This document shows, in pieces, positions 1-64,000 of a stretch of DNA of 64,000 nt. Position 1 is the first letter of the stretch; each line of letters opens with the position of its first letter. A program made the translations under genes and the position numbers. The notes below the pieces were generated by a model. It did not search any database. It worked only from the letters and a program-made list of their open reading frames with translations, and was not told the DNA's origin. The stretch lies in the sequence record KP869111; one strand, 5' to 3'. The stretch comes from Escherichia coli O157 typing phage 13.

Positions 1-626
1 TCTTTAACACCACGAACTTCTGCAATATCGCCGAGAGGACGCATAACATAAGCAATTTCGGATGCGAACTTTTCAAAATCTTCCGGGTTAACCGGTACAA
101 CTACTTCTACACCCGTACGGTCATCAGGACCCATCTTATCTACAAAGGTCGGCTTAATTTGTGGACCTGTGTCATCTTGGTAGATTACGTAACCACGAAC
201 TTCACCGTTGTGATAAGACGTAAGGTTAAACGTATCAGTATATGCTAATGGAGCTTTAGAACCGAGTCCGAATCCACCAATGAAATCGTTACTCGATGTT
301 TTAGTTGAAGCAAAATATGAGTTATAAATTCCTGGCTCTTCGTCATTACCTCGAATGGTGAAATCGCTCATACCAGGTCCAAAATCACGAACTACAAAAC
401 GTGGGTCTAAACGACCTGGAGCCTGAACAATAAACTTATCAGTGCAACCGTTAAGAATTTGTCCATCGATACAGTTTGTAATTAATTCACGTACACAAGC
501 CAATTCTTTGTTTGTATAAAGGTCATTAGACAAAATCTTATAAACTTTGCTATTGCCTTGAATAGTGAATGCTGTGCTCTTACCGCCTGAACCAATAATC
601 GTTTCTTTAGCCGTTTCAATAATCAT
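1..626 (-). CDS. rIIA: rIIA membrane-associated protein, N-terminal ~209 aa (3' end beyond window start)
   Basis: Own translation from ATG at 626: [17 protein letters not shown]...GPGMSDF..., closely matches T4 rIIA N-terminus as recalled; no stop before position 1. Confidence 0.8.
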
Positions 627-638
627 ATTTTTCTCTCA

Positions 639-839
639 TCACAAGTTACGTTTAAAAATTTCTGCTACTTCAAGAAGTTCTTCTTTAGTAGCTGTATCGG
701 TTTGTATTTTATATCGAATTTCTTTAAAGCGTTCTTTAAAGGACTCTGCTGACTCGATATCAAAAAATCTTTGGATAAGCCGGAATTCCCGGAGCACTGC
801 TTTATCAAAAAGTTCCAAGTCCACGTTATATGTTCTCAT
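639..839 (-). CDS. small protein, rIIA.1-like by position
   Basis: 66-aa ORF ending 12 nt upstream of rIIA ATG; position as T4 rIIA.1; weak SD. Confidence 0.4.
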   Translation of the reverse strand: MRTYNVDLELFDKAVLREFRLIQRFFDIESAESFKERFKEIRYKIQTDTATKEELLEVAEIFKRNL

Positions 840-931
840 AATATTCTCTTCAGTAGATTCCTAGGGCACTATTACTAAAGACCATATAATCTATCATCTT
901 ATGTGTAATAGTGCCTCAGGCGATTCAGGAT

Positions 932-2032
932 TTACGCTGTGAAGATTTTATCCCACATCGCAACAACTGCATCTCGGTTATACTTCTTCCATACTGCTTC
1001 AGCACGTTTAACTCGAGCTTCGTATGTGTCAGTGAATTCTAATACAGCTTTTGTGTAAAGCGCAACTACTTCTTTCTTAGGAGTAGAGGAATCAATTTCT
1101 ACACGCACAGTATCTGGGTCGTATTCGAATGTCGCATGAGGATAATCCTTAAAAACTAACTGGATTACAGGGACACCTTTAGAGATGGCTTCAATAGAAC
1201 TATTCTCTACCGTACCTGTGTCAGGACACGTATTAATAAGTGCTTTAGCTGTTTTAAGACGTTCCATAATTTCACTGTGTGGAGCATCAATAATAACAGG
1301 ATATTTAGCTGGTGGTGCCCATTTACTAGGACAGTATCCTGCACCATTTTCGCCTAGTGCTTTAATCGCTTCAAGAGCAACATCAGTACGACGCATTTTA
1401 GTGTCATAACGTTGTGCACTAATAATCAGATCAGTCGCCGGAAGAACTTCAGGTTTCTCATTCAAACAAATAACCGGATAATCTTCGGCTTCAAACAACG
1501 GATTTGCTCGCCAATAATCATAATCAATTTTGTCAGTCAGACCTGAAGTCATATAACAATATTTACGTTCAAATTCACGGAAGGCTTTAGTAGGAGCATA
1601 ACTCTTACCACCATTCTTATGAATTTGAATAGTCTGGTCCCAAATTTGAACAATGCCACGAGATACCGGTTCAAACGGTGTTGCCATAAAATTCTTATGA
1701 ACTTTAGAGAGACCTGCGTCTTTAATTGCCTGAACGGTTAGTTTAGTCGGTTCCATAGTAACAACGAAATCGTATTCATGGATGCCGGCTAGTTCAACAA
1801 TCTTACGAGCCATAGTATAACTCATACCTAGACTGAATTTAGTCAGATGACCAACAGGATGATGATTAACCTTCCAATCACCAAATGTGTCATTATCAAA
1901 ACCAATATAATCAATATCGGCACCGATAGAAACTAAATATTTCAACACATTTAAATGTACTGCTTCAAGACCACCTTGTACACGGTCAGGATTAAATGGG
2001 ACTGCACGAGATGGGATAAACATAACTTTCAT
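932..2032 (-). CDS. GT-B fold glycosyltransferase, candidate DNA 5-hmC glycosyl (arabinosyl-type) transferase
   Basis: 366 aa; C-terminal E-x4-E-A-I-S-K-G-V-P-V-I motif typical of GT4/GT-B donor-binding domain; ATG with AAGG SD; sits between gene 39 and rIIA where T4 has gene 60/mobA. Confidence 0.55.
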   Translation of the reverse strand: MKVMFIPSRAVPFNPDRVQGGLEAVHLNVLKYLVSIGADIDYIGFDNDTFGDWKVNHHPVGHLTKFSLGMSYTMARKIVELAGIHEYDFVVTMEPTKLTVQAIKDAGLSKVHKNFMATPFEPVSRGIVQIWDQTIQIHKNGGKSYAPTKAFREFERKYCYMTSGLTDKIDYDYWRANPLFEAEDYPVICLNEKPEVLPATDLIISAQRYDTKMRRTDVALEAIKALGENGAGYCPSKWAPPAKYPVIIDAPHSEIMERLKTAKALINTCPDTGTVENSSIEAISKGVPVIQLVFKDYPHATFEYDPDTVRVEIDSSTPKKEVVALYTKAVLEFTDTYEARVKRAEAVWKKYNRDAVVAMWDKIFTA

Positions 2033-2058
2033 AATTAAGCCTTATTAAAATTAAAATG

Positions 2059-2076
2059 AAGCTCCCAAAGGAGCTT
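2059..2076 (-). terminator. hairpin (AAGCTCC-TTTG-GGAGCTT) overlapping gp39 stop, followed by T-rich tract
   Basis: 7-bp perfect stem seen directly; downstream CATTTTAATTTTAAT on minus strand. Confidence 0.5.
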
Positions 2077-3892
2077 AGGACATCCATTCTTTACGAAGTT
2101 CTGAATCATCACCCAACAACATTTCAAAGAGTTCTTTCCAATTTTCAGGAAGTTTAACTACGTCGTACACAGGGTTCTGAATCATTTCACGATATTCTGA
2201 CTTTTCAAGGGAGCCTAATCCCTTGATGTATCGAATACTATGCTTAGGCAGTGTATCTTTAACTTCTTCATACTCAGCTACAGTATAAAACCATTTTTGA
2301 GCTTTGCCAATTTGTGCAATAATTACAGGCGTTTTAACAAAGCGAATACGTCCTTGTTCAAACAATTCAGGCCAATTACTAAAGAAAGCAAGCAAAGCCG
2401 GATAGATACTTCCAAGACCGTCGTGATCTGCATCAGTCATAATTGCAATATTACGATAGTTCGTATTCTCTGCCTTTTCACCAAGAATAAGACCTGTGAT
2501 AGCACAGATATCAAAGAGCTCTTTGTTCTTCATCATATCAGCATATGACATACCCCAGCTATTCATCACCTTACCACGTAATGGGAATCCGCCGTGTAGT
2601 TCACGGTCACGAACATCAATGAGATAACCAATTGCAGAATCACCTTCTGTTAAGAACAATGTCGTATCTGCATCTTTACCACATTGGTTAGCTTTAATAT
2701 GCTTATGAACCTTAGCTTTAGTTGCCTTTTTAGCTGCTTTAGTTTCTGCAGCCTTTTCTGCTGCCAATTTACGAGCTAATGCTGCTTCAACAATAGGCAT
2801 AATCAAGGCTTCGTTTTTAAGAAGTGCCTGAGCAATTTTCTTAGCATCTAATTGGATATGATTACGAATATCACCATACGTTGACGTTAAACGTTCTTTA
2901 GTCTGAGAATCAAAACGCATGTTGCTCATGTCTCTAATAAACATCAACATTGTGAGGCATTCTTTAACACGAGCTTTAGTGACTTCAATACCCTTATATT
3001 TCTTTTTAATACCCGGCAAAAGATGTTCGCAGATATCGTCCATTACACATTCAACATGATGACCACCATTTTTAGTATGGATGTTATTCACATAAGTTAA
3101 ATGACGGAAGCCATCTGGTGATGTTGTGAATGCTATAGAGACTTTATCATTTTCTTGAATGATGTTATCTTCACCAAATTGTTTAGCAAATCGTTTAAAA
3201 TTACCATCAACCTTTTTACCATTAAATGTGAACTTGATATCAGGATAAACGACTGCCAATGTTTGAAGTCGGTCTAAAGTAATATCTAAATAAATTTGAG
3301 ATAAATTATGCTCTTCAAATGAAGAGAAATCAGGAGTGAAGATTACTTTAGTGCCTTTACCTTTAGATTTCTTAGAAGACCATGATTTGTTTTCCATTCC
3401 GTTTGAACAGTTAACAGTGATTTCATTTTCGCCATCTGACGTGATGCCTGTAAACAACGTAGAGAAGATATTAGTTAAACTACTCCCGACGCCGTTCATA
3501 CCACCAGTCTTGCGTTCAGAATCATCGCCAAAGTTACCACCAGCTTTTGGAATAGTCCAGGCTGCTACAGGCCCAGGAATTTGTTCACCTGTTTGGTCGG
3601 TAACTAAACCTTGAGGAATACCACGTCCGTTATCTTCCACCGAAACTTGATTATTTTTAATTTGCACATCAATTTTATTTGCAAACTTAAATGATGTACG
3701 AATAGCTTCATCAACCGAGTTGTCAATAATCTCATCGATTAATTTAACCAGACCAGGAACATATTCAACTTGTTGATATTTACCAAACAAAAAACGCTCG
3801 TGGGCTTCTTTGGCCGAAGAACCAATATACATGCCACTACGTTTCTTAATATGTTCTACATCTGACAGTACCTTAATTTCATTTTTAATCAT
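2075..3892 (-). CDS. 39: DNA topoisomerase II large (ATPase, GyrB-like) subunit, single ORF covering the T4 gene 39 + gene 60 functions
   Basis: 605 aa; GHKL ATPase motifs (NGRGIP, GGxxGxG) and Toprim (EGDSA, DADHDG); strong GAGGAG SD; no hop or intron interruption. Confidence 0.9.
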   Translation of the reverse strand: MIKNEIKVLSDVEHIKKRSGMYIGSSAKEAHERFLFGKYQQVEYVPGLVKLIDEIIDNSVDEAIRTSFKFANKIDVQIKNNQVSVEDNGRGIPQGLVTDQTGEQIPGPVAAWTIPKAGGNFGDDSERKTGGMNGVGSSLTNIFSTLFTGITSDGENEITVNCSNGMENKSWSSKKSKGKGTKVIFTPDFSSFEEHNLSQIYLDITLDRLQTLAVVYPDIKFTFNGKKVDGNFKRFAKQFGEDNIIQENDKVSIAFTTSPDGFRHLTYVNNIHTKNGGHHVECVMDDICEHLLPGIKKKYKGIEVTKARVKECLTMLMFIRDMSNMRFDSQTKERLTSTYGDIRNHIQLDAKKIAQALLKNEALIMPIVEAALARKLAAEKAAETKAAKKATKAKVHKHIKANQCGKDADTTLFLTEGDSAIGYLIDVRDRELHGGFPLRGKVMNSWGMSYADMMKNKELFDICAITGLILGEKAENTNYRNIAIMTDADHDGLGSIYPALLAFFSNWPELFEQGRIRFVKTPVIIAQIGKAQKWFYTVAEYEEVKDTLPKHSIRYIKGLGSLEKSEYREMIQNPVYDVVKLPENWKELFEMLLGDDSELRKEWMS

Positions 3893-4455
3893 GTTGTCTC
3901 CTCGTTATGAAGGTATTCTATCATCCGAAATCTAAAGCAAANNNNNNNNNNNNNNNNNNNNNNNNNNNNNNNNNNNNNNNNNNNNNNNNNNNNNNNNNNN
4001 NNNNNNNNNNNNNNNNNNNNNNNNNNNNNNNNNNNNNNNNNNNNNNNNNNNNNNNNNNNNNNNNNNNNNNNNNNNNNNNNNNNNNNNNTTTTAACTGTAA
4101 TGACCACATCACCTGATACGATCACCGAACCATCAACAAATTCTATAGAGCCTTTTTTGAAATCGACAGCTGTATCTGGTTCCGGAACTTCTTCAAAGAA
4201 TTTAAATTCTGCACCATAAATCAGAATATCACCTTGCATACTAATGATTGTACGTCCAGGTCCATCGGTTTCAGCGGCAATCATTGAAACACCGTAGCCA
4301 ATCATCTCTTCTACAATAAAATCTCTTGATAATAAAACCGTATGCAGAGTAGTGTTAAGACGTTTACCAGTCGTATTAAGAATTCTCAAGAAATTATCTT
4401 CCTGTCCTTTGATAATACGATATTTCTTACCAACTTCAAAACCTTTAAAAGCCAT
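3889..4455 (-). CDS. hypothetical protein (ORF spans assembly gap)
   Basis: 188-codon ORF whose stop overlaps gp39 ATG (ATGA); middle 49 codons are N; C-terminal segment carries the gp39 SD. Confidence 0.4.
   Translation of the reverse strand: MAFKGFEVGKKYRIIKGQEDNFLRILNTTGKRLNTTLHTVLLSRDFIVEEMIGYGVSMIAAETDGPGRTIISMQGDILIYGAEFKFFEEVPEPDTAVDFKKGSIEFVDGSVIVSGDVVITVKXXXXXXXXXXXXXXXXXXXXXXXXXXXXXXXXXXXXXXXXXXXXXXXXXXCFRFRMIEYLHNEETT
3942..4088. other. assembly gap (147 N)
   Basis: run of n characters. Confidence 0.95.
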
Positions 4456-4457
4456 AA

Positions 4458-4637
4458 TTAACCCTTCTTAAGTAAGTCGTAAAAACCACCGTTCACATGT
4501 TTAGGAGCAGAAACCCGACGAGTAGACAGACGATGACATTCAGGGCAAACATCGTTTTCTCGTTCAGAAATCCTTTTAATTTTTTCATATTCATGACCAC
4601 AATCTTCAGATTGACATTTATAATCGTATAACGGCAT
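4458..4637 (-). CDS. small zinc-ribbon protein (CxxC-x18-CxxC)
   Basis: Own translation MPLYDYKCQSEDCGHEYEKIKRISERENDVCPECHRLSTRRV... 59 aa; not in ORF track (<60 aa); abuts neighbours without overlap. Confidence 0.45.
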   Translation of the reverse strand: MPLYDYKCQSEDCGHEYEKIKRISERENDVCPECHRLSTRRVSAPKHVNGGFYDLLKKG

Positions 4638-4639
4638 TA

Positions 4640-5050
4640 TTATTCCTTAAAATGTGCTTTCAACATTTGATACAAAGACCATGCCTGGTCATTATTTTTG
4701 ATAGTAATCGTCATCACAGGAAATTCAGACAATTCATCAAGTTCACCAGAATCTTGCTCTTCGGACGCTTGATATGGATTTCCAACTTCGTCAAAGAACT
4801 CTGCTTCATTAGTGGAGAGCCAAATAAAGTTTTCATCAAGAATATCACCGCCTGTTGCGTATCCAACTGTGCCAGTAGATGTCACAATTTTAGTAGGACG
4901 ACCAAGATGGTCAACATCTAATACTTTAAATGGTTCCATGCCAAGACGTCGTGCATAAATCCCATTATCAGTGTGGTCTTTAATAAACTCTTCTTGGGCA
5001 CGTTTATCTTTAAATTGGTACCATGAGTTAACGCGGAATTTATTAGCCAT
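4640..5050 (-). CDS. hypothetical protein
   Basis: ORF track 4640..5068 begins with TTG; first ATG (MANKF...) at 5050 with GGAAGGA upstream and TAATG overlap with upstream stop. Confidence 0.5.
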
Positions 5051-5277
5051 TAGTAAGTTTCCTTCCAATAAGTTGTACCGTTTTCAGTGATTTCACGGAA
5101 GATACCATAGATGGGCATTTCATCGCCAAGTTTTTCGTAAACGTAAACCACTTCGGTGTAGCATAAAAATTCGGTCCAGTTTTTCTGTACAACAACTAAA
5201 TCAGGATTAAACAGAACATCTTCAAACTCATCGATGTTTGAATCGGTAGTTACGTTTTTAATGATTTGACGTTTCAT
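5050..5277 (-). CDS. hypothetical protein
   Basis: Start moved to internal ATG (MKRQIIK...) preceded by AAGAGGAGA SD; the track's upstream extension lies inside the promoter hairpin. Confidence 0.5.
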
Positions 5278-5334
5278 AATATTCTCCTCTTGTTTTGATA
5301 GGTCTATAGTATCATAGACCATAGTTGTTGTACA

Positions 5335-5859
5335 TCATTTTAGCAAAATAAAATCAACTTGTTCTGCCAATGAACGTCTAAACATTAATTGACAACTTCC
5401 GAGTATGAAATCAGGTGCTTCATAGACCGCGATGTAGTATCCTTTAGCTTTCAAGAGTTCAACATCCACTTGGTCATCAAACCATGCATAAACCGCGTCA
5501 ACACTTTCAAATCCAAAATAGAACCCTTGAGCCCAATCTTCACTCAATTCAAATGTGTACTCAATTCTATGGTATCTTAAGATATTTTGTTCAAGGAGTT
5601 TGTCTTCATTTACTGTAGGACGATTAGGGACATTATAGTTGTCGCCGTGATGGTAGAAGTTACCTGAGAGTATTCCATGCTTATCAAGGAATTCCCATGT
5701 TTCTTCAGAGTTGTCGGTGCCTGACCAACCGTACGGCGAGCGAGGTTCTTTATTCCAAGAGGTTTCCCAAATTCTGACGGCTTTACCGTCTTCGATAGCA
5801 ATTCCTGGTAATGATTCACGTTGAGTACAAAAACTACGTTCTACGCGGTAAACTAACAT
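5335..5859 (-). CDS. hypothetical protein
   Basis: 174 aa; ATG preceded by GAGGAG SD and an early promoter at 5886-5914. Confidence 0.6.
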   Translation of the reverse strand: MLVYRVERSFCTQRESLPGIAIEDGKAVRIWETSWNKEPRSPYGWSGTDNSEETWEFLDKHGILSGNFYHHGDNYNVPNRPTVNEDKLLEQNILRYHRIEYTFELSEDWAQGFYFGFESVDAVYAWFDDQVDVELLKAKGYYIAVYEAPDFILGSCQLMFRRSLAEQVDFILLK

Positions 5860-5885
5860 ATTATTCTCCTCTGGTTGATATGGTT

Positions 5886-5914
5886 ATAATATCAAATCCA
5901 GAGGAGAAGTAAAC
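5886..5914 (-). promoter_or_regulatory. early-type sigma70 promoter, -35 GTTTAC / -10 TATTAT, with inverted repeat pairing to the downstream SD
   Basis: minus strand reads GTTTAC-TTCTCCTCTGGATTTGA-TATTAT...CCAGAGGAG; arms CTCCTCTGG / CCAGAGGAG. Confidence 0.55.
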
Positions 5915-5918
5915 AACT

Positions 5919-6338
5919 TTATGCGAAAGCAGCTGGGCTATATTTTTTAATTTGGAATTCAGGAACTACCATGAACTGTCCAGCGAAAACAATGTTATAA
6001 AGCTTAACACCATCTTCTACCCAACGGTCGCTAATAAATCCGGCGATTTGCTTAGTTTTCCACGGTGTTCCATCAGTTGCCGCAGCAATAGTGAATTCAT
6101 GGTCTTTTTCAACAGAAACTGATCTGCATAATCCCCATTTGAACGCTTTTTCTTCCGGTTCAATGAATTGGCTTTTAACGTAACCAATGTTACCATCAGC
6201 GTCACGAACTTTAACTTCGTTACGTCCAAAAACAGGATCACTCACAGAAAGAACTTCAACCAACTTCCCGGCAACTTTAGAGCGAGAAGCAACAGATACA
6301 TATACGTAATCACCTGTAGAGAGATTTACAATATTCAT
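5919..6338 (-). CDS. hypothetical protein, member of 3-gene tandem paralog family
   Basis: 139 aa; C-terminal motif ISDRWVEDGVKLYNIVFAGQFMVVP shared with the next two genes. Confidence 0.6.
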   Translation of the reverse strand: MNIVNLSTGDYVYVSVASRSKVAGKLVEVLSVSDPVFGRNEVKVRDADGNIGYVKSQFIEPEEKAFKWGLCRSVSVEKDHEFTIAAATDGTPWKTKQIAGFISDRWVEDGVKLYNIVFAGQFMVVPEFQIKKYSPAAFA

Positions 6339-6347
6339 AATAATTCC

Positions 6348-6803
6348 TTAAGCTTTACGAGGAGACACATAGCGAGTGATTTCAGATTCTTTAACAACTC
6401 GGAAGTCACCTAAGAATACGATATTGTATAACTTTTCACCATCTTCAACCCATTGGTCACTAATGAAGCCACACATGGTATCAGTTGTGCTTGGATAGCC
6501 GTATTCATCGATGAAGTCAAATTCTTTATCAGTCTGGAATTCAACACCTTTACACAAGGCCCATTTGAACTGTACATTAGGTTCAGTAGAAGCAAAATGA
6601 GCGCTCACATGAGTTTCCAAGAATTTAGGACTTACGTAAGCATATTGAGTATCCTGACGTCCAAAACTAGGAATGATTCGAACTTTAACTTCTTTAATAC
6701 GTCCCATGCCATTTGTGCGAAGTCCGACAACTTCAACCAGACGACCTGCGGCTTTAGAACGGGATGCAGTTGATACACGCTTAATTTCACCAATAGTAAT
6801 CAT
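6348..6803 (-). CDS. hypothetical protein, tandem paralog family member
   Basis: 151 aa; C-terminal ISDQWVEDGEKLYNIVFLGDFRVV. Confidence 0.6.
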   Translation of the reverse strand: MITIGEIKRVSTASRSKAAGRLVEVVGLRTNGMGRIKEVKVRIIPSFGRQDTQYAYVSPKFLETHVSAHFASTEPNVQFKWALCKGVEFQTDKEFDFIDEYGYPSTTDTMCGFISDQWVEDGEKLYNIVFLGDFRVVKESEITRYVSPRKA

Positions 6804-6831
6804 AATTTCTCTCTTTGTTTAAATTGAATTC

Positions 6832-6860
6832 ACTATACTCCATCCATCCTTGGATGTACA
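6832..6860 (-). promoter_or_regulatory. early-type promoter (TGTACA -35, TATAGT -10) with conserved CCAAGGATGG spacer
   Basis: minus strand TGTACA-TCCAAGGATGGATGGAG-TATAGT. Confidence 0.45.
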
Positions 6861-6863
6861 ACA

Positions 6864-7358
6864 TTAATTTAGAATATTAACCACAGCACTACGTGGAACT
6901 ACACTAAAATCACCTGCATGAACAACGTTCAGAAGTTCAACACCGTCTTCAATCCACTGGTCAGTTACCCAGCCACTTACCGGTCCAGCGAATGGTCGAC
7001 GAATTGAAACTGCTTTACACAACAAGTCTGTAGGCTCGATAGGTTTAACTAAAGTACCGTACATAGAAGCGATGTCCATATCAAAGTGGAGACCATCTTT
7101 AACAGGTGCTTCTCCAATCAACAGTTCAAAGTCGGTGCTTGGAAGGGCGGTAGTAGAAATTGTACCATATGAATTTTTAATTTCTAAGAATAACCAAGGG
7201 CCTTCAGCTTGTTTGATGAAGTTAACAATAGTGAAACTATTACCTTGAGTGGCACCTAAAATTTCACAAAACTTTTCATAAGCTCGCACTGAAGCACCGT
7301 ACCAGTTGATTTGTTTTTCGTCTTTCAGGATGTAAGTGGCCGTAGTATTGATATTCAT
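6864..7358 (-). CDS. hypothetical protein, tandem paralog family member
   Basis: Track ORF begins with TTG inside the promoter; first ATG (MNINTT...) at 7358; C-terminal VTDQWIEDGVELLNVVHAGDFSVVP. Confidence 0.55.
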   Translation of the reverse strand: MNINTTATYILKDEKQINWYGASVRAYEKFCEILGATQGNSFTIVNFIKQAEGPWLFLEIKNSYGTISTTALPSTDFELLIGEAPVKDGLHFDMDIASMYGTLVKPIEPTDLLCKAVSIRRPFAGPVSGWVTDQWIEDGVELLNVVHAGDFSVVPRSAVVNILN

Positions 7359-7388
7359 AATGGTTTCCAGTTTGGTTAAGATAGAAAG

Positions 7389-7418
7389 ATTATACTCCAA
7401 CCATCCTTGGTTGTAAAC
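7389..7418 (-). promoter_or_regulatory. early-type promoter GTTTACA-N17-TATAAT with conserved spacer ACCAAGGATGGTTGGAG
   Basis: near-identical copies at 49400-49429 and 50419-50448. Confidence 0.55.
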
Positions 7419-7423
7419 TGTTT

Positions 7424-8101
7424 TTATCGCTGTTTTACACTTAACGGGTCAGGATTCTCAGGGACATCTTCAAGGCCAAGCGCATAACGCTGAGCATATT
7501 TTAACATCAAAATATCTTTAGCACAATCATGAATACTATCATGGGCAACGAATCCTTTTAGCGTACCCATCGGTAATGGACACATACTTAATCCTCGTGT
7601 CAACGAGTAAGCTTCGATTGCTGTACGAATATCACGTTGAGCCCAGAATTTAACCGGTTCTAATTTATCAGTATCAATATCTGGTTCAAGAACACCTTCA
7701 TCACGATAGAGGTCACGAATCAAATCGACCAAGATCGGGAAGTCAAAGCTCATACCACGGCACCACATCTGTGATTTCCATTGGTCAACTTTATTAGCTC
7801 GACAATAATCTAAAAAGATTTTAATGCCTTCAAGCGTAGTGACATCGTCTTCAGACGGAGCCAAGTTTTTACGTGCTTCAGCCGATTGTTCTTTCCACCA
7901 TTTCATAGTGGATTTAGCGAAAACTCGCTTCCCTTTCTGAGAAGCTAAATTAAATTTAATTCGCTTACCTCGTTGAACAAGTTCTTCAAATGATTCAACA
8001 ACTTCAGGGTCGGAATTATATGCAATAACCGCAAGGTCAATAACAGCCGCTTTTGATGTATTGCCGAATGTTTCAAAGTCTATAATAACATCAGTGCTCA
8101 T
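7424..8101 (-). CDS. dexA: exonuclease A (3'-5' DNA exonuclease)
   Basis: 225 aa; MSTDVIIDFETFG...DSIHDCAKDI matches T4 DexA as recalled. Confidence 0.85.
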   Translation of the reverse strand: MSTDVIIDFETFGNTSKAAVIDLAVIAYNSDPEVVESFEELVQRGKRIKFNLASQKGKRVFAKSTMKWWKEQSAEARKNLAPSEDDVTTLEGIKIFLDYCRANKVDQWKSQMWCRGMSFDFPILVDLIRDLYRDEGVLEPDIDTDKLEPVKFWAQRDIRTAIEAYSLTRGLSMCPLPMGTLKGFVAHDSIHDCAKDILMLKYAQRYALGLEDVPENPDPLSVKQR

Positions 8102-8110
8102 AATTTTCTC

Positions 8111-9424
8111 TCAAATAAAATGGACGTCAAAACGACCACGAGTCGTGCCGACATACAATAACTGTTTAGCTAATTCTGAATCGGCATAATGGATACACGG
8201 TGTATAAACAAAGGCCGTGTCAACAGACATACCCTGGGCCTTATGGAAGGTTGATACAGGTAGTGCCTTCACCTTAGTGAACATACGTTTAGCATCCCAG
8301 AATTCGCTCCATGGAGCTTTACCGCCTTTATTCCAGAATTTATATGTTTCTGCGGTCTTAGCCAAAAACAAATTGAATTTATAAAGCTCTTCTTCAGAAG
8401 AAATAACCTTTATATCTTCACGGATGTATTCTTCATCATCACTATATGTTTCTACTGTAAGATTCCAGTATCGTATCATATATTCGCCTGAAACACCGCG
8501 TGCTTTAACGAATGTAGACGTTTCTACAGCATCTCGAATACGAACGAATTGCCCGTTATTGAAAAGCATTTCGGTCATATTTTTGCCATCTAGCTTATAT
8601 GTCTTAGTAAATGGCTCTTGTAGAACAATGACTTCGTCTTTAATAAATGGCTTTTCTGTTTCGAGAAGTTTTCGGCGAATAATTGAATTTAACTTGTCCA
8701 CCGACTTATTTGTGAATGCCATCATTCGATTTTCGAAAAGGTCTTCAGGAGTTTTAACGACGTTAAAATAGTTCATCATATACGATTTAAGGTCTGTATA
8801 TCCATGAACACCGTGCCCATCAACTACTTTATCGTAAATCCATTTGCCATTACGAATATCAGTCGCAACATCAATAATTGGCGCATTGCTACGTTTAACT
8901 TCTGTAAGGTTGCATTGCACGAAGTCTTTGTGAGTGAAGAAAGGACTTAGATACGCAGTTGATTCGCCTGGGTCTACCGGACGAATCTGGCATCGGTCGC
9001 CGATTCCAATTACTGTGCACCATTTAGGGATACTAGCTAACATTATTTTAAACAGAGGACGGTCGCACATTGACGCTTCATCAAATAACAGTACACGACA
9101 CAAGGCTAAGTCGGGAACCTTTTTCTGTTCAAACAATACGTTTTCTTCGTATGTAGTTGGGTTGATTTTAAGAATGCTATGAATAGTCGATGCTTCTTGA
9201 CCCGCAAGTTTGCTTAGAACCTTTTTAGCAGCATGTGTAGGGGCTGCTAAAATAATACCTGATTCTCCGGCAGAAATAAGAGCTTCAACGATGAATCTAG
9301 TAAGGGTTGTTTTACCTGTACCAGCAGGCCCATTAATAGTTACGTGATGTTTCTTTTCTTTAATAGCGTTCATAACAACGTTGAAGGCGTTTTTCTGGCC
9401 TTCAGTCAAATCATCAAATGTCAT
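8111..9424 (-). CDS. dda: Dda DNA helicase (SF1B)
   Basis: 437 aa; MTFDDLTEGQKNAF...GPAGTGKTT Walker A; very close to T4 Dda as recalled. Confidence 0.9.
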   Translation of the reverse strand: MTFDDLTEGQKNAFNVVMNAIKEKKHHVTINGPAGTGKTTLTRFIVEALISAGESGIILAAPTHAAKKVLSKLAGQEASTIHSILKINPTTYEENVLFEQKKVPDLALCRVLLFDEASMCDRPLFKIMLASIPKWCTVIGIGDRCQIRPVDPGESTAYLSPFFTHKDFVQCNLTEVKRSNAPIIDVATDIRNGKWIYDKVVDGHGVHGYTDLKSYMMNYFNVVKTPEDLFENRMMAFTNKSVDKLNSIIRRKLLETEKPFIKDEVIVLQEPFTKTYKLDGKNMTEMLFNNGQFVRIRDAVETSTFVKARGVSGEYMIRYWNLTVETYSDDEEYIREDIKVISSEEELYKFNLFLAKTAETYKFWNKGGKAPWSEFWDAKRMFTKVKALPVSTFHKAQGMSVDTAFVYTPCIHYADSELAKQLLYVGTTRGRFDVHFI

Positions 9425-9732
9425 CGTAAAGTCCCTGCAATTGGAATACTAACAATACGGCCTGTGTCCAGGATTCGTTGATACAATCTTTGCGTCTCCG
9501 CATCTAGTTTAACGTGTTTCATTTCAAGCTTATTAAACCAGAACTTACGCGGAGTTTCGACCATTCTTAGAACTCCCATTTTTAAATCTGTTTTATACTG
9601 TGTTTTCAAAGTATCGAAAACTTTATCTGCAATATCCTTTCTAAAAAATACTGCAGGACGATGCTCATCAAGTGGAACCGGGACAGTAAATCCTTCCATA
9701 TCTCGATAAACTATTGCATATACATAAACCAT
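9421..9732 (-). CDS. hypothetical protein (dda.1 position)
   Basis: 103 aa; stop overlaps dda ATG (ATGA); AAAGG SD. Confidence 0.5.
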   Translation of the reverse strand: MVYVYAIVYRDMEGFTVPVPLDEHRPAVFFRKDIADKVFDTLKTQYKTDLKMGVLRMVETPRKFWFNKLEMKHVKLDAETQRLYQRILDTGRIVSIPIAGTLR

Positions 9733-9734
9733 AA

Positions 9735-10481
9735 TTAACCTTTAATCAGTTGGAATAATGATGCGCTAAGTGGTAAGCCACGTTTCAATTTTAATTTACC
9801 AATGAAACCAATCTTTTCAAAACGTTGCAGACCTTGGATAACTTTATCATATGTATCGAAAAGCGATTCAGCGTCAGTTAATTTAGTTTTAGTTTTCCAG
9901 TCAGAGCCTTTAAGAAGAACGTTGAGTTTAGTAAGTTCATGGCCTTCTGCTTGATGTGAGCCATTAATGCGTGCTTTCAAAGCAACAATTCTAAGTTTAG
10001 ATTCGTTAGATAAAGGTTGATTTTTCATCATGTTCGCCATATGCTTAACACGATTTTCACGTTTTGCTCGGATTTTTAAAATAGTACCATAAACCTTTTT
10101 GATTTGGGCCCATTTCTTCTCGTCGAGATTAAGTTTCTCTACTTTACGGGCCGAAGGATTGGCGATACGTCTTGCAATGGCATCGCGTTTCCCAATAAGC
10201 TCTTCTAATGTTAAATCAGAACGAGCGGTGTTATATTTTTTCTTAACCGGGATAACATTACCTTTAATGTAGCCTATATCATTATTAAAACGTTCTAAGG
10301 ATAATTTCTCACCTTCAACAGAGTTATTAAAAGATTCACCTGAGTAAGCGCAGACCTTTTGATCAAGAATGTTTTTAAGGTAATTAAAGTCTAAGTTAAA
10401 ATCCTTAGAGCGTCTCTTCGCAGAAGCTCTGGTGTGGTCAAGACGACGATTGATTTTGTTAATTTTATTATTTGATAACAT
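9735..10481 (-). CDS. hypothetical basic protein, Srd-like by synteny only
   Basis: 248 aa; AGAGGA SD; occupies the T4 srd position between modA and dda.1. Confidence 0.4.
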   Translation of the reverse strand: MLSNNKINKINRRLDHTRASAKRRSKDFNLDFNYLKNILDQKVCAYSGESFNNSVEGEKLSLERFNNDIGYIKGNVIPVKKKYNTARSDLTLEELIGKRDAIARRIANPSARKVEKLNLDEKKWAQIKKVYGTILKIRAKRENRVKHMANMMKNQPLSNESKLRIVALKARINGSHQAEGHELTKLNVLLKGSDWKTKTKLTDAESLFDTYDKVIQGLQRFEKIGFIGKLKLKRGLPLSASLFQLIKG

Positions 10482-10634
10482 AATATTTTCCTCTGTCTTA
10501 CGGACGTTAAGGTCATTTAGCTGATAAGCTTATAATATCATGCCCTCAGGTAGTGTACACTCTTTTTTCGTAAAATGCTTTAATTTTTTATGTGTTATAA
10601 TGGTTCTGAGTTCCATCCGGTTATTCCAATTCAG

Positions 10635-11243
10635 TCAGTAACTGACAATAGACAGATTCCAGATTGTATAACGTCCATCTTGAATAATAGAATCTACACG
10701 CAGTGTAGTCCCTATAGGGAGCATAAATTCACATTCGTCAGATATAAGTCTAGCATTAGACCGTCTTGTCGCTTCAGGGAAAGCTCCATTGAACTCACAA
10801 GATGGCGCAGCCAGAATCATGTTAAGCATATGTTCACGGAAGTTGAAAGCAAATGGTGCATCTTTGATGCAGAACATATTAAATGTTCCGTAAAAATTAT
10901 ACGAAGCAAAGTTACGTGCTACACCGAACACTGGACTGAAGCTCATTACTCTGTCAAATTTAATAATACTACCAATGCCTTTATCATCAAGTGTAGCCAT
11001 AGTTTTCTTAGAGATTCCACGATACATTGTCTCAGGAACAGAAGACGACCAATTTCTACGAACAATTGCACTTAAATCTTTTTGGATGCTATCAGGCTTG
11101 TTTTCCATACACTGCCATAGTACACTTTGTTCAATGTCACTGAATTGCTCATCGATTTTGTACTGAAGCATATCTTGATAATCCGGGCATTGAGCACGAC
11201 GAACCATTTCTTCAATTTCACACTCGTTATACGGCATAAACAT
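10635..11243 (-). CDS. ADP-ribosyltransferase, ModA/ModB family
   Basis: 202 aa; SSVPETMYRG motif paralogous to next gene; AGGAGA SD; synteny with T4 modA. Confidence 0.6.
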   Translation of the reverse strand: MFMPYNECEIEEMVRRAQCPDYQDMLQYKIDEQFSDIEQSVLWQCMENKPDSIQKDLSAIVRRNWSSSVPETMYRGISKKTMATLDDKGIGSIIKFDRVMSFSPVFGVARNFASYNFYGTFNMFCIKDAPFAFNFREHMLNMILAAPSCEFNGAFPEATRRSNARLISDECEFMLPIGTTLRVDSIIQDGRYTIWNLSIVSY

Positions 11244-11300
11244 TTAGGTTTCTCCTGTGGTTGATAAAGGTATAGTATCATCATCGGAAGAGTTTGTACA

Positions 11301-11882
11301 CTAAAAATTCAACATTTTCAAATGAATGATTTTGTATAATCGAGATAAAGGGTCATATTCTAAGTCTTCAATTTCCACAATCTCAAATCTAGAGATACCT
11401 GAGACCATGTACTCTTGTTCAGATTCAATCATATCTAGGACGTCAACACGCGTTTCTTCCATAACATGCTTAGGGTTCTTTCCGGCGAGTACAATGTTAA
11501 TCATGTTTTGGTAGTAATCAAAAATGAATGGAGCATTCCTGAGACTAAGAATAGTGTACGTCTGATACTCCCAACTCCCAGAGAATTGACGAGCTGTACT
11601 GAAATCAGTTGTGAACGATGTTACTCGTCCAGGAGACCAATGGCATCCAACAGAAAGAAGGGAAAGACGTTCTACTTCTTCTGGAGTTACACCACGGTAG
11701 AGTTCTACTGGTACTGTAGAAGACATATGCTTACGAACAAGATGGTCTAATTCATAGTGGAAATCCGGGTCTTCCTTAGAATCGGTGCAAGCCCAGAGAA
11801 TGTTTTGTTCTTGGCGGGTGAATTTGCTATCAATCAGATTTGTTAGGTATTCGCGTTCTTGAAGTTCAGATTGACATGTCAT
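11301..11882 (-). CDS. ADP-ribosyltransferase, ModA/ModB family (second paralog)
   Basis: 193 aa; STVPVELYRG motif; GGAGG SD inside promoter hairpin; synteny with T4 modB. Confidence 0.6.
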   Translation of the reverse strand: MTCQSELQEREYLTNLIDSKFTRQEQNILWACTDSKEDPDFHYELDHLVRKHMSSTVPVELYRGVTPEEVERLSLLSVGCHWSPGRVTSFTTDFSTARQFSGSWEYQTYTILSLRNAPFIFDYYQNMINIVLAGKNPKHVMEETRVDVLDMIESEQEYMVSGISRFEIVEIEDLEYDPLSRLYKIIHLKMLNF

Positions 11883-11925
11883 GATAGACCTCCATTTAAA
11901 GATAAGCCTATCATAACACGAGAGG

Positions 11926-12102
11926 AGGGAATGTAAACTACTTTTTAAGCTTTCCTACTAAAGGTCCATCAGGACCAGGTTGTTCTAACATGAATAACGA
12001 TGCTTTAAAAAGCAATGCCAACCCTTTCACCATTCGATACCATGTCTCAAAGTCTTTTTCCTTGATTTCTAGTAAGAATTTCTCTTTCAATTTCTCTTTC
12101 AT
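11926..12102 (-). CDS. small Lys-rich protein (about 58 aa)
   Basis: Own translation MKEKLKEKFLLEIKEKDF...; ATG overlaps upstream stop as ATGA; not in track; coordinates approximate. Confidence 0.3.
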
Positions 12103-12287
12103 TTCCAAGGACTCCATGGCGGAGGGTCGTCATAATAAGAGGCAAGGTCTTTCAGGGCTTCAACAGGTAAACTAAAGCCGTGTCGTTGTATAATACTATC
12201 TAGTTCATCGACAAGTTCACTACGATGAACTTTAGGAGCCTCAACTTCAGGCTCATCAAACATACTCATCAAGTCCATATTATTCAC
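12099..12287 (-). CDS. small acidic protein
   Basis: 62-aa ORF in the chain of coupled small genes between modB-like and soc. Confidence 0.4.
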   Translation of the reverse strand: MNNMDLMSMFDEPEVEAPKVHRSELVDELDSIIQRHGFSLPVEALKDLASYYDDPPPWSPWK

Positions 12288-12744
12288 CGAGATAAAAACT
12301 AGCCGGTTCAGAAAATGTTTCTAGTGCTACACCTTTTGTCTTAAAAAATTTCCAAATAGCTCGTTGCAAATGGATTAAATCTGCTAATGACGTAATAAAG
12401 TATTTTTTGGCAAAATACTTATGGTCTCGCTTTTCAAACAAGTCTAAACGCTTTTCAGGATTCACATAAACGGCATTTTCCGTAGATTCATAACCTAAGT
12501 CCTTTATGCCTTCTTCAAGACTAAACGGAGAATTTTTAGAATGAGTAATAGCTCCAACTCGCTCTACACGAATTTTGTAACCTTTAGGAATCTGCAATTT
12601 GCAGAATTCTTCTACGATATATTGCGGATTATTTAGACTTTTGTTAATGAGAATAGCTATTTCTAGTGGAGTCTTATCTTCCACTGGTATATGTTTAAAT
12701 GACTTGGCTTCAAGCAAATACATTTTAAATAGCATAGCATCCAT
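12280..12744 (-). CDS. hypothetical protein (mrh region by synteny)
   Basis: 154 aa; TAATG overlap with upstream gene. Confidence 0.5.
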   Translation of the reverse strand: MDAMLFKMYLLEAKSFKHIPVEDKTPLEIAILINKSLNNPQYIVEEFCKLQIPKGYKIRVERVGAITHSKNSPFSLEEGIKDLGYESTENAVYVNPEKRLDLFEKRDHKYFAKKYFITSLADLIHLQRAIWKFFKTKGVALETFSEPASFYLGE

Positions 12745-12923
12745 TATAATTTCCTCGATGGTTCACCCATATAAAGTTTTACAATACGTTCGCCTTCATC
12801 TTCGACGAGCTTTTCTTCATGTTTCTGGAATTCTTTAGCCATATTCTCTTCAAGAACATCCAGCCAATCTTCTGGACCGACACCATCGTCCCAGCTTTTA
12901 AACCATTTAACTATCTTGTTCAT
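12744..12923 (-). CDS. small acidic protein
   Basis: Track ORF trimmed to ATG (MNKIVKWF...) that forms an ATGA overlap with the upstream stop. Confidence 0.4.
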   Translation of the reverse strand: MNKIVKWFKSWDDGVGPEDWLDVLEENMAKEFQKHEEKLVEDEGERIVKLYMGEPSRKL

Positions 12924-13120
12924 TCGCAGCTCCCTGAGCTTGAACCACAATCAGAATAACTTGACCCGGAATCACCAGGCCAAGACGATACGTATGAATG
13001 ATTATAACTTGAAGAGCTTGAAGCATTAACCTGTTTTGTTTTTTGACGAACAACTTCTTCCATCATGCCGTCACCGATATATTCCCAACTTTTTTCGTGT
13101 GTATCAGGAATAGGCATCAT
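12920..13120 (-). CDS. small Ser/Gly/Cys-rich protein
   Basis: Track ORF trimmed to MMPIPD... to avoid a 100-nt overlap with the upstream gene; start uncertain. Confidence 0.35.
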   Translation of the reverse strand: MMPIPDTHEKSWEYIGDGMMEEVVRQKTKQVNASSSSSYNHSYVSSWPGDSGSSYSDCGSSSGSCE

Positions 13121-13133
13121 ACCTTCGCCTGGT

Positions 13134-13361
13134 TTAACAGCAAACAACTTCTTCAGTATCGTAAGCATTAATTGTTCCTCGAACAAAACGAACACCACCG
13201 TCATCCCAGCGGATTTCAGCATTAAATTTGACGTCTTCACCATCCATCATGAATGAGTGTACGACTACATCATCGTAATATCCAAGACCGTATTTCAACG
13301 AAACTTCTTGAGCAATCAAAGCACCTAATGTGTTATTAGGTTTAATCCAACGATTTAACAT
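13134..13361 (-). CDS. hypothetical protein (soc.1 position)
   Basis: Start at internal ATG (MLNRWIK...) preceded by GAGGAG SD and a GTTTAC promoter; the track's N-terminal extension overlaps the promoter. Confidence 0.5.
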   Translation of the reverse strand: MLNRWIKPNNTLGALIAQEVSLKYGLGYYDDVVVHSFMMDGEDVKFNAEIRWDDGGVRFVRGTINAYDTEEVVCC

Positions 13362-13427
13362 ATTGTTCTCCTCTTGAGTAAGTAAGAATATCTTAACACA
13401 GTTTTTAGTGGTTGTAAACTGTAGAAA

Positions 13428-13456
13428 CAAAAAAAAAGGAATCCCGAAGGATTCCT
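13428..13456 (-). terminator. rho-independent terminator after soc (GGAATCC-UUCG-GGAUUCC + U9)
   Basis: perfect 7-bp stem, UUCG tetraloop, 9-T run on minus strand. Confidence 0.7.
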
Positions 13457-13464
13457 TAAATTAT

Positions 13465-13701
13465 TTAACCACTTACTGGTGTAGGGGTAAACATTGCAGC
13501 GTTCTTAGTTTTCCAAGTTGCTGCATCAGAAACGACATCAGAATAAGCTGCCTTTTCTGACGGAAAGATTTGGTAATGAGAATCAGCAATCCGATGTTCG
13601 TTTGAATAAATCTCAAACGGAACAGAAACTTCCATACCTTTAACTTCTTTGCCTTCACCAGCAGGATGCGTAAAGGTTTTTATGTTTACATAACCACCCA
13701 T
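13465..13701 (-). CDS. soc: small outer capsid protein Soc
   Basis: 78 aa; GYVNIKTF...YQIFPSEKAAYS matches T4 Soc; AAGGAG SD. Confidence 0.85.
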   Translation of the reverse strand: MGGYVNIKTFTHPAGEGKEVKGMEVSVPFEIYSNEHRIADSHYQIFPSEKAAYSDVVSDAATWKTKNAAMFTPTPVSG

Positions 13702-13703
13702 AA

Positions 13704-14042
13704 TTAACTCCTTTGTTGTTTAATTACAGGTGTATTTATAATGAATTCCTGTGGAACAGTAAAATATCCGAATTTAGCTAATACAACAACATCACCATTA
13801 ATGATTACTGGAGAATAATCATCTGAGTTATTAAATTTCCAATGAAGCCTGTCATCATATCCATCAGAACCAAATGCTCGAGTAGCCGGTCTCCCGGCTT
13901 TTTGCCATGCATAAAAATCAAGTTTCATTTGCAACCCAATCAACCATATGTAGATGGTCTGATAATTGACTAACATGCTGAAGCTGATTAGACAGGAGCT
14001 TACAAATAAGCTCACTGTTATCATTTTTAAATAGTTGGTCAA
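13704..14042 (-). CDS. hypothetical protein with hydrophobic N-terminus
   Basis: 112-aa ORF between 56 and soc (position of segF in T4, but no GIY-YIG features); start uncertain. Confidence 0.4.
   Translation of the reverse strand: MTNYLKMITVSLFVSSCLISFSMLVNYQTIYIWLIGLQMKLDFYAWQKAGRPATRAFGSDGYDDRLHWKFNNSDDYSPVIINGDVVVLAKFGYFTVPQEFIINTPVIKQQRS
13733..13740 (-). promoter_or_regulatory. T4-type late promoter TATAAATA upstream of soc
   Basis: exact TATAAATA on minus strand about 30 nt upstream of soc ATG. Confidence 0.5.
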
Positions 14043-14090
14043 TACGTTTCTTATGAGCTTTCTTAAGCTGACGTTTATTTAAACGAGCCA

Positions 14091-14612
14091 TTAATAACCT
14101 CGGTCTTGACGAGCAAAGTTTTCAGCATTCTTCAGATAATACAGTTTAAAGATTTCTTCAGCAGAAAGACCCAGACCTTGGAACATGTTCAGAACGAAGT
14201 GCAGAATATCAATCATTTCGAATTTAATTTCGAGCTGGTCTTCGGGAGACAGTTCATCAATACGACGATTACGATATTCAGCATGTTGTGCTTTCCATGG
14301 CTTCCACACAGAGCTGGCAGCTTTTTCACCGTTGGACATACCACCAAGTGAAGTCAGCAGTTCACGGAATTCATCATCAATATAATCTTTCTGATTACGC
14401 AGCCAATCAACAACATCGCCAGCAGTAGCCAATTCATCAGGATGTTTGTTATGTTCAGGCTTGTCATTTGCCAGACGAACCTGTAAAGATTTCTGCATAT
14501 CAAGCATTACCTGCAGTGGGTCTTTATCTTCGTGAATCAGAGCATTAAAATAAGCTTCTTCTGCTTTATCAACACCAGAAATAAGTTGTGAACATTCGTT
14601 AAAGTGTGCCAT
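14091..14612 (-). CDS. 56: dCTP pyrophosphatase (dCTPase/dUTPase)
   Basis: MAHFNECSQLISGVDKAE... matches T4 gp56; start at ATG with AAAGGA SD (track ORF extends 5 codons upstream). Confidence 0.85.
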   Translation of the reverse strand: MAHFNECSQLISGVDKAEEAYFNALIHEDKDPLQVMLDMQKSLQVRLANDKPEHNKHPDELATAGDVVDWLRNQKDYIDDEFRELLTSLGGMSNGEKAASSVWKPWKAQHAEYRNRRIDELSPEDQLEIKFEMIDILHFVLNMFQGLGLSAEEIFKLYYLKNAENFARQDRGY

Positions 14613-14700
14613 TATTTTTCCTTTCAATTCAGTATAAGAGAATTAATTCTAACATTAATTTTATAAAGCGTAATAAATAATAGGTAACTAAGGAGATATT

Positions 14701-14898
14701 ATGTTTAAACTTCCATCGTTAATCAACGCTATTAAAGGCAATAAAAAGAAAACTGCTATCGCTGCAATAGTTGTAGGTGGCATTATTTCATGGAACTTCG
14801 GGATTGCACCATTGTTAGTTGCCCATGGTATTATAGTTCCTTCTGTTCCATTGGATACTGTAGTTGATTTGGCCTTTGCTATTATAGGGCTTGTTTAA
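14701..14898 (+). CDS. small hydrophobic (membrane) protein, only plus-strand gene candidate
   Basis: 65 aa; strong SD TAAGGAG 6 nt before ATG; two hydrophobic segments; 3' end overlaps gp61 stop convergently. Confidence 0.5.
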   Translation: MFKLPSLINAIKGNKKKTAIAAIVVGGIISWNFGIAPLLVAHGIIVPSVPLDTVVDLAFAIIGLV

Positions 14899-15917
14899 AT
14901 CTTCGAATAACGAGATAATCTCATTTTAGCATGCAACCCACTTGAAATATTCTGTTTCATATATTCTAAAATTTCTTGTGGTGTTGCATTTTCTTTCATT
15001 ACCATATCATTCACATCCTTTGATCTCCATGGAGCTCGATCCCAGAACATGACACGTTCGCCTGCATCAACTAATCGCTTCATGCGAGCTATAGTATCTG
15101 GATGCCTAGGTTCATTATCCATTACCCATACCCGACGTTCTTTAAATGGTACCACATCTAAATCTATTGAGCCGCCTGTAATAGCGATTGCATTGGGTAT
15201 GAATAAACTATCAATAGGGCCTTCCATTACCCAGACGTCTCCTTCCTTAACACGTTCAACACCATAAATTTTTGTTGCAGACTCAAACGCTTTAATAGTG
15301 ATATATTTCTGAGGAGCATCTTTGCGAAGTGCACGTCCTTGAAATGACTCAGCCTTCCCGTCTTTATTAAAAATAGGAATCACTAAACGTGGTTCGGGAA
15401 TCTCTTTCTTATACGTACCAGGTTGAATCTTGTTGACCAATTTAGGCCATTCTAATGTGAACCATAATCTGTTCCACGATTCTTTAGGAATACACCGAGA
15501 CTTAACATATTTCACAATAGGATGCTCTTCAGGCAGCTTGTCCAGACGAGAACAAGACGGCAAAGAATTTATAGTCTTTTTCTCCGGTTCTGGTTTATGT
15601 TCAGGAACCTTTTCAATCTTTGGTTCCATTCTAGCTTTTTCTTTACGAACTTCCATTAGATATTCGCGATAAAGCTCTTCATCATACTCTTTTAAGTATC
15701 CAGAAATTGTATTGTGGTATTGACAGTTATAGCAATGCACATTACCTGGAGTACCACCGTAATACCATCCGCGAGCTTTCATTGCATCTGTCTGGGAGTC
15801 GCCACAAACTGGACAACGAAACGTTAATTTAAATGTGCTTGAATTATTGATTTGTCTAAAACGAGGGAGGTGAGAAAACGCACGATAAGCAAATTCATTA
15901 TCTATCCATTCAGCCAT
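14895..15917 (-). CDS. 61: DNA primase
   Basis: 340 aa; zinc-ribbon CPVCGDS...CYNC plus Toprim; matches T4 gp61. Confidence 0.85.
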   Translation of the reverse strand: MAEWIDNEFAYRAFSHLPRFRQINNSSTFKLTFRCPVCGDSQTDAMKARGWYYGGTPGNVHCYNCQYHNTISGYLKEYDEELYREYLMEVRKEKARMEPKIEKVPEHKPEPEKKTINSLPSCSRLDKLPEEHPIVKYVKSRCIPKESWNRLWFTLEWPKLVNKIQPGTYKKEIPEPRLVIPIFNKDGKAESFQGRALRKDAPQKYITIKAFESATKIYGVERVKEGDVWVMEGPIDSLFIPNAIAITGGSIDLDVVPFKERRVWVMDNEPRHPDTIARMKRLVDAGERVMFWDRAPWRSKDVNDMVMKENATPQEILEYMKQNISSGLHAKMRLSRYSKI

Positions 15918-15956
15918 AGTATTCTCCAGAGGCCTTAAATTAATAAGGCCATCATA

Positions 15957-16424
15957 TCACAACTTATTAATATTTACTTTAATTCGCTTTCTTTTCTTGG
16001 AAGGAATTTGTTCTGGACCTTTATTTACGACTGCACCTGTAGTTGTTCCTGATGCAATAGCTTGAGGGCTGCCACCTGAATCACCAGCCACCATATCCTC
16101 AAATAAAGGGAGTTCTTTAAATATTTCTTTCTGTTGTTCTTCTGTAATGTTATAGCGGGATGCTACGGCACTCCAGGCAGACATCATTGAGGCCATTCCA
16201 TTAAGACCTGGAACAGTGCTCATCATTCGCTTCATTGAACGAACTGAAGCATGAAAAGGTGTATAAGCCGCTTTCTCTTCAGGAGTGGAAGGACGTTTAA
16301 GAACACTTCCACGTTCATCGATGATTTTGGCTTCGTATGCTTTCCATTCGGTAAAAGGTTTTTGCATTAGTCGAATAAACTTATATGCATAAACAGAATC
16401 TATTGCAGTGTTAATAATACCCAT
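15957..16424 (-). CDS. hypothetical protein
   Basis: Track ORF begins TTG; first ATG (MGIINTAIDS) has AGGAGG SD. Confidence 0.5.
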   Translation of the reverse strand: MGIINTAIDSVYAYKFIRLMQKPFTEWKAYEAKIIDERGSVLKRPSTPEEKAAYTPFHASVRSMKRMMSTVPGLNGMASMMSAWSAVASRYNITEEQQKEIFKELPLFEDMVAGDSGGSPQAIASGTTTGAVVNKGPEQIPSKKRKRIKVNINKL

Positions 16425-16443
16425 AGGTACCTCCTGAGTATAT

Positions 16444-16641
16444 TTAATCAATTACAAAGATTGCTTTGTCACCATTTATATCTGTGACTTCATATGTAGT
16501 GCCTTCATACTGTGGAATATTCCAAATTACACCGTCATTAGCTTTTACGCTAATATGGCATTGGTGTTTTGAAACAACTTCATAATCTTCAAAACTTGTA
16601 AAAACACTAATTTTAGAACCAGTGCAAATTGCAGTAGTCAT
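16444..16641 (-). CDS. hypothetical small protein
   Basis: 65-aa ORF, ATG start, packed between neighbours. Confidence 0.45.
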   Translation of the reverse strand: MTTAICTGSKISVFTSFEDYEVVSKHQCHISVKANDGVIWNIPQYEGTTYEVTDINGDKAIFVID

Positions 16642-16642
16642 T

Positions 16643-17293
16643 TTAACCTCGATTCATAAATGCATTAAATATTTGGTCATCAACAGAAATTTCTAATTCG
16701 ACTTCAATTGCTTCGGCCTTTTCTTCAGGTGGTAATTCGTATCCACACACTACAATTTTTTCATCGATATCAAAATATACAGAAGCAATACGATTAATGT
16801 TATTTTCAGTTAAGTCCAAATCAACATCAACATCTTTTTGGCCTACACTTAGAGGATAACTAATACGGGTTATTTTATTATCTTTAACAAAGAGTCCACC
16901 AACATACTCTGTACTACGTTTGAAGTTTACACGTTTCCGAATTGAAAGATATGATACATCTTTACCGTGAGCTCGGCTCATAGGACATAATGAATAGCTA
17001 GAATAAGAGATGTCAAATCCTACACCTTCAATATGAGCCAACGCGTCATGATTAAACCAATTATAATCATATGCCAAATCCATTATATTGTAATATGTGA
17101 AAGGCACAGGATTAACATCATATGTTGTACCTTTAAAATCTGCCCAGGCAACGATTTCGTTATCTTTAACAATTACAAAAATTACACCAATATGGTATCC
17201 TTTATTATTTTCATTCGGCGTTATATTATAACATTGTGCATTAGGAAATTTACCATATTTAAATGGTGCGTTTTTGTGCATATAATAAATCAT
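16643..17293 (-). CDS. hypothetical protein
   Basis: Track M1 is GTG; ATG (MIYYMHK) follows the upstream stop (GAATAATATG). Confidence 0.5.
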   Translation of the reverse strand: MIYYMHKNAPFKYGKFPNAQCYNITPNENNKGYHIGVIFVIVKDNEIVAWADFKGTTYDVNPVPFTYYNIMDLAYDYNWFNHDALAHIEGVGFDISYSSYSLCPMSRAHGKDVSYLSIRKRVNFKRSTEYVGGLFVKDNKITRISYPLSVGQKDVDVDLDLTENNINRIASVYFDIDEKIVVCGYELPPEEKAEAIEVELEISVDDQIFNAFMNRG

Positions 17294-17294
17294 A

Positions 17295-17588
17295 TTATTC
17301 ACCTGTGATTTCGGTTACGATATCTTTGTTATCGAAATTAGGGTCACAATACAAAACATAGTTGTACTGCATGATACCGCCAGACTTAAGTTGTTCAACA
17401 ACTTTATTAACCATATTAGGACGGTCTCGTTTAGTGATGTTCATGATATCAGAGAAGATTTGTTGTTCAACATCTTCTTGATTTGCAGTCATTGACCACT
17501 CACAGAGGTCTTTATCATAACCTGCCGTAACTGGAGCCGGTGCACATGATACTGCAAGTAAGATTGCTGCCAATGATAACTTTTTCAT
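17295..17588 (-). CDS. putative lipoprotein
   Basis: 97 aa; signal peptide MKKLSLAAILLAVSC with lipobox-like LAVSC. Confidence 0.5.
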   Translation of the reverse strand: MKKLSLAAILLAVSCAPAPVTAGYDKDLCEWSMTANQEDVEQQIFSDIMNITKRDRPNMVNKVVEQLKSGGIMQYNYVLYCDPNFDNKDIVTEITGE

Positions 17589-17651
17589 TTTAACTCCTTA
17601 GTTGATTTGATAGGACTACTATACTATAGTCCATCTATAATGTAAACAAGT

Positions 17652-17900
17652 TTATTCTTTTTCGCGAATAATAATTACTTGTTGAGGCTGCTGAGCCGAT
17701 TTCTTTTCGGCAACGATAGACCAAATTAAAGTTCCAATCCAACCAATCATCGTCCAGTTAAAGAGTAAAGATACAAAGAAGATTGCTGTTGTGCTTTTTG
17801 TGCCACGAATAAGTGCGATTACCCAAGGCAACATGTAAATGATGATTGAACCAATACCTGCGATTAAAACTGCTACTGAACTAGCTACGAATAATTCCAT
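17652..17900 (-). CDS. small inner-membrane protein (2 predicted TM helices)
   Basis: 82 aa; two long hydrophobic stretches; own GTTTAC promoter at 17929-17958. Confidence 0.5.
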   Translation of the reverse strand: MELFVASSVAVLIAGIGSIIIYMLPWVIALIRGTKSTTAIFFVSLLFNWTMIGWIGTLIWSIVAEKKSAQQPQQVIIIREKE

Positions 17901-17928
17901 GTTAATTTCCTCTTGATTTGTTATGTTT

Positions 17929-17958
17929 ATAATATCTTGTTTTAACTTTGGCGTAAAC
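17929..17958 (-). promoter_or_regulatory. early-type promoter GTTTAC-N18-TATTAT
   Basis: seen on minus strand upstream of 17652..17900. Confidence 0.45.
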
Positions 17959-17961
17959 CAA

Positions 17962-18330
17962 TTAATTAAATTTGTTTAAACGTTCAATACACTGGACGTA
18001 GTTATTCGCGATTTGTTTCTGGGTAGGCTCTTTACCAGTTGTTTCAACATAACGAATGAATGCGATTTCAGTAGCCTGTAGACAATGTTCTTTAACGCGT
18101 TGTTCTTTTGACAATGCTACAGTATCAGAGTCACGATAACGTTGAGCATGGGCATCAGCTTGAATCATTCGATTACCTACAGTAACCGGGTCTTCCACTT
18201 CAACTTTAGGTTGGTCGTACTGTTTAACATTCGGATTGTAAATCAATTGGCCAACGTTATTAGGGATAAAGCCATGGGCACCACATCCGGTTAATCCAAA
18301 TACCATTGCTAAAGCGATTAATTTTTTCAT
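17962..18330 (-). CDS. putative lipoprotein
   Basis: 122 aa; signal peptide with lipobox LTGC; AGAGGAAA SD; GTTTAC promoter upstream. Confidence 0.55.
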   Translation of the reverse strand: MKKLIALAMVFGLTGCGAHGFIPNNVGQLIYNPNVKQYDQPKVEVEDPVTVGNRMIQADAHAQRYRDSDTVALSKEQRVKEHCLQATEIAFIRYVETTGKEPTQKQIANNYVQCIERLNKFN

Positions 18331-18401
18331 TTCAATTTCCTCTGTAGTTGATAGAAAGATAGTAACACAGTATGTGGGGCTTGTAAACAGTTATTTTAAA
18401 A

Positions 18402-18590
18402 TTATCGAAAATCTGCTTCGAAAACTTTCTCGTCATTAACAAATGCTTTAACTAATGCTTTGTTCACTTCAGCAAGTTGTACCGTAACCCACTCGATTTC
18501 TTCGCGATCACCTGATAACATGATATCTTTAGTGAACATCTCACCGCTTTTAAACCAACCGATAAAAGTAACTTTAGTTAATTTGCTCAT
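18402..18590 (-). CDS. hypothetical small protein
   Basis: Start at ATG (MSKLTKV...) overlapping upstream stop as ATGA. Confidence 0.4.
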   Translation of the reverse strand: MSKLTKVTFIGWFKSGEMFTKDIMLSGDREEIEWVTVQLAEVNKALVKAFVNDEKVFEADFR

Positions 18591-18904
18591 ATTTCCTCGC
18601 AAAATGCCCATTCAGCGTGATAAACTGTAGCGCCTTTAGTATCATTCATTTGAACTACATCTACCGGAGAAATTACTCGATAGAGACGTGGTTCACCTCC
18701 ATAAGAGCGTGCTGCTCGTCCTGCATAAATCTTTGCTAAACCGATATCTTCAGTAAAGAATACACGATCCAAGTTTTTCTTACGTCCAGTTTCAGACAGA
18801 ACTCCTGTTTCTTCAGGAGGACAAAGCATGTTTTCGATGTTAGCTGAACTACTTGAACCGTGATAAAAAATCTTAAATTCTGCTTTACAATCAATGGTTT
18901 TCAT
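18587..18904 (-). CDS. hypothetical protein
   Basis: 105 aa; SD GGAG lies in downstream arm of promoter hairpin. Confidence 0.5.
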   Translation of the reverse strand: MKTIDCKAEFKIFYHGSSSSANIENMLCPPEETGVLSETGRKKNLDRVFFTEDIGLAKIYAGRAARSYGGEPRLYRVISPVDVVQMNDTKGATVYHAEWAFCEEI

Positions 18905-18930
18905 TTTGTTCTCCGGTAGTTGATAGGTCT

Positions 18931-18959
18931 ATAATAACACAACTACCGGAGAAGTAAAC
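18931..18959 (-). promoter_or_regulatory. early-type promoter GTTTAC-N17-TATTAT flanked by 12-bp perfect inverted repeat (CTCCGGTAGTTG / CAACTACCGGAG)
   Basis: arms at 18911-18922 and 18940-18951; downstream arm contains SD GGAG. Confidence 0.6.
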
Positions 18960-19334
18960 TTAAAAACGTAATTTAGATATATCTGCGTTGATTTCGTTTT
19001 GGTTTGCGTCGTATGCAATTAAACGAACCGCTTTAGATGGGTCATTCAATGCATAGAAATGATGGAACATTGCTCGAACGATATCACCATTTACGAGTTC
19101 TACCTGGATAGGAGAACCTTTTTCGAGTTGGAAATGTTCATAAGCTTTGATGGTTCGCAGATAATCAAGTTTTTGATTTCCAGCTCCAACAATTTGTACG
19201 ATACGTTTGCCCATGTTTTCCATACGAGATACAATAGTTTTAGGAGCAAGAATAACGTAGGTTGCCAGTGGAGAAACTACTTCAACAGTTGTGTTTTCGG
19301 TGATTGCAGTAAAAATTGCTTGAGACATATTCAT
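18960..19334 (-). CDS. hypothetical protein
   Basis: 124 aa; preceded by GTTTAC promoter at about 19345-19395. Confidence 0.5.
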   Translation of the reverse strand: MNMSQAIFTAITENTTVEVVSPLATYVILAPKTIVSRMENMGKRIVQIVGAGNQKLDYLRTIKAYEHFQLEKGSPIQVELVNGDIVRAMFHHFYALNDPSKAVRLIAYDANQNEINADISKLRF

Positions 19335-19400
19335 AATGTTTTCCTCTTGGTTGGTGTAAGTACATCATATCATGCCTAGAGGAAGATGTAAACCCAGAAA

Positions 19401-19416
19401 GGAGACCGAAGTCTCC
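19401..19416 (-). terminator. hairpin GGAGAC-UUCG-GUCUCC downstream of gene 41 (possibly bidirectional)
   Basis: 6-bp stem; on plus strand followed by TTTTTATT, on minus strand by TTTCTGGGTTT. Confidence 0.5.
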
Positions 19417-19422
19417 TTTTTA

Positions 19423-20865
19423 TTAAAATTTTAACTCATTGGCTAAGCTATCTAGGTCAGCACGTGTTGCTTTGGCTTTACCTACGCGTTCCGTACGATT
19501 CACCTCTGCCTGACGCATCTGAGCACCTGCGTTTTCATTTACTGTGTTAGGTGTGTTCATGCCTTCTTGCTCAATCTCAATCCATTTCTGGTTGCCTTTA
19601 CGTACACCCATCAGGAATTTATTCCACTTATTCTTATCGCCGTATCGTGATTTGATTTGTTTGATAAGTTGTTGTTCAGCTTGTGCAAGTTCTTCGGTTT
19701 CAATTACAGCCAACATGAAATCCGCCGTTGCTGGTAAACCTGCTGATTCTGCAATATCACTCATGTTCATGTCTGAAGCATCCCATGCTGCACGTCCTAC
19801 TTGAGCTGCAGTCCATAGAACTGTTTCAGATTCTACTGCTAATGCACGAAGTTCTTCTGCGATAGCTTTAACTAATGTGTAGCTATTTTCAGTGTAAACT
19901 CTGATACGACAAGACCCACAAATACCTAAGTAATCAACCATGATTACAGATGGTACAAAGTTCTTCTTAAGTTTTAACTCATTAAGCAATGCACGAAATG
20001 TATTAGCATTAGCTCCACCAGTAGGATACTGTTTAACTACTAAACGTCCTAATGTTGTTTTTGAACGCCATTTTTCCATCTTGGCTTTATATTCAGCATA
20101 AGATACGTTACCATCATCAATATCATCAAGTGATACGTCAAGCATGTTTGCATCTATACGCTTAGCACAAACTTCTTCAGCCATTTCCATAGAAATATAA
20201 AGAACGTTATGACCTGTTTGAAGATAATCTGCAGCAAGTGAACAAAGGCCTAAAGATTTACCAACGTTAACACCGGCCATTAAAACGTTCAGTGTACCTG
20301 TTTCTGCACCACCTTTGGTGATTTTATTCAGAATGTTTAATTTGAACGGGACCTTACGTGCTTTATTTAGATAAGAAAGCCAGCGTGCTTCATAATCTTC
20401 CATCCAGTCATGGCCAACATAACTATCAAACGAAATTGAAAGTGCTTGACGCATAATATCAGGAATAGCTCCTACGTCAGGCATTTTCTTGTTACGTTGT
20501 TCTGGAGGTAGTTCAGCATTAGACTGAATCTCAATGATTTTGGATGTAGCATTATACATCGCTTTTTGCTGGACATATTTCTCAGTTTCTTTAACCAACC
20601 ATTCATGGTCTTCAGGAGTATCAGCCAATTTTTCAATTAGGTCTGAAGTTCCTTTATATTCGGCTTCAGTTAAAGAACTGTTATCTAAAGCCACCTTTAA
20701 CGCATTGATAGATGGCATTGCATTATATTCGTTAACGTGGCTCTTTATAATTTTAAAGACATTTTTTGCCGGTCCACGCTCAAAATACTCAGAATCCATA
20801 TAAGGCCAGACCTTAGAAAAATAAGCCTGGTCATATACGAGATGAGACAAAATAATTTCTACCAC
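19423..20865 (-). CDS. 41: replicative DNA helicase (DnaB-like)
   Basis: 480 aa; Walker A GVNVGKS; matches T4 gp41. Confidence 0.9.
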   Translation of the reverse strand: MVEIILSHLVYDQAYFSKVWPYMDSEYFERGPAKNVFKIIKSHVNEYNAMPSINALKVALDNSSLTEAEYKGTSDLIEKLADTPEDHEWLVKETEKYVQQKAMYNATSKIIEIQSNAELPPEQRNKKMPDVGAIPDIMRQALSISFDSYVGHDWMEDYEARWLSYLNKARKVPFKLNILNKITKGGAETGTLNVLMAGVNVGKSLGLCSLAADYLQTGHNVLYISMEMAEEVCAKRIDANMLDVSLDDIDDGNVSYAEYKAKMEKWRSKTTLGRLVVKQYPTGGANANTFRALLNELKLKKNFVPSVIMVDYLGICGSCRIRVYTENSYTLVKAIAEELRALAVESETVLWTAAQVGRAAWDASDMNMSDIAESAGLPATADFMLAVIETEELAQAEQQLIKQIKSRYGDKNKWNKFLMGVRKGNQKWIEIEQEGMNTPNTVNENAGAQMRQAEVNRTERVGKAKATRADLDSLANELKF

Positions 20866-20874
20866 GATAACTCC

Positions 20875-21216
20875 TTAAAAGAATTTAAATTTTTTCTTGG
20901 TTCGTTCATTAAAAGCTTGTTGTACTTGCATTGTAACACATTTTTCAACATGTGGTGCAAGTTCTGCTTTTCTGTCCTGGTCAAGAACTGCAAAGTCCAT
21001 TACGATTTTACCATCAACCCAGTCTAGTTTTGTAATATAGACTATATGATGAGAACCATCTTCAAGTGTAATCAGAATCTCTTGAATGACATTTTCCATT
21101 GCTGAACGGATAATTTTAAGAGATTCATTAAACACTCGTTCTTTGCGAATGTCTTCCCCTTCCGAAGAAGGGGATTCATCAACGATTTCTAGATTTAAAT
21201 CATCGAGATTATTCAT
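20875..21216 (-). CDS. hypothetical protein (gene 40 position by synteny)
   Basis: ORF between uvsX and 41; start taken at second ATG to limit overlap with uvsX. Confidence 0.45.
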   Translation of the reverse strand: MNNLDDLNLEIVDESPSSEGEDIRKERVFNESLKIIRSAMENVIQEILITLEDGSHHIVYITKLDWVDGKIVMDFAVLDQDRKAELAPHVEKCVTMQVQQAFNERTKKKFKFF

Positions 21217-22381
21217 CGAAATCTTCCATTTCGTCAAGGTCGTTTTCTATATCTGCTGCAGACGGAGCATCAGAAGTTTTAACCGGAACTTTAGTTGTTG
21301 CTTTGCAATTAATAAGGTCGTTAACAGCGTCATCAACTTCTTTAATAGAAGAGATAGCACCTAGTTTATATTTAGTTTCAATTGCATCTCGGAAAGGTTT
21401 GTGTTTAAACAAAGGTCCCCAGAATTCTACACAATCGGTAGCTTTAGCACGCCATGATTTCTCTTCACGAATCATTTCGCCTGTTTCTTCGTCAAGGAAT
21501 TCGCGAGCATACCACCCGGCTTTAGGCTTAACAACAAATCCAATTTCAGTTGCCATTTCTAACAAGCCACTGAATGGGTCAATACCGCCATCAAAATTAA
21601 CCGTGATCGGGAAAGTAGATTTCTCTTTAACTGTACGAGATTTTTCCGCTTTCAACGTAAAGTCATAACCGGTCAATTCTGTACCTTCTTTAACCTGACG
21701 TTTAGAGATAAAAAATACCGTGTTGGCAGAATAAAGAATACCTGTACCACCGCCCATAATCTCTTTAGGATACAATCCGCCGATTTCCATTGCTGTATGG
21801 TTGATTGCAACACATGGAATATCTTTAATAGTCAGATAAGGAGTCACAATGCGGAACAGAGATTTAAGTGCCTTAGCACGAGACATATCACCTACAACTT
21901 TCTCGTTCAATGCATCTTCGGTTTCTTTCTTAGATGCAGTATTACCAATCGAGTCAATAAAGATAATAACTTTATCACCGCGTTCAATAGCGTCAAGCTG
22001 ATTAGTCATATCAACTTTAAGTTGTTCGACAGATTGAATCGGAGTATGAACTACACGGTCTAAATCAACACCCATTGAACGAAAATAAGATTCCGAAGCA
22101 CCGAATTCTGAGTCATAAAACAAACAGATTGCATCTTTATATTTCTTCATATACGCTGCAACCATAGTTAGTCCAAACAACGTTTTAAAGTGTTTAGAAG
22201 GAGCAGCAAAAATAGTTAAGCCTGATTGCAACCCGGCATTCAGTGCACCACCTAATGCAATATTCAACATCGGAATACGAGTAGGGACTTCATCGCGATT
22301 ATTAAACAGCTTAGACTTAGTCAAGTCTGCAGTCATTTTAGAAGTAGAAGCTTTAATCAGACGAGATTTTAAATCAGACAT
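21209..22381 (-). CDS. uvsX: UvsX recombinase (RecA-like)
   Basis: 390 aa; MSDLKSRLIKASTSK... closely matches T4 UvsX. Confidence 0.9.
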   Translation of the reverse strand: MSDLKSRLIKASTSKMTADLTKSKLFNNRDEVPTRIPMLNIALGGALNAGLQSGLTIFAAPSKHFKTLFGLTMVAAYMKKYKDAICLFYDSEFGASESYFRSMGVDLDRVVHTPIQSVEQLKVDMTNQLDAIERGDKVIIFIDSIGNTASKKETEDALNEKVVGDMSRAKALKSLFRIVTPYLTIKDIPCVAINHTAMEIGGLYPKEIMGGGTGILYSANTVFFISKRQVKEGTELTGYDFTLKAEKSRTVKEKSTFPITVNFDGGIDPFSGLLEMATEIGFVVKPKAGWYAREFLDEETGEMIREEKSWRAKATDCVEFWGPLFKHKPFRDAIETKYKLGAISSIKEVDDAVNDLINCKATTKVPVKTSDAPSAADIENDLDEMEDFDE

Positions 22382-22434
22382 TGTATTTTTCCATAGGCAT
22401 CATTATATTTTACTCATGTTTAAAAGATAAGATG

Positions 22435-22461
22435 ATTATATACTAAGGGTTATACAGCATT
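22435..22461 (-). promoter_or_regulatory. candidate T4 middle promoter (MotA-box-like AATGCTGTA + 12 bp + TATAAT) upstream of uvsX
   Basis: one mismatch to TGCTT core; spacing fits the middle promoter rule. Confidence 0.35.
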
Positions 22462-22479
22462 TAAAACTTTAAATGACTC

Positions 22480-23028
22480 TTAACGAGCCCATTTGATGAT
22501 TTCTGTAATCAAATCATTACGTTCGCTTGCATTAAATCCTATAACTTTGTTAGCACCATCATGATTAAGTAATTGATACGTTTGGATTTTGTTATGAATT
22601 GCAAACTCTTCAAAATGTGAAATGACTGTATTAAAACCGAATGAAGACAAAGTGATAAGGTCGTCTTCAAAACTTTCAGTCATTTCGTTACGTGTTAAAA
22701 TAATTGTGAACACATCATGGTTTTGGCAAAGACGAACATAATCCTGTTCATAAACGTCAAGAACCGAGTCCGCATCTTGTCGAATACGTCCATAAACCCA
22801 GTTACTAATATATCCACGGTCTAACAGATAAATCTTAGTAGGGTCTAAATAATTCAACATCGTTTCGAAACAGCCAACTTCATTTCGAGACTTAACATCG
22901 AAACGTCCATCAACTGTTCGTTTAGGGAAATCAATCTTTACATATCTTTCACTAATTTCCATTATGTCATTAATGAAAGTTGTTTTACCAGCATTATCCG
23001 GGCCATCTACTAAAATAATTTTAGCCAT
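22480..23028 (-). CDS. P-loop kinase (NMP-kinase / thymidylate-kinase-like fold), substrate unknown
   Basis: 182 aa; Walker A LVDGPDNAGKTTF; GAGGAA SD; no T4 counterpart recognised at this position. Confidence 0.5.
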   Translation of the reverse strand: MAKIILVDGPDNAGKTTFINDIMEISERYVKIDFPKRTVDGRFDVKSRNEVGCFETMLNYLDPTKIYLLDRGYISNWVYGRIRQDADSVLDVYEQDYVRLCQNHDVFTIILTRNEMTESFEDDLITLSSFGFNTVISHFEEFAIHNKIQTYQLLNHDGANKVIGFNASERNDLITEIIKWAR

Positions 23029-23029
23029 T

Positions 23030-23929
23030 TTATTCCTCGATTACGACATCTTCATATTTAGGTATATTATACGGTGAAGAAATTAAAGCATTAAAGTAGA
23101 TGAACTCACCAAGACCTGGATGAAATACTTCTTCAGGATTTTCGAAATATTGAATCTTCGGACGTCCTTTAAGAATTTGATAGTACTCAGTTTTAGTTGG
23201 TTTAAAAATTCGAATCAACGCTTCTTCAGGATACTTATTTCTGTCGAAGCTATTATTTGGATCGGTTATATAAAGCGGTTGACCTAATTGAATTGCGCAT
23301 TCAACAACTTGTTCAAAACGATAGCATGGGTCACTAATTCGAAATGGATGAAAAATACCATCTAGATGAATAGGAGCCAAATCACCTACAAGACGCTGCA
23401 TGATGGAAGGACGTATAACTTTCTGCGTTACGATAATCTTATTACCATCTGCACCTGCGTTAACCAGCACTTCTTTTTGACGTTCATTCAACACAGTAGT
23501 TTGAAGTGAACGATTAACCGACAACATATCAGTTTTTAAGAATTCGTCAATATAAAAACGTGGTTTATTAGGGTCTGCAGTGATATTGAAATTGAATTCC
23601 ACATCAAAAGCGCCGTCATATCCAGTGATATCTGTGATTAAAAAATCACAATCATAATAAGCAATTAATGAATCAACAACAAATTCATTTTCAGACCAGA
23701 AATATTTACGAGTGTTATACGCGTTATCTTTATACCATAATGGAACAAACTTAAATTCTGGAAAAAGACGTTCGCATTCTTTAATATCAGATGCATTACG
23801 TGGATATGTAATCACATCACCCGGATTAGCACGGTGCAAATGAAGTTGGAAGTTGCCATCCTTAAGGATAGCATACTGTCCAGTTTCATAAGACCGCATA
23901 CTCAAGATTGGTACGCGGAAAATAGCCAT
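23030..23929 (-). CDS. hypothetical protein, possible second glycosyltransferase (beta-gt position)
   Basis: 299 aa; C-terminal EQVVECAIQLGQPLYI loosely resembles GT-B EA..G.P(V/L) motif; TAATG overlap with upstream gene. Confidence 0.45.
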   Translation of the reverse strand: MAIFRVPILSMRSYETGQYAILKDGNFQLHLHRANPGDVITYPRNASDIKECERLFPEFKFVPLWYKDNAYNTRKYFWSENEFVVDSLIAYYDCDFLITDITGYDGAFDVEFNFNITADPNKPRFYIDEFLKTDMLSVNRSLQTTVLNERQKEVLVNAGADGNKIIVTQKVIRPSIMQRLVGDLAPIHLDGIFHPFRISDPCYRFEQVVECAIQLGQPLYITDPNNSFDRNKYPEEALIRIFKPTKTEYYQILKGRPKIQYFENPEEVFHPGLGEFIYFNALISSPYNIPKYEDVVIEE

Positions 23930-24645
23930 TAGTCAAGGAATCCTTTAACATAATCAAAATCACGTTCAAACACATGGGCACTTACCATGGTATGAGTATA
24001 ATCACCAACTTCTACCCCACATTCGTTAGCGATATAATGAAGTAATTTTCCTTGGAGATAAAAATCCAACTGCATAACAACAGCACAGTTCTGAGAACGC
24101 ATATGACAGTGGGTATAAAGCTTACCATCACGAATATAATAAGTCACTGAGTCAGTACATGGATATTCAAGCGTTTCGTCCGAATCAAGCAAAGCCTGAT
24201 CAGAACTTTCTAGAATTTGGAACACAACTCTTCGAGAGTTAGGCTTCTCTTTAAGTTCTTTTAGAAGAGCTGGTAATTGGGCCGCAATGCGAGGACCATA
24301 GAAAGTGTTGAAGTTCGCCGGCAAAACATCTGATTTTGGTTTAGAAATAAATTTAGCGACATTAGGATATGCCTTAAACGCTTCTTCTGCGTTGGTACCA
24401 CCAGAAATCATAAACTTCCAGAAGTCTTCGGCATATTCATAAGAGATGCGGTTAATACGTGGGTCGGTCATTTTGAATGATGATGGAGTGTCAACAACTA
24501 CTGTCATAGACCCAATTTCATTACAACGTCCAATACGAGAATCAGTTACGAATTCCGGGTTTTCTAAAATTTCACGATTGACTGCTTTAAATGCGGTTTG
24601 AAAATCTGCGGCTTTGATATATTTCATTGTGTTATGTTTTCCCAT
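23929..24645 (-). CDS. pyrimidine hydroxymethylase of thymidylate synthase superfamily (dCMP hydroxymethylase, gene 42-like but divergent)
   Basis: 238 aa; NSRRVVFQI, YPCTDSVTYYIRDGKL (catalytic Cys), MRSQNC, SAHVFERDF align to T4 gp42 / TS motifs; GAGGT SD. Confidence 0.6.
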   Translation of the reverse strand: MGKHNTMKYIKAADFQTAFKAVNREILENPEFVTDSRIGRCNEIGSMTVVVDTPSSFKMTDPRINRISYEYAEDFWKFMISGGTNAEEAFKAYPNVAKFISKPKSDVLPANFNTFYGPRIAAQLPALLKELKEKPNSRRVVFQILESSDQALLDSDETLEYPCTDSVTYYIRDGKLYTHCHMRSQNCAVVMQLDFYLQGKLLHYIANECGVEVGDYTHTMVSAHVFERDFDYVKGFLD

Positions 24646-24687
24646 GTTTACCTCAATACAATTTATTATATACTCAATTCGTAAAGC

Positions 24688-24927
24688 TTATTTGAATTTC
24701 TTGACAATGTTGATATAACGTAAAGCTTCAGCATCGATACTTCCAAGAACACTATGAAGAAATGCATCAGCGTAGTATTCCAATTGAACAGGTTCTTTAA
24801 TCACTTTAGCCGCTTTAGTTTCAAACAGGCCCATCAGGGCCTTTTTAAGAATTTGTTCGTTGCTGTTAATTTTCATAGTCAAAATCTCTTCATTAAGTTG
24901 GTGGTTAAAAGTTTTTCTAGAAATCAT
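24688..24927 (-). CDS. small acidic protein (weak carrier-protein-like LGSID motif)
   Basis: 79-aa ORF; ATGA overlap with upstream gene. Confidence 0.4.
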   Translation of the reverse strand: MISRKTFNHQLNEEILTMKINSNEQILKKALMGLFETKAAKVIKEPVQLEYYADAFLHSVLGSIDAEALRYINIVKKFK

Positions 24928-26084
24928 TCCGGGTACCTCAAAGCGTCATCAGAGTTAGTTATATCAATAATAGATATAGAGTTTTCTGCTAACCCGTTTT
25001 TAGATAATTGACGTTTATAATATCTTTCACAATATGTACACGTCGTCCCGCAGATTTCATTAGCACAATCGAAATCTGGATGTCTGAACCACCTTTTTTC
25101 TAAAAAGCCATCTAACAAAGAGGTTTCAATATTTACTGTATGTGAAAACTCAGTTTCGTTTTCAAGAGTGAAAATAGTCTCTAAAGGCTTCCACAGTTCT
25201 AACAAATTACCTTCAAACTTTTCAGAAGCGTATGCTTCAAGAACTTTCAAAATGTAGTCTGTGCTACCTGTACGTCCTGAAACTTTGAATTGAGTGATAC
25301 CAATATCATTATAAAGTTTCAAATCTTGAGGACGAACAAAACGAGTTCTCAACCAGTTAAATGGGTCTGTATCACGAGCTTTAATACAGTGCTGCATAGG
25401 ATATCCGTTTAAGGATTTAGCATCATCAGCTGTAACATCAGTACTATGGAAAATATAGCAAGAGTCACGATAGCTACAATGTGTTGTATACCCTTTACCA
25501 GCATTAGAACAGAACTCATTTACAAGAACTTCAAATATTATATTGTTCTTATTGCAAAACTCTGCTGCACGCTTCAGGAAAGAAACTGAACGGTTCTTAT
25601 GAATTCCACAGCAGACCTTTTTGATATTATACTGGTCATGCAAGTATTTGATTTGAGTTACAGCATCGACATGTAGAATTGTTGAAACTTCAATCTCAAT
25701 GTCTTTATTGACTTCACGAACAATTTCCATAACAACAGGGTTAGCGATAGTAATACGCCATACGCCTATTGACCAAAGATACTGAACATAATCCTGAATA
25801 GCTTTCTTCTTCCACCCAACTAGTTCTCTTTTTGAACCAGGATTTATCGTGTTGAGTGTATAGTTAAAGCAAATACCTAATTCGTTACAACGTTTAACGT
25901 AATCTTCTAACATCTTTTTGTCAACGTCAGGAAGCCTAAAATCAGGTCTGGCTGCTACAAAAGCCATTTCTCTTGTAGAGCCGTATACTTCGTTTATCAA
26001 GCTATTAGGATAAGTTTTATTGAGCTCTACGATTTTATCAAGAAGAGCTAAATCAAAATTCGTTCCAATTTTAAAAGTATTCAT
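24924..26084 (-). CDS. Cys-rich protein of uncertain family (possible Fe-S enzyme; peptidase-U32-like or radical-SAM-like features)
   Basis: Track M1 is GTG; ATG at MNTFKIG; Cys clusters EFCSNAGKGYTTHCSYRDSC and C-terminal CANEICGTTCTYC (CxxxCxYC spacing). Confidence 0.45.
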   Translation of the reverse strand: MNTFKIGTNFDLALLDKIVELNKTYPNSLINEVYGSTREMAFVAARPDFRLPDVDKKMLEDYVKRCNELGICFNYTLNTINPGSKRELVGWKKKAIQDYVQYLWSIGVWRITIANPVVMEIVREVNKDIEIEVSTILHVDAVTQIKYLHDQYNIKKVCCGIHKNRSVSFLKRAAEFCNKNNIIFEVLVNEFCSNAGKGYTTHCSYRDSCYIFHSTDVTADDAKSLNGYPMQHCIKARDTDPFNWLRTRFVRPQDLKLYNDIGITQFKVSGRTGSTDYILKVLEAYASEKFEGNLLELWKPLETIFTLENETEFSHTVNIETSLLDGFLEKRWFRHPDFDCANEICGTTCTYCERYYKRQLSKNGLAENSISIIDITNSDDALRYPE

Positions 26085-26140
26085 TTTTTTGCATCTCACG
26101 TTAATTGATGCGATGGTTTTTGCAGGTCTTACTTAAATTA

Positions 26141-26527
26141 TTATAGATTCGGTTTATATGATTTAAATGTTTCGAATTCGCCTTTATTCATAAGAGCTTT
26201 GAATTCGTCAGGACGCATAGCTTTGTCGTCGATAATCCAATCATATACTGGTTTATGTGTTAGCAAATTATGGTACTTCAAACCAATGTTTTCCAAGTTC
26301 TGAATCAGACTTGGGAGAATGTCAATTGCTATACGACCAGGACCTACTGACTTCATACCGCGAGCAGTGTAAAGCGTTATGGTATGCCCTGCATCATACA
26401 GGGCATTAATAGCAGTCACCATTTCGACGTCTGGTTTGAAGTTCACGTAATCACGATTGTTATTCCACTCTGTTATACAATCATCGACATCAAAACAAAG
26501 ATTAAGCATGTTTTCTACACGGTGCAT
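26141..26527 (-). CDS. HAD-superfamily-like small phosphatase
   Basis: FDVDDC (motif I-like DxD), conserved K, IIDD (motif IV-like); start at ATG overlapping upstream stop. Confidence 0.5.
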   Translation of the reverse strand: MHRVENMLNLCFDVDDCITEWNNNRDYVNFKPDVEMVTAINALYDAGHTITLYTARGMKSVGPGRIAIDILPSLIQNLENIGLKYHNLLTHKPVYDWIIDDKAMRPDEFKALMNKGEFETFKSYKPNL

Positions 26528-28212
26528 TAGATTCGTTCCCATTGATGAGTGATATCGCCACCGATTGGACGATAAGAAACACCAGTTTCTTTATCAGTTA
26601 GTACCCATTTACCAGGATTTTTTGTAATCAGAGTAGCCGTTACAGGTTCTGCTACGTCATAACTAATAGAGCCGTCCTGAAGTACACGGCCCATGTTACG
26701 TAATTGCTTAGTCAGAAGTTCCATACCTTTATAATATGCGGCTACCGCTTTAAGTGGATTATTCTTGAAATAACCACCTAATGCAATCCAGATAATTGCT
26801 ACAGCCAAATGATGATACTCGTTAAACGAACTCATCTTTCCATATTTGTAAACTAATGGATTGATGTTAATAGTCACATTACAAGTTGTTTCGTCAATAG
26901 TAAACTGTCCCCAGGTCGGATTAGCGTTGAATTCATCATAACCTGAAACAGCATAAAGCACTTTAGCTTCATCATACAATTTTGGCCCGTAAATCTTGGT
27001 TTCGCCAAAATATCCACGAGGGTCGATAAACTTGACTTCGCCGTTATCAGTAATCATAGTATTACTGAAGTTCGGGTCACCGTGAATAACAGAGTACTGT
27101 CCCTGAGAACGGGTATGATAACGAATAAGATGTTCTAAAGCTTGCTTCAGCATTGGCTTCAGACGTCCAATCTTAGTGTAGTTCACGTGTGTGATTTTAC
27201 CAAATGAATCAATCAATGGCTGAATGCTTTCACAACGATCAATAACTTTCGTATAGAACTCTTTAGTGAAATCACGGCGAACAGTTTCAGGACTTACAAA
27301 ATAAGTGTCTGTGCTGAATTTCAGTGCATCTAAAATTGCATCAACAATTTGTGGACGAGCAAGACTTGATTTGGATTTAATATATTCAAATGCTGGCTTA
27401 CCTTTAATACGTTCCATTTCAAAATTATTTTCATTTACCGAAACTAACTGAGGAACTGAATCTGATTTCACTTTCAAATACCATGAAATCTCATCTTTTT
27501 GAAGAGCTCGACCTTGTTCGGTTAACGCGAATTTAGTTACAGTTTCTTCGCCAATTTCAACTGCATTAAAACTACGATTAAGTTCACGAACTTCATGAGC
27601 TTTTTCAAGTTTAGGCATATCACCTAAATCAATTAGATTCATAAGCTCTGATTTATTGAATGCACTGCCGTAAAGGAATTCTACGAAATCACGTCCTTTG
27701 CAGTATTCATGAATTTCCTCATCAGTAGAACCCATGTAGAATTCCCAGTCTTTGAACTGATAAATTCCTACAACATTACCGCCTGTTGAACCTACGTTAG
27801 TGATATTTTCACCATCGAAATTATATCGACATTCATCACCCTTAACATAGATTGCGTTAACATTCCAAGACCATGAACCAAAATCAGGAATAATATCACA
27901 CCAGTTAACAATTACGTTATGGCCATCTAAATCTTTGTATAATTTAGCAAGAGCATAAGCAGAACCATACGCTTCATCAACTGTACGAATAGTCACATTG
28001 AACCCTTCTTGCTCGCAATAAGCTCGAACAGTTTCAGCAAATTTTGAATGAACTACTACAATAATTTCATCTGCGCCAAGGTCAGAATAAATTGTATACA
28101 AATTGCTCAGAATAGTGTCTTGTTTATAGTTAACAAGAACTTTTGGAATATGATGCGTTATTGGATACAAACGAGTTGCCAGTCCAGCACCAAGAATAAC
28201 AGCTTTTTTCAT
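26527..28212 (-). CDS. bifunctional sugar-1-phosphate nucleotidyltransferase (N-term) / small-molecule kinase of APH-choline-kinase fold (C-term)
   Basis: 561 aa; N-terminal ILGAGLATRLYPIT (RmlA/GlmU-like); C-terminal HGDPNFSNTMI...IDP (Brenner kinase motif); GAGGA SD. Confidence 0.65.
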   Translation of the reverse strand: MKKAVILGAGLATRLYPITHHIPKVLVNYKQDTILSNLYTIYSDLGADEIIVVVHSKFAETVRAYCEQEGFNVTIRTVDEAYGSAYALAKLYKDLDGHNVIVNWCDIIPDFGSWSWNVNAIYVKGDECRYNFDGENITNVGSTGGNVVGIYQFKDWEFYMGSTDEEIHEYCKGRDFVEFLYGSAFNKSELMNLIDLGDMPKLEKAHEVRELNRSFNAVEIGEETVTKFALTEQGRALQKDEISWYLKVKSDSVPQLVSVNENNFEMERIKGKPAFEYIKSKSSLARPQIVDAILDALKFSTDTYFVSPETVRRDFTKEFYTKVIDRCESIQPLIDSFGKITHVNYTKIGRLKPMLKQALEHLIRYHTRSQGQYSVIHGDPNFSNTMITDNGEVKFIDPRGYFGETKIYGPKLYDEAKVLYAVSGYDEFNANPTWGQFTIDETTCNVTININPLVYKYGKMSSFNEYHHLAVAIIWIALGGYFKNNPLKAVAAYYKGMELLTKQLRNMGRVLQDGSISYDVAEPVTATLITKNPGKWVLTDKETGVSYRPIGGDITHQWERI

Positions 28213-28253
28213 GTTGTGGTCCTCATTGGTAAGTAGGTGTATTGTACACTATT

Positions 28254-28397
28254 CTAGTTAAAGCATTCATACTTTGCTTGTAGTCCAATCATAATCCATC
28301 CAATTACAAGTGTTGGAATCATTACTGGAGCCGTTAAGCTCCAGTAGATAGTCATGACAAGCATCAATAGTAAAAGTCCTATTGTTATTGCTTTCAT
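28254..28397 (-). CDS. small hydrophobic membrane protein (47 aa)
   Basis: Own translation MKAITIGLLLLMLVMTIYW...; ATG overlaps SIS-gene stop (ATGA); not in ORF track. Confidence 0.4.
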   Translation of the reverse strand: MKAITIGLLLLMLVMTIYWSLTAPVMIPTLVIGWIMIGLQAKYECFN

Positions 28398-29029
28398 TGT
28401 TCGCCTCGTAACATGGCACCTAGTGCACCGCCTGGATGGAACTTAAGAAAGTCATTAGAGGTAAATCCACGTTCAGACGAAAGGTTGATAGCAAACGTAT
28501 CGATAAGCGCTAACAACAATGTAGTGGACATAGTCGGAGCCAGAGAATTCTCATCAACCTCTACCGCGATGCCTGTACAGAAAGAGTAATCAAAAAGGGC
28601 TTCATTTTCTTGCGGAATGTCTGGGTTACAATGCAACAGAATCTGTTTGACATTTGGACGAATCATTTTAAGATGCTTAGCCACGCCTATCATTTCTTCA
28701 GTCTTACCAGAACGACTAATATGAATCAACACATCATTAGGCGCAATGAATCCTGCATCACCGTGAGAATAATGCCCAGTGTTCAAGTACATACTCGGGA
28801 TACCGAGTGAAGCAAATGTCTCAGAAGCTTTAGTTGCAATATTAGCATTCTTACCAACACCTGTAATAATTACTCGGCTTTCATAATTACTAAGTCCAGG
28901 GCGTCGAAGAGTTTCTAGAATAGCATTATAACGAGCAGGGTTTTGACTAATTACTTTGGCCATAGCGGCCAAAGAAGAAGCTTGTTTTATGATTGCGTCA
29001 ATAGCGATAGTAATAGGAGTAGTTTTCAT
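28394..29029 (-). CDS. SIS-domain sugar-phosphate isomerase (arabinose-5-phosphate isomerase KpsF/GutQ-like, no CBS domains)
   Basis: 211 aa; ITGVGKNANIATK...HGDAGFIAPNDVLIHISRSGKTEE...APTMSTT...HPGGALG match the API/SIS signature. Confidence 0.7.
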   Translation of the reverse strand: MKTTPITIAIDAIIKQASSLAAMAKVISQNPARYNAILETLRRPGLSNYESRVIITGVGKNANIATKASETFASLGIPSMYLNTGHYSHGDAGFIAPNDVLIHISRSGKTEEMIGVAKHLKMIRPNVKQILLHCNPDIPQENEALFDYSFCTGIAVEVDENSLAPTMSTTLLLALIDTFAINLSSERGFTSNDFLKFHPGGALGAMLRGEQ

Positions 29030-29069
29030 ATTTCTCTCATTTAATTAGTTTACCGTCCATGACATTATA

Positions 29070-31781
29070 TCAAAAATCGAACATATCGAACAGAGATGCT
29101 TTCTTCTCGTAATCGAGTTTCGCTGCTGATGTGAATCCTTCAAGTGGTTTAATAAATGTCTTCTCAAGGAGAACAGTGTAGTCCATCCAATGAAGTACGT
29201 CATCTTTAATTAAATCTGTGATTTCAGTACCAGAAGGCCATGCGATACATTTATCACCGAACGGGTTTCCTTCACGTAAAGGCAGAACATATACTTTTTC
29301 ACCTTCTACAACTTGTGGAGCATCAATATTACCTTTGATAGCTCTGTTATATGTCAGAATTCCACGAATATGGAACGGACATTTAGGACCAGGGAATCCA
29401 CCTACATCATATTTAGCAATGTTATTCGCAGAAGATACCGACGCGATGCTAATATAATTCAATTGACGGAATTCTTTTTCAAACTCTTTAAAATATTCTT
29501 GTAATGATTCTTCACCTTCTTGAAGCATACGACGAATACATTCTTTAAGAGCTTTCTGTACTGCTTTAGGGGTCGAAGATTTCTGAGTCTCTAGACCCAT
29601 GATTTTGAGTTTAGGCTCAGCGTAACGAGTACCTTCCATATCCCACACGTTTAATGCGTAACGTTTCTTACCAGTCCAGAATCCACCAATACCTTTAGAA
29701 CCGAGCGGAGGACCAGCGATAGCTTCTCGGTCCATGAACATTAAGTGTTGTTTATTGTTCATGTATTCACACATTTCACGGAAACCTCTATCAATAGCAG
29801 GTTCCATACGTTCACGAGCGAACTTATCTAAGAAGTCTACCCAATGGTTGGTATCACGGAATTTAGATTCACCAACCTTATCGATAATTTTATCAGCAGA
29901 TACGTAAATAGAGTCTGTATCACCATAAAGAACGAAAGCTTCACCTTCTGTACCACAAACTTCGTTCAGATATTCATTAACTTTACGTTCAATCCACTGT
30001 AAAGCCATTTGACCAAATGTTGTGATTGCAGTAGCATTACGCAAATCGTAATAACGGAACCAAACGTTGCCAAGTGCACCATAAAGTGAGTTGATAAGCA
30101 ATTTACGGTTAATTTGTGCAGTCATACCTGCAACTTCAGTACGTTGAGCTCTAAACAACATTTCATTAAGAGATTTAGCAGACAACTTTTTAATCTTTTC
30201 TTTAATCTCGTCAGTGAAGTCGAAACGATAATCAACATCTAATGGTTCGTCAACAGAAAGATTAGGATTATGCAACGCCTCTTTAATTATTTCACCATTA
30301 CGTTGAGCCGCAAGCATATAACCTTTATGTTCTTTACGTTGATTAAAGACCTTAGTGATTTCAGTTGGAACTACACCATCACGGTCTTTATAATACATCA
30401 TGCCATTAGGAGAACAACTGTACACATCTGAAGGACGTTCAGCGATTGCGTTAATATAATCATGCAGTGGAGCTACTTTAAACGTTCCTGCTATTGTTTC
30501 CGGGCTAATATTCACTTGGCGAATAATACTTGGATACAGAGATGTAAGGTCGAAACTCATTACATATTTGTATCGATTTGGAATAGGTTCCTTAACAAAA
30601 GCGCCAGGATAAGGTTGAACCGGGTGAGAACGACCTTGTGGAATCACCTTGTTCTGCTCTTTAAGGCTATTAAAAATAATAGCATCCCATGTTTTAATTG
30701 GGCTAAACACAGATTGAATCTGTATCTTAGCATAATAACCCATGTCCAAACTCAAGTTGATGAACTGACGCTTAGCATCAATTTGCAATACACGATACAC
30801 GTCGATAATGTTATAAGAAATATATCGTTGGTGATTGCTTTCACGAAGCTTAGAAATAGGGCCGTCATATTTCAGTTTACCAACGTTCAATTCAAATTCT
30901 GAAATGTAATCTAGAGAATACGACGGTTGATTGGTAAAAGAGAATTTTTTGTAAAGGTCGATATAATCAAGAACAGAGATACCGAACAATGTAATGATTT
31001 CACGAGAACCATACATGTTTTCGATAACTTTAACACGAGTTTTACGATGCGGTGATAAACGTTTCGCAGTAGATTCGCCAAAAATATTCTTGATTCGGTT
31101 ATACACATATGGAATATCAAATGACTCAACGTTCCATCCAGTCAAAATGACAGGAGTTTTCTGTTGCCAGAAGTTGAGATATTCCATCAACAATTCTTTT
31201 TCGTTATCGAACGGCATATAAATGATTTTATCGATAATTTCAGATGGAACTTCATCACCGCCTTGTTCTTGAAGCTTAGCAGCGATTTCAATAGACCATT
31301 CTTCTACATTACCATATGGAGAATTCAATAGATCAAATACGTAGAACCTGTCGTCAATTGAGTCATAATGGGTGATAGCATCAATCGGATGTTTTGCTTG
31401 TGATGGCTCAGGGAACCCATCCGGAGATGTTACTTCGATGTCGAAGTTAGCCACACGAATTTTTGTATGGTCGTATTTGATTTCATAGTTATAAGTGTCA
31501 GACAAATACGCCAATTTGAAATCGTCCATGCCAAGTGCTTCAAGTCCGATATCTTCCATGCGTTTAATCCATTGGGAGGCATCACGCATATTAGCGAACA
31601 ACTTACGAGTACACGGCTTACCGTAGATATCGAAATATTTCGTAGCCTGACTTTCCGGACAATGAGCAAACAGTGATGGTTTATATTCTACTTCACGAGT
31701 ACGTTCACGGCCATTAGAATCGATGTAACGTTCAAAAATTGAATCACCAATCTGTTCAACCGTTAAGTAAAATTCTTTCAT
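29070..31781 (-). CDS. 43: DNA polymerase (family B) with 3'-5' exonuclease
   Basis: 903 aa; exo motifs FDIE, polymerase motifs SLYPS, K...YG, YGDTDS; N-terminus MKEFYLTVEQIGDSIFERYID matches the RB69 gp43 sequence as I recall it. Confidence 0.95.
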   Translation of the reverse strand: MKEFYLTVEQIGDSIFERYIDSNGRERTREVEYKPSLFAHCPESQATKYFDIYGKPCTRKLFANMRDASQWIKRMEDIGLEALGMDDFKLAYLSDTYNYEIKYDHTKIRVANFDIEVTSPDGFPEPSQAKHPIDAITHYDSIDDRFYVFDLLNSPYGNVEEWSIEIAAKLQEQGGDEVPSEIIDKIIYMPFDNEKELLMEYLNFWQQKTPVILTGWNVESFDIPYVYNRIKNIFGESTAKRLSPHRKTRVKVIENMYGSREIITLFGISVLDYIDLYKKFSFTNQPSYSLDYISEFELNVGKLKYDGPISKLRESNHQRYISYNIIDVYRVLQIDAKRQFINLSLDMGYYAKIQIQSVFSPIKTWDAIIFNSLKEQNKVIPQGRSHPVQPYPGAFVKEPIPNRYKYVMSFDLTSLYPSIIRQVNISPETIAGTFKVAPLHDYINAIAERPSDVYSCSPNGMMYYKDRDGVVPTEITKVFNQRKEHKGYMLAAQRNGEIIKEALHNPNLSVDEPLDVDYRFDFTDEIKEKIKKLSAKSLNEMLFRAQRTEVAGMTAQINRKLLINSLYGALGNVWFRYYDLRNATAITTFGQMALQWIERKVNEYLNEVCGTEGEAFVLYGDTDSIYVSADKIIDKVGESKFRDTNHWVDFLDKFARERMEPAIDRGFREMCEYMNNKQHLMFMDREAIAGPPLGSKGIGGFWTGKKRYALNVWDMEGTRYAEPKLKIMGLETQKSSTPKAVQKALKECIRRMLQEGEESLQEYFKEFEKEFRQLNYISIASVSSANNIAKYDVGGFPGPKCPFHIRGILTYNRAIKGNIDAPQVVEGEKVYVLPLREGNPFGDKCIAWPSGTEITDLIKDDVLHWMDYTVLLEKTFIKPLEGFTSAAKLDYEKKASLFDMFDF

Positions 31782-31839
31782 TTAATTTCCTTTAGACGAG
31801 TTATTGTCTTTTGTTTGTTGATGAACTTATTATACTCCA

Positions 31840-31859
31840 AATGGGACCGAAGTCCCATT
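31840..31859 (-). promoter_or_regulatory. RNA hairpin (AAUGGGAC-UUCG-GUCCCAUU) between regA and gene 43, followed by TGGAGTATAAT
   Basis: 8-bp stem with UUCG loop directly after regA stop; no U-tract; possible terminator, processing site or operator. Confidence 0.4.
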
Positions 31860-31862
31860 GCT

Positions 31863-32231
31863 TTAATTACCAATTGTATATTTTGCTTTCAAAGTCCAGT
31901 CATCTTTCTGTTTAAAAGAGATAACACGGAAGTTATTAGTCAGGCCAAACAGATCTTCACGAGCAGAGTCTTCAATAACAATCAATCCCCAGTCTTCAAG
32001 CAACTGAGCAATCGAATCACGTCGCTGATAGTCTTCACCATCAATATCAACCTGACGTCCGTCCATACGCAGCATTTCTTTAAAGTGGACGATGTAATAT
32101 TTACCTTGCTTTTGGAGGATATGACAAGACTGGTAAAGGACTTTATCCTTGTTATTAGCGATGCCCATACGGGTTAGAGTCTCTTTGACTTTCAGAAAAT
32201 CTTCAGGGTTCTTCAATTTAATTTCAATCAT
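31863..32231 (-). CDS. regA: RegA translational repressor
   Basis: MIEIKLKNPEDFLKVKETLTRMGIANNKDKVLYQSCHIL matches T4 RegA; start at MIEI (track ORF extends 3 codons). Confidence 0.85.
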   Translation of the reverse strand: MIEIKLKNPEDFLKVKETLTRMGIANNKDKVLYQSCHILQKQGKYYIVHFKEMLRMDGRQVDIDGEDYQRRDSIAQLLEDWGLIVIEDSAREDLFGLTNNFRVISFKQKDDWTLKAKYTIGN

Positions 32232-32233
32232 TT

Positions 32234-32797
32234 TTACCATTCCAATGCTAATTTTTTAAATTGTTTTTGTTCTTTTACGTTTTTAGTAACTTCTTTGAGA
32301 AATTCATCAGTGACCATGGCCTTCAGTTCTTTAAGGACTATTGGCAGCTTGTTATTTTTTTCAAGGAGCCGCTTATACTCGGTAGCATCATTCATGTTGA
32401 TTGTGTAATGTTTCATCAACAGTTTGATAACTAGTAACTCTGAAGTGTCTTCGACTAGTTTAGCCCATTTAGAGAATCGACGACCACGCGGAATTGCCGC
32501 CATCATATAGTTGAAGTGCGCTTCATCACTTAATTCAGAACCGACTAAGTTCATCATGTAAACGGCTGGCATACATTCTGGAAACTGGGATAACGAGTTC
32601 TCAACCATAAATTTTGAGTAGTCGACCTGAGCAATTGACATAGATTTCTTTTCATTAATAGCATTAATGATTTTAAAGAATTCATTCTCAGGTTTTTCTT
32701 TAAACATATCAGCACATTTTTGAATCGCATCAGCGTCATTAGACTTCCATGCAATTTGGTGCTCGTTAAGCTGGACGTCATCATCGAATAAGTTCAT
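32234..32797 (-). CDS. 62: clamp loader small subunit
   Basis: 187 aa; matches T4 gp62 along its length. Confidence 0.85.
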
Positions 32798-32798
32798 A

Positions 32799-33761
32799 TT
32801 ATTTCCAAGTCAGTTCACAGGTCAGTTGAAGAAGCATATACATAACATGTAATTCAATATTACTTGCTAGTCCATGAAACTTATTATTTTCGCCTGCAAT
32901 TTCGTAAAGCGAAATAATACTTTTACCAGGTGCAACTTGGTCATAACATTCTGAAACTAATTTATCTATGAACCATGAATAATCTGCAGCATATTTTGGA
33001 GCTAATGCACGAAGTTGTTTGATATCTTTGTTCTTCATTGCTTCGATAACATCAGAGACTGTGCCACGGTCATTAGTTACGATAGACAGAATACCTGCAT
33101 CAAGAACACCTTTAGACGAGTACTGGTCTAATTGGCCAATTGTACGACGAAAGTCTGGGAAGTTCTTTTTAACCAGAGCTGCAACAACTTTCATATCAGC
33201 GATTTCGATATTTTCGTTCTTACAGATTTCAACCATACGATGAATCATTTTCTTCATCATCGAGATTTTATCTTCTTCAGTCGGACGACCGAATTCTATA
33301 ACTCGACAACGGCTACGTAATGGTTCAATAATTCCATCAATGTTGTTGGCAGTAATAATAATAGAACAGTTACTAGAGAATTCTTCCATAAACGTACGAA
33401 GGTGACGTTGTGATTCGGCGAGGCCACTACGGTCAAATTCATCAATAACAATAACTTTAGGCTTGCCTTCCATTGAGACTGAACGAGCGAATGCAGTTAA
33501 CGGACCACGCACAAAATCAATCTTACAATCAGAACCGTTGACGAACATCATTTCGGCATTGATATCATTACATAATGCTTTTGCTACGGTTGTTTTACCT
33601 GTACCAGGAGAAGGAGAGTGCAAAATAATATGAGGAAGTTTTCCTTTAGATACTAAAGACTTGAATGTTTCATGGTCATACGCAGGCAGAATACATTCGT
33701 CAATGGAAGAAGGACGATATTTCTGTTCTAGAATGTGTTCTTTGGAATTGATAGTAATCAT
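32799..33761 (-). CDS. 44: clamp loader large subunit (AAA+)
   Basis: 320 aa; Walker [11 protein letters not shown]; matches T4 gp44. Confidence 0.9.
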
Positions 33762-33788
33762 GTAATTTTCCTCATTATCATTAAACTG

Positions 33789-33804
33789 GAGGATTTCTCC
33801 TCCA
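33789..33804 (-). promoter_or_regulatory. hairpin GGAGGA-GAAA-UCCUCC in 45-44 intergenic region
   Basis: 6-bp stem seen; no U-tract; upstream of gene 44 SD. Confidence 0.3.
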
Positions 33805-33836
33805 TAATCGTATCACATTAAACGTAAATCTTTGTC

Positions 33837-34523
33837 TTAGAAGTCGTGAGTAGAATCGGCTTCCATTGCAATAACATAACTTACTTGAGAGCTTTCAAAC
33901 TTGGCTGCAACTTTATCACCAGCTCCCCACAACATTACTTTATAGTTACCTGGCTGGATTTTCATATTAGCCATATTGATTACAAAGTTAAAGTTATTAG
34001 AACCATCATAATCGGTAAGAGTCAAAGAATACTTAGGACGAGTTAGTCCGGAATCTTCAACTTTATTGTAACCGTTGATAACAATTTTACCATCTTTATT
34101 TGTAATAGCAATTGTATCAATCTGGAGACCACGTGAAACTCGAAGCAATTGTTGAAGGTCTTCAGCTTTAATTTCAGTAATCACAGAAGCCACCGGGAAT
34201 TGAATTGGCTTATTAGGAAAAACAATGGTGCTCTTGTCGGCAGCAGGCCAATAAACTGTGGAACGTGTATCTGCAATTTTAATATTGCCATCGGTGTGCA
34301 TTGAAATTTCAGCATCATCAGACACTAGACTCAAAATGCTTAAGAAGCTATTCAAATCATAAAGTGCTACGTCAAAATCAATTTCATCGGAGATATTTGC
34401 TTCTGCATAAGTGGTGCCATTAACTGCACGGGTCATAATAAATTTACCTTGACTCAGCAGAATGCCGGAGTTAATAGAGGCAAAGTTTTTCAGAATAGCG
34501 ATAGTATCTTTAGACAGTTTCAT
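33837..34523 (-). CDS. 45: sliding clamp
   Basis: MKLSKDTIAILKNFASINSGI... matches T4 gp45; start at MKLSKD (track ORF extends 5 codons). Confidence 0.85.
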   Translation of the reverse strand: MKLSKDTIAILKNFASINSGILLSQGKFIMTRAVNGTTYAEANISDEIDFDVALYDLNSFLSILSLVSDDAEISMHTDGNIKIADTRSTVYWPAADKSTIVFPNKPIQFPVASVITEIKAEDLQQLLRVSRGLQIDTIAITNKDGKIVINGYNKVEDSGLTRPKYSLTLTDYDGSNNFNFVINMANMKIQPGNYKVMLWGAGDKVAAKFESSQVSYVIAMEADSTHDF

Positions 34524-34565
34524 TTTATTTCCTTTCAAGACAATTCAAAGTTTATAACAAATTTA

Positions 34566-34982
34566 TTATGCAGCAACCATCTGCTTTTTAATAGCTTCAG
34601 GCAGTGATTCAATATATTCTGGAATTTTAGAAGCAACAATTTCGCCAGCTGCAATTAATTGTTCATCGGCATCAACACAGTAGAAATCTTCCAGACGCTC
34701 AGAACCATCTTTATCAAGAACGATTTTTCCACCTGCTTCAATAGAATCTTTATAGTGCTTACGCATCAGATGAATCCACATATCAGATACATCGTTATCA
34801 ATAAAACCATAAATCATAAAACGAGTTTCTTGTGGCAAAGATTGAAGCTTTTTAGCACTTGCGTCATCACAATGCAGGACCCATGCTTTACGAACACGAT
34901 TATGGTTATGCGGGTTAGCGTCAGTACGGATAGAAGTAACTTTCAGATCAGCAGCAGTGAAACCTTTAGCAGTAGTAAACAT
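34566..34982 (-). CDS. hypothetical protein, RpbA-like by synteny
   Basis: 138 aa between genes 45 and 46. Confidence 0.45.
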   Translation of the reverse strand: MFTTAKGFTAADLKVTSIRTDANPHNHNRVRKAWVLHCDDASAKKLQSLPQETRFMIYGFIDNDVSDMWIHLMRKHYKDSIEAGGKIVLDKDGSERLEDFYCVDADEQLIAAGEIVASKIPEYIESLPEAIKKQMVAA

Positions 34983-34994
34983 ATTATTTCTCTC

Positions 34995-35195
34995 TTATTC
35001 GTAGAAGTCAGTAACTGTCCATGCGGAATTGCGATTAGACATTATTTTATTATACTCATCTTTAAAAGCAGATTTGAGCATTTGTTCAGTAACAATATGT
35101 TCTTCACCTGAAAACGTATTGGTCAAAACATATTTTTTAATTTCAGGGACAACAAGAAGATGTTGTCCGGTTGAATACTCCATGTTGTTCTCCAT
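34995..35195 (-). CDS. hypothetical small protein
   Basis: 66-aa ORF between rpbA-like and gene 46. Confidence 0.4.
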   Translation of the reverse strand: MENNMEYSTGQHLLVVPEIKKYVLTNTFSGEEHIVTEQMLKSAFKDEYNKIMSNRNSAWTVTDFYE

Positions 35196-35237
35196 TTAAT
35201 TTGATGTGGTCATTATAACCACATCGTGTTAAAGCGT

Positions 35238-36926
35238 TTATGAAACAGTCATTACAGTAAATCGTCCAACTTTGCTCATTTGAAGATGTTGTCCATAACG
35301 TTGAGGGTCATGGTCTCTATGAGAAATAATGAACACGTTAGTATTTTGTAAACTTCCAAGAATGGTATCTATAGCCTTAACAGCCTCAGAATCTACAGCG
35401 CCGTCAAAAACTTCGTCAAGAATAAGAGTGTTGATTTTAACACCAGAGACCTTTTCAGCAATATCTCGCCATGTAAACAACAATGCGATATCGATACGTG
35501 CCTTTTCACCTTGACTAAATGAAGCATAACTAAAATCTTCACGACCACGTGATTTTATAGATTCATTGAATTCTTCATCAATAGAAAACACGTAATCGGC
35601 TTCCATGATTTTAAGATAATGGTTAATCTGCTTGTTGAACAGAGGCACATATTTTTTAATGATAGCACCTTTAATACCAGAATCTTTTAACATATCTGTG
35701 ATAATACCACGATGGTATTTTTCAAGAACGATATCCGATTTTGTTTTAATGATTTTATCAAGTTCTTTTTGAAGCAAAGCTATCTCATCGGCATGGTCGA
35801 TAAATTCCGCCGAGGCTTGTTCTATTGCAGCTTTAACTTTCTTAGCTTTATCAATAGTGGCAATCATTGCTTGTTTCTTGGTACGAATATCAGATGCAAG
35901 GTCCTGCTTAGTCTTAACATTAGCTCTATATTCGTCCACTAGGACACTCAGATTATCTCTGTGGCAGGTAAGTTGCTCGAATGAGTGATTACATTCATGA
36001 AGCTTATCGGTAATCTTAGAGACAATAGGGTCACCCTGGTGCAACTGTGATGCGCAAGTAGGACATGTACCGCCATCATGATACATCTTAATAACTTTGT
36101 TATATGAGTCAATTTTAGATTTAATCAAGAATGCTTCTTGTCCTATCTTGTTGAATGCCTCAGTAGGGTCTTCGTCAAGAACGATATTAAGTAGACGCTC
36201 GTTAGCTTCTTCGATTTCTGCTTTTAATGACCGAGCTTCTTTGGCTAGGTCGTCGTACATATTCTGTAGACGCGCTACATTATCACCAGATAATTTCTTT
36301 TGACGTTCGATGTTCTCATTATAAATCTTAATTTGTTGGATAATACCATCTTTCTTGGCATCGAGAACTTGTCCCTGGGAATTAAGTTCTCGAACTTGAG
36401 ACTTATTGATTTTATCCATTTCAGCGAGTGTGCCAACTTCTAATAAGTCTTCAACAAGCTTTCTGCGAGCAGGGGTGCTAAGAGCCATGAAAGGGGTATA
36501 CCCTGCCGTCCCAAGCACAACGATTTGTTTAAAAGACGCGTATGACATTCCGATGCTACGTTCAAATTCTTCTTGGAAGTCACGACTGCTGGCAGATTCA
36601 TCAAGACGAACACCGTCAACGGAGATTTCGAAAATATTGGGCTTTTGGCCACGTTTAATGAAGTATTTTTTACCATCGAATTCCATCCAAAGCTCAACTA
36701 AGAGCTCTTTCTTGTTCGTGCTATTAATGATTTGTCCTTTCTTAACATCACGAAATGGTTTACCGAAAAGTCCGAAAGTGATGGCTTCTAACATCGTAGA
36801 TTTACCACCGCCGTTTTTACCAGTGATTAATGTCTTTTGGACTTTATCTAATTGGATATCAATAGGATTCCCACCTACCGACATGATGTTTTGATAACGA
36901 ACACGATTTAATTTAAATGATTTCAT
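35238..36926 (-). CDS. 46: recombination endonuclease subunit (Rad50/SbcC-like ATPase)
   Basis: 562 aa; Walker A GKNGGGKST, coiled-coil with CPTC zinc hook, signature and D-loop at C-terminus. Confidence 0.85.
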   Translation of the reverse strand: MKSFKLNRVRYQNIMSVGGNPIDIQLDKVQKTLITGKNGGGKSTMLEAITFGLFGKPFRDVKKGQIINSTNKKELLVELWMEFDGKKYFIKRGQKPNIFEISVDGVRLDESASSRDFQEEFERSIGMSYASFKQIVVLGTAGYTPFMALSTPARRKLVEDLLEVGTLAEMDKINKSQVRELNSQGQVLDAKKDGIIQQIKIYNENIERQKKLSGDNVARLQNMYDDLAKEARSLKAEIEEANERLLNIVLDEDPTEAFNKIGQEAFLIKSKIDSYNKVIKMYHDGGTCPTCASQLHQGDPIVSKITDKLHECNHSFEQLTCHRDNLSVLVDEYRANVKTKQDLASDIRTKKQAMIATIDKAKKVKAAIEQASAEFIDHADEIALLQKELDKIIKTKSDIVLEKYHRGIITDMLKDSGIKGAIIKKYVPLFNKQINHYLKIMEADYVFSIDEEFNESIKSRGREDFSYASFSQGEKARIDIALLFTWRDIAEKVSGVKINTLILDEVFDGAVDSEAVKAIDTILGSLQNTNVFIISHRDHDPQRYGQHLQMSKVGRFTVMTVS

Positions 36927-37162
36927 ATGTATTCTCTTCGAATGAAGTCCTCTACATATTTTAACATGTCATCTCTATCAGCAAAATACTCATCTAGTTC
37001 TGCATACATAACAACACCCGGTGCGTACTCACAGGTAACATACATTGTTCCAAAGAAACGAGGAGTTGTCTCCTCATAATTCTCAGTCCATTCAACGATA
37101 CCAATATAACCGTCACCAATACTAAATTCGTGACGATGGATTTCATAGTCAGTCTTCGTCAT
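36923..37162 (-). CDS. hypothetical small protein
   Basis: ORF between 47 and 46; start uncertain. Confidence 0.4.
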   Translation of the reverse strand: MTKTDYEIHRHEFSIGDGYIGIVEWTENYEETTPRFFGTMYVTCEYAPGVVMYAELDEYFADRDDMLKYVEDFIRREYI

Positions 37163-37406
37163 TATACGCATCCTCGATACATGCTTCAGCCATTTTAAGA
37201 ATAGAGCCAGGAGTATCGTTGTCCATTATATTAAAGCTAAATTCAATAGCCCAGTCGGTACAGACATGAACGGCTTTAACTTCATTGCCTTCAACGCGTA
37301 ATGGCTCAATCCAATACTTGATAGTGTTCTCGAATCCATCATCATCTTTAACGTCTATTTCAACTTCAAGCCCAAGCCCGGCATTGTTAAATTCATCTAA
37401 AGTCAT
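37149..37406 (-). CDS. hypothetical small acidic protein
   Basis: 85 aa; ATG overlaps gene 47 stop. Confidence 0.4.
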   Translation of the reverse strand: MTLDEFNNAGLGLEVEIDVKDDDGFENTIKYWIEPLRVEGNEVKAVHVCTDWAIEFSFNIMDNDTPGSILKMAEACIEDAYNDED

Positions 37407-38422
37407 TGTGTTGCCTCAATATAAAGTTCGTTAGAATATTTGACCAGCGCTTCTCTGTCTTCGTCTGAGATATCTGGAATCGCGTCAATATATTCTTTAA
37501 TGATATCTTGAAGTGATTTAATCTCGATTTCCTGGTCGTCATCAGATTCAACACTGTTATCAACTTTAGAAACCATACGAAGAGAGTGAACTACTTTTTC
37601 AAGTTCAGATTCAAACTTAGTCAACTCTGAATCAATTTCTGATACTATAACACGTACGGCTAGATTAGTATAATCAGAATAATTGATTTTGCCTTTAAAC
37701 GGATAAGTGATTCTTCGATGCCATGTTGTTTCATTAGGAATAAATTCCATACGTTCAACATCAGTGTCAAATACCCAGAATCCACGCGGGTCGTTCTCAT
37801 CACCTGCAGTAAGGGTCCACGGTGTTCCAATATATTTGACGTTAGCAGCTTCAGAGATTGTGTGGAAGTGGCCTGACCAGACTTGTTTATAAGTCTTTAA
37901 GAAATCAGGTTCAAGCCCATGAGACTTCATCCCTTTATAGAAATAAAAGCCGTTCAGTTCCCAGTGCCCAACACAATACGCAGCAGAAGAAGTCTTGATG
38001 TGCTCTAAGATTTCACCTGTATTTTCTTCACACATCCATGGAACGATATCAATCAGACATCCGTCAAAATCTACAGTAGTCGGATGCTCATAAATAGTAA
38101 AGTTTTCAAATTGAGTTAACAATTCAGAAACAGTGTTAGGTGTTATTGTATTCTTAAACGCCATGTCATGGTTTCCTATCGTGACATGAACGTGAATGCC
38201 TGCTTTAGAAATCATATCAACGATTTCACGATTGAATTCCATTGTACGATGTGTTATTGCTTTACGGACGTCAAACCAATCACCGTACTGAATCCAAGTT
38301 TTAATCCCGTGTTTCTTAGAGTATTCAATTGCTTGTCGAATACCATCACGTTGAATATCTTGAACCCATGGGTCGTCTTGTTTGACTCCGATATGGAAGT
38401 CGCCTAAGTGCAAAATTTTCAT
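37403..38422 (-). CDS. 47: recombination endonuclease subunit (Mre11/SbcD-like phosphoesterase)
   Basis: 339 aa; MKILHLGDFH, GNHD phosphoesterase motifs; matches T4 gp47. Confidence 0.85.
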   Translation of the reverse strand: MKILHLGDFHIGVKQDDPWVQDIQRDGIRQAIEYSKKHGIKTWIQYGDWFDVRKAITHRTMEFNREIVDMISKAGIHVHVTIGNHDMAFKNTITPNTVSELLTQFENFTIYEHPTTVDFDGCLIDIVPWMCEENTGEILEHIKTSSAAYCVGHWELNGFYFYKGMKSHGLEPDFLKTYKQVWSGHFHTISEAANVKYIGTPWTLTAGDENDPRGFWVFDTDVERMEFIPNETTWHRRITYPFKGKINYSDYTNLAVRVIVSEIDSELTKFESELEKVVHSLRMVSKVDNSVESDDDQEIEIKSLQDIIKEYIDAIPDISDEDREALVKYSNELYIEATQ

Positions 38423-38473
38423 ATTATTTCCTCATTAGTTAATTCATTTTATCATCCGTTTATAAAGCAAAAA

Positions 38474-38493
38474 AGGAACTCCGAAGAGTTCCT
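38474..38493 (-). terminator. rho-independent terminator (AGGAACUC-UUCG-GAGUUCCU + U6)
   Basis: 8-bp stem, UUCG loop, T6 tract on minus strand. Confidence 0.65.
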
Positions 38494-38665
38494 ATCCACA
38501 TAGTACACCGTACAGAGGCTCATTTGAACTTTTAAATCGAATTGGCTTGTACGTAATAGTTCCTTCGGCTTTAGCTTTATCATAAGACTCTTTAAAACGT
38601 CTCATTCTTTCTGCTTTGCCTTTACGGATTTTATCGAAATTTTCAGAAGTCGGGATGTTCGTCAT
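38492..38665 (-). CDS. small protein (57 aa)
   Basis: Own translation MTNIPTSENFDKIRKGKAER...; stop immediately before the terminator hairpin; not in track. Confidence 0.35.
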   Translation of the reverse strand: MTNIPTSENFDKIRKGKAERMRRFKESYDKAKAEGTITYKPIRFKSSNEPLYGVLCG

Positions 38666-38704
38666 GCATAAGCACCTCTCAGAAAATGCCTAAATCAATT
38701 TCTC

Positions 38705-38926
38705 TCATCGTTTCCACCATTTCTTAACTTGAAATGAATCGGCCCACACGAGTTGTTTTGGGTCTGCCTTTACAATAGGCGGACAAATTTCTGTAATAGA
38801 ACCGTCGTGATATTCCTTTTCAGAAATTTTAACACAAAGAGGACCTCCCAATTTAAGGGTGAACCCTGCGTTCAGCTTCAGACGTTTAAACTTTGTTTGA
38901 ACTAGCGCCATTAATGATGTCCTCAA
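38705..38926 (-). CDS. hypothetical small protein
   Basis: 73-aa ORF; start uncertain. Confidence 0.35.
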   Translation of the reverse strand: MRTSLMALVQTKFKRLKLNAGFTLKLGGPLCVKISEKEYHDGSITEICPPIVKADPKQLVWADSFQVKKWWKR

Positions 38927-39209
38927 TAGCCTGACGAGTAGTAACCCACTGGATTTTAATTAACTTGTCATTGTATGGTTGTCGTAGAATATCCCGAGAT
39001 TTCTTAATAGCATATTCGTAAGCTTCGAAGTTGTTTTGAATTGCTGCTTCTTGAGCATGAGCATAAAGACGGTTTAGTTCAAAACGATTCTTTTTAAGAA
39101 TCTTTTCGGATTTTTTACGTGCTTCAGCTTCATTTTTCTTTTGGATTTCTTGTAGCATTTTAGCTACTGCATCTTCTGCTTCTTTATTTTCAATAATCTC
39201 GGTAGTCAT
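38886..39209 (-). CDS. hypothetical protein (Lys/Glu-rich helical)
   Basis: 107-aa ORF. Confidence 0.45.
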   Translation of the reverse strand: MTTEIIENKEAEDAVAKMLQEIQKKNEAEARKKSEKILKKNRFELNRLYAHAQEAAIQNNFEAYEYAIKKSRDILRQPYNDKLIKIQWVTTRQAIEDIINGASSNKV

Positions 39210-39210
39210 A

Positions 39211-39426
39211 TTATCTCATTAAATTAAAATAAAAACGTCCATCCTCTTCAATACAGAACTCATACTCAACTGGAGTCCCATTTATCGAAAATGACACGTC
39301 ATGTGGGTTCAAAGGGTCGATGTCAAAATTAATTTTAAATTCACGACCCAACAGTTTTACCAAATAAGGGATTGCTTCGTCAAAAGGTTCTTCTAAGTAG
39401 TTAGAGATGTCAATTGTCATCCTCAT
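39211..39426 (-). CDS. hypothetical small protein
   Basis: Track ORF trimmed to internal ATG just downstream of gene 55 stop. Confidence 0.4.
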
Positions 39427-39967
39427 ATAAAAAATCCAAACTAGGCGAATCGCTAACAACTTCCTTCTTTTCAGCCCCAGGAGCTTTATAAGCGGATTCT
39501 TCATAATGCGTCATTTTATCGTAGATGTCTTGAATAAACGTTTCATCTACTAACGCTACCATATCATCGTCATGACTGTCGTAGACATTATGAACGAAGT
39601 AACTATATTTCTTTGCAACTTCCTTACGTTCTTTTTTGATACGTTGGACAAAAGCATTAAAACAAGCTCGAGTTATGTATGCATGTGGGTTATTGTACTT
39701 AGTTTCGTCGAAATTATGAAGTCCCTTAATAGAGGCTTCAATCCCATCTGCAATCATCTCCTGCTTCCAAGACTGGGTATATCCTGAAAAGTTGAAACGT
39801 TTGGACAGGCCTTCGGCGATAAGCATAATTGCTAAACCGATGGTATCATTCTGACGAATAATTTTGTTTGGGTCTTTATTATTTAAGAGCTCCTTTTTCC
39901 ACTCGATTATAGCGGCGAGAAGCTCTTTATTATTCACATAGTTATTTTTAGGTTTTTGTTCAGTCAT
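39410..39967 (-). CDS. 55: late-transcription sigma factor
   Basis: [17 protein letters not shown]...matches T4 gp55; track M1 is TTG; ATG preceded by AAGAGG. Confidence 0.85.
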
Positions 39968-40039
39968 AAGTACCTCTTGGCTCAATTCATAGGTCTATTA
40001 TATCATAATATTTAGAGACCTATCTTAAAGCACGAGATA

Positions 40040-40309
40040 CTATCGGAGCAAACAATAAGCCTGAAACACTTTTTCCATTAAACGTTTGAACTCATGGATA
40101 TCGATATAAAGCTCAGTAAGACCTGCATTATAAAGAAAATCTAAAAAGTTCTCATGTGTTTCGTTATAGTCGCCTTCGTTTAATTGAGATACATGAGTTT
40201 CCCAAAAACCAACACCTTTAACGAATGGAAAATACGTGACTTTCATGTATTCGTCAACATAAAATTCGCCCAGCTTTTCTTCAGTTATACTGATTCGAGT
40301 TAATTTCAT
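40040..40309 (-). CDS. hypothetical protein
   Basis: 89-aa ORF upstream of gene 55. Confidence 0.45.
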   Translation of the reverse strand: MKLTRISITEEKLGEFYVDEYMKVTYFPFVKGVGFWETHVSQLNEGDYNETHENFLDFLYNAGLTELYIDIHEFKRLMEKVFQAYCLLR

Positions 40310-40533
40310 TCTAGTTCCTTTGCTGCTTCAAGAGCAGCATCCAGCGAATCAAATTGGTCAACGAAATCAATATTCAACGCATCGTCAACCGTAGCATATA
40401 ACCACCATTGTTTGAATTCGTATTCAAGAATAAATCCAGGACCTTCAATCTGAGGAAGACCTAGGCTATTTGTACCAACTTCGTAACCAGCTAGACGCAG
40501 GTCATTAATCAAAGTTTCTGTTAATACGCTCAT
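40306..40533 (-). CDS. hypothetical acidic protein
   Basis: 75-aa ORF, ATGA coupling with downstream gene. Confidence 0.45.
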   Translation of the reverse strand: MSVLTETLINDLRLAGYEVGTNSLGLPQIEGPGFILEYEFKQWWLYATVDDALNIDFVDQFDSLDAALEAAKELE

Positions 40534-40862
40534 TTTGCCGCCTTAACAATTTTCAGGTCAACGAATTTTTTCTTACGTTGATTTTTCATACGACGGATAG
40601 TCTTTTCAGAGATTTCATGTTTCTGATAAGCTTTAGATTCAACACCAAATGCAGCAACGTCAAATTCAGAAAGAATATATTGTACTAGAATTTCACGAAT
40701 AGAATTACGTCCAATTTTCTGGTCGTGTTTTTGCATGATTTCATAAAGACGGAATTCCCACGCATCAAGAACTTGAGGAGTAACAATATTGCCAGATTCC
40801 AGAAGAGCAACAACTTTATCGAAAGCGAAAGAATTAACTACGTTTTTGATTTTAGTAGACAT
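40530..40862 (-). CDS. hypothetical protein
   Basis: Start at internal ATG (MSTKIKN) with GAGGAA SD. Confidence 0.45.
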   Translation of the reverse strand: MSTKIKNVVNSFAFDKVVALLESGNIVTPQVLDAWEFRLYEIMQKHDQKIGRNSIREILVQYILSEFDVAAFGVESKAYQKHEISEKTIRRMKNQRKKKFVDLKIVKAAK

Positions 40863-40928
40863 ATTATTTTCCTCGGTTATTTTATTATCCAACGAGGGCA
40901 TTATACTCTGCTCTCAAGAGTCTGTACA

Positions 40929-41168
40929 CTATTTTTTAAGCATGAAAAGCAAGTAATTTGTATCGCGTGGGCTGATATCGACACCCATATCAAAGATACC
41001 TTTATATATTGGGTATTTGTTTTCGGTTGTATCGAAGCTGAAACTATTTCCATCACAACTAACAGTAATAGCATCTGTTAAAATGTCATACTCAATCCTA
41101 ACAATTGAATCCCCAATTTTAACGTCGAGGTGTTTTTTGAATTTGATAAAATCTAATTCTTGGGCCAT
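40929..41168 (-). CDS. hypothetical small protein
   Basis: 79-aa ORF. Confidence 0.45.
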   Translation of the reverse strand: MAQELDFIKFKKHLDVKIGDSIVRIEYDILTDAITVSCDGNSFSFDTTENKYPIYKGIFDMGVDISPRDTNYLLFMLKK

Positions 41169-41231
41169 GATATTTTCCTCATTTTAAGACGATAGGAAGT
41201 CATGTTATTATCTTCCTATCGTTGTATATTA

Positions 41232-41444
41232 TTAACCGAACTTTTTAGCGCCTTTCCAGCCTTCGTACATAACTGCGCAAGTCAATAGCACGGCATGTTG
41301 GCATTCTTTGTATTTGTAAATCCAGAACCAGCGTAAAAAGTCTTCATCCTCAACACCGTTGAGTTTCATATTGGCAAAGAATTCGGCACGTTCTTCACGA
41401 AGTTGCCATGACACAATATTTTCAGGATTCATTTTGTGTTCCAC
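41232..41444 (-). CDS. hypothetical small protein
   Basis: 70-aa ORF. Confidence 0.4.
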   Translation of the reverse strand: MEHKMNPENIVSWQLREERAEFFANMKLNGVEDEDFLRWFWIYKYKECQHAVLLTCAVMYEGWKGAKKFG

Positions 41445-41570
41445 GCCCCATTTTCATCGATGAACTTAATCCAGTCATTTACAGACCATTTAGTTGTATC
41501 ACCCTTTGGATTAACATTTAAAGTATATAATCCCTGCTTAAAAAGCATTCGTTTGATATTCATAATTTCC

Positions 41571-41864
41571 TCAACTGTAACGATAACATTCGTTAGCTTT
41601 ACGTTTGGCTTCAGTATGAGAAGTATTATAATCATACTCTTCTTTACTGTAAACATCTTTTTTCAACTTACGAACTTCTTTGCGGAGTTGTCGATTCATT
41701 TCGTTCTTGACTTCAGAATCAACGCCTTTCATACGCTTCCATTTATCAGAGCGGAATATGTTTTCAACCATGTCTTTGTGGCTAACACCGTCAGGAGCTT
41801 TACGTTTACCAAAATAGTCATAATCGCGAACTTTCAAATCTTTACGACGATACGTTTTACCCAT
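41571..41864 (-). CDS. hypothetical basic protein
   Basis: Track ORF trimmed to MGKTYRRK to avoid overlap with upstream gene. Confidence 0.4.
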   Translation of the reverse strand: MGKTYRRKDLKVRDYDYFGKRKAPDGVSHKDMVENIFRSDKWKRMKGVDSEVKNEMNRQLRKEVRKLKKDVYSKEEYDYNTSHTEAKRKANECYRYS

Positions 41865-41871
41865 AAGTACC

Positions 41872-42120
41872 TCAGAGGTTGATTGATACAACGCGTTTGA
41901 TAAAATTCACTTCACTTACTGAAAGGTCTTTAAGACCGATTGATTCTAAACGCTGAGTAAGCGTCAACATCGGGATATAATCCCAATGAGTTTTATTTGC
42001 TTGATAAGTACGAACGCCATTAGCAATTTCAACATGCAAATCGGAAATGGTAACGAATACCGGACGTTCGTCATTAACTTTAAGGGTTAGAACAACTTTC
42101 TTTGAATCTAAACTAATCAT
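41872..42120 (-). CDS. hypothetical small protein
   Basis: 82-aa ORF. Confidence 0.45.
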   Translation of the reverse strand: MISLDSKKVVLTLKVNDERPVFVTISDLHVEIANGVRTYQANKTHWDYIPMLTLTQRLESIGLKDLSVSEVNFIKRVVSINL

Positions 42121-42338
42121 GACTTAATTTCCTTCGCAATTGAACAGAAGATACCACGGTCACAAAGCATTTCACCAATTTCTGGATATTTGATTGAACG
42201 GTACCAAACATCCAGGCTTGAAACTCTGGTTATCTGTACTGCATTACCGTTGACAGAATAGTACTGGTCAACCTTAATTTCTTTATCTTCAATTGTCATT
42301 TTATTTTCCTCTGTGGTAGATGGTGTTAATCTTAACAT
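42117..42338 (-). CDS. hypothetical small protein
   Basis: 73 aa; GTTTAC-N17-TAAGAT promoter and AGAGGAAAA SD upstream. Confidence 0.45.
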   Translation of the reverse strand: MLRLTPSTTEENKMTIEDKEIKVDQYYSVNGNAVQITRVSSLDVWYRSIKYPEIGEMLCDRGIFCSIAKEIKS

Positions 42339-42440
42339 ATCTATCGAGGATGTAAACTGGTTTTATGAAAATATTTTTGATTTGAGAGGGGCACAAGGAG
42401 ATAGTGAAGTGAAGATTCCAATGGATTATATTAGAAATGA

Positions 42441-42459
42441 GATAAAGAAGACCAGGCGG
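42441..42459 (-). terminator. hairpin GACCAGG-UGCCG-CCUGGUC followed by U-rich tract
   Basis: 7-bp stem downstream of the glutaredoxin-like gene stop. Confidence 0.4.
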
Positions 42460-42466
42460 CACCTGG

Positions 42467-42790
42467 TCAATCTTCTATGATATCAGAGTCGTATCCTAAT
42501 GAAATCAAGGACTTTTTAAACTCTGCAATATTCTTTTGTTTCTTATCATTTAAAAATATGACAGGATAACGAATATTAAGTGAAGTGAATCCTGCACGTT
42601 TAGCAAGAGATACGATTAAAGGTCGGTCATATTCAATCTTACCATTATTAGTGAGGACTTTATAAAATGTATAAGGAGCATTGAGCTCCTTTAAAAGTTT
42701 TGTAACAGTATAACATCCTGGACAACGTCCTACTTCTTCAGGGATGCCATAAATTTCAATCTTGTTCTTTAAGTTCGAGTTTTGTTCCAC
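42467..42790 (-). CDS. glutaredoxin/thioredoxin-like protein (CPGC active site), NrdH-like
   Basis: Track ORF N-terminus is hydrophobic read-through; proposed GTG start with AAGGA SD; CPGC motif. Confidence 0.45.
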   Translation of the reverse strand: MEQNSNLKNKIEIYGIPEEVGRCPGCYTVTKLLKELNAPYTFYKVLTNNGKIEYDRPLIVSLAKRAGFTSLNIRYPVIFLNDKKQKNIAEFKKSLISLGYDSDIIED

Positions 42791-43073
42791 GAGAAATAAT
42801 TCCTTGGTAAGCCCAATAAGGAGGATTAACAGAATCCTCGCCAGAGTTTTCTTCAGGAAAATAAACCTGGATAACAAATCCAGATGCATCAAAGGTAAAA
42901 TAAACCGTAGGCAGTTCACCTAACAATTCGGCACGAGCATTAATTTCTTCGAGATCTCGTTCACGTCCAGCCCAAAAACTAGGATTTAGATTACATTCGT
43001 AAAAATAATAGTCATTACCGAACATATCAAACCCCTTCCAACTCTCTACCACATACCGCTCAAAACTAATCAT
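42756..43073 (-). CDS. hypothetical protein
   Basis: 105-aa ORF overlapping the 3' neighbour by about 35 nt. Confidence 0.4.
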   Translation of the reverse strand: MISFERYVVESWKGFDMFGNDYYFYECNLNPSFWAGRERDLEEINARAELLGELPTVYFTFDASGFVIQVYFPEENSGEDSVNPPYWAYQGIISRGTKLELKEQD

Positions 43074-43075
43074 AA

Positions 43076-43291
43076 TTAAGCCTTTTTATCAAGAACAGAA
43101 TTCAGTTTATTAGTAATTTTGTCCAAACGTTCATTGAATTCGCTGGAGGATAAACCCTTTTCCGGAGAAATTAAACTAATCACGAAAAATACACCAGTAA
43201 AAGGAATAAGAAAAATAGCTCCAACTGCCATAAACAAAAAGAACGTTACAGTTGTAAGAAAATCAGCTAAACCTTTACGAAATTTATACAT
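43076..43291 (-). CDS. small membrane protein
   Basis: 71 aa with central hydrophobic helix pair. Confidence 0.4.
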   Translation of the reverse strand: MYKFRKGLADFLTTVTFFLFMAVGAIFLIPFTGVFFVISLISPEKGLSSSEFNERLDKITNKLNSVLDKKA

Positions 43292-43402
43292 ATTTACCCT
43301 TAATTAATTAACCAAGCATTGATAAGCAAACCATATTGCGAATAAAATTCTGGACCAAAATGAAAAATCATATCATTTATAGTATCCATAATGTAGTTCA
43401 AT

Positions 43403-43873
43403 TTAATCATGTTTCCACACCCCATTGGTATTCGACCAAAGTCGCTGATTATCTGATCCTCGCCACAGTTTTTTGGTCGGAAGATTTTTCTCATACTTCC
43501 CATCAATAATAACATCAACATATTTAAGCATTTCTAGTTGTTTAATATCTTCAAACTTATATCCTGTCCACAACCAAATGCTTTTATTGGGATAAATATT
43601 TTTTACTGTTTGAACAATGCAATGAACAACATCTCTATTATCAGGATAGAGAGGGTCGCCTCCGGTTATAGTCAATCCTTCTATATAATCATTATTCAAA
43701 CATTCAATTAATTGTTCTAGTGTCTCTCCAGTGAATGGAGCACCATTTCTAGCGTTCCATGTTGATTTATTATAACACCCTTCACATTTATGCAAACAAC
43801 CTGTAACGAAAAGAACGACCCTGCAACCAGGGCCATTCACAAAATCGCAAGGATAAAATCTATCATAATTCAT
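43403..43873 (-). CDS. nrdG: anaerobic ribonucleotide reductase activating protein (radical SAM)
   Basis: 156 aa; CLHKCEGC radical-SAM cluster motif; matches T4 NrdG. Confidence 0.85.
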   Translation of the reverse strand: MNYDRFYPCDFVNGPGCRVVLFVTGCLHKCEGCYNKSTWNARNGAPFTGETLEQLIECLNNDYIEGLTITGGDPLYPDNRDVVHCIVQTVKNIYPNKSIWLWTGYKFEDIKQLEMLKYVDVIIDGKYEKNLPTKKLWRGSDNQRLWSNTNGVWKHD

Positions 43874-45687
43874 TGGTGTTTAACCCTATGCATGATTTCT
43901 TTATTTTTACCGAGATTAAATCCGCGTTCGTTCGGATTTCCCAAATAACCGCATGTTCTTCTTATGGTGTTCATCTTTTTAGGATCAGTTTCTCCGCAAA
44001 CTGAACAAACAAATCCGTTTTCAGTAGGAGTCATTTCATGGGTACTTCCACATGTAAAACATTTATCTACTGGCATATTAACACCAAAATAATCTAAATG
44101 TTGTGCAGCATAATCCCAGACAGCCTCAAGTCCCTTTAAATTGTTTTTCATATCTGGAAGTTCAACATAAGAAATGTGACCACCTGTCGCAATGAAATGA
44201 TATGGCGCTTCACGAGAAATCTTTTCAAACGGAGTAATATTTTCTTCTACTGAAACATGGAAACTATTAGTGTACCAGCCTTTATCTGTAACATCTTTTA
44301 CACTTCCATATTTTTCTGTGTCTAGTTTACAGAAACGATAACAAAGGTTTTCAGCAGGTGTAGAATACAAGCTAAAAGCAAACCCAGTTCTTTCAGTCCA
44401 TTGTTTAAGAAGAGCATTCATTTTAGTTAAAATTTCTTGTCCAATATCACGTCCGACAAGAATATTCAATTCGTGGATACCAATGTATCCTAAAGACACT
44501 GAACTTCTACCGTTTTTAAATAACTCAATTATGTCGTCATCAGGTTTAAGACGAACCCCGAATGCACCTTCTTGGTAAAGAATAGGAGCAACAGTCGCTT
44601 TAACTCCTTTTAAGGAACTAATTCTACACATCAAGGCTTCAAAACACAGATCCATACGTTCATTGAATAATTCAACAAATTTCTGTTCATTGAACTGTGT
44701 TCCAATATAAGAATCTAATGCGATACGAGGAAGATTCAGTGTTACAACACCGAGATTATTACGTCCATCAAGAATTTCATTACCAGTCGAATCTTTCCAT
44801 ACGCTCAAGAAACTACGGCAACCCATTGGAGAAACTGGAACTGAAGAACCAGTAATAGCTTTATTATTCTTAGCTGAAATAATATCAGGATACATTCTTT
44901 TGCTTGCGCACTCTAGAGCAAGCTGCTTAATATCATAGTTCGGATCGTCTTTATAAAGATTAACACCTTCTTCAACGAACATAACAAGCTTAGGGAAAAT
45001 AGGAGTTATTCCATCACGACCAAGACCTTTAATGCGGTTTTTAAGAATTGCCTTCTGAATCATTCGTTCAGTCCAATCGGCCCCCGTACCAAATGTAATT
45101 GTTACAAAAGGTGTTTGTCCGTTTGAACTAAAGAGAGTATTTACTTCATATTCATAAGCTTGGAACGCGTCATAGACATCTTTTTCTGTTTTGGATTGAG
45201 CATAATTCAACGCATCAGCGATTTGCCATTTTTCCGCATCTTCAACATGTTTAGCGTATGTGCGTTTAACATAAGGAGAAAGAACTTTATCGACATTTGC
45301 AAATGTAGTTCCGCCATACTGATGTGAAGCAACTTGTGCAGTAATTTGTGCCATAATTGCAGTAGCAACACCAATCGATTTAGGCGTTTCAATTTGAGCA
45401 TTGCCTAATTTAAATCCGTTCTCAAGCATCCCCTTTAAATCGACTAAACAACAATTAGTAAACGGAAGAGCAGGAGAATAATCAATATCATGCATGTGGA
45501 TAATTCCACTTTCATGCGCATTCATAATAAAAGACGGGACCATATTTTTGGCAATGTGCTTAGACACAATACCAGCCATAAGGTCCCGTTGAGTTGGAAA
45601 AACACGAGAATCTTTATTAGCATTCTCGTTTAAAAGGTCTTTATTAGTTTTATGAATTAATCCTTCAATTTCTTTTTCAATTTTCAT
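43870..45687 (-). CDS. nrdD: anaerobic ribonucleoside-triphosphate reductase (glycyl radical enzyme), uninterrupted
   Basis: 605 aa; C-terminal RRTCGYLG glycyl radical motif and Cys zinc site; no intron. Confidence 0.9.
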   Translation of the reverse strand: MKIEKEIEGLIHKTNKDLLNENANKDSRVFPTQRDLMAGIVSKHIAKNMVPSFIMNAHESGIIHMHDIDYSPALPFTNCCLVDLKGMLENGFKLGNAQIETPKSIGVATAIMAQITAQVASHQYGGTTFANVDKVLSPYVKRTYAKHVEDAEKWQIADALNYAQSKTEKDVYDAFQAYEYEVNTLFSSNGQTPFVTITFGTGADWTERMIQKAILKNRIKGLGRDGITPIFPKLVMFVEEGVNLYKDDPNYDIKQLALECASKRMYPDIISAKNNKAITGSSVPVSPMGCRSFLSVWKDSTGNEILDGRNNLGVVTLNLPRIALDSYIGTQFNEQKFVELFNERMDLCFEALMCRISSLKGVKATVAPILYQEGAFGVRLKPDDDIIELFKNGRSSVSLGYIGIHELNILVGRDIGQEILTKMNALLKQWTERTGFAFSLYSTPAENLCYRFCKLDTEKYGSVKDVTDKGWYTNSFHVSVEENITPFEKISREAPYHFIATGGHISYVELPDMKNNLKGLEAVWDYAAQHLDYFGVNMPVDKCFTCGSTHEMTPTENGFVCSVCGETDPKKMNTIRRTCGYLGNPNERGFNLGKNKEIMHRVKHQ

Positions 45688-46157
45688 TTTAAACTCTTTC
45701 TAAGCTGCTTTTTGAATGAAGCTATTAATTGTGTTTTAGTATCAGATTCATTATATTCAAATCCTCTTTGAAGCATCTCAGTCATCATTTCCTCTTTACC
45801 TAGTCTTGAGAACTCTTTAGTTTTGTCTGGAACAAAATTAGGATGGATATTATTATCAGAATAATCTTGTTTCAAATAAGCAAGAAGAGCTTCAAGCCAT
45901 TCGAGGTAATCAACGTTTTGACCTTTAAGACCAGAACGGTTGAACTTATGCTTCATTTGACCTTCTGCTGCATTGCACAGGTTACATAGTAAACCACGAA
46001 CCTTACCAGCTTTTGGCCCGTTTAATTCATGGTCGTGGTCAAGATGGTTACCTTGAACATCAGGGTCTAATTCACGGTGGCAAATAGGACACTTACCATT
46101 CTGTGCATCATAAAATTTTTGTTTTTCTTCTTTATATTTTGCGCCTGATAATAACAT
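45684..46157 (-). CDS. 49: endonuclease VII (Holliday junction resolvase)
   Basis: 157 aa; near-identical to T4 gp49 as recalled. Confidence 0.9.
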   Translation of the reverse strand: MLLSGAKYKEEKQKFYDAQNGKCPICHRELDPDVQGNHLDHDHELNGPKAGKVRGLLCNLCNAAEGQMKHKFNRSGLKGQNVDYLEWLEALLAYLKQDYSDNNIHPNFVPDKTKEFSRLGKEEMMTEMLQRGFEYNESDTKTQLIASFKKQLRKSLK

Positions 46158-46186
46158 GATAAACCCTTACCTTAAATAGATAAGGG

Positions 46187-46194
46187 TATTTATA
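46187..46194 (-). promoter_or_regulatory. T4-type late promoter TATAAATA upstream of gene 49, adjacent to hairpin that includes the gene 49 SD
   Basis: exact TATAAATA on minus strand; hairpin CCCTTA...TAAGGG at 46163-46187. Confidence 0.5.
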
Positions 46195-46196
46195 AT

Positions 46197-46289
46197 TTAG
46201 TAAACGTTATAAAAGTCTCGATGGAAACGCTTATACTGACGAATCATTCTTTTAGTAGGACGAGTTTCTGAAATAATTGAAGTCCTCAT
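46197..46289 (-). CDS. small basic peptide (30 aa) with RPTKR...KR.HR.FY motif
   Basis: Own translation MRTSIISETRPTKRMIRQYKRFHRDFYNVY; weak SD; paralogous motif in 46800..46970. Confidence 0.3.
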   Translation of the reverse strand: MRTSIISETRPTKRMIRQYKRFHRDFYNVY

Positions 46290-46384
46290 ATTTGGATTGT
46301 TTGGGGCCCAATCATAATAAATTTCCAGGATTTTTGCCCATTTTTTCTTTCGCCATAAAATAGTTCAGTTTTCATAATAAGCCC

Positions 46385-46798
46385 TTAACTTAAACGTCTT
46401 TCTAAATATTCAATGTATTCCGCGGCGGCTTGCATCAGATTACCTTCATAACCGTCATTATTTTCTTGACCGGCTAATTTAGCTAAAGCATAAGAAATAC
46501 GTTCACCTTCGAATTCGCCAAGACCACCATCACAAACTACTTGGTCAATTTCTTCGAGTTCATCTATTGAATGGGATTCCCAGAAGCACCAAAGAGAAGT
46601 ATCACGGTCATAGATGCAAAGTTTCTCACCTGTGTTCAACATCACTTCGATAATGCCATGGTCGCCATAACCATCTTCGGTAGTAGTACCAATTACCTTG
46701 ATGATTGTTCCTTTCTTTAATTCAGGAAACTTGACTTGTAGTTCTTCATCTTCTTTAACAATCTTGAACCATTTACCGCGAGTTTCAGAAATATTCAT
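46385..46798 (-). CDS. hypothetical protein, Pin-like by synteny
   Basis: Track ORF 46385..46936 has hydrophobic read-through N-terminus; internal ATG MNISETRGKW chosen; position of T4 pin between 49 and nrdC. Confidence 0.4.
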   Translation of the reverse strand: MNISETRGKWFKIVKEDEELQVKFPELKKGTIIKVIGTTTEDGYGDHGIIEVMLNTGEKLCIYDRDTSLWCFWESHSIDELEEIDQVVCDGGLGEFEGERISYALAKLAGQENNDGYEGNLMQAAAEYIEYLERRLS

Positions 46799-46799
46799 A

Positions 46800-46970
46800 T
46801 CAATATTCTCTATAAAAGTTACGATGAGAACGTTTAGCTTTGCGAAGCTGACGTTTAGTAGGACGAACTGTAAATGGTTGTCCAGAGAAAAAATTCGGAT
46901 CGGTTTTAATAAGCAAATACCAATCATGTTTGCCATTTTTTAATAAACGGTACAATAATTTAACTTGCAT
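46800..46970 (-). CDS. small basic protein with RPTKRQLRKAKRSHRNFY motif
   Basis: Start at ATG (MQVKLLY) with GGGAAGAG SD and GTTTAC promoter upstream. Confidence 0.4.
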   Translation of the reverse strand: MQVKLLYRLLKNGKHDWYLLIKTDPNFFSGQPFTVRPTKRQLRKAKRSHRNFYREY

Positions 46971-47098
46971 AATAATCTCTTCCCATTTCCATATCAATTA
47001 ATTCATTTATTGAAGGTTCATCATAACACGTTTCTTCGTCGTTGTAAACTGTTTCGACGTCTGGCTCGACCGTCTCCCATCGAGCCGAATACCACGGT

Positions 47099-47455
47099 TT
47101 AACCGCGGAGTTTATTGATCTCTTCATAATCAACCCAGGATTCTAGCCCAGATGGCAAATCAGATTCAATTTCCCAAAGAAGCTCTTCAATGGCTTGCAG
47201 GCGATTATATTCTTCAACGGTAATGGTAACCATTGGTGCAACCGGTTCTGCCTTTTTAACAATCATATCGTTCATCAGGATGTAAAGGTCATCACGAACG
47301 ACAGTGTCGTTCCAACCCCATGATTTGGCTTCATAAGCTAATGATGAAGGGAGCACATTTAAAACTTCAATAATAGTTGGAGCATCAGGACCAAGTTCAT
47401 TGGCACAAACTTCGTATACATCTTGGAAATCTTTAAGATTTAATGAATATGTCAT
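47099..47455 (-). CDS. hypothetical acidic protein
   Basis: 118-aa ORF. Confidence 0.5.
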   Translation of the reverse strand: MTYSLNLKDFQDVYEVCANELGPDAPTIIEVLNVLPSSLAYEAKSWGWNDTVVRDDLYILMNDMIVKKAEPVAPMVTITVEEYNRLQAIEELLWEIESDLPSGLESWVDYEEINKLRG

Positions 47456-47715
47456 TTAAAATATTCTCGTAGTTGGTCAAAGCCACCGATCGAAGTTCCA
47501 TCAGGAGCAAACACTTGAGGCATAGTCAATCCAACTTGTGATTCACGTCCAAGCTTAACCAGAAGCTCAGCAATTTTCTCATCATCAAAAACACCTTTTT
47601 CTGGCATAACGTTAATGAATTCGAATGGTTGTTTCTTAACAGTCAGCAATCGTTTCGCATTATCACAATAAATGCATTTATGAATAGTAGAGTCATACCC
47701 GTACACTTTAAACAT
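47452..47715 (-). CDS. nrdC: thioredoxin/glutaredoxin NrdC
   Basis: MFKVYGYDSTIHKCIYCDNAKRLL... matches T4 NrdC; CxxC active site. Confidence 0.8.
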   Translation of the reverse strand: MFKVYGYDSTIHKCIYCDNAKRLLTVKKQPFEFINVMPEKGVFDDEKIAELLVKLGRESQVGLTMPQVFAPDGTSIGGFDQLREYFK

Positions 47716-48121
47716 TATTTTTCCTTTCATCGATTAAATATGCAACGCCAAATACAATACATGTAATAAAACCTGTGATACAGATAGAAACCAACAACAC
47801 TGTACCAAAGAACCAAATCAGGTTATCTTTAGTAGTTTGTTTTATATCCATCTCACGAATTTCTATAGCTATAGTATCACCTTTATTCAGAAGCGTATAA
47901 AACGACGGTGATACATGCCTGTCAAAAACTCGTCCTTGCTCATCTTTATAGACTGCAATAAATTCTAATTTAGAATATTTTCCTGTAGATTGACCTGAGA
48001 TTAATTCCACTACCTCCACAGGAATTACTTTAGTTTCCATGTAAGTATTCTGACTGTTCCAAATGAATGGAATAATAGCAAAAACTAAAGCTGCGATAAA
48101 ACAACGAAGGCTATATCTCAT
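47708..48121 (-). CDS. membrane protein (N- and C-terminal TM helices)
   Basis: 137-aa ORF. Confidence 0.45.
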   Translation of the reverse strand: MRYSLRCFIAALVFAIIPFIWNSQNTYMETKVIPVEVVELISGQSTGKYSKLEFIAVYKDEQGRVFDRHVSPSFYTLLNKGDTIAIEIREMDIKQTTKDNLIWFFGTVLLVSICITGFITCIVFGVAYLIDERKNNV

Positions 48122-48426
48122 TATAATGTTCTCTCAAATTTGTGGAAGCATTTACGGCATTTCAATTTCAAGTTATCACTGGTCCAGTTAACCAGTTGGA
48201 CTTGGATAGTTCCACATTCCGGACATGGATGTTTTGCTGCCGATTTGGCAGCATTTTCACGTCGTTCAACCATTTTCATGATTTCGTTCCATGCTGGAGG
48301 AACGAACTCTTCTTCACCGTGGATTTTATCTCGCTGAACAAATTCAATCTTTGAACTATCGTCAATAAACTTAACCAAGCGGTGATTAGTGTTCATATCA
48401 ATATCCTCTAAAAGACGTAGTTTCAT
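48121..48426 (-). CDS. hypothetical protein with C-terminal zinc-ribbon (CPEC...CRKC)
   Basis: 101-aa ORF. Confidence 0.45.
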   Translation of the reverse strand: MKLRLLEDIDMNTNHRLVKFIDDSSKIEFVQRDKIHGEEEFVPPAWNEIMKMVERRENAAKSAAKHPCPECGTIQVQLVNWTSDNLKLKCRKCFHKFERTL

Positions 48427-49370
48427 TATAACACCTCAATGGCATTTCGTAAACCATCCGCTTTCGCATTCAGAGCTTTTAACGATTTAGTCTGTTCTTT
48501 AATCTGGGCTTCGACTTCTTTCAGACGAGATTTGAGATATTCGCGTTCTTCGGCCATGATATCGACCTTTTCTGCTTTAGGTTCTTTAATAGGCTTAAAC
48601 ACATTAGGGTTCTTCAGTTTAATTTTAATTCGAGAACTGAATAACATTGAACCGTTATCTTCGGTTTCGTCGAACATTTCAACAACATCCATAGTCTGTA
48701 ACATCATGCGAAGTTTATAAGACAGAGAACGAATGGTTTTGTTGCGCTTATTAATTTCTTCGGCTTTCATGGTACCGAGATTACGTGAGTAATAATAAGG
48801 AACCTGGATATCAATTGATAACGATGCGTTACCATTACCAGTTGGTTTGAATACTGCAGTAACCCAATCTTTAACATGAACTTTATTTGTACGACCATCG
48901 CCGCCTGTGAATAATTTACGTGAATGTTTAAAAAGCATATTCACTTGGTTATTGAATTCACAAGCAAATTTATCAGCAAATTTAGTTTCAGGAATGGTGG
49001 AGAACCAATCAGCTAAATGAGTCTTTTTAACATCATTAACAATAGTGAATTCAACCAAATCGGTTTTAGATGTCACAGATTTAATAAAGCTCGGTTTCAT
49101 AAAGTTTTTAATGTTATCACGAGCCACAGTAGAAGATAATAAACGAGAACGTTTGAACCATTGAAGCAACGTCCCTAATGAATGAGAATATGCATTTTGA
49201 GTATCTTTACAGATATGATTTTCTTGGCCTGTGTATGTACCAAAATCGCGAAGAATACCACTTACTACATCTCGGTGTGGAACATCAAATCCTAATGAAC
49301 CAGAAGCACGTTGGGCATGAACGTTAGCGATAAGACCTGCAAAGTATTCAATGTAATGTGAACGTGTCAT
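48426..49370 (-). CDS. hypothetical protein with C-terminal coiled coil
   Basis: 314 aa; own conserved promoter at 49400-49429. Confidence 0.55.
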   Translation of the reverse strand: MTRSHYIEYFAGLIANVHAQRASGSLGFDVPHRDVVSGILRDFGTYTGQENHICKDTQNAYSHSLGTLLQWFKRSRLLSSTVARDNIKNFMKPSFIKSVTSKTDLVEFTIVNDVKKTHLADWFSTIPETKFADKFACEFNNQVNMLFKHSRKLFTGGDGRTNKVHVKDWVTAVFKPTGNGNASLSIDIQVPYYYSRNLGTMKAEEINKRNKTIRSLSYKLRMMLQTMDVVEMFDETEDNGSMLFSSRIKIKLKNPNVFKPIKEPKAEKVDIMAEEREYLKSRLKEVEAQIKEQTKSLKALNAKADGLRNAIEVL

Positions 49371-49399
49371 AATATTTTCCTCTCGTTAAGATAGATTCA

Positions 49400-49429
49400 T
49401 TATACTCCAACCATCCTTGGTTGTAAACT
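49400..49429 (-). promoter_or_regulatory. early-type promoter, conserved copy (GTTTACAACCAAGGATGGTTGGAGTATAAT)
   Basis: identical core to 7389-7418. Confidence 0.55.
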
Positions 49430-49432
49430 ATT

Positions 49433-50392
49433 TTATGATTTTAACGCATTCATTGCGTTAAAAAGTTTAGAATACTGCAACTGGAGATTCGTTACAACAC
49501 TTTGAGCATCACGAAGCTTAGCTTGTGCTTTGTCAAGTTCAACAGACAGTTGGTCCATAGTGGCCTTGATTTGATTGTAATGGTAATCTTCGGCCGGAAG
49601 AAGGTCATTAGAAACATTTAGTTTTACTGCAGACAGTTTGCACACATTTGGCAAACCTTTAAACATTGATTTACCCGAAGTAGAATAAGCACTTAGGACT
49701 TCGGCCTGTTCAATTGGGGTCCCAGTAAGCGATGCTTCAAACAATGCATTTTCCTTTTTAAGATTTTGATAATATTCGGAGTCTTTGTGCCACCATGGCG
49801 CAGGAACCTTTTTACCAATAGATACACGAGCCTGGATAGCGATATGGCCCTTATTCTTGATAAGGTCGATAATATTAAGCTCACGAGAATAAATCGCTTT
49901 AATCTGGTGGATATTATCACCTAAAACTTCCAACGCTTGGTGGAATACACGAGCGACATTATCATTCTTAGGTTTATACGTAAGAGTGAACTCATTCTCA
50001 CTGATAACCATGATTTCCAACTTATCGTAAGTATATTTCAAATGTTTCATGTTAATTGCTTGAGGACGAATACGAGAAGCAATGGCCATCAGATTGTTAA
50101 GGTTATTCCGGAACTGCTTAGCGAAATATTGTCCTTCACCGCCAATACAAAAATTACGAAGTTTCTGTTTGGCCAATAAACGGCTGAACTCACCATTTTT
50201 AATGAACTCTTTAACGGGTGTGTTAGTAACGCATTCAAATTGAGTAAACTTACGAGAAGTAATCCCATAATATGAACAGATTTCCTCAATCTCTTCAGGA
50301 GTCTTTACAGGCATACGGATAGGATTAGGTCCTGGAGTATATGCGTTCGAGGTAAATTCTTTGATAAGTTCTCTACGTGTAATAAAAGCCAT
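49433..50392 (-). CDS. hypothetical protein with C-terminal coiled coil
   Basis: 319 aa; GAGGAA SD; own conserved promoter. Confidence 0.55.
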   Translation of the reverse strand: MAFITRRELIKEFTSNAYTPGPNPIRMPVKTPEEIEEICSYYGITSRKFTQFECVTNTPVKEFIKNGEFSRLLAKQKLRNFCIGGEGQYFAKQFRNNLNNLMAIASRIRPQAINMKHLKYTYDKLEIMVISENEFTLTYKPKNDNVARVFHQALEVLGDNIHQIKAIYSRELNIIDLIKNKGHIAIQARVSIGKKVPAPWWHKDSEYYQNLKKENALFEASLTGTPIEQAEVLSAYSTSGKSMFKGLPNVCKLSAVKLNVSNDLLPAEDYHYNQIKATMDQLSVELDKAQAKLRDAQSVVTNLQLQYSKLFNAMNALKS

Positions 50393-50418
50393 TTTATATT
50401 CCTCATGTTGAAAAATTT

Positions 50419-50448
50419 ATTATACTCCAACCATCCTTGGTTGTACAT
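50419..50448 (-). promoter_or_regulatory. early-type promoter, conserved copy (TGTACAACCAAGGATGGTTGGAGTATAAT)
   Basis: 26-nt identity with copies at 7389 and 49400. Confidence 0.55.
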
Positions 50449-51443
50449 CATTCCTTAAGAAGTTTTACTACCTGAATAAGATTAGCTCGTTCTGTTTTAT
50501 TTTTACCGTTTAAGCCTGCTAATCGTGAGATTTCATCGTCAGTCTGTTGAATAGTTACATTAAGTTCGTTAATCAAAGCTTCAAAGTATTTGATTTGCTC
50601 AGCATGTTTTGATTCAAATTTCTGAACCGGAATAACGTCTTGGTTCAGTTCATCAATAAGGTCTTTAAGAGCATCTTCTTGGTTGATATCATATTCAACT
50701 TCTTTTATTTCTTCAACGAGCTCGTCTTTATATCTAACGTCTTTTAGTCCTGGAGCTGGTCCTGAAATCTCTTCTTTAAGAGTACAAACATACCCAATAC
50801 GGTATCCAACGCCGTCTCGCTTGATATCAACTTCGTCGATAAATCCACAATGTTTAAGTCCAGAGCCGATTATGTCAAAATATCCTTGACGTCGTCCTTC
50901 AAACGTTACACGAACTACTAAGACGGTTTTGCCACCGACCTTTTGAAGCTCACATTTATAAAAGTTTGTTGAACCTGAATAACATGGATGAGTTTTAAAG
51001 TTCATCTGACGATCTAGGCCCATTTGTAAACGTGCTGTTACGGCCATAAAACGTGTTTGGTTCTCGTTAAGATGAGCAACAATCCATTTCAAAGGCATTT
51101 TACCCTGTTCACGGCCGAACAAATCAGTACGTCCTAGATTACGCAGGATGTTGTTAGAGTTAATCATCGACAGAACGTTAAGTTTATTCAGCGCGCTGAA
51201 GATTCCATCAGCCATTGATTTTCCATAACCTTTACACGCTTTAATAAGTGCTCGCGGCAGATTAGTATAGATTTCAGACGGCATATGAAAATCAAATTTA
51301 CTAGTCAGTAATTGATGAACTTGGATAGCAATTTGCTCATAATTAAGTGCTCTGCGATCGTTATGGTCTTTAAACCATACTTTAATCTGTGAAGCACATA
51401 AACCGTTAATTTCATGTTTTACCGCATCAGATGTAATGCTCAT
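50448..51443 (-). CDS. hypothetical protein with C-terminal coiled coil
   Basis: 331-aa ORF. Confidence 0.55.
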   Translation of the reverse strand: MSITSDAVKHEINGLCASQIKVWFKDHNDRRALNYEQIAIQVHQLLTSKFDFHMPSEIYTNLPRALIKACKGYGKSMADGIFSALNKLNVLSMINSNNILRNLGRTDLFGREQGKMPLKWIVAHLNENQTRFMAVTARLQMGLDRQMNFKTHPCYSGSTNFYKCELQKVGGKTVLVVRVTFEGRRQGYFDIIGSGLKHCGFIDEVDIKRDGVGYRIGYVCTLKEEISGPAPGLKDVRYKDELVEEIKEVEYDINQEDALKDLIDELNQDVIPVQKFESKHAEQIKYFEALINELNVTIQQTDDEISRLAGLNGKNKTERANLIQVVKLLKE

Positions 51444-51505
51444 AACTATTTCCTCGGATTGAATTGGAACTCAAAACCATTATAACCCGTCCTTGGGTAA
51501 AGCGT

Positions 51506-52033
51506 TTATGCGTGAACCGACTTTAAACGTTCTTCAAATTTCCGAAGAGTACTAATACGTTCTGCTTTCTGTTTTGTATAGTTTGCAATACGTTCTGAAG
51601 TGAGAGCGTATCGTTCGTTTACTGTTTCTTTCATGAAGTCAGGGATTTCACGAGAAGCTTTAATTTCATCAAACTTATCGAGTACTGCCTGGTCTTCAGC
51701 AATTAAATTTTCGTACATCTCGATATCTTTCTTGATGAAGTCGATATCTTCCTGGGTTACTTTGGATAAACGAGATGCTTTATCCTTTTTGTACTGCTCG
51801 TTAGTTTCACGAGACCAGAATAATGTACGTTTTTTGTTAGTGTTTTTGTAGACTTCCACAATTCCAACTGAATCGATGATAACAATCCAATTCCAGCGAG
51901 ATTTGAAAATCTGACCTCCGTCCACGGTAATCTCGTTACCATAAGCAATGTCATTAAAGAACTTACTTTGTGCTTCGGATTTAAATTTACCGTCGTTATA
52001 ATTTACCAGGTTGAAAATATCTTTAGCGTTCAT
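51506..52033 (-). CDS. hypothetical protein
   Basis: 175 aa; GTTTAC promoter hairpin at about 52040-52090 upstream. Confidence 0.5.
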   Translation of the reverse strand: MNAKDIFNLVNYNDGKFKSEAQSKFFNDIAYGNEITVDGGQIFKSRWNWIVIIDSVGIVEVYKNTNKKRTLFWSRETNEQYKKDKASRLSKVTQEDIDFIKKDIEMYENLIAEDQAVLDKFDEIKASREIPDFMKETVNERYALTSERIANYTKQKAERISTLRKFEERLKSVHA

Positions 52034-52091
52034 GTTTTACCTCCAGTAGTTGATAGGTCTATAATAACATAACCATAGACCTTGTAAACAA

Positions 52092-52379
52092 CTAAAAGAA
52101 ACTTTTTTCGGTATTTTTTCCACTGAACCAAACAGACTTCGGGATTTTTTGTAATTTTTCAGATTTAAGTTTCTCTTCCTGTTCTTTCTTATATACACCC
52201 TTGTCGTACTGGAGCATCTCTATGACATTCTTTTGCAAACGATCTAAGGTAATTAAGGCTTTAGTTTTTCCTTTCAAGGAAGAGTCCTGGCGAACCTCCT
52301 CGCTATATTGCATTGTAGAACTAACCATACGATGAGCATAGAGTTCGACTGCGGCTTTAATTTTTTGCATAAAATCCAT
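52092..52379 (-). CDS. hypothetical protein
   Basis: 95 aa; AGAGGA SD 8 nt before ATG. Confidence 0.45.
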   Translation of the reverse strand: MDFMQKIKAAVELYAHRMVSSTMQYSEEVRQDSSLKGKTKALITLDRLQKNVIEMLQYDKGVYKKEQEEKLKSEKLQKIPKSVWFSGKNTEKSFF

Positions 52380-52517
52380 AACATATCCTCTTTGATTTGT
52401 ACATCATTATTTTTAAATATTTCTATGCCCTCAGTAGGTTCCTGGTGTCCTTCTTTGAGGTAAGCCATATGATTATTCATCTTTATGGCTTTTGTTACCT
52501 CAGAACTTCCTATAAGC

Positions 52518-53519
52518 TTATTTCAGTAAAGTAACTTCCGAGATTTCTTCCCAACCATCTTTATCAGTTGAAATAAAATCTGCTACATAAAGAGCCGTAC
52601 GTAATGATACATTGCGAAGACGAGATACGTTAGCCTTCATCCAGGACAATGCTTTATACGTTTCTGCATCCGTCAGACCACGTTTCTGCATCATGTCAGT
52701 AGATAATATTACATCTTCAACTCGAACCATAATCTCTTCATTAGAGTGTACTCCAAGGTCGAGATACACTGAACGAGATACTAAAGCTTGAAGGTGTGGA
52801 GCAAGTTTCGAACCCCGTTCTAACTCTTTATCGATATCAACGTTTGTAATGAAAACGATAGTACCTTCAAACTCAAATTCTTTATCAATACCCTTATCCT
52901 CGAGATAAGATGACGCAGTGCTCCAACAAACTTTGCGTTTATCTCCGGTATCTAATGCTGCTTTAAGAAGGTTCAGGATGTCCATATCTGAGAATACGTC
53001 AACGTCATCGATTAAGAGAACGCTGTCTTCATCACGGTTGAGCCAAAGTTGTTCGTAAAGGCCAATACCAGAGATTTTACCATTAATGCTTTTGTATTTG
53101 ATGAAACCATTATCATTAGCATTATTAAGTGCTTTATCCAGAGAATACGTCTTACCAATACCAGCTGCACCTGAAATAATGAGTGAACGAATTTTGCCAT
53201 CGATAATGCCATTCGTCATCATGTTCATTACTTTAAAGCGTTTGTTGATACGGGTTTTCATATCTTCAGTGCTTTCAACAACTGCAACTGGTGATGTCTC
53301 AACTCCTTCCATTACGATGTCTGATTTGAAGACCCATACTCCACGTTCAGAACCATCAATCATAACGAAAATTTTACCATCACCTAAGTGGGAACATTCA
53401 GGATTAAGCTTTGCCGGGAACCAGGTCTTTGTGGCAACATAAGAACCAGAGATTTCGTTATTACGATAGATACCTTTTTTGATTTGAACGTTGAACATTT
53501 TATTCTCCAATTTACTCAT
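52518..53519 (-). CDS. P-loop ATPase (AAA-like) with N-terminal domain of unknown function
   Basis: 333 aa; Walker A ISGAAGIGKT, Walker B LLIDDVD. Confidence 0.5.
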   Translation of the reverse strand: MSKLENKMFNVQIKKGIYRNNEISGSYVATKTWFPAKLNPECSHLGDGKIFVMIDGSERGVWVFKSDIVMEGVETSPVAVVESTEDMKTRINKRFKVMNMMTNGIIDGKIRSLIISGAAGIGKTYSLDKALNNANDNGFIKYKSINGKISGIGLYEQLWLNRDEDSVLLIDDVDVFSDMDILNLLKAALDTGDKRKVCWSTASSYLEDKGIDKEFEFEGTIVFITNVDIDKELERGSKLAPHLQALVSRSVYLDLGVHSNEEIMVRVEDVILSTDMMQKRGLTDAETYKALSWMKANVSRLRNVSLRTALYVADFISTDKDGWEEISEVTLLK

Positions 53520-53595
53520 TTCGTTTCGATAGGTCTATAGTATCATATCCTAAAAGCATGTACACTACTTTTTAAAAATATTTTAACCCCCTAAA

Positions 53596-53612
53596 GGGAC
53601 CCGAAGGTCCCC
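53596..53612 (-). terminator. hairpin GGGGACC-UUCG-GGUCCC after secreted-protein gene
   Basis: GC-rich stem with UUCG loop; only a short U-tract. Confidence 0.4.
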
Positions 53613-53616
53613 ACAT

Positions 53617-53883
53617 TTACTTATCACACTTAGCAACATAATTAGGCATATCACAGAATACAGAGCGAGTAACTACTCGACCCTTTGACCATGCTTCAGT
53701 TGCTTGTCCGGCCGTGCTATTAATATAGCTTGATTTAATGTTCTCAATACCCTGAGAATGTGATGCATTTACCGAACCGTTAGAAGGCCCAGAAGACTGG
53801 TTACCACCAGCTCCTGCGCCCGTGGTAGCACCAACAGAGAATGCCATCATTACTGCGAATAAACCAATTACTAATTTTTTCAT
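53617..53883 (-). CDS. secreted Gly/Ser/Asn-rich small protein
   Basis: 88 aa; N-terminal signal peptide MKKLVIGLFAVMMAFSVGA. Confidence 0.45.
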   Translation of the reverse strand: MKKLVIGLFAVMMAFSVGATTGAGAGGNQSSGPSNGSVNASHSQGIENIKSSYINSTAGQATEAWSKGRVVTRSVFCDMPNYVAKCDK

Positions 53884-53914
53884 ATTTACCTCAAGTTAAT
53901 GGTTATTTATCTAT

Positions 53915-54904
53915 TTATTTATAGTAAGAATTATGATTTTCGAGATAGACTTGCTCAAGGAAGTCATCCCAGAAACTCATATCTACTTTTTGTTGCATAC
54001 CGTTCTTAGCGGCTTGTTCTGACGCATGTTCAACTTGGTCAACGATATCTTCTAGGAATTCTTGCACAGTTTTAAACGTATGTTTACCAAGCTTAACATC
54101 GAGAATAAATGGAGCATCCTGAAGTGGGTAAACCAGGTCGCCGGTTTTGTAAATTTCCAATAATTGAAGTCCACCACGACATGCATGACTCAATGCTTTC
54201 CAGTCAATACCTTCGTTAGCTTCTGCCTTACGAGCACGTTCGCCATAGTTCTCTTCCAGTTTAACCAGGATGGCATTGAACTCTTTATTGGTTAACGTAT
54301 CTTGGAATTTACGGTCTAACAGATTATAGAATGTTTGCTTACCTGTTTTCTCGTTTTCGGTTTCAACCCATGAAGCAAATTCACCTACAGGCAGAACATT
54401 CTTCATATGTGATAAACGAATTACTGCACCATTATCAAAGTATTGTCCCCATTCATTAGAACGTTTAAGGGCTTGACGAAGAACAGCCAGTCGAGAACCC
54501 TTGACACCGTATTTAGAAGCTTGCTTACGGACATACCCTAAATAAGATTTCATGTTAGTGGTATAGAAACGAGACCTGTTATCTTGAATATACTTCCATA
54601 CATCAGGCAAATCAGATTTAACTACTAGACTTTGTGGAGTGTGAAGCATATCTAATGCGACGGTTTCACCATCTGCAGCTAGTTTAAAGAAATATTTGAG
54701 ACTATATAACTCATGGTCCACGTCGTCTTTTGTGTTCTTAGAAGATGTGTTATTCGTGTTCTTGCTCATGTGTTCTTTAACGTTACCGGTCAAGATATCA
54801 CGAGCATGAGGGACATAAATTTCTTTAAAATCGACGTCAGATTCAGGAGTAGACGTTCCATAAAGGTGGCTACCAAAGTAGCCTTTCATAATTGTTTTCA
54901 TCAT
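53915..54904 (-). CDS. polymerase-beta-type nucleotidyltransferase-fold protein, function unknown
   Basis: 329 aa; N-terminal GSHLYGTSTPESDVDF fits the G[SG]x9-13 DxD NTase motif. Confidence 0.5.
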   Translation of the reverse strand: MMKTIMKGYFGSHLYGTSTPESDVDFKEIYVPHARDILTGNVKEHMSKNTNNTSSKNTKDDVDHELYSLKYFFKLAADGETVALDMLHTPQSLVVKSDLPDVWKYIQDNRSRFYTTNMKSYLGYVRKQASKYGVKGSRLAVLRQALKRSNEWGQYFDNGAVIRLSHMKNVLPVGEFASWVETENEKTGKQTFYNLLDRKFQDTLTNKEFNAILVKLEENYGERARKAEANEGIDWKALSHACRGGLQLLEIYKTGDLVYPLQDAPFILDVKLGKHTFKTVQEFLEDIVDQVEHASEQAAKNGMQQKVDMSFWDDFLEQVYLENHNSYYK

Positions 54905-55374
54905 TTAGCCTTATATTCAAGAGTAGGACAGACTTTTTCTTTACGAGCTTTAAGGTATTCGCCTATTAATGATTTCTTACGTTCAATAGGCTCAAGTCCA
55001 TTTTTAATTCGTTCTTGGTTTTGCGCAATGAGCTCAATTTCTTTATAATATTTTCTGTCGTTATATTTGTCTAACAACCAAGACGGACCAATTACCAACC
55101 CGGTAGCAATAAAAGCCATGACTGCTACAATTAAAATGCCTACACCAATTGAGGCTGGAACTAATGTCCATAGACTGCTAAAAACAAAGAATTTAGTTAA
55201 AATTTCCTGGCCAATGATTGTGACTGCTGCTAAAATCGCAAATCCAATAATTGAAACAGCCAATACCGGGATTAACGTTTTCCAAAAATAAGCACACAAC
55301 GTTTTCGGACGATTCCATGTACTATTGAACGCGGCATAAATTTTAAAGTGCCAAGAGTTTTCATTGATAATCAT
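54901..55374 (-). CDS. membrane protein (3-4 TM helices)
   Basis: 157-aa ORF; ATGA-type overlap with upstream gene. Confidence 0.45.
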   Translation of the reverse strand: MIINENSWHFKIYAAFNSTWNRPKTLCAYFWKTLIPVLAVSIIGFAILAAVTIIGQEILTKFFVFSSLWTLVPASIGVGILIVAVMAFIATGLVIGPSWLLDKYNDRKYYKEIELIAQNQERIKNGLEPIERKKSLIGEYLKARKEKVCPTLEYKAK

Positions 55375-55383
55375 AATAATTCC

Positions 55384-55914
55384 TTATTTCAAAGTTGGGA
55401 TAATAGAATCGAGATAAGCTTTAAGAGCAACTGCTTCATCTTTGTCTAATGTAACGATATGTTGACGAAGGTCATCAATTTGACGAATAACTACAACATC
55501 GCCATCTTCATAAGAAGGATTAACGCCTAGGACCGTTGTATAGTCAGGGCGGTCCTGATTTGTAATAAAAGCATTACGGCATTTAGCCCATTGAAGTTTG
55601 GCCTTTTTGGCTATTTCAGATTCCATTAATTCTTTCACCTTAGTGACGAATGTTTTCCAATTATTGATAGAAAGGCATTCATCTTCTGTTTCGATATTAA
55701 CCCCACTATAAAGACCGTGATAAAAACGAACTTGAAGGTCTTCATCGATGTTAATTACAGATGCATGGCCTGGCGGATTGAGTTTCAAAATCTTGTCCAG
55801 TTCCATAGGAAGAATAGTAACAGAATCATCTTCTTGTGTCAGAACGTAAGCATAACCACGTTTTTCGATACATAAATCACCAAACAACTCGGTTGTTTCA
55901 ATTACAATTTTCAT
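55384..55914 (-). CDS. hypothetical protein
   Basis: Track M1 is GTG; ATG at MKIVIE directly after the upstream stop. Confidence 0.5.
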   Translation of the reverse strand: MKIVIETTELFGDLCIEKRGYAYVLTQEDDSVTILPMELDKILKLNPPGHASVINIDEDLQVRFYHGLYSGVNIETEDECLSINNWKTFVTKVKELMESEIAKKAKLQWAKCRNAFITNQDRPDYTTVLGVNPSYEDGDVVVIRQIDDLRQHIVTLDKDEAVALKAYLDSIIPTLK

Positions 55915-55915
55915 A

Positions 55916-56095
55916 TTATTCACCAATTAAAGTTTCAACAAAATTCACCAAAGCATTCTGGCACGCATCAACCTGATTTTCATAAAAGTCTCCGTTATCA
56001 TTTACCGCGTGATAAGCTACATCATTCAAATCTGAATCGGCTTCACGTAGGTCACGGATAAGGTCCATCAATTTATTAGCTTGTTCACGGGTCAT
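55916..56095 (-). CDS. small acidic protein (59 aa)
   Basis: Own translation MTREQANKLMDLIRDL...; not in track. Confidence 0.3.
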   Translation of the reverse strand: MTREQANKLMDLIRDLREADSDLNDVAYHAVNDNGDFYENQVDACQNALVNFVETLIGE

Positions 56096-56259
56096 TTTAC
56101 CATACTCGTTTCAATAAGATTCACTATGCCGTTTACCATGTTATAAGTAAACATCGGATAATTGTATTGTACTACAACATAAGCGATAAGCAAAAGTTTC
56201 ATTTTGTTCTCCGTTTGTTTTGGTAGGACTACTATAACATAGTCCTACCAAGATGTAAA

Positions 56260-56466
56260 CTACCGATTGTGTTTTAAATGTTGATAAAGTTCTTCAACTT
56301 GTTTTGGGTCTAAAACAATTAGGTCATTTTCTTGGCGAAGATAAATCCATCCCTTATCCCCAGGACCATTTTTACAAAACATTGCCACCATATCATCATC
56401 TTCAGCGCTTTCAGGTAAAAGTTCAAGCACACCGTCTTCAGATTTTCTAGTATAATCGTAAAGCAT
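56260..56466 (-). CDS. hypothetical small acidic protein
   Basis: Start at ATG (MLYDYTRK) with GAGGA SD. Confidence 0.4.
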   Translation of the reverse strand: MLYDYTRKSEDGVLELLPESAEDDDMVAMFCKNGPGDKGWIYLRQENDLIVLDPKQVEELYQHLKHNR

Positions 56467-56473
56467 AATATCC

Positions 56474-56653
56474 TCACATAATCTCGTTAACATACATTTG
56501 CAATTCAGTGTGGGCGTCGGCCATCTTTTTCATAGCTCTGTTAATGTCGATGTCTCCATCTTCGCACCCATGAGCATTTTCCCAATCAGATACCGCATTA
56601 GCATACTCTTCAATCAAAAACATCAACTTAGAAATCTTTTCTTTACGTGTCAT
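56474..56653 (-). CDS. small protein (59 aa)
   Basis: Own translation MTRKEKISKLMFLIEEYANA...; AGGAGA SD; GTTTAC promoter hairpin upstream; not in track. Confidence 0.35.
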   Translation of the reverse strand: MTRKEKISKLMFLIEEYANAVSDWENAHGCEDGDIDINRAMKKMADAHTELQMYVNEIM

Positions 56654-56754
56654 AGCGTTCTCCTATAGTAAGTAAGGACTACTATAACACAACCTGAGGA
56701 GAAGTAAACTGATAGATGCCAAAAAGCCCCAACCATAAGGAAGGGGCTAGTAAA

Positions 56755-57057
56755 TTAGATAGATGTAGGCTCTAATTTTATTTTCATGAACTCGGCAAAT
56801 TGTCTGGCAGTTTTTATGCCTTGTTCATGACATTCAAATGCATCATCACAGGGACTATTTTTGTAATGCTTTGCCATATACTTATAGAATTTTTCAGAAT
56901 TCTCGACATTTTGAATTTCAAACAAAGTATATACGTTTTTAATCCCTGATTCCATAAAGTTATCAAAATATGGGTCGATATATGCAGTACCAACGATAGG
57001 AGTTGTTGCTGCAAAAAACCCCAGCATCGCCATGACAGCTATCGCTCTTAAGGCCAT
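56755..57057 (-). CDS. rI: lysis inhibition regulator rI (periplasmic antiholin-binding protein)
   Basis: 100 aa; MALRAIAVMAMLGFF...DPYFDNFMESGIKNVYTLFE matches T4 RI. Confidence 0.75.
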   Translation of the reverse strand: MALRAIAVMAMLGFFAATTPIVGTAYIDPYFDNFMESGIKNVYTLFEIQNVENSEKFYKYMAKHYKNSPCDDAFECHEQGIKTARQFAEFMKIKLEPTSI

Positions 57058-57069
57058 ATAGGCCTCCTG

Positions 57070-57282
57070 TTAATTTTGGCCAGTATTTATTTTTCGCCTT
57101 TGGACGGCCTTAACATCTGTGAGGTATTTTTCCAGCTTGCGCTTGCGTGTATAATCAGCTTTAGAACCAGTTTGACGGATATCCTCGTTTAAATGAGAAA
57201 TAGAATGTCCTAATTCTCTTCGGATTTCATCCAATTGGGTTACAGTAAGATTACGAAGTTGTCTTTCGTTTAATTGCTGCAT
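57070..57282 (-). CDS. hypothetical small basic protein (rI.1 position)
   Basis: 70-aa ORF. Confidence 0.4.
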
Positions 57283-57309
57283 ATATACCTCTTGGTTAGA
57301 TATTAGTAT

Positions 57310-57891
57310 TTATAACAACCCTGTCAAATCATTCCAATGCTTCCGGCATAATGACACGTATCTATCGGTATCACCAATTTCAATTTGACTGCCATCTGTA
57401 ATTGGAAGTCCGTCTTCCGTGACTCTAGCTACCATTGTGGCCTTTTTACCGCAATGACAGACACCTTTAAGTTCAACAAGCTTATCGGCAATAGCCATTA
57501 ATGCTTGAGAACCTTCAAATAGATTACCTTTAAAATCTGTTCGTAGTCCATATGCCATTACTGGCACATTGTATACGTCAACAATACGACTAAGTTGATA
57601 CACCTTTTCAGTAGTTAAGAACTGAGCTTCGTCAACAAATACACAGTGAATATCCTTTTGTGCTGCAGCCCATTTATAGAATTCAAAGATATCCATGTCT
57701 TTTGTAATTATATTGGCATCCTGACGAATACCAATACGAGAGACTATTTCACCTTTTGAATCACGAGTATCAATAGCCGGTTTAAGAACTAATACACCCA
57801 TGCCACGTTCTTTATAGTTATGTGCGGCAGTAAGTAATGAAGAAGACTTACCAGCGTTCATAGCGGCATATGTAAAAATTAAACTAGCCAT
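57310..57891 (-). CDS. tk: thymidine kinase
   Basis: 193 aa; MASLIFTYAAMNAGKS P-loop, C-terminal zinc site CHCGKKAT; matches T4 Tk. Confidence 0.9.
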   Translation of the reverse strand: MASLIFTYAAMNAGKSSSLLTAAHNYKERGMGVLVLKPAIDTRDSKGEIVSRIGIRQDANIITKDMDIFEFYKWAAAQKDIHCVFVDEAQFLTTEKVYQLSRIVDVYNVPVMAYGLRTDFKGNLFEGSQALMAIADKLVELKGVCHCGKKATMVARVTEDGLPITDGSQIEIGDTDRYVSLCRKHWNDLTGLL

Positions 57892-57900
57892 AAGAGTCCC

Positions 57901-58083
57901 TTATAGTGAATTCACGTAGTCAATGAGTTCTTGTTCTTTCCTGTCAAATGATTCCAACAATGCTTGATATTCTTCATCTGTTAAAGGAGCATATTCATCG
58001 TACGCATTGGTGGCTGCTTGCTCATCCAATAGGTCATGGATAAGTTCGAATAGTTTAGCTTTCTCTTCTTTAGTTAATTTCAT
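57901..58083 (-). CDS. hypothetical small acidic protein
   Basis: 60-aa ORF. Confidence 0.4.
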   Translation of the reverse strand: MKLTKEEKAKLFELIHDLLDEQAATNAYDEYAPLTDEEYQALLESFDRKEQELIDYVNSL

Positions 58084-58307
58084 TTAGGTTCACCTTCTTT
58101 AACGAAATCTGGGTAAGGGTAAAATCCTGAGTAAAACCCTTCACCTTTATGATTGCTACAACCTTTGTTCGAACAGTAACACCAATAATCAAAATCACAA
58201 GCCATTTCGTCATTGCATAAAGCAAAAACTACAGGCCATTCGCATTTTTCGCATTTAGCACCTGTAAGAATTTTTGTTTGACTCATAACCATGTCACCTT
58301 TAAGCAA
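58080..58307 (-). CDS. small Cys-rich protein
   Basis: 75 aa with 8 Cys (putative zinc binding). Confidence 0.4.
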   Translation of the reverse strand: MLKGDMVMSQTKILTGAKCEKCEWPVVFALCNDEMACDFDYWCYCSNKGCSNHKGEGFYSGFYPYPDFVKEGEPK

Positions 58308-58510
58308 TATTCTTCTACATGTTGTTTACGGCCTTTCTTATCAATAAAGGTATATTCAACGAATGTTCCGATGTAGTCTTTATCTACATCATGTGGACTA
58401 TTAATTGGACATTTGGTACGACAAATGCGTTCCCATTGACGAATAATTACTGCCTTATTCTTTGGGTCATATGGATGTGGATAATGTATATTCATAATAA
58501 CGGTTCCCAA
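58283..58510 (-). CDS. hypothetical small protein
   Basis: 75-aa ORF. Confidence 0.4.
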   Translation of the reverse strand: MGTVIMNIHYPHPYDPKNKAVIIRQWERICRTKCPINSPHDVDKDYIGTFVEYTFIDKKGRKQHVEEYCLKVTWL

Positions 58511-58989
58511 TCAACAATCACAATTTCTAGTTTAGTGGAATACGTATCTAAAATCTCTTCGATGACATCCCAGTTTCCGCCACCGATACCTGCACCAATT
58601 CTTGGCATATAAATTACAGGCTTTGTTATCTTATTCTTTCCGAATTCATTTAATTCTATTATACAATTCATTAAAGCAGAGTACTCAAAATTAGGTCCCG
58701 GCTCAAACTGCGTATAAAGATTAAAGCAATAAGCTTTATGGGTCTTAAAATATTTTTCATAAACCGAATAAGTCCCGAGTTTAGACTCGTCTCCGAATTC
58801 GGTTTGAAGTTTATCGGCTTCCAGAATTTTTGGATAAGCCTTTGCTAATTGTCCTGCCACACCGGCGCCCATTGTATGAAAACAATTACACCCATGAGCA
58901 ATATTATTACCTTTAGAAAACAGGGCGACAATATCGCCCTTGATATAGTTTTTAATCACTTGCTGCAAGTCCTCTAGTATAAGAGTCAA
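58492..58989 (-). CDS. macro-domain-like protein (putative ADP-ribose binding / ADP-ribosyl hydrolase)
   Basis: 165 aa; motifs NIAHGCNCFHTMGAGVAGQL and PRIGAGIGGG resemble macro domain glycine-rich loops. Confidence 0.45.
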   Translation of the reverse strand: MTLILEDLQQVIKNYIKGDIVALFSKGNNIAHGCNCFHTMGAGVAGQLAKAYPKILEADKLQTEFGDESKLGTYSVYEKYFKTHKAYCFNLYTQFEPGPNFEYSALMNCIIELNEFGKNKITKPVIYMPRIGAGIGGGNWDVIEEILDTYSTKLEIVIVDWEPLL

Positions 58990-59299
58990 CTAGACGGTCC
59001 ACCATAGAATTGCATGCTGCCTTATCTTTAGGTTCCGCCACCGAGCATTCTAATATTTGCCATTTTTTATAGTATCTTTTAATTAAGGTAGACGCCTTGA
59101 ACCTACTAGACGCCCCATCTTTTTCTCCGTCTTTATACGCGTATAACAATTTTTGTGAAAAATCTACTTTACACTCTTGACTTTTACCACAATAATCAGA
59201 CGCCGTTCTGTTTGTATACTCCGTTACATCAGTATATGTAGTATTAGCAAGAGCGTTAAATGAAACCAAGCTAACTATTAAAGCCAACATTTTGGTCAT
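58952..59299 (-). CDS. secreted Cys-containing protein
   Basis: 115 aa; signal peptide MTKMLALIVSLVSFNALA. Confidence 0.4.
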   Translation of the reverse strand: MTKMLALIVSLVSFNALANTTYTDVTEYTNRTASDYCGKSQECKVDFSQKLLYAYKDGEKDGASSRFKASTLIKRYYKKWQILECSVAEPKDKAACNSMVDRLVDSYTRGLAASD

Positions 59300-59838
59300 T
59301 CTTTTATTTCCAGTAGTTTATTTGATTTAAGGTAATTAGCCTTTTCTAGGACTTCAGAAGCATATTTACTTCCAGCACTTGTCTTCCATCCCGCATTATA
59401 TGAGGATATGGCTTTTCTTATATCCCCGTTATGTATATTTAACCAATAAGAAAATTCGATATAAGCCCATCTGGCTGAATTAGACCGCTTAGATAGCATT
59501 TTCTTAATTTGGGCATCAGTCATATTATAACCAAGCTGGTTAATTCTTGCCCTCATTGTTGGTAGATAGTTTTGGAACATTCCATACGCATGGTGACCTT
59601 TCTTATCTTTAAGATTAATACCGGCAGATGATTCTTGCCATAGTATTGCGGCCATTATGTATCCAAGTCCTTTCTTATGCATATTTTCATGCGTTTTAAA
59701 TTTTCCATCCTTAGAAAACTGTTCCCCAAACTGATAAGCATAATTCAAGTTATCGAGTTGGACATTACTAAAAGTATGCTCGGAGCTATGTGCTGATAAC
59801 GAAAGAGCAAATAGACCAGCGAGTAGTGCTTTTCTCAT
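59296..59838 (-). CDS. secreted lytic-transglycosylase-like (SLT domain) protein
   Basis: 180 aa; signal peptide; WQESS...AYGMFQ resembles the SLT catalytic E-S and GLMQ motifs. Confidence 0.55.
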   Translation of the reverse strand: MRKALLAGLFALSLSAHSSEHTFSNVQLDNLNYAYQFGEQFSKDGKFKTHENMHKKGLGYIMAAILWQESSAGINLKDKKGHHAYGMFQNYLPTMRARINQLGYNMTDAQIKKMLSKRSNSARWAYIEFSYWLNIHNGDIRKAISSYNAGWKTSAGSKYASEVLEKANYLKSNKLLEIKE

Positions 59839-59846
59839 GTTTACCT

Positions 59847-60305
59847 CTAGATTTTAATCACTGCTTTAGAAGCTTTTCCTGGTAGTCGTTTACTGTTAAT
59901 AATAGCCATTCTGCATTGAAGAGTCTTCATTTTGAATGCTGGATTTTCGCGACAAACTGTAAGTCCTAACCAAAGATTTCCATCAGTTATTTCTAAACGG
60001 CCTGGGCGATATTCGACACCTTCGACAAAATCTTCATCAACATCTGGACGGGCTGGCATTGATAAAAATTCTGCAACTTCTTTAACATGATTTTTTACTT
60101 TATGAAATAATTCAAAAACGTAATTCTCATCTATTTCTCTCTGGATGGCACGATCTAAGAGATGTTGAGAATACTTGATATGAAAGCCTGGTAGTCCAAG
60201 AGACTTTGCAGCATCTTTTATACTGGCATTTATTTTGCGGAACTCCGTTTCAAAGATTCGACGGAGTTTATTGCGGCGGATAAAAACGTCTGAATTGATA
60301 GTCAT
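59847..60305 (-). CDS. regB: RegB site-specific endoribonuclease
   Basis: 152 aa; MTINSDVFIRRNKLRR...KYSQHLLDRAIQREIDE matches T4 RegB. Confidence 0.85.
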   Translation of the reverse strand: MTINSDVFIRRNKLRRIFETEFRKINASIKDAAKSLGLPGFHIKYSQHLLDRAIQREIDENYVFELFHKVKNHVKEVAEFLSMPARPDVDEDFVEGVEYRPGRLEITDGNLWLGLTVCRENPAFKMKTLQCRMAIINSKRLPGKASKAVIKI

Positions 60306-60333
60306 TTTGATTTCTCCTCTAGTTGACAGGTCT

Positions 60334-60362
60334 ATAGTAACACAACTAGAGGAGAAGTAAAC
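60334..60362 (-). promoter_or_regulatory. early-type promoter GTTTAC-N17-TACTAT within inverted repeat (CCTCTAGTTG / CAACTAGAGG) pairing with regB SD
   Basis: arms at 60315-60324 and 60343-60352. Confidence 0.55.
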
Positions 60363-60661
60363 TACTCTTTGAAAGGAATTAACTTTTTAACTGCTTTAGA
60401 TACTTCGTCACGAACCTGGTGGAAGTTCTTGAGCTGTTCAAGGCGTTGTTCGTAATACGCAATCTCATCTTCTTCAAGACAATCGTCAGCGTCTTCTTTC
60501 AGATATGCCTTGTACTCATTAAAGAGGGCCCATAGGCGGTTCTCAAAGTCATCAAGGCTTTGAATTTTCTTGTGCTTCGGAACAAGGCCAAAAGGATTGC
60601 TTTCAGTTATGCGTCGAGATGCTTCATAATGAGTTCCAAAGCCTGATAGGATTTGAGCCAT
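60362..60661 (-). CDS. hypothetical protein
   Basis: Track ORF trimmed to MAQILSG with TAATG coupling. Confidence 0.4.
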
Positions 60662-60906
60662 TAGTATTTTTCCTCTGGTTGAAATACCGCACGACAAGCC
60701 CACATACTAGCTTCCTTTAGGCGTTCTTTAGCACAGTTCAATTGGGACAAAGCTGTCAAAGCTTCAGGAGTATTCGCAGACAACGCTTCTTCCGCCAAGG
60801 CATCGAAAATAAGCCCTAATCGAACTTCTGCATCTTTAATAGCGTTCACTTTACCGATTTTATCATCGGTATGCGGCTTGTAGCCTTTGATGTCTTCAAT
60901 CGACAT
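60661..60906 (-). CDS. hypothetical small protein
   Basis: Internal ATG (MSIEDIK) with GAGGAA SD; resolves overlap with 60896..61120. Confidence 0.35.
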
Positions 60907-61120
60907 AAGGAATTTCCTCATCGGTGGCAAGGTCATATTCGACCAATTGGATAGGCTCATTAATACCATATCCACGTACAGTGATATCGGTTGTCGGATA
61001 TTTTCCAGTAATATCACCCATTCTAAATGCTTCAGTGAATGATTGCTCGCCTGAGCAACTAAACCAGGCGGCAAAACATTTTAAAACATCTTCAGACCCT
61101 TCTATAATCAATTTAGCCAT
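60896..61120 (-). CDS. hypothetical small acidic protein
   Basis: 74 aa; TAATG coupling to GrcA-like gene. Confidence 0.4.
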   Translation of the reverse strand: MAKLIIEGSEDVLKCFAAWFSCSGEQSFTEAFRMGDITGKYPTTDITVRGYGINEPIQLVEYDLATDEEIPYVD

Positions 61121-61482
61121 TATAGACTCTCAGTAAAGGTACGAGCGATAACGTCGCGCTGCTGTTCCGGGGTCAGAGAGTTAAAGCGAACTGCATAACC
61201 GGATACACGGATGGTCAGCTGTGGATATTTTTCCGGATGCTTAACTGCATCTTCCAGAGTTTCGCGACGCAGAACGTTAACGTTCAGATGTTGACCACCT
61301 TCAATTTTAACTTTAGGTTGATGTTCAATTTCAATTTCACGGGCATTCAAACCGTAGAAAATTTCCGGGTCTACAATAGCGTCTTCTTTAAAAGTCTTAG
61401 AGACGATAATCCGGGCTTGAGTACCGTCTTCAAAATAAATAGTGCCTTTATGTGCACCTTCAAGAATTTGATATGCTTTCAT
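61120..61482 (-). CDS. autonomous glycyl radical cofactor (GrcA/YfiD-like; T4 Y06I-type)
   Basis: 120 aa; C-terminal [59 protein letters not shown] with RVSGY glycyl radical motif, essentially as in enterobacterial GrcA. Confidence 0.75.
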
Positions 61483-61488
61483 ATAACC

Positions 61489-61797
61489 TCAATTAGAAAA
61501 TAAATTTATCCAAGTTTTTTCTTTAATCAAAAATGGGTCAGAACTAAACGCCATTAAACTTTGAGTGATTAATCCCTTAAATGGCCCATCAATAAATTCC
61601 ATTTTGAAATGCGGAATACTAGTCATCAACCGTGCGTTAGGAGCAGTACAAAGAACCTGCTGCCCTGCGAACGGACCTTTAGTCAAACGGTATCGTTTAG
61701 GTTTAAAATGGTAAATCTCGTAATTTTCTACAAGAGCCCTTTTATTGCATACTGGGCTGTTATAACAATATTCAAAAACTTCAATAGTGGTCATCAT
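61489..61797 (-). CDS. hypothetical protein
   Basis: 102-aa ORF. Confidence 0.45.
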   Translation of the reverse strand: MMTTIEVFEYCYNSPVCNKRALVENYEIYHFKPKRYRLTKGPFAGQQVLCTAPNARLMTSIPHFKMEFIDGPFKGLITQSLMAFSSDPFLIKEKTWINLFSN

Positions 61798-62333
61798 TGC
61801 ATTCCAATCACAAAAAATTGAGGACGAGCATTACCGCCGATGCAATATTTGCTTTTGCAGCAGTACTGTACTGTTTTAATATGGACATTGTAAATCTTAT
61901 CCATATCAGGAGCTTTAATAGGCTCGTCAATTATATACAGAATACGAGAAAGCGTTAATCCACGGAATTTAGAACCTTCATTGCCAATAAAACTACGAAC
62001 AGAATCAGTAAATAAACGGAATCGAATATCATCGCTAGAATAACGAGAAAATTCTTTTTCAATGTTACCAGCAGAAATTTTAGCATAAGCTGAAGTATTA
62101 GAAAGAACAATAACTGTTCCGCCATCATACAGCCAATTAGCAGCAAAGTTAGTCACAGCAATTGATTTACCGGATTGTCTGCCACCGTCTAAACGAAGTG
62201 TACAGTACTGCTTGAGTACGTCTTCAAACGGTGGGATATAACCGTTCTTACAAATTTCTTCTACTCTAGCATCAGAATGGTGTGTAAAAGCATTCATCAG
62301 GGATAGATAAGGTCCAGTTAAAAATGTTCTCAT
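61794..62333 (-). CDS. hypothetical P-loop-containing protein
   Basis: 179 aa; GGRQSGKS Walker-A-like. Confidence 0.45.
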   Translation of the reverse strand: MRTFLTGPYLSLMNAFTHHSDARVEEICKNGYIPPFEDVLKQYCTLRLDGGRQSGKSIAVTNFAANWLYDGGTVIVLSNTSAYAKISAGNIEKEFSRYSSDDIRFRLFTDSVRSFIGNEGSKFRGLTLSRILYIIDEPIKAPDMDKIYNVHIKTVQYCCKSKYCIGGNARPQFFVIGMQ

Positions 62334-62506
62334 TTAGTTTCTCTTTTATGTTGGGCCATTCCGTGGCACATGTTAGGTCCTTCGACTCGCTATGTAAACC
62401 CATTACCGCACTTGGGCTCGACATTATTACAGGTTGGAAAAGGTACATCACTCAGAGGACTCGACGTTCATGAGGAGAGGTTGCGTTTCCCTTTATTAGG
62501 CAAGAA

Positions 62507-62932
62507 TTATACTCTAGGCTTTTGAGCTTGTTTGGTATTGGATTCCCATGCGGCTTTGGTAATTTTGTTAGTGGCATAACCAAAGGCATTAGATAGAACA
62601 CCTTTAGAGTTGAATACATCCAATCCAATAAGTACACCGGCTGTGTTAAATTTAGGAGCAAAGTACGCATTAGTTTTAGAAAGAGCTTTTTTCAATTCNN
62701 NNNNNNNNNNNNNNNNNNNNNNNNNNNNNNNNNNNNNNNNNNNNNNNNNNNNNNNNNNNNNNNNNNNNNNNNNNNNNNNNNNNNNNNNNNNNNNAGGGTC
62801 TTGAACCAAACCATCAAAAACGCCTTTACTATTTACTTTATATGTTACTTTGGGATTTTTACCTTCTTCGATAGCAGCTTTCTGTTCCGCAGATAATGTA
62901 ACTTCAGTGATAAACTCCTGATATGTTTTCAT
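62507..62932 (-). CDS. head internal protein (IP) with capsid targeting sequence; ORF spans assembly gap
   Basis: N-terminus MKTYQEFITE is the T4 IP capsid-targeting signature; 32 codons are N. Confidence 0.5.
   Translation of the reverse strand: MKTYQEFITEVTLSAEQKAAIEEGKNPKVTYKVNSKGVFDGLVQDPXXXXXXXXXXXXXXXXXXXXXXXXXXXXXXXXELKKALSKTNAYFAPKFNTAGVLIGLDVFNSKGVLSNAFGYATNKITKAAWESNTKQAQKPRV
62699..62794. other. assembly gap (96 N)
   Basis: run of n characters. Confidence 0.95.
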
Positions 62933-62940
62933 TTTGTTCC

Positions 62941-63351
62941 TTAGTAAATTGATTTACCATAGTATTTGTACCAAGTCGGACGTTGAGCAATTTTTTCATC
63001 TAAGCGTGCTTGACTTATCGCAATGGACGCTTCGGACGGGACGTAATTATTACGAAATTCTACAGGAATGTCGGAAATATCCTGGACTGTCGTGTCCTTG
63101 ATTTTGAAACCACGTTTCAAGCATTCGGCGATTAGCTCGATTTGACGTAAACGTAAAAATTCGAGTTTGTCGTAAAAGAATGTTACGTGACCTGTGCCTA
63201 AGATAAATGTTGGAGAGATTTTAAAATCCTTTACACGTTTACCGTTTTGAACATGTTTACGGACTGCACCAAATACGCGTGGTAATTCACGATACTCAGC
63301 CATAAGATGTTGGTCGGACAGTTCAGAAACAAGTGTTAAATTGATACGAGT
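62941..63351 (-). CDS. denV: endonuclease V (pyrimidine dimer DNA glycosylase)
   Basis: [31 protein letters not shown] matches T4 DenV; start at MTRINL (track ORF extends 5 codons). Confidence 0.85.
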
Positions 63352-63381
63352 CATAATTTCCTCCAAGTAGTTGATGAATGT

Positions 63382-63411
63382 ATAGTATCAAAACTCTTGG
63401 AGGAAGTAAAC
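63382..63411 (-). promoter_or_regulatory. early-type promoter GTTTAC-N18-TACTAT with inverted repeat (CTCCAAG / CTTGGAG) around the denV SD
   Basis: seen on minus strand upstream of denV ATG. Confidence 0.5.
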
Positions 63412-63412
63412 A

Positions 63413-63694
63413 CTATTTTTCTGAAGCGCCTGAAATATATTTTTCAAGACGTTGTTTCATCAGCGAGCCGTTCTTAGCGATTTCTTCCGGTTTATCGCAC
63501 ATACGCAACAAGGCTTCAAGCTTAACGATATCACTGGTGCGCTCAAATTTGCGAGTATCTATCTTACTGGCAAGTTCAGAAATACGTGCTAATAGACTTT
63601 CAGCTTCAACCAAAGCTGCACCTAGCTTAGTTGCAAATGTGTCAGTAGCTTCGTTAAGAATAGATTCTGATAAAAATTCACTATATGTTTTCAT
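63413..63694 (-). CDS. head internal protein (IP) with capsid targeting sequence
   Basis: [10 protein letters not shown] at the N-terminus (track ORF begins 5 codons upstream); position of ipII/ipIII between denV and e. Confidence 0.5.
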
Positions 63695-64000
63695 ATATAC
63701 GCTTTCCAAGTTCCTGTTTTAAATGTTGAGATTACGCGTTTCGCTCGATTAGGTGTCTGACGGTACCATTTAGATTGGGCTAGATTTACTGCCGCTTCAT
63801 CCCAACGTTTCTGTTGAAGCATACGAAGAGAATTAGTAAAACCAGCGACGCCTGCTACACCCATTTGGAAGACCATATTGACCAATGCACATCGACGAAC
63901 CGCATCTAAAGAATCATATACCGGTTTAAGTTTAGCATTACCCAAGATTCCGCGAACGGCTTTATCAACGTCTTCATTAAATAGCTTTTCAGCCTCATCA
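63691..64000 (-). CDS. e: lysozyme (endolysin e), C-terminal part; 5' end beyond window
   Basis: [36 protein letters not shown]...[15 protein letters not shown] matches T4 lysozyme residues about 60-160; frame open to window edge. Confidence 0.85.

What the first reader, a model, noticed from the sequence alone, without database searches (positions are those of the whole stretch)
26141..29029. Phage-encoded sugar-nucleotide pathway between the hydroxymethylase and gene 43: SIS isomerase, small membrane protein, fused nucleotidyltransferase/kinase, HAD phosphatase
Four translationally coupled genes (ATGA/TAATG overlaps) sit where T4 has imm. The SIS-domain protein matches the arabinose-5-phosphate isomerase signature. 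The HAD-like protein has phosphatase motifs. The 561-aa protein fuses a sugar-1-P nucleotidyltransferase (GxGxRLxPxT) to an APH/choline-kinase-type kinase (HGDxxxxN). That chain is sufficient for Ru5P to Ara5P to free pentose to pentose-1-P to NDP-pentose. In a hydroxymethylcytosine phage the obvious use is a donor for DNA base glycosylation. Arabinosyl-hmC has been reported for RB69-type phages, but the enzymes and the nucleotide carrier have not, to my knowledge, been biochemically defined, so this is a concrete candidate pathway.
Basis: partly seen in the sequence, partly recalled or inferred. Interest (0 to 1): 0.85.

Follow-up and report, generated by a model that had tools for sequence, protein, structure and literature searches.

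The report
Known phage UDP-arabinose pathway for DNA
These genes of an RB69-type phage make the activated sugar UDP-arabinose, which decorates the phage's cytosines; this pathway was proposed in 2018 and worked out biochemically by 2025-26, so the finding is correct in outline but not new.

Summary
The four minus-strand ORFs are real. The window matches E. coli O157 typing phage 3/6 at 100% DNA identity, and its proteins are 98-100% identical to those of RB69.

- **Domain calls:** all confirmed. These are a single-domain arabinose-5-phosphate isomerase with all five KdsD active-site residues, a fused sugar-1-P nucleotidyltransferase plus choline-kinase/APH-like kinase, and a small HAD phosphatase about 98% identical to a solved structure (9iqw).
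- **Wrong acceptor base:** the base is 5-hydroxycytosine, not hydroxymethylcytosine. The neighbouring "hydroxymethylase" is a flavin/O2-dependent 5-hydroxy-dCMP synthase.
- **Wrong route:** the published route is Ara5P → Ara-1,5-bisphosphate → Ara-1-P → UDP-arabinofuranose, not via free pentose.
- **Membrane ORF:** the 47-aa ORF is the homologue of T4 gene 42.1. It also occurs in glucosyl-hmC phages, so it is not pathway-specific.
- **Coupling:** only two of the three junctions overlap.
- **Novelty:** Thomas 2018 proposed these genes. Lee 2026, He 2026 and Mahler 2025 defined the chemistry, so the claim is already known.

A side lead may be new. The adjacent U32 "peptidase" (24924-26099) replaces the thymidylate-synthase-like hydroxylase in many metagenomic phage glycosylation modules. 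It is repeatedly flanked by chorismate mutase or DAHP synthase. This suggests a prephenate-dependent, O2-independent cytosine hydroxylase.

The parts
28394..29029 (-). Single-domain (SIS only, no CBS pair) D-arabinose-5-phosphate isomerase; equals RB69 gp55. Converts ribulose-5-P to arabinose-5-P.
   Evidence: Pfam SIS 1e-10. NCBIfam KpsF/GutQ 2e-32 and KdsD 7e-31. PDB 3etn 2.6e-25, 5uqi and 2xhz. KdsD K59/H88/E111/E152/H193 are conserved as K60/H89/E112/E157/H198. 100% identical to RB69.
28254..28397 (-). 47-aa hydrophobic protein, the homologue of T4 gene 42.1. A conserved T-even backbone gene, probably not part of the sugar pathway.
   Evidence: tblastn finds it in 579 phage records, including T4 (annotated 42.1), T2, RB10 and JS98. 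Absent from the Acinetobacter phage Kimel cluster. Hydropathy above 1.9. ATGA overlap with the SIS gene.
26527..28212 (-). Bifunctional 561-aa enzyme; equals RB69 gp53:52 and the HY126 AfhE type. The C-terminal APH/choline-kinase-like domain phosphorylates C1 of Ara5P. The N-terminal domain is a UDP-arabinofuranose pyrophosphorylase.
26141..26527 (-). Small HAD-superfamily phosphatase; equals RB69 gp51 and the HY126 AfhF type. Removes the 5-phosphate of Araf-1,5-bisphosphate. The longest ORF extends to 26542, but the TAATG start at 26527 is more likely.
   Evidence: PDB 9iqw 1e-86 (about 98% identical) and 1xpj 1.9e-10, with all four HAD motifs aligned. NCBIfam TIGR01689 capsule biosynthesis phosphatase 2e-13. 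Function taken from the literature.
24924..26099 (-). U32-family Fe-S protein; equals RB69 gp50. Function not established. I propose a prephenate-dependent, O2-independent pyrimidine C5 hydroxylase. Lies outside the finding's coordinates but in the same gene string.
   Evidence: Pfam Peptidase_U32 7.5e-11. Ten invariant Cys. Best E. coli relative by hhalign is RlhA. Neighbourhood analysis.
24688..24927 (-). 79-aa ORF of unknown function between U32 and the hydroxylase gene. Related phages carry a chorismate mutase gene next to its homologue.
   Evidence: No Pfam or NCBIfam hit. Homologues in L018, L024, L026 and L031.
23929..24645 (-). Thymidylate-synthase-fold 5-hydroxy-dCMP synthase; equals RB69 gp48. 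It makes the acceptor base.
   Evidence: 99.2% identical to RB69 gp48. About 97% identical to PDB 9iqc/9ir2/9iqu. The activity of RB69 gp48 was shown experimentally.
23030..23929 (-). Putative first DNA arabinosyltransferase; equals RB69 gp46:47. Intact here but frameshifted in the RB69 reference record.
   Evidence: tblastn matches the two RB69 pieces at 99-100%. Published structural prediction. Conserved beside the hydroxylase gene in L003 and L004.
22480..23028 (-). Thymidylate-kinase-like nucleotide kinase; equals RB69 gp45. Conserved member of the module.
   Evidence: 99.5% identical to RB69 gp45. Published annotation. Weak dTMP-kinase hit.

Best explanation
The region is the sugar-donor half of the arabinosyl-5-hydroxycytosine DNA hypermodification module of Mosigvirus (RB69-type) phages.

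Proposed sequence of steps:
1. The SIS protein diverts host ribulose-5-phosphate to D-arabinose-5-phosphate.
2. The C-terminal choline-kinase/APH-like domain of the 561-aa protein phosphorylates the anomeric carbon, giving arabinofuranose-1,5-bisphosphate.
3. The small HAD phosphatase removes the 5-phosphate.
4. The N-terminal nucleotidyltransferase domain condenses arabinofuranose-1-phosphate with UTP to give UDP-arabinofuranose.
5. Phage glycosyltransferases transfer the sugar onto 5-hydroxycytosine in DNA. One of them is the 299-aa protein at 23030-23929.
6. The 5-hydroxycytosine enters DNA as 5-hydroxy-dCTP, made by the thymidylate-synthase-like enzyme at 23929-24645.

This logic is a five-carbon copy of the GmhA/HldE/GmhB/HddC route to nucleotide-activated heptose.

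Shown here: gene structure, folds, catalytic residues, and near-identity to RB69 proteins and to solved structures. Taken from the literature: substrates, reaction order, the UDP carrier and the identity of the base. The 47-aa membrane ORF is a bystander (T4 42.1 homologue).
For: - **Identity:** 100% DNA identity to O157 typing phage 3/6 and 98.4% to RB69; proteins 98-100% identical to RB69.
- **Isomerase:** KpsF/GutQ 2e-32, 3etn 2.6e-25, and all five KdsD active-site residues conserved.
- **HAD protein:** 9iqw 1e-86; 1xpj with all four HAD motifs aligned.
- **Gene fusions:** cellular homologues carry HAD, SIS, nucleotidyltransferase and kinase in one 900-950-aa chain. Thomas 2018 partly noted this.
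- **Conserved gene order:** SIS, nucleotidyltransferase/kinase, HAD, thymidylate-synthase homologue, glycosyltransferase and kinase appear in the same order in Acinetobacter phage Kimel.
- **Literature:** RB69 DNA carries mono- and di-arabinosyl-5-hydroxycytosine. gp48 is a 5hodCMP synthase. UDP-Araf is used by the DLP3 glycosyltransferases in vitro. HY126 AfhE is an Ara5P kinase plus UDP-Ara pyrophosphorylase, and AfhF is a Mg-dependent phosphatase.
- **Genetics:** the Shewanella phage Thanatos homologue TH1_060 is essential for propagation.
Against: - No enzymology exists for this exact phage or for RB69's gp55, gp53:52 and gp51. For RB69 these assignments are computational and rest on analogy with HY126.
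- I could not read He et al. 2026 or Mahler et al. 2025, so the reaction order rests on Lee et al.'s description of them.
- Table 1 of Lee et al. still lists the free-arabinose route.
- A June 2026 paper still calls the full Mosigvirus pathway uncharacterised.
- The window protein's own Pfam kinase hits fall below threshold.
- That 9iqw and 9iqc come from HY126 is my inference from near-identity and adjacent entry codes.
Confidence: 0.9

Rival explanations
1. One reading: the HAD phosphatase first frees arabinose from Ara5P. The kinase then phosphorylates free arabinose at C1, and the nucleotidyltransferase activates it.
For: The closest kinase folds are anomeric or small-molecule kinases that act on unphosphorylated substrates: glucosamine kinase, maltokinase and choline kinase. 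Table 1 of Lee et al. lists this version.
Against: The text of Lee et al., citing the HY126 biochemistry, gives Ara5P -> Ara-1,5-P2 -> Ara-1-P. The isomerase/kinase/bisphosphate phosphatase/nucleotidyltransferase logic of the heptose pathway is the natural parallel. The nucleotidyltransferase profile's best PDB match is the heptose enzyme HddC, at 2.8e-14.
Confidence: 0.07
2. The same enzymes operate, but the nucleotide carrier is not UDP (for example CDP or GDP).
Against: UDP-Araf serves as donor for the related DLP3 arabinosyltransferases in vitro. HY126 AfhE is described as a UDP-D-arabinose pyrophosphorylase.
Confidence: 0.03
3. The genes modify the host envelope (capsule or Kdo-type sugar metabolism) rather than DNA, as the database names 'KpsF' and 'capsule biosynthesis protein' suggest.
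For: Database annotations; the TIGR01689 capsule phosphatase hit.
Against: There is no KdsA or KdsB partner. The genes are embedded between the DNA polymerase gene and the base hydroxylase, glycosyltransferase and nucleotide-kinase genes in many phage genera. Virion DNA contains arabose-linked cytosine: arabinose was found in RB69 DNA.
Confidence: 0.01

Closest known systems
RB69 gp55 / gp53:52 / gp51 and the phage HY126 Afh pathway (AfhE, AfhF) for UDP-arabinofuranose
   Same: The proteins are 98-100% identical to RB69's. The HAD protein is about 98% identical, and the hydroxylase about 97% identical, to solved structures that are probably from HY126. Gene order and predicted chemistry are the same.
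   Different: Only strain-level substitutions. In this window the 561-aa and 299-aa genes are intact, whereas the RB69 reference record splits them through sequencing errors.
Nucleotide-activated heptose pathway GmhA - HldE/HddA - GmhB - HddC
   Same: The four-step logic matches: SIS isomerase, anomeric kinase giving a bisphosphate, HAD phosphatase removing the distal phosphate, then nucleotidyltransferase. The nucleotidyltransferase profile's best PDB hit is HddC. Published fold matches of the HAD protein include GmhB.
   Different: The sugar is a pentose rather than a heptose. The kinase has an APH/choline-kinase fold rather than the sugar-kinase folds of HldE or HddA (the latter from my own knowledge). 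The kinase is fused C-terminally to the nucleotidyltransferase. The product is used on DNA.
AmgK-MurU and LicA-LicC pairs (APH-like kinase plus small nucleotidyltransferase)
   Same: The same two folds work in series. MurU, LicC and LicA are among the best structural matches.
   Different: Those are separate proteins. They act on MurNAc or choline and need no phosphatase step.
T4 hydroxymethylcytosine glucosylation (gp42 plus alpha/beta-glucosyltransferases)
   Same: The genome position (between genes 43 and uvsX) and the purpose are the same. A thymidylate-synthase-fold enzyme makes the acceptor base and a glycosyltransferase gene follows it.
   Different: T4 uses host UDP-glucose and hmC. 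This phage must make its own donor and uses 5-hydroxycytosine.
U32-family hydroxylases RlhA (ho5C2501 in 23S rRNA), TrhP (ho5U34 in tRNA) and UbiU/UbiV: relevant to the neighbouring gene at 24924-26099 only
   Same: Pfam U32 domain. Conserved Cys consistent with Fe-S binding. Best E. coli match is RlhA. Chorismate mutase or DAHP synthase genes are adjacent in related phages. RlhA and TrhP need prephenate.
   Different: About 390 aa, with an extra invariant C-terminal CX4CX3CX2C cluster. Only two of RlhA's four motif Cys align. The presumed substrate is a deoxynucleotide or DNA rather than RNA or quinone. No experimental data exist.

Membership tests
KpsF/GutQ/KdsD arabinose-5-phosphate isomerase | SIS domain with family-level sequence similarity | tested here: met
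   Pfam SIS 1e-10. TIGR00393 2e-32 and KdsD 7e-31, both below the full-length cut-offs because only profile positions 2-153 are covered. PDB 3etn, 5uqi and 2xhz.
KpsF/GutQ/KdsD arabinose-5-phosphate isomerase | Active-site residues K59, H88, E111, E152 and H193 (E. coli KdsD numbering; the residue list is from my own knowledge) | tested here: met
   Aligned with MG1655 KdsD: K60, H89, E112, E157 and H198 are invariant in four sequences.
KpsF/GutQ/KdsD arabinose-5-phosphate isomerase | C-terminal tandem CBS domains | tested here: not met
   The protein ends just after HPGGALG. It resembles the single-domain isomerases 3etn and 5uqi.
KpsF/GutQ/KdsD arabinose-5-phosphate isomerase | Ru5P <-> Ara5P isomerase activity | not testable with these tools
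   Computational only, including for RB69.
Sugar-1-phosphate nucleotidyltransferase (PF00483) | N-terminal G-x-G-(x)-T-R-L-x-P-x-T...P-K signature and the fold | tested here: met
Sugar-1-phosphate nucleotidyltransferase (PF00483) | Nucleotide specificity (UTP) | not testable with these tools
   Literature only.
APH / choline-kinase-like (eukaryotic-like) kinase | Bilobal kinase fold | tested here: met
APH / choline-kinase-like (eukaryotic-like) kinase | Catalytic residues: beta3 Lys, alphaC Glu, the H-x-D-x4-N loop and the Mg-binding Asp | tested here: met
   K227, E241, D379, N384 and D397 invariant; H377 nearly so.
APH / choline-kinase-like (eukaryotic-like) kinase | Pfam APH (PF01636) hit above threshold for this protein | tested here: not met
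   Only Fructosamin_kin at 0.0044 and Seadorna_VP7 at 0.0019, both below cut-off. APH does hit 11 of 35 homologues.
HAD-superfamily phosphatase | Four HAD motifs (DxD, S/T, K, DD) | tested here: met
   D18/D20, T59, K97 and D105/D106 align with 1xpj.
HAD-superfamily phosphatase | Family-level profile hit | tested here: inconclusive
   No Pfam hit. TIGR01689 2e-13 but 50 bits against a cut-off of 162. PDB 9iqw 1e-86 and 1xpj 1.9e-10.
Arabinosyl-5-hydroxycytosine module of Straboviridae (Afh type) | Co-located isomerase, kinase/nucleotidyltransferase, phosphatase, thymidylate-synthase-like 5hodCMP synthase, glycosyltransferase and nucleotide kinase | tested here: met
   All are present at 22480-29029. 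The same set occurs in Kimel; dhabil has it except for the SIS gene.
Arabinosyl-5-hydroxycytosine module of Straboviridae (Afh type) | Virion DNA carries arabinosyl-5-hydroxycytosine | not testable with these tools
   Shown for RB69 and for the Mosigvirus NP, not for this isolate.
U32 prephenate-dependent hydroxylases (neighbouring gene only) | U32 domain | tested here: met
   Pfam 7.5e-11. Foldseek top hit 5d88, a U32 peptidase.
U32 prephenate-dependent hydroxylases (neighbouring gene only) | Canonical four-Cys Fe-S motif | tested here: inconclusive
   Ten invariant Cys, but only C208 and C214 align with the RlhA motif. hhalign probabilities: RlhA 71%, TrhP 8%, UbiU 5%.
U32 prephenate-dependent hydroxylases (neighbouring gene only) | Prephenate-dependent, O2-independent hydroxylation | not testable with these tools
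   Supported only by gene context.

The most novel reading that the evidence does not exclude
The finding itself is not novel. The gene immediately downstream of it may be.

I propose that the U32-family protein at 24924-26099 (RB69 gp50) is a prephenate-dependent, O2-independent Fe-S hydroxylase that makes 5-hydroxycytosine, acting on dCMP or on DNA. The accessible literature annotates it as 'peptidase', 'epimerase' or 'sugar or heterocycle reductase'. On this reading it gives enterobacterial phages an anaerobic route to the acceptor base, alongside the published flavin/O2-dependent thymidylate-synthase-like enzyme. The pairing would mirror TrhP/TrhO and UbiU-V/UbiI-H-F.

In many uncultured phages this U32 protein would be the only hydroxylase of the glycosylation module.

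Caveat: two key papers (He 2026, Mahler 2025) could not be read, so the idea may already be published there.
Probability: 0.45. Interest if true: 0.75.

Novelty: already known. Interest (0 to 1): 0.2.

Why it matters
For the finding as given, the value is confirmation and correction. This window carries the intact, correctly framed version of a published pathway by which a phage builds its own sugar donor to shield its DNA from restriction and CRISPR. The annotation should read 5-hydroxycytosine arabinosylation, not hmC glycosylation.

The side lead matters more. The only demonstrated source of the acceptor base needs molecular oxygen, yet these phages infect gut enterobacteria that often grow without it. 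If the adjacent U32 protein is an oxygen-independent hydroxylase fed by prephenate, that explains how the modification is made anaerobically. It would also extend the U32 hydroxylase family from RNA and quinones to DNA precursors. Finally, it would explain why some phages carry chorismate mutase and DAHP synthase genes.

Tried and rejected
- **Papers not held:** He et al. 2026 (Nat Chem Biol) and Mahler et al. 2025 (Cell Host Microbe) are not in the library. Searches for HY126, LC53 and UDP-arabinofuranose led back only to Lee et al..
- **Kinase domain by sequence:** the single-sequence PDB search gave only nucleotidyltransferase hits. The profile search gave only a marginal RIO2 hit.
- **Regulatory signals:** the promoter/terminator scan found no more sites than in shuffled sequence.
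- **Membrane ORF:** I considered that the 47-aa protein might be a pathway component, such as a membrane anchor. I rejected this because it is the T4 42.1 homologue and is common in glucosyl-hmC phages.
- **U32 in sugar chemistry:** I considered a sugar-side role for U32, as the literature labels suggest. It is disfavoured because six viral loci pair U32 with a glycosyltransferase and a nucleotide kinase with no isomerase or nucleotidyltransferase within 10 kb. Other loci pair it with dCMP deaminase, dNK, NT5C and UDG.
- **U32 versus UbiU and TrhP:** hhalign gave low probabilities.
- **U32 in the PDB:** no sequence-level match was found.
- **The 79-aa ORF:** no family hit, even at E = 1.
- **Literature on U32:** searches linking U32 to phage DNA modification found nothing relevant.
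Full report
**What the window is**

Bases 24600-29100 are 100% identical to Escherichia coli O157 typing phages 3 and 6, and 98.4% identical to phage RB69. Both belong to the genus Mosigvirus, family Straboviridae. The DNA polymerase ORF upstream (29070-31781) matches the RB69 gene 43 position. At protein level the nine genes from 22480 to 29029 are 97.7-100% identical to RB69 gp45 through gp55.

**Check of the observation**

All four ORFs are on the minus strand at the stated coordinates. From the sequence:
- The SIS gene and the 47-aa gene overlap as ATGA.
- The 561-aa gene and the HAD gene overlap as TAATG. This makes 26527 the likely HAD start (128 aa). It agrees with the RB69 annotation and with the first residues of the 9iqw construct.
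- The 47-aa and 561-aa genes are separated by 41 nt with their own GAGGA ribosome-binding site.

So two of the three junctions are coupled, not all of them. A consensus scan found no more promoter-like or terminator-like sites than in shuffled sequence, and no minus-strand terminator inside the cluster.

**The isomerase**

- The 211-aa protein hits Pfam SIS (1e-10).
- It hits the KpsF/GutQ family (2e-32) and KdsD (7e-31). Only the SIS half of those profiles is matched, so the scores fall below the full-length cut-offs.
- Its best solved relatives are single-domain phosphosugar/arabinose-5-phosphate isomerases: 3etn (2.6e-25), 5uqi and 2xhz.
- Aligned with E. coli KdsD, the residues I know as its active site (K59, H88, E111, E152, H193) are all conserved as K60, H89, E112, E157 and H198.
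- The CBS pair of KdsD is absent.

**The 561-aa protein**

- Pfam finds the nucleotidyltransferase domain (1.3e-9) but only sub-threshold kinase hits.
- An alignment of 35 homologues shows an invariant nucleotidyltransferase signature (G10, R14, L15, K24, D106).
- The same alignment shows a complete kinase catalytic set: K227, E241, D379, N384 and D397, within HGDPNFSN...IDPRG.
- Pfam APH hits 11 of the 35 homologues.
- An AlphaFold2 model is confident (pLDDT 92.8, pTM 0.89).

**The HAD protein**

- Pfam gives nothing.
- The protein matches PDB 9iqw ('capsule biosynthesis protein', 134 aa) at 1e-86 with about 98% identity.
- It matches 1xpj at 1.9e-10, with all four HAD motifs aligned (D18/D20, T59, K97, D105/D106).
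- NCBIfam gives the capsule biosynthesis phosphatase subfamily (2e-13).

**The 47-aa protein**

It is strongly hydrophobic. It is the homologue of T4 gene 42.1. tblastn finds it in 579 phage records, including T4, T2, RB10 and JS98, far more than carry the sugar genes. In T4 it lies between imm and gene 42, overlapping imm by 4 nt.

- T4 gene order: 43, imm.1, imm, 42.1, 42, beta-gt.
- Window gene order: 43, SIS, 42.1, nucleotidyltransferase/kinase, HAD, U32, 79-aa ORF, thymidylate-synthase homologue, glycosyltransferase, kinase.

The Acinetobacter phage version of the cluster lacks it. It is a backbone gene around which the sugar genes were inserted, not a pathway member.

**Independent support that the three enzymes work together**

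Cellular homologues of the 561-aa protein include 890-955-aa chains carrying HAD, SIS, nucleotidyltransferase and kinase, in that order, in one polypeptide. One of them comes from a eukaryotic transcriptome. The order SIS, nucleotidyltransferase/kinase, HAD, thymidylate-synthase homologue, glycosyltransferase, kinase is kept in Acinetobacter phage Kimel. The E. coli dhakavirus dhabil keeps everything except the SIS gene and presumably relies on host KdsD or GutQ.

**What is already published**

- **Thomas et al. 2018** (PMC6024577) found arabinose in RB69 DNA. They corrected the ORF053c/052c frameshift to a single 561-aa protein, and noted the Butyrivibrio fusion with a SIS domain. They proposed ORF055c and ORF53_52c as UDP-arabinose genes.
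- **Lee et al. 2026** (PMC13326640) showed that RB69 cytosines are mono- and di-arabosylated 5-hydroxycytosine, with the arabinose joined through an ether link. They showed that gp48 is a flavin-associated 5-hydroxy-dCMP synthase that incorporates 18O from O2. They also showed that UDP-Araf is a donor for the related DLP3 transferases in vitro.
- **The same paper** assigns gp55, gp52:53 and gp51 computationally, by analogy with phage HY126 AfhE and AfhF. AfhE is described as an Ara5P kinase plus UDP-arabinose pyrophosphorylase, and AfhF as a Mg-dependent phosphatase acting on Araf-1,5-P2. These were characterised by He et al. 2026.
- **An independent 2026 paper** confirms the corrected base for RB69 and for the Mosigvirus NP.
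- **Shewanella phage Thanatos:** the homologue TH1_060 is essential for propagation.
- **The window's thymidylate-synthase homologue** is about 97% identical to solved structures 9iqc/9ir2/9iqu.

**Verdict on the interpretation**

Four things need correcting:
- The acceptor base is 5-hydroxycytosine, not hmC.
- The order of steps runs through the bisphosphate, not through free pentose.
- The membrane protein is not part of the pathway.
- The claim that the enzymes and the carrier are undefined is outdated.

The pathway is best seen as a pentose copy of the GmhA/HldE/GmhB/HddC route to activated heptose. That parallel also favours the bisphosphate order. The novelty rating is therefore 'already known'.

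**Side lead: the U32 gene (24924-26099), just outside the finding**

It is annotated 'peptidase' in databases and 'sugar or heterocycle reductase' by Lee et al.. It is probably the 'epimerase'. It has a Pfam U32 domain (7.5e-11).

U32 relatives RlhA and TrhP hydroxylate C5 of cytidine and uridine in RNA using prephenate, and TrhP is the oxygen-independent counterpart of TrhO. That these enzymes and UbiU/UbiV belong to family U32 is from my own knowledge.

What I found about this U32 protein:
1. **Distribution.** It occurs in 221 cultured phage genomes, always at 80% identity or more. Their hosts are enterobacteria or Shewanella. Acinetobacter is not among the ten most frequent organism names, although 57 Acinetobacter phages carry the 561-aa homologue. 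E. coli dhakaviruses also lack it.
2. **Conserved cysteines.** Its subfamily has ten invariant cysteines, including a C-terminal CX4CX3CX2C cluster. Its best E. coli relative by profile comparison is RlhA, at 71% probability, with two of the motif cysteines aligned. The fold search gives only the U32 protein 5d88.
3. **Thymidylate-synthase-fold genes nearby.** Across the 47 IMG/VR loci and 7 metagenome loci examined, such a protein lies within 10 kb of U32 only in the 15 Straboviridae loci and one other. It is absent from the remaining 38 distant loci.
4. **Neighbours in the 39 distant loci.** U32 sits beside a homologue of the RB69 gp46:47 glycosyltransferase in 24 loci, usually immediately upstream. 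It sits near the nucleotidyltransferase/kinase in 18 loci, SIS in 11, dCMP deaminase in 8, and thymidylate-kinase-like proteins and dUTPases in others.
5. **U32 without sugar genes.** Six loci carry nucleotide kinase, glycosyltransferase and U32 with overlapping stops and starts, and no sugar-nucleotide genes within 10 kb. In L039 a TET-associated-glycosyltransferase-like gene follows.
6. **Deoxynucleotide contexts.** Other loci place U32 next to dNK, NT5C, nucleoside deoxyribosyltransferase, UDG and thymidylate kinase.
7. **DAHP synthase.** In 12 distant loci a DAHP synthase lies beside U32 (NF006421 up to 2.6e-70, against about 1e-16 for Kdo8P synthase). In L042, L044, L045 and L046 it is fused to a chorismate mutase domain (CM_2 7.9e-18).
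8. **Chorismate mutase in cultured phages.** In 54 cultured Straboviridae a stand-alone type II chorismate mutase gene was found. In those I examined it lies directly between U32 and the 5hodCMP synthase gene. They include Serratia phages LC53 and 92A1, CHI14, Yersinia TG1, Klebsiella, Proteus, Edwardsiella and Shewanella Thanatos phages. Pfam CM_2 scores reach 1.7e-11, above threshold.

The window itself has no chorismate mutase gene. Its 79-aa ORF is a different small protein with no family hit.

Chorismate mutase makes prephenate. Taken together, these contexts point to a prephenate-dependent hydroxylase acting on the base side of the pathway. This would be an oxygen-independent alternative to gp48 in enterobacterial phages, and possibly the sole hydroxylase in many uncultured ones.

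A rival reading is that U32 plus chorismate mutase modifies phage or host tRNA or rRNA, as TrhP and RlhA do. The consistent placement among glycosyltransferase and deoxynucleotide genes argues against that but does not exclude it.

I found no mention of this idea in the searchable literature. Two key papers could not be read, so it may already be published.

**Limits**

No experiment was possible. Substrates, reaction order and the carrier rest on the literature. The attribution of the PDB entries to HY126 is inferred. The neighbourhood counts come from loci that are partly redundant, and from ORF clustering by BLAST.

Noticed in passing
window 24924-26099 (-); loci L005-L011 and L016-L062: The U32-family gene next to the HAD gene takes the place of the thymidylate-synthase-like hydroxylase in many metagenomic phage modules. 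There it is paired with a glycosyltransferase, a nucleotide kinase, dCMP deaminase or the arabinose genes. It has ten invariant Cys and is absent from the Acinetobacter-phage versions of the cluster. It may be an O2-independent cytosine hydroxylase.
   Followed up: yes
L024 11366-11671; L027 11158-11502; L045 7302-8357; L009 11145-11891: Related phages encode chorismate mutase or DAHP synthase right beside the U32 gene. The chorismate mutase is either stand-alone (found in 54 cultured Straboviridae; between U32 and the hydroxylase gene in those examined) or fused to the DAHP synthase. This points to prephenate supply. The window itself lacks a chorismate mutase.
   Followed up: yes
window 24688-24927 (-): A 79-aa ORF between U32 and the hydroxylase gene has no family hit. 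It has homologues only in some related phages (L018, L024, L026, L031), where a chorismate mutase gene follows it.
   Followed up: partly
window 26527-28212 and 23030-23929; L001 (RB69 NC_004928): The RB69 reference record splits both the 561-aa gene (ORF052c/053c) and the 299-aa glycosyltransferase gene (ORF046c/047c) by frameshifts. Both are intact in this window, which supports the published view that the splits are sequencing errors.
   Followed up: yes
public records under window 26141-28212: Database names are misleading. The HAD phosphatase is called 'phosphoheptose isomerase' in RefSeq, the 561-aa protein 'GlmU', the U32 protein 'peptidase' or 'collagenase-like protease', and the 5hodCMP synthase 'thymidylate synthase' or 'dCMP hydroxymethylase'.
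   Followed up: partly
P0084, P0088, P0089, P0091, P0093, P0095, P0109: Cellular proteins of 890-955 aa fuse HAD, SIS, nucleotidyltransferase and kinase in one chain, including one from a eukaryotic transcriptome. Their HAD domain belongs to a different subfamily (beta-phosphoglucomutase-like) from the phage's small HAD. Which glycan they serve is unknown.
   Followed up: partly
L003 (Escherichia phage dhabil, Dhakavirus): This E. coli phage keeps an imm-like gene and 42.1. It has the nucleotidyltransferase/kinase, HAD, kinase, hydroxylase and glycosyltransferase genes but lacks both the SIS isomerase and U32. It presumably depends on host Ara5P.
   Followed up: partly
window 26140-26167 (-): A sigma-70-like site (TTTAAA, 16 nt, TATAAT; 10 of 12 matches) lies at the 3' end of the HAD gene, just upstream of the U32 start. 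The scan as a whole was no richer than shuffled sequence.
   Followed up: no
L039 11101-11994: A gene with a weak TET-associated glycosyltransferase (TAGT) hit directly follows U32 in an uncultured phage that has no TET/JBP or thymidylate-synthase-fold gene nearby.
   Followed up: partly

Follow-up and report, generated by a model that had tools for sequence, protein, structure and literature searches.

The macro-domain gene of Escherichia coli O157 typing phage 13 (KP869111), which is located on the minus strand at positions 58492–58959 of the window (the whole stretch of 64,000 nucleotides that was analysed), is, as judged from protein identity and gene order, the Mosigvirus ortholog of T4 tk.4, also known as adfM. 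With a probability of roughly 0.78, its product is a stand-alone TARG1/ALC1-like macrodomain of 155 amino acids that serves as an anti-defence enzyme by reversing the marks left on DNA by the toxin DarT2. The gene had already been annotated as coding for a macro domain and a function has been published for its T4 ortholog; the window in itself adds little new knowledge, and the useful remainder is mechanistic. The small addition made by the present analysis concerns the active site, which the alignments show to be of the glutamine type found in SCO6735, and the separation of the T4-type proteins from the DarG-like AdfM of phage PhiKZ.

Reading frame, genomic neighbourhood and fold

The longest open reading frame at this locus encodes 165 amino acids, running on the minus strand from a TTG at 58989 to a stop at 58492, and the preliminary description took it at full length as a protein of 165 residues. 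The reading frame is indeed present, but its start has to be moved. In the public annotation of E. coli O157 typing phage 3 the coding sequence comprises 468 nt (58492–58959 in the window), begins with a GTG and yields a product of 155 amino acids, labelled 'macro domain protein' in GenBank and 'phosphatase' in RefSeq. The GTG at 58959 occupies the position of the ATG of T4 tk.4, directly upstream of which T4 has an in-frame TAG, and in the alignments the homologues all start at the motif M-I-x-x-Y-I-K-G-D. Given the annotated GTG, the upstream TAG of T4 and the N-termini of the homologues, the TTG at 58989 was rejected as the start and the 165-residue version is regarded as merely the maximal reading; the true start is most likely to be the GTG at 58959, 10 nt upstream of which lies a Shine–Dalgarno-like GAGGA sequence. 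The in-frame extension that begins with the TTG (58960–58989, minus strand), corresponding to the first ten codons of the longer reading, is contained in the 3′ end of vs and is unlikely to be translated together with the macro-domain protein, while the shorter coding sequence overlaps vs, at its stop codon, by 8 nt.

The gene belongs to an unbroken minus-strand run of tightly packed or overlapping genes, which includes thymidine kinase (57310–57891), three small open reading frames, the macro-domain frame itself, a frame of 115 amino acids (58952–59299) and another of 180 amino acids. The annotated neighbours include thymidine kinase and the valyl-tRNA synthetase modifier (vs), and the gene is immediately flanked by vs and tk.3. 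Neither a promoter nor a terminator of its own was found for the macro-domain gene, the scan having returned 13 promoter-like sites where 13.1 were expected. Positions 57300–60400 of the window are 100.0% identical to Escherichia coli O157 typing phage 3 (KP869101/NC_041863), which is classified in Straboviridae, Tevenvirinae, Mosigvirus, and the gene order regB–vs.1–vs–tk.4–tk.3–tk.2–tk.1–tk is common to T4 and the typing phage.

In a tblastn search against phage genomes, the protein displayed 83.9% identity to T4 Tk.4 over 155 of 155 residues. The two proteins agree in length, start position, flanking genes (vs upstream and tk.3 downstream) and all of the residues that are invariant in the family. 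They differ in that Tk.4 is a Tequatrovirus protein with an ATG start, whereas that of phage 13 is of the Mosigvirus type, starts with GTG and carries about 25 substitutions, none of which is found at an invariant position.

The preliminary description had recognized two glycine-rich loops resembling the ADP-ribose-binding motifs of macro domains, and had named structure prediction as a check on which a macro fold should stand or fall. Both loops are present, and the Pfam, PHROG, profile and fold comparisons agree with this assignment. The Pfam Macro profile (PF01661) matches with 28.1 bits, above its gathering score of 22, at E = 2.2e-6, the alignment spanning profile positions 2–117 of 118, and PHROG 335, which bears the label 'phosphatase', matches with E = 7e-67. 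When compared as a single sequence with solved macrodomains, the protein retrieves BT1257 (6.5e-11), yeast Poa1p (1e-8), SCO6735 (7e-5), DarG (9e-4) and TARG1 (1e-3), and a profile of 60 homologues matches solved macrodomains with E-values from 2e-17 to 6e-12. An AlphaFold2 model computed on the 60-sequence alignment (mean pLDDT 95.9, pTM 0.91) has the three-layer α/β/α arrangement of the macro fold, so that on this check the proposal stood. The best solved structures retrieved with the model by Foldseek are TARG1 and Poa1p (the top two, with E-values of 3.6e-10 and 2e-9, respectively), DarG from T. aquaticus and M. tuberculosis, BT1257 and SCO6735, all with a probability of 1.00 and TM-scores of about 0.7–0.8; viral macrodomains rank next. 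There were 134 PDB matches at E ≤ 0.001, the best 50 of which are macrodomains or designed enzymes that match together with them. When predicted viral structures were searched, the highest-ranking hits with a name were macro-domain proteins of phages, one of them being 'tk.4' of Acinetobacter phage 133. With the profile searches and the predicted fold in agreement, the open reading frame is judged to be real and to encode a macro domain.

Active-site architecture and place among related macrodomains

The first glycine-rich loop, MGAGVAG (M30–G36; 58852–58872, minus strand), corresponds to the GxG loop of macro domains and aligns with the MGAG of TARG1 and the MGKG of DarG. The second, PRIGAGIGGGNW (P119–W130; 58570–58605, minus strand), is the putative diphosphate-binding loop and aligns with PRIGCGLDRLQW of TARG1 and PPLGxGNGGLDW of DarG; both loops also have aligned counterparts in SCO6735. 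Asn25 (codon at 58885–58887, minus strand), which lies in an H-G-C-N-C motif, is equivalent in the alignments to N22 of DarG and N23 of PhiKZ AdfM, and Gln84 (codon at 58708–58710, minus strand) occupies the position of the catalytic lysine. Indeed, profile–profile alignments with hhalign and two MAFFT alignments place Q84 opposite K84 of TARG1, K80 of DarG and Gln85 of SCO6735, the aligned motifs being N-L-Y-T-Q in the phage protein, N-F-P-T-K in DarG, Y-L-I-T-K in TARG1 and N-M-I-G-Q in SCO6735. A pairwise phmmer alignment with BT1257 ran ungapped through the loop and put Q84 elsewhere; this register was discounted because the match of N80-x-x-x-Q84 to N-M-I-G-Q is consistent between hhalign and MAFFT and because residue 84 is the very last one of the strand in the model.

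Conservation was assessed over 120 sequences (119 homologues and the query), with identities down to about 39%. Q84 is invariant in all 120, as are N80, Y82, D49, G33 and A35, with G31 nearly so, while C26 is found in 119 of the sequences (the remaining one having a gap) and N25 in 118. In the second loop, P119, I121, G122 and G124 show no variation among the 60 aligned sequences and are present in 119 of the 120 sequences of the larger set, again with a single gap. By these alignments, the active site of the Tk.4 family is of a glutamine type (N25 and N80-x-x-x-Q84), unlike the lysine type of DarG and TARG1. By analogy, the absence of the lysine is not to be read as a sign of inactivity, since SCO6735 has a glutamine (Gln85) at this position and yet removes thymidine-linked ADP-ribose. 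In this reaction on DNA it is more efficient than either DarG or TARG1, and it rescues E. coli from DarT, the Q85A mutant being inactive (PMC9411070). A mechanism has been proposed for SCO6735 in which the distal ribose is held in place by the glutamine and catalysis is started by a backbone-bound water, and the reversal of thymidine ADP-ribosylation has been described as an activity common to the ALC1-like class (PMC9411070).

SCO6735 (PDB entry 5E3B) and BT1257 (PDB entry 2FG1), the latter being the best solved match by sequence both in the single-sequence search and with the profile (2e-17), are about 23–31% identical to the phage protein and share with it the H-x-C-N motif (IAHGCN in the phage protein and IAHVCN in SCO6735), the N-x-x-x-Q motif and the glutamine at the catalytic position. 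On the other hand, the mobile loop that follows the glutamine in SCO6735 is five residues longer than that of the phage protein, in which equivalents of K34 and K89 are also absent, and SCO6735 and BT1257 serve bacteria in housekeeping or stress and are not phage anti-defence genes. The extra mobile loop and K89 were tied by the authors of the SCO6735 study to its high activity on DNA, and their absence from the phage protein is a point against an action on DNA.

The macrodomains of DarG from M. tuberculosis (PDB entry 5M3I) and T. aquaticus (PDB entries 5M31 and 5M3E) have the same fold as the phage protein (Foldseek probability 1.00, TM-scores of about 0.73–0.75) and an equivalent of the conserved Asn25 in N22, and DarG opposes the very toxin, DarT2, that is at issue here. 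DarG is also the only match of the phage protein in NCBIfam and the only one in PADLOC, in both cases over the macro part. The score against the DarG equivalog model NF048014, however, is 31.9 bits where the cut-off is 250, with model positions 4–146 of 338 covered. Neither the DarT-binding C-terminal domain nor an adjacent darT gene is present, the protein of 155 amino acids consisting of a macro domain only and its gene neighbouring vs and tk.3. Membership of the DarG family was rejected on the basis of the score, the missing C-terminal domain, the replacement of Lys80 by Gln84 and the position of the Tk.4 family in a separate clade.

In a neighbour-joining tree with 200 bootstraps, the Tk.4 family forms a clade of its own (100% bootstrap), while PhiKZ gp104 clusters with three DarG macrodomains (100% bootstrap). 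The Tk.4 family joins the DarG group in 0.5% of the replicates, SCO6735/BT1257 in 7.5%, Poa1p in 18.5% and TARG1 in 25.5%, so that the tree singles out no sister group. The glutamine and the H-x-C-N motif of SCO6735 are found in the phage protein without the extended loop and without a phylogenetic grouping with SCO6735. That the clade groups with neither DarG nor SCO6735, in a protein devoid of the DarT-binding domain of DarG, also counts against a reversal of DarT2 marks. Human TARG1 (OARD1) and yeast Poa1p resemble the phage protein in domain size and loop motifs; the catalytic dyad of TARG1, K84/D125, is nevertheless replaced by Q84/G126, with Gly126 aligned at the D125 position.

Like Tk.4, gp104 of PhiKZ is a stand-alone phage macrodomain directed against DarTG2, and it bears the same name, AdfM; it removes DarT2-made T-ADPr from DNA in vitro, an activity that is lowered by the N23A substitution (Cell Rep 2026, PMC13309987). 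The two proteins are only distantly similar (BLASTP E = 6e-4 over 23 residues; hhalign probability 95.8%), and gp104 keeps the lysine of the DarG-type PTK motif (K78) where the Tk.4 family has a glutamine. Since gp104 branches with DarG and the Tk.4 family stands apart, with lysine in one and glutamine in the other, the PhiKZ and T4-type 'AdfM' proteins are judged from alignment and branching to be independent recruitments within the TARG1/ALC1-like class.

Probable counteraction of DarTG2 and alternative activities

The most direct evidence for a function comes from T4. In a HIDEN-SEQ preprint of November 2025, a T4 transposon library was grown on a host expressing DarTG2 and tk.4 emerged as the single significant hit; a clean tk.4 knockout rendered T4 sensitive to DarTG2, and the gene was conditionally required only when DarTG2 was present (bioRxiv 10.1101/2025.11.20.689424). 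The same study noted the structural similarity of Tk.4 to M. tuberculosis DarG, renamed the gene adfM (anti-DarT factor Macrodomain) and graded the enzymatic removal of ADP-ribose from DNA by Tk.4 only as 'seems likely' (bioRxiv 10.1101/2025.11.20.689424). Earlier work had found that the loss of both AdfA and AdfN leaves T4 resistant to DarTG2, from which a further factor was predicted. The literature consulted yielded no biochemical assay of a Tk.4-type protein. The suggestion of the preliminary description that the protein could counter DarT is supported through this ortholog, and for T4 it was already in print; the phenotype is known for T4 only, from a preprint, and by analogy the phage 13 allele would be expected to behave in the same way towards DarTG2.

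In the mechanism favoured here, the host toxin DarT2 modifies single-stranded phage DNA with ADP-ribose on N3 of thymidine, at TNTC motifs, and thereby blocks replication. The two glycine-rich loops of the macrodomain most likely hold the ADP-ribose, and the enzyme then, again most likely, cleaves the bond between ribose and thymine, which would restore normal DNA. If the glutamine-type site operates as in SCO6735, the distal ribose would be oriented by the glutamine and water would initiate the reaction. Protection of the phage would accordingly be expected to come from hydrolysis of thymidine-linked ADP-ribose.

The label 'phosphatase' given by RefSeq and PHROG 335 derives from the resemblance to Poa1p, which is an ADP-ribose-1''-phosphate phosphatase, and the label fits a different role, in which the protein would act as a Poa1p-like phosphatase or as an O-acetyl-ADP-ribose deacetylase on soluble derivatives, perhaps on defence signals of TIR or sirtuin origin. 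The likeness to Poa1p goes beyond the label: the single-sequence match is strong (E = 1e-8), the N-terminal motifs read IAHGCNC in the phage protein and LIHSCNC in Poa1p, H23 of Poa1p corresponds to His22, and Poa1p has the highest query-normalised TM-score among the solved structures (0.80). Moreover, soluble ADP-ribose derivatives have been put forward as the targets of most phage macro domains (Iyer et al., 2022; PMC9503650). However, an enzyme of this kind would leave unexplained the DarTG2-specific phenotype, the only one found for the T4 ortholog, and Poa1p has a serine at the catalytic position, where the phage family has an invariant glutamine as in the DNA hydrolase SCO6735, as well as a large helical insertion that is absent from the phage protein. 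To our knowledge, there is also no source of ADP-ribose-1''-phosphate that is specific to T-even infection, and we consider a role confined to soluble substrates improbable. A Poa1p-like activity and the de-ADP-ribosylation of DNA are not mutually exclusive.

Somewhat less probable still is a protection that is mainly non-catalytic, by binding and inhibition of DarT2 or by shielding of the ADP-ribosylated DNA. Catalytically dead variants of SCO6735 (Q85A), DarG (K80A) and TARG1 (K84A) do inhibit DarT in vitro, that of SCO6735 most strongly (PMC9411070), and the phage factors AdfA and AdfB work through toxin binding. In contrast, the glutamine-type catalytic residues are invariant over the 120 divergent sequences, pointing to selection for enzymatic activity; the domain with which DarG binds DarT is missing from the phage protein, and PhiKZ AdfM, the only phage macrodomain to have been assayed, is a hydrolase (PMC13309987).

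Phage-encoded ADP-ribosyltransferases and wider implications

The preliminary description had linked the macro-domain protein to two ADP-ribosyltransferases of the same genome, proposing that the phage both writes and erases ADP-ribosylation. The two enzymes are real: the ModA/ModB-like pair at 10635–11882 (open reading frames 10635–11243 and 11301–11882, minus strand) matches PHROG 832, 'RNA polymerase ADP-ribosylase', with E-values of about 1e-38, and carries the same product name in RefSeq, while a Pfam search of both frames gave no match. The coupling of writing to erasing, on the other hand, finds no support. Alt, ModA and ModB modify arginine, and this linkage is reversed by enzymes of the ARH/DraG fold. 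Macrodomains of the TARG1/ALC1 class cleave Asp/Glu esters and thymine- or uracil-linked ADP-ribose, and TARG1 also cleaves phosphate-linked ADP-ribose; we know of no cleavage by this class of the N-glycosidic bond to arginine.

The distribution of the genes points in the same direction. Tk.4-like macrodomains were found by tblastn against phage genomes in 2,799 records from many genera, their carriers including Pseudomonas, Vibrio, Acinetobacter, Aeromonas and Felix-like Salmonella phages, whereas Mod-like proteins were found in 1,077 phage records, mostly of T-even relatives that infect enterobacteria; at least about 1,700 records must therefore hold the macrodomain without a detectable Mod homologue. 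Within the window the pair and the macro-domain gene are separated by 47 kb, and no functional link between them was found. Although the two Mod-like enzymes are encoded by the same genome, and although some ADP-ribose linked to protein is likewise a substrate of SCO6735 and TARG1 (PMC9411070), it is very unlikely, given the arginine linkage, the record counts, the distance and the requirement for T4 tk.4 only in the presence of DarTG2 (bioRxiv 10.1101/2025.11.20.689424), that the macrodomain erases or reads the phage's own Alt, ModA or ModB marks, or ModB RNAylation, and so makes these modifications reversible during infection.

Within the preferred reading of the protein as an enzyme that reverses DarT2 marks, the separate lineage and the glutamine site are established by the alignments and the tree. 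A more far-reaching proposal, tentative and on balance doubtful, is that the T-even macrodomain represents an independent glutamine lineage of the TARG1/ALC1-like class, and not a captured DarG, with a lysine-free mechanism initiated by water and maybe a broader range of substrates. If this were true, its substrates might, speculatively, extend to uracil-linked ADP-ribose on RNA and to Asp/Glu-linked ADP-ribose on proteins, and the enzyme could, apart from DarT2, weaken further ADP-ribosylating defences or influence the ADP-ribosylation carried out by the phage itself.

For the T4-type protein, mutagenesis would be directed at Q84 and N25 rather than at a lysine, and the shared name AdfM conceals two enzyme lineages. 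A second anti-DarT factor, unrelated to the macrodomain, is encoded in a separate gene unit of the window by an AdfA homolog at 16643–17293 (minus strand), which scores 397.9 bits against a cut-off of 27 with the Pfam AdfA profile (PF23813; E = 1e-119). The macro-domain gene belongs to a set of layered phage counter-measures against DNA ADP-ribosylation, which includes AdfA, the NADAR-fold enzyme AdfN and the macrodomain, and with the activity proposed here it shows phages disarming toxin–antitoxin immunity through the enzymatic repair of DNA.

A second predicted anti-DarT factor

Besides the macrodomain gene [58492–58959 (−)], an orthologue of T4 tk.4, the window contains a 216-amino-acid ORF at 16643–17293 (−) that matches over its full length the Pfam family of AdfA (anti-DarT factor A, T4 61.2-like; PF23813, E = 1e-119), and which is labelled in RefSeq merely as a hypothetical protein. 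The window thus encodes two unrelated factors predicted to act against DarT, the ADP-ribosylating toxin of the DarTG defence system.

Surroundings of the macrodomain gene

A sequence scan revealed a terminator-like hairpin at 58922–58940 (−), with an 8 bp stem (five G–C pairs) followed by GTTTTCT, which falls within codons 7–13 of the macrodomain coding sequence, shortly past its start and the overlap with the upstream gene vs. The sequence of the first part of the stem is identical in T4. The match may be fortuitous, or the hairpin may influence translational coupling. Directly 3′ of the macrodomain gene, and overlapping its stop codon by 4 nt, lies a 70-amino-acid ORF [58283–58495 (−); Pfam DUF7202, E = 1.6e-38] in the position of T4 tk.3, the close coupling of which to adfM may or may not matter.

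In public records, the note 'Endoribonuclease RegB' is attached to several neighbouring ORFs, including the vs.1-like ORF [59296–59838 (−)], and its repetition looks like a propagated annotation error; judged by synteny with T4, the real regB orthologue is 59847–60305. The vs.1-like protein displays only a sub-threshold match to the Pfam SLT transglycosylase family (E = 0.0013, 18.8 bits versus 21.3).

Sugar-metabolism genes

Arabinosylated hydroxymethylcytosine is present in RB69-like Mosigviruses. At 26141–29029 (−), adjoining the DNA polymerase gene, a cluster carries the annotations arabinose-5-phosphate isomerase (KpsF), GlmU-like bifunctional enzyme and phosphoheptose isomerase; its genes are plausible as putative suppliers of sugar nucleotides for this DNA modification.

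Two proteins named AdfM

The name AdfM has been given in the literature to two different proteins, T4 Tk.4 and PhiKZ gp104. While the former carries glutamine at the catalytic position and forms a clade of its own, the latter carries lysine and clusters with DarG, the macrodomain antitoxin of DarTG, with 100% bootstrap support. This collision of names could misdirect the transfer of annotation.

Follow-up and report, generated by a model that had tools for sequence, protein, structure and literature searches.

Only two spare-part proteins have been validated, Escherichia coli YfiD and bacteriophage T4 Y06I, according to PMC8683613, which refers to Wagner et al. 2001. As set out there, the glycyl radical is put on YfiD or Y06I by the activase PFL-AE, and both proteins bind O2-cleaved pyruvate formate-lyase (PFL) and restore its activity; for T4 Y06I, the restoration of cleaved PFL is reported in vitro (PMC8683613, citing Wagner 2001). 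YfiD, also named GrcA, consists of two parts: residues 1–60 are disordered and promote binding and activation, and residues 61–127 form the structured domain that substitutes for the lost PFL C-terminus (PMC8683613). Most class III ribonucleotide reductases that have been characterized use formate as their reductant, and T4 NrdD has been suggested to possess a formate-binding site (PMC4493059). Here, we describe a phage gene of the Y06I type whose 3' core is very probably host grcA sequence acquired by recombination, an event that appears to have recurred with the resident host of the phage.

The gene lies in a 64,000-nucleotide stretch of E. coli O157 typing phage 13 (KP869111), referred to here as the window, which is a segment of a T-even (Straboviridae) phage genome. 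It is an open reading frame on the minus strand that runs from ATG to TAA and encodes 120 amino acids plus the stop (Table 1), and on sequence and synteny it is a genuine gene, the Mosigvirus ortholog of T4 vs.6 (Y06I). The product has the length of the T4 protein (NP_049730) and shares 112 of 120 residues with it (93.3% amino acid identity). As in T4, the gene sits between vs.7 and vs.5, and the order of the surrounding genes, all on the minus strand, is tk, tk.4, vs, vs.1, regB, vs.3, vs.4, vs.5, vs.6, vs.7, vs.8, and denV; high identity is therefore combined with a conserved place in the denV-vs-regB-tk early gene cluster. The gene annotated as grcA in E. coli O157 typing phage 3 (Mosigvirus, KP869101) is 100% identical to it in nucleotide sequence, and about 1,590 phage records contain a vs.6 homolog, T5-like and jumbo phages among them. 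Neither the gene nor its function is new, and the grcA annotation is already in GenBank. A scan of positions 60200..63500 for promoter and terminator consensus sequences gave counts not above those in shuffled sequence.

Table 1. Positions of vs.6, its component parts, its neighbours, and the anaerobic ribonucleotide reductase genes in the window.
Feature	Coordinates	Strand	Basis
vs.6/Y06I ortholog, phage autonomous glycyl radical cofactor (GrcA-like)	61120..61482	-	ORF, Pfam, NCBIfam, PDB match, T4 synteny
5' half, codons 1–60	61303..61482	-	48% nucleotide identity, 18/60 amino acid identity to E. coli grcA
Putative conversion tract from host, codons 61–117, structured glycyl-radical domain	61132..61302	-	168/171 nucleotides equal to E. 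coli K-12 grcA
Glycyl radical motif, residues 92–103	61174..61209	-	Direct reading and PFL alignment
Gly95 codon	61198..61200	-	Opposite PFL G734
Phage-type 3' edge: GAG AGT CTA + TAA	61120..61131	-	Overlaps vs.5 start (TAATG)
Downstream neighbour, vs.5-like ORF	60896..61120	-	Weak match to T4 vs.5; start overlaps vs.6 stop
Upstream neighbour, vs.7 ortholog	61489..61797	-	63% amino acid identity to T4 vs.7
nrdD, class III (anaerobic) ribonucleotide reductase	43870..45687	-	Pfam NRDD E = 1e-170 and Gly_radical
nrdG, radical-SAM activase of NrdD	43403..43873	-	Pfam Fer4_12 and Radical_SAM

The protein is small and stand-alone, with a C-terminal glycyl-radical domain and no catalytic barrel. Gly_radical is its sole Pfam domain (residues 60–101, E = 2e-18), the best match among solved structures is YfiD/GrcA (PDB 6owr, E = 2e-42), and the best NCBIfam match by far is TIGR04365 GrcA (InterPro IPR011140). 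Against TIGR04365 the phage protein scores 159.1 bits, compared with 234 for E. coli GrcA and slightly under the 170 that the curated equivalog cut-off requires; the first 17 residues and the divergent N-terminal half account for the shortfall. A twelve-residue glycyl-radical motif begins with RVSGYAV at residues 92–98; Gly95 falls opposite PFL G734 in the alignment to 1h16 and 1cm5 and corresponds to G102 of YfiD, the region is identical to that in 6owr, and phage residues 57–120 align with PFL 696–759. A sequence-only reading of this DNA had proposed a GrcA-like protein with a glycyl radical motif and a C-terminus of roughly 60 residues matching GrcA, and these points held: residues 61–120 are identical to residues 68–127 of E. 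coli K-12 GrcA at 60 of 60 positions. The same reading had called the N-terminal half unrelated, which was mistaken. This half is collinear with the GrcA N-terminus, with 18 of 60 residues identical (BLASTP, 33% over 40 amino acids, E = 9e-6) and HMM alignments to GrcA that begin at phage residue 18–21, and it is likely to be a diverged homolog of it.

Comparison with the described systems places the gene closest to its T4 counterpart. T4 vs.6 has the same mosaic structure, and its E. coli-type tract matches E. coli grcA at 98.8%, but it differs by eight amino acid substitutions, seven of them N-terminal and one (T4 R73H) inside the tract, by 11% of the 5'-half nucleotides, and in its final three codons. 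With E. coli GrcA/YfiD, the phage protein shares the two-part layout and the C-terminal 60 residues, including the radical glycine; unlike the host protein, it is 7 residues shorter, only about 30% identical N-terminally, and encoded in a phage gene cluster rather than at the host grcA locus. The C-terminal domain of PflB (1h16, residues 696–759), which is the piece replaced by a spare part, has the same fold element and the same thirteen-residue motif, and the phage domain is 80% identical to PflB residues 700–759. However, PflB is 759 amino acids long, 12 of the last 60 residues differ, and at the nucleotide level the phage tract is clearly of the grcA type and not of the pflB type.

At that level the gene divides into two parts with different affinities. 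Aligned codon by codon with E. coli K-12 grcA, codons 61–120 are identical at 174 of 180 nucleotides, with all six differences synonymous, whereas codons 1–60 reach only 48% identity. Three of the six differences sit in the final three codons, which read GAG AGT CTA in the phage versus GAA AGC CTG in E. coli and are identical to those of RB16- and KP15-type phages; the 3' edge is thus phage type, and the core tract is therefore codons 61–117, which match E. coli K-12 grcA at 98.2% of their nucleotides with only three differences, all synonymous. Third-position identity to E. coli rises from 38% in codons 1–60 to 90% in codons 61–120, and the same codon is used at 54 of 60 shared residues in the 3' half versus 9 of 18 in the 5' half (Fisher p = 0.0006). 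A maximum-chi-square analysis, with E. coli grcA and an RB16-like phage gene as parents, delimited a host-type block at gene nucleotides 180–351, and the observed value was reached in none of 300 permutations. The sharp identity boundary described in the sequence-only reading is therefore real, and the low nucleotide identity to host grcA that would have counted against host-derived recombination is not what the alignment gave.

Base composition and database matches follow the same division. The tract has a GC content of 49.7%, compared with 35.6% in the 5' half and 37.2% in the window, and is the GC-richest 171-nucleotide stretch in all 64 kb; the GC3 of the tract, too, greatly exceeds what is normal for the phage, whereas that of the 5' half is 25%. 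When the whole window was compared by megablast with 5,426 complete E. coli genomes, the sole match was 61112..61304, and it corresponded to grcA in every genome. The 5' half is 89% identical in nucleotides to T4-type genes and 58–75% identical to CC31-, RB16-, and KP15-type phage genes. Synonymous divergence (dS) of this phage from T4 is 0.44 in the 5' half versus 0.10 in the tract, and the corresponding ranges for the Mosigvirus gene against T4-type phages are 0.39–0.52 and 0.10–0.15, which suggests that the tract postdates the separation of the Mosigvirus and T4-type genera.

The probable donor can be narrowed by comparison with grcA from other hosts. The comparison set comprised 80 grcA loci of other species, with E. 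coli, Salmonella, and K. pneumoniae themselves not among them; the E. coli reference came from the E. coli collection, and the K. pneumoniae reference was taken from a chromosome wrongly filed among plasmids. Many of the 80 loci encode exactly the same 60-residue sequence. Nucleotide identity to the E. coli tract is nevertheless 91.8% in Citrobacter, 91.2% in Trabulsiella, 88.3% in Serratia, 84.2% in Pectobacterium, and 75.4% in Xenorhabdus, and RB16-like coliphages, with 100% amino acid identity, have only 84%. Tract dS to E. coli is 0.07 for the phage, 0.07 for a cryptic Escherichia clade, and 0.42 for Citrobacter; the phage value equals that within Escherichia and is far below that of Citrobacter, and the donor is therefore placed in Escherichia. 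By this measure, the time scale of the transfer is short relative to the divergence of enterobacterial genera. The best of the 5,426 E. coli genomes matches at 96.8% over the 3' 185 nucleotides; since none exceeds this value, "recent" has to be read at the level of the genus Escherichia, and the apparent position of the transfer is outside present-day E. coli diversity. The sequence-only reading had suggested recent host-derived recombination, and host origin stands with the 98.2% identity of the tract, but "recent" applies on the scale of the genus only.

Host distances also give the direction of transfer. Identity of host tracts to that of E. coli tracks host phylogeny (cryptic Escherichia, 98.2%; Citrobacter, 91.8%; Klebsiella, 88.3%), and because of this, together with the host-like GC content of the tract and a 5' half shared with phages that lack the tract, transfer from host to phage is indicated. 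Identity within the tract exceeds both that of its flanks and that of taxa encoding the same protein, and the breakpoint is statistically supported. Judged from these sequence comparisons, the 3' core of the vs.6 ortholog is one that was overwritten by host grcA sequence through recombination or gene conversion.

More than 600 records of the Tequatrovirus and Mosigvirus types share the E. coli-type tract. Of the phage database records matched by the E. coli tract, 252 reached at least 99% identity, 390 fell at 95–99% (642 at 95% or more), just 2 at 90–95%, and 104 at 80–90%, the examples listed for the last group being Klebsiella phages; the tract of phage DCP548 equals that of E. coli at 171 of 171 positions. 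The K. pneumoniae tract gave the reciprocal picture, with 106 records at 95–99%, the examples listed being Klebsiella phages, and 527 records at 80–90%, which among the matches listed were mostly E. coli and Shigella phages. The identity distributions across the database are thus bimodal. Genes of the RB16, RB43, KP15, CC31, and T5 types had no host-like tract, their best bacterial match being at most 84% among the bacteria in the set compared.

Klebsiella phages of the genus Jiaodavirus appear to have undergone the same swap at the same 5' breakpoint, with Klebsiella grcA as the source. In phage pKp20, the orthologous gene also encodes 120 amino acids; its 5' half is of the phage type, at a dS of 1.3 from the window gene, and its breakpoint falls between codons 60 and 61, as in the window gene. 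Over codons 61–112 it matches K. pneumoniae grcA at 98.1% and E. coli grcA at only 88%, in a region where the two host tracts differ by 11.7%, and it has both Klebsiella-type residues, L77 and E81. These relatives from Klebsiella carry the Klebsiella allele, and conversion from the host would therefore have occurred more than once. Within Jiaodavirus, pKp20 and KP182 differ at 0 of 180 positions in the 5' half and at 8 of 156 in the tract (p = 0.002), phage PKO111 agrees with pKp20 at 96.7% of positions in the 5' half but at 91% in the tract, and the host-type block stops at different 3' positions in Nispero and in pKp20. That the most constrained part of the gene is the most variable, and that the tract ends vary, is as repeated import of different host alleles predicts.

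The match between tract and host does not extend to every isolate. T-even phages from Yersinia and Citrobacter rodentium carry the E. coli-type tract (98.8% in Yersinia phage L087), and a host-matched tract was seen neither in the Yersinia-isolated T-evens nor in the K. oxytoca phage PKO111. For PKO111, no tract donor was found in a metagenome scan with a 20-nucleotide allele-specific pattern or in a plasmid collection that lacked K. oxytoca grcA; all hits to the pattern were either unrelated genes or Enterobacter-type grcA with no more than 89% identity. Separate conversions in Mosigvirus and Tequatrovirus are only suggestive, with p = 0.01–0.12 per pair, and a single conversion followed by phage-to-phage exchange is equally possible for these two genera. 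We consider it likely, if with less assurance than the mosaic itself, that vs.6 is a hot spot at which a core of about 170 nucleotides is repeatedly replaced by grcA of the current host genus while the N-terminal half never is. The searchable literature, whose coverage of subscription journals is incomplete and which is thus weak evidence on this point, contained no description of mosaicism or conversion at vs.6.

Several other accounts of the gene were weighed. Its C-terminal identity might reflect no recombination at all but extreme purifying selection, with a shared codon preference, on a domain that fits host PFL and PFL-AE. This domain is indeed very strongly constrained, with the identical 60-amino-acid sequence in many enterobacteria and RB16-like phages, and the boundary is the border between the disordered and structured parts of YfiD (PMC8683613). 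Selection on the protein, however, leaves synonymous sites free, and sequences encoding the identical amino acids are 75–92% identical to E. coli in nucleotides, compared with 98.2% for this phage. Klebsiella phages match Klebsiella rather than E. coli codons, the Jiaodavirus tract varies more than the 5' half where constraint predicts the opposite, and the GC3 of the tract also speaks against constraint alone, which we regard as highly improbable. Hardly better placed, and very unlikely in our estimate, is a single recent capture of the whole host grcA, after which a disordered and weakly constrained 5' half diverged fast. It would suit the homology of the N-terminal half to the GrcA N-terminus and the looser constraint on that part (PMC8683613), but the tenfold gap in synonymous divergence, with third-position identities of 38% versus 90%, is impossible in a gene of a single age. 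Moreover, the 5' half retains its 58–75% nucleotide identity with distant CC31-, RB16-, and KP15-type phages that lack the tract, and the phage backbone is therefore older than the tract.

Identity by itself gives no direction, and Escherichia and Klebsiella might have taken the 3' half of grcA from phages; nothing specific favours this, the divergence of host tracts follows host phylogeny, the tract has a host-like GC content that is the maximum of the window, and host genes have no break at codon 67/68 between species, all of which leave the reverse transfer a negligible probability. A chimeric assembly of phage reads and contaminating host reads is conceivable inasmuch as host DNA occurs in phage lysates, but both the T4 reference and over 600 phage records sequenced independently show the same mosaic with phage-type flanks, and the tract contains phage-specific synonymous changes; an artefact is accordingly next to impossible. 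A different question is whether the protein has some other role: it might serve NrdD or TdcE as a spare domain, or it might be a decoy, drawing PFL-AE away or obstructing host PFL. Because Gly_radical is also present in NrdD, an early comparative study speculated about a role in nucleotide metabolism (PMC1524935), TdcE likewise has a PFL-type C-terminus, and the phage N-terminal half differs from the host half that governs binding and activation of cleaved PFL (PMC8683613). Yet the C-terminal domain is that of GrcA and close to PflB, the C-terminus of the NrdD in the window differs from it, and T4 Y06I is reported to rescue cleaved PFL in vitro (PMC8683613). Another role is thus improbable, if somewhat less so than the other origins considered above.

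T-even phages break down the DNA of the host and employ modified cytosine, so recombination with host DNA is expected to be rare, a point against the conversion reading. In the model that we propose, the backbone is an old, phage-resident grcA-like gene, represented by codons 1–60 and the last three codons, and core codons 61–117 would have been swapped for Escherichia grcA by gene conversion or homologous recombination involving host DNA. The tract spans the entire block over which phage and host genes can still be aligned, which fits heteroduplex formation or annealing of a host fragment that halts where homology ends. Fragments of host DNA may thus pair at the alignable block, and replication or repair may then fix the host strand. 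This tract coincides with the structured spare-part domain. At the 3' edge, the annotated ribosome binding site (RBS) of the downstream gene in pKp20 lies within the last three codons, and the overlap of this RBS and the vs.5 start with vs.6 may select against conversion there.

A partial parallel is offered by cyanophage psbA, for which host-phage exchange of internal segments, leading to mosaic genes, was reportedly described by Zeidner et al. in 2005 and Sullivan et al. in 2006. In both cases, a phage-resident host metabolic gene would trade internal segments with the host copy. Unlike psbA, vs.6 belongs to a virulent T-even coliphage that destroys host DNA, and its tract of about 170 nucleotides is exactly the alignable block and tracks the host genus (Escherichia versus Klebsiella).

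The repair of PFL suggested by the sequence-only reading agrees with what is described for the T4 ortholog, which PMC8683613 presents as a validated spare part. By analogy, we infer that the protein encoded in the window performs PFL rescue in infected cells. As extrapolated from the T4 ortholog and YfiD/GrcA, the host radical-SAM activase PFL-AE would place the radical on Gly95, and the C-terminal domain would then fill the active site of a host PFL whose own domain is oxygen-cut or otherwise inactive. Flux from pyruvate to acetyl-CoA and formate might in this way be regained during microaerobic or anaerobic infection. PFL kept alive could also supply formate to the phage NrdD/NrdG system. 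Both nrdD and nrdG are present and Pfam confirmed, in agreement with the sequence-only reading, but the adjacency that it described is not: 15.4 kb and dozens of ORFs separate the end of nrdD (45687) from vs.6 (61120), and the strand is all that they share. In T4, vs.6 likewise lies more than 11 kb from nrdD/nrdG.

In sum, this work provides quantitative evidence that a gene of a virulent T-even phage was patched with host chromosomal sequence between sharp breakpoints, with Klebsiella phages as an independent replicate in a second host genus. Host-tracking conversion at vs.6 is a modest addition to a known gene. Amino acid identity alone would have misled, as RB16-type phages have the same protein sequence without recent transfer. 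For annotation, the nearest host allele should be taken to indicate the evolutionary host and not the host of isolation, as phages from Yersinia and Citrobacter carry the E. coli tract. If vs.6 is indeed a hot spot, it would be a natural and easily assayed reporter of homologous recombination between lytic phages and the degraded host chromosome, and conversion might adaptively keep the spare part matched to the host enzyme.

Four ORFs of the genomic region around vs.6, the GrcA-like gene, carry the label "endoribonuclease RegB" in the GenBank record of E. coli O157 typing phage 3 (KP869101). By comparison with T4, only ECTP3_00293 among these is assigned as regB, and the remaining three are assigned as vs.8, vs.7, and vs.1, the last of which has been described as SLT-like (PMC1524935). 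The tk.4 ortholog lies downstream of vs.6, a few genes away; KP869101 lists it as a macro domain protein, and the T4 annotation is A1pp phosphatase. Unlike T4, which has no gene at that position, the phage carries an ORF between denV and vs.8. The start of its product, MKTYQEFI, resembles that of the internal proteins of T4, and there is a weak match to ipII; one of the two masked runs in the window falls within this ORF.

Features of the vs.6 region and masked runs (window coordinates)
Feature	Position	Remark
ECTP3_00287	61794..62333	RegB-labelled
ECTP3_00288	61489..61797	RegB-labelled
ECTP3_00293	59847..60305	RegB-labelled
ECTP3_00294	59296..59838	RegB-labelled
tk.4 ortholog	58492..58989	84% identical to T4 tk.4
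ORF between denV and vs.8	62507..62932	
N run	3942-4088	
N run	62699-62794	

In the T4 gene (11558-11920), the glycyl-radical tract, otherwise identical to that of the host, contains a nonsynonymous change, R73H. The R73 codon also varies among T-even phages (CGC, CGT, and CGG), with CGT being the state of cryptic-Escherichia and Citrobacter alleles. In Klebsiella phage PKO111, the tract (481-636) shares only 91% identity with either K. pneumoniae grcA or the sister phage pKp20, whereas the 5' halves of the two phage genes are 96.7% identical. A metagenome scan with a 20-nt allele-specific pattern did not find the donor allele of the PKO111 tract, for which the K. oxytoca complex is, questionably, a candidate source.

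Some PLSDB "plasmid" entries are chromosomes or chromosome fragments (e.g., CP125156.1 and LR134122.1), and the K. pneumoniae record is 5.37 Mb. A PLSDB-listed assembly of K. aerogenes NCTC10006 has a frameshift in grcA. Metagenome contig Ga0079224_100765817 carries an Enterobacter-type grcA that changes after RVSGYAV to another glycyl-radical-enzyme C-terminus (NFVKLTREQQEEVIERT...), reflecting either chimeric assembly or further recombination at that conserved motif.

The C-terminal 60 residues encoded by the RB16-like and the RB43- and KP15-like genes of T4-like phages are 97-100% identical to host GrcA, yet these genes share just 80-84% nucleotide identity with any sampled bacterium. Despite this low identity, the KP15-like genes encode the Klebsiella-type residues L77 and E81. 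This may reflect an older conversion or convergence.
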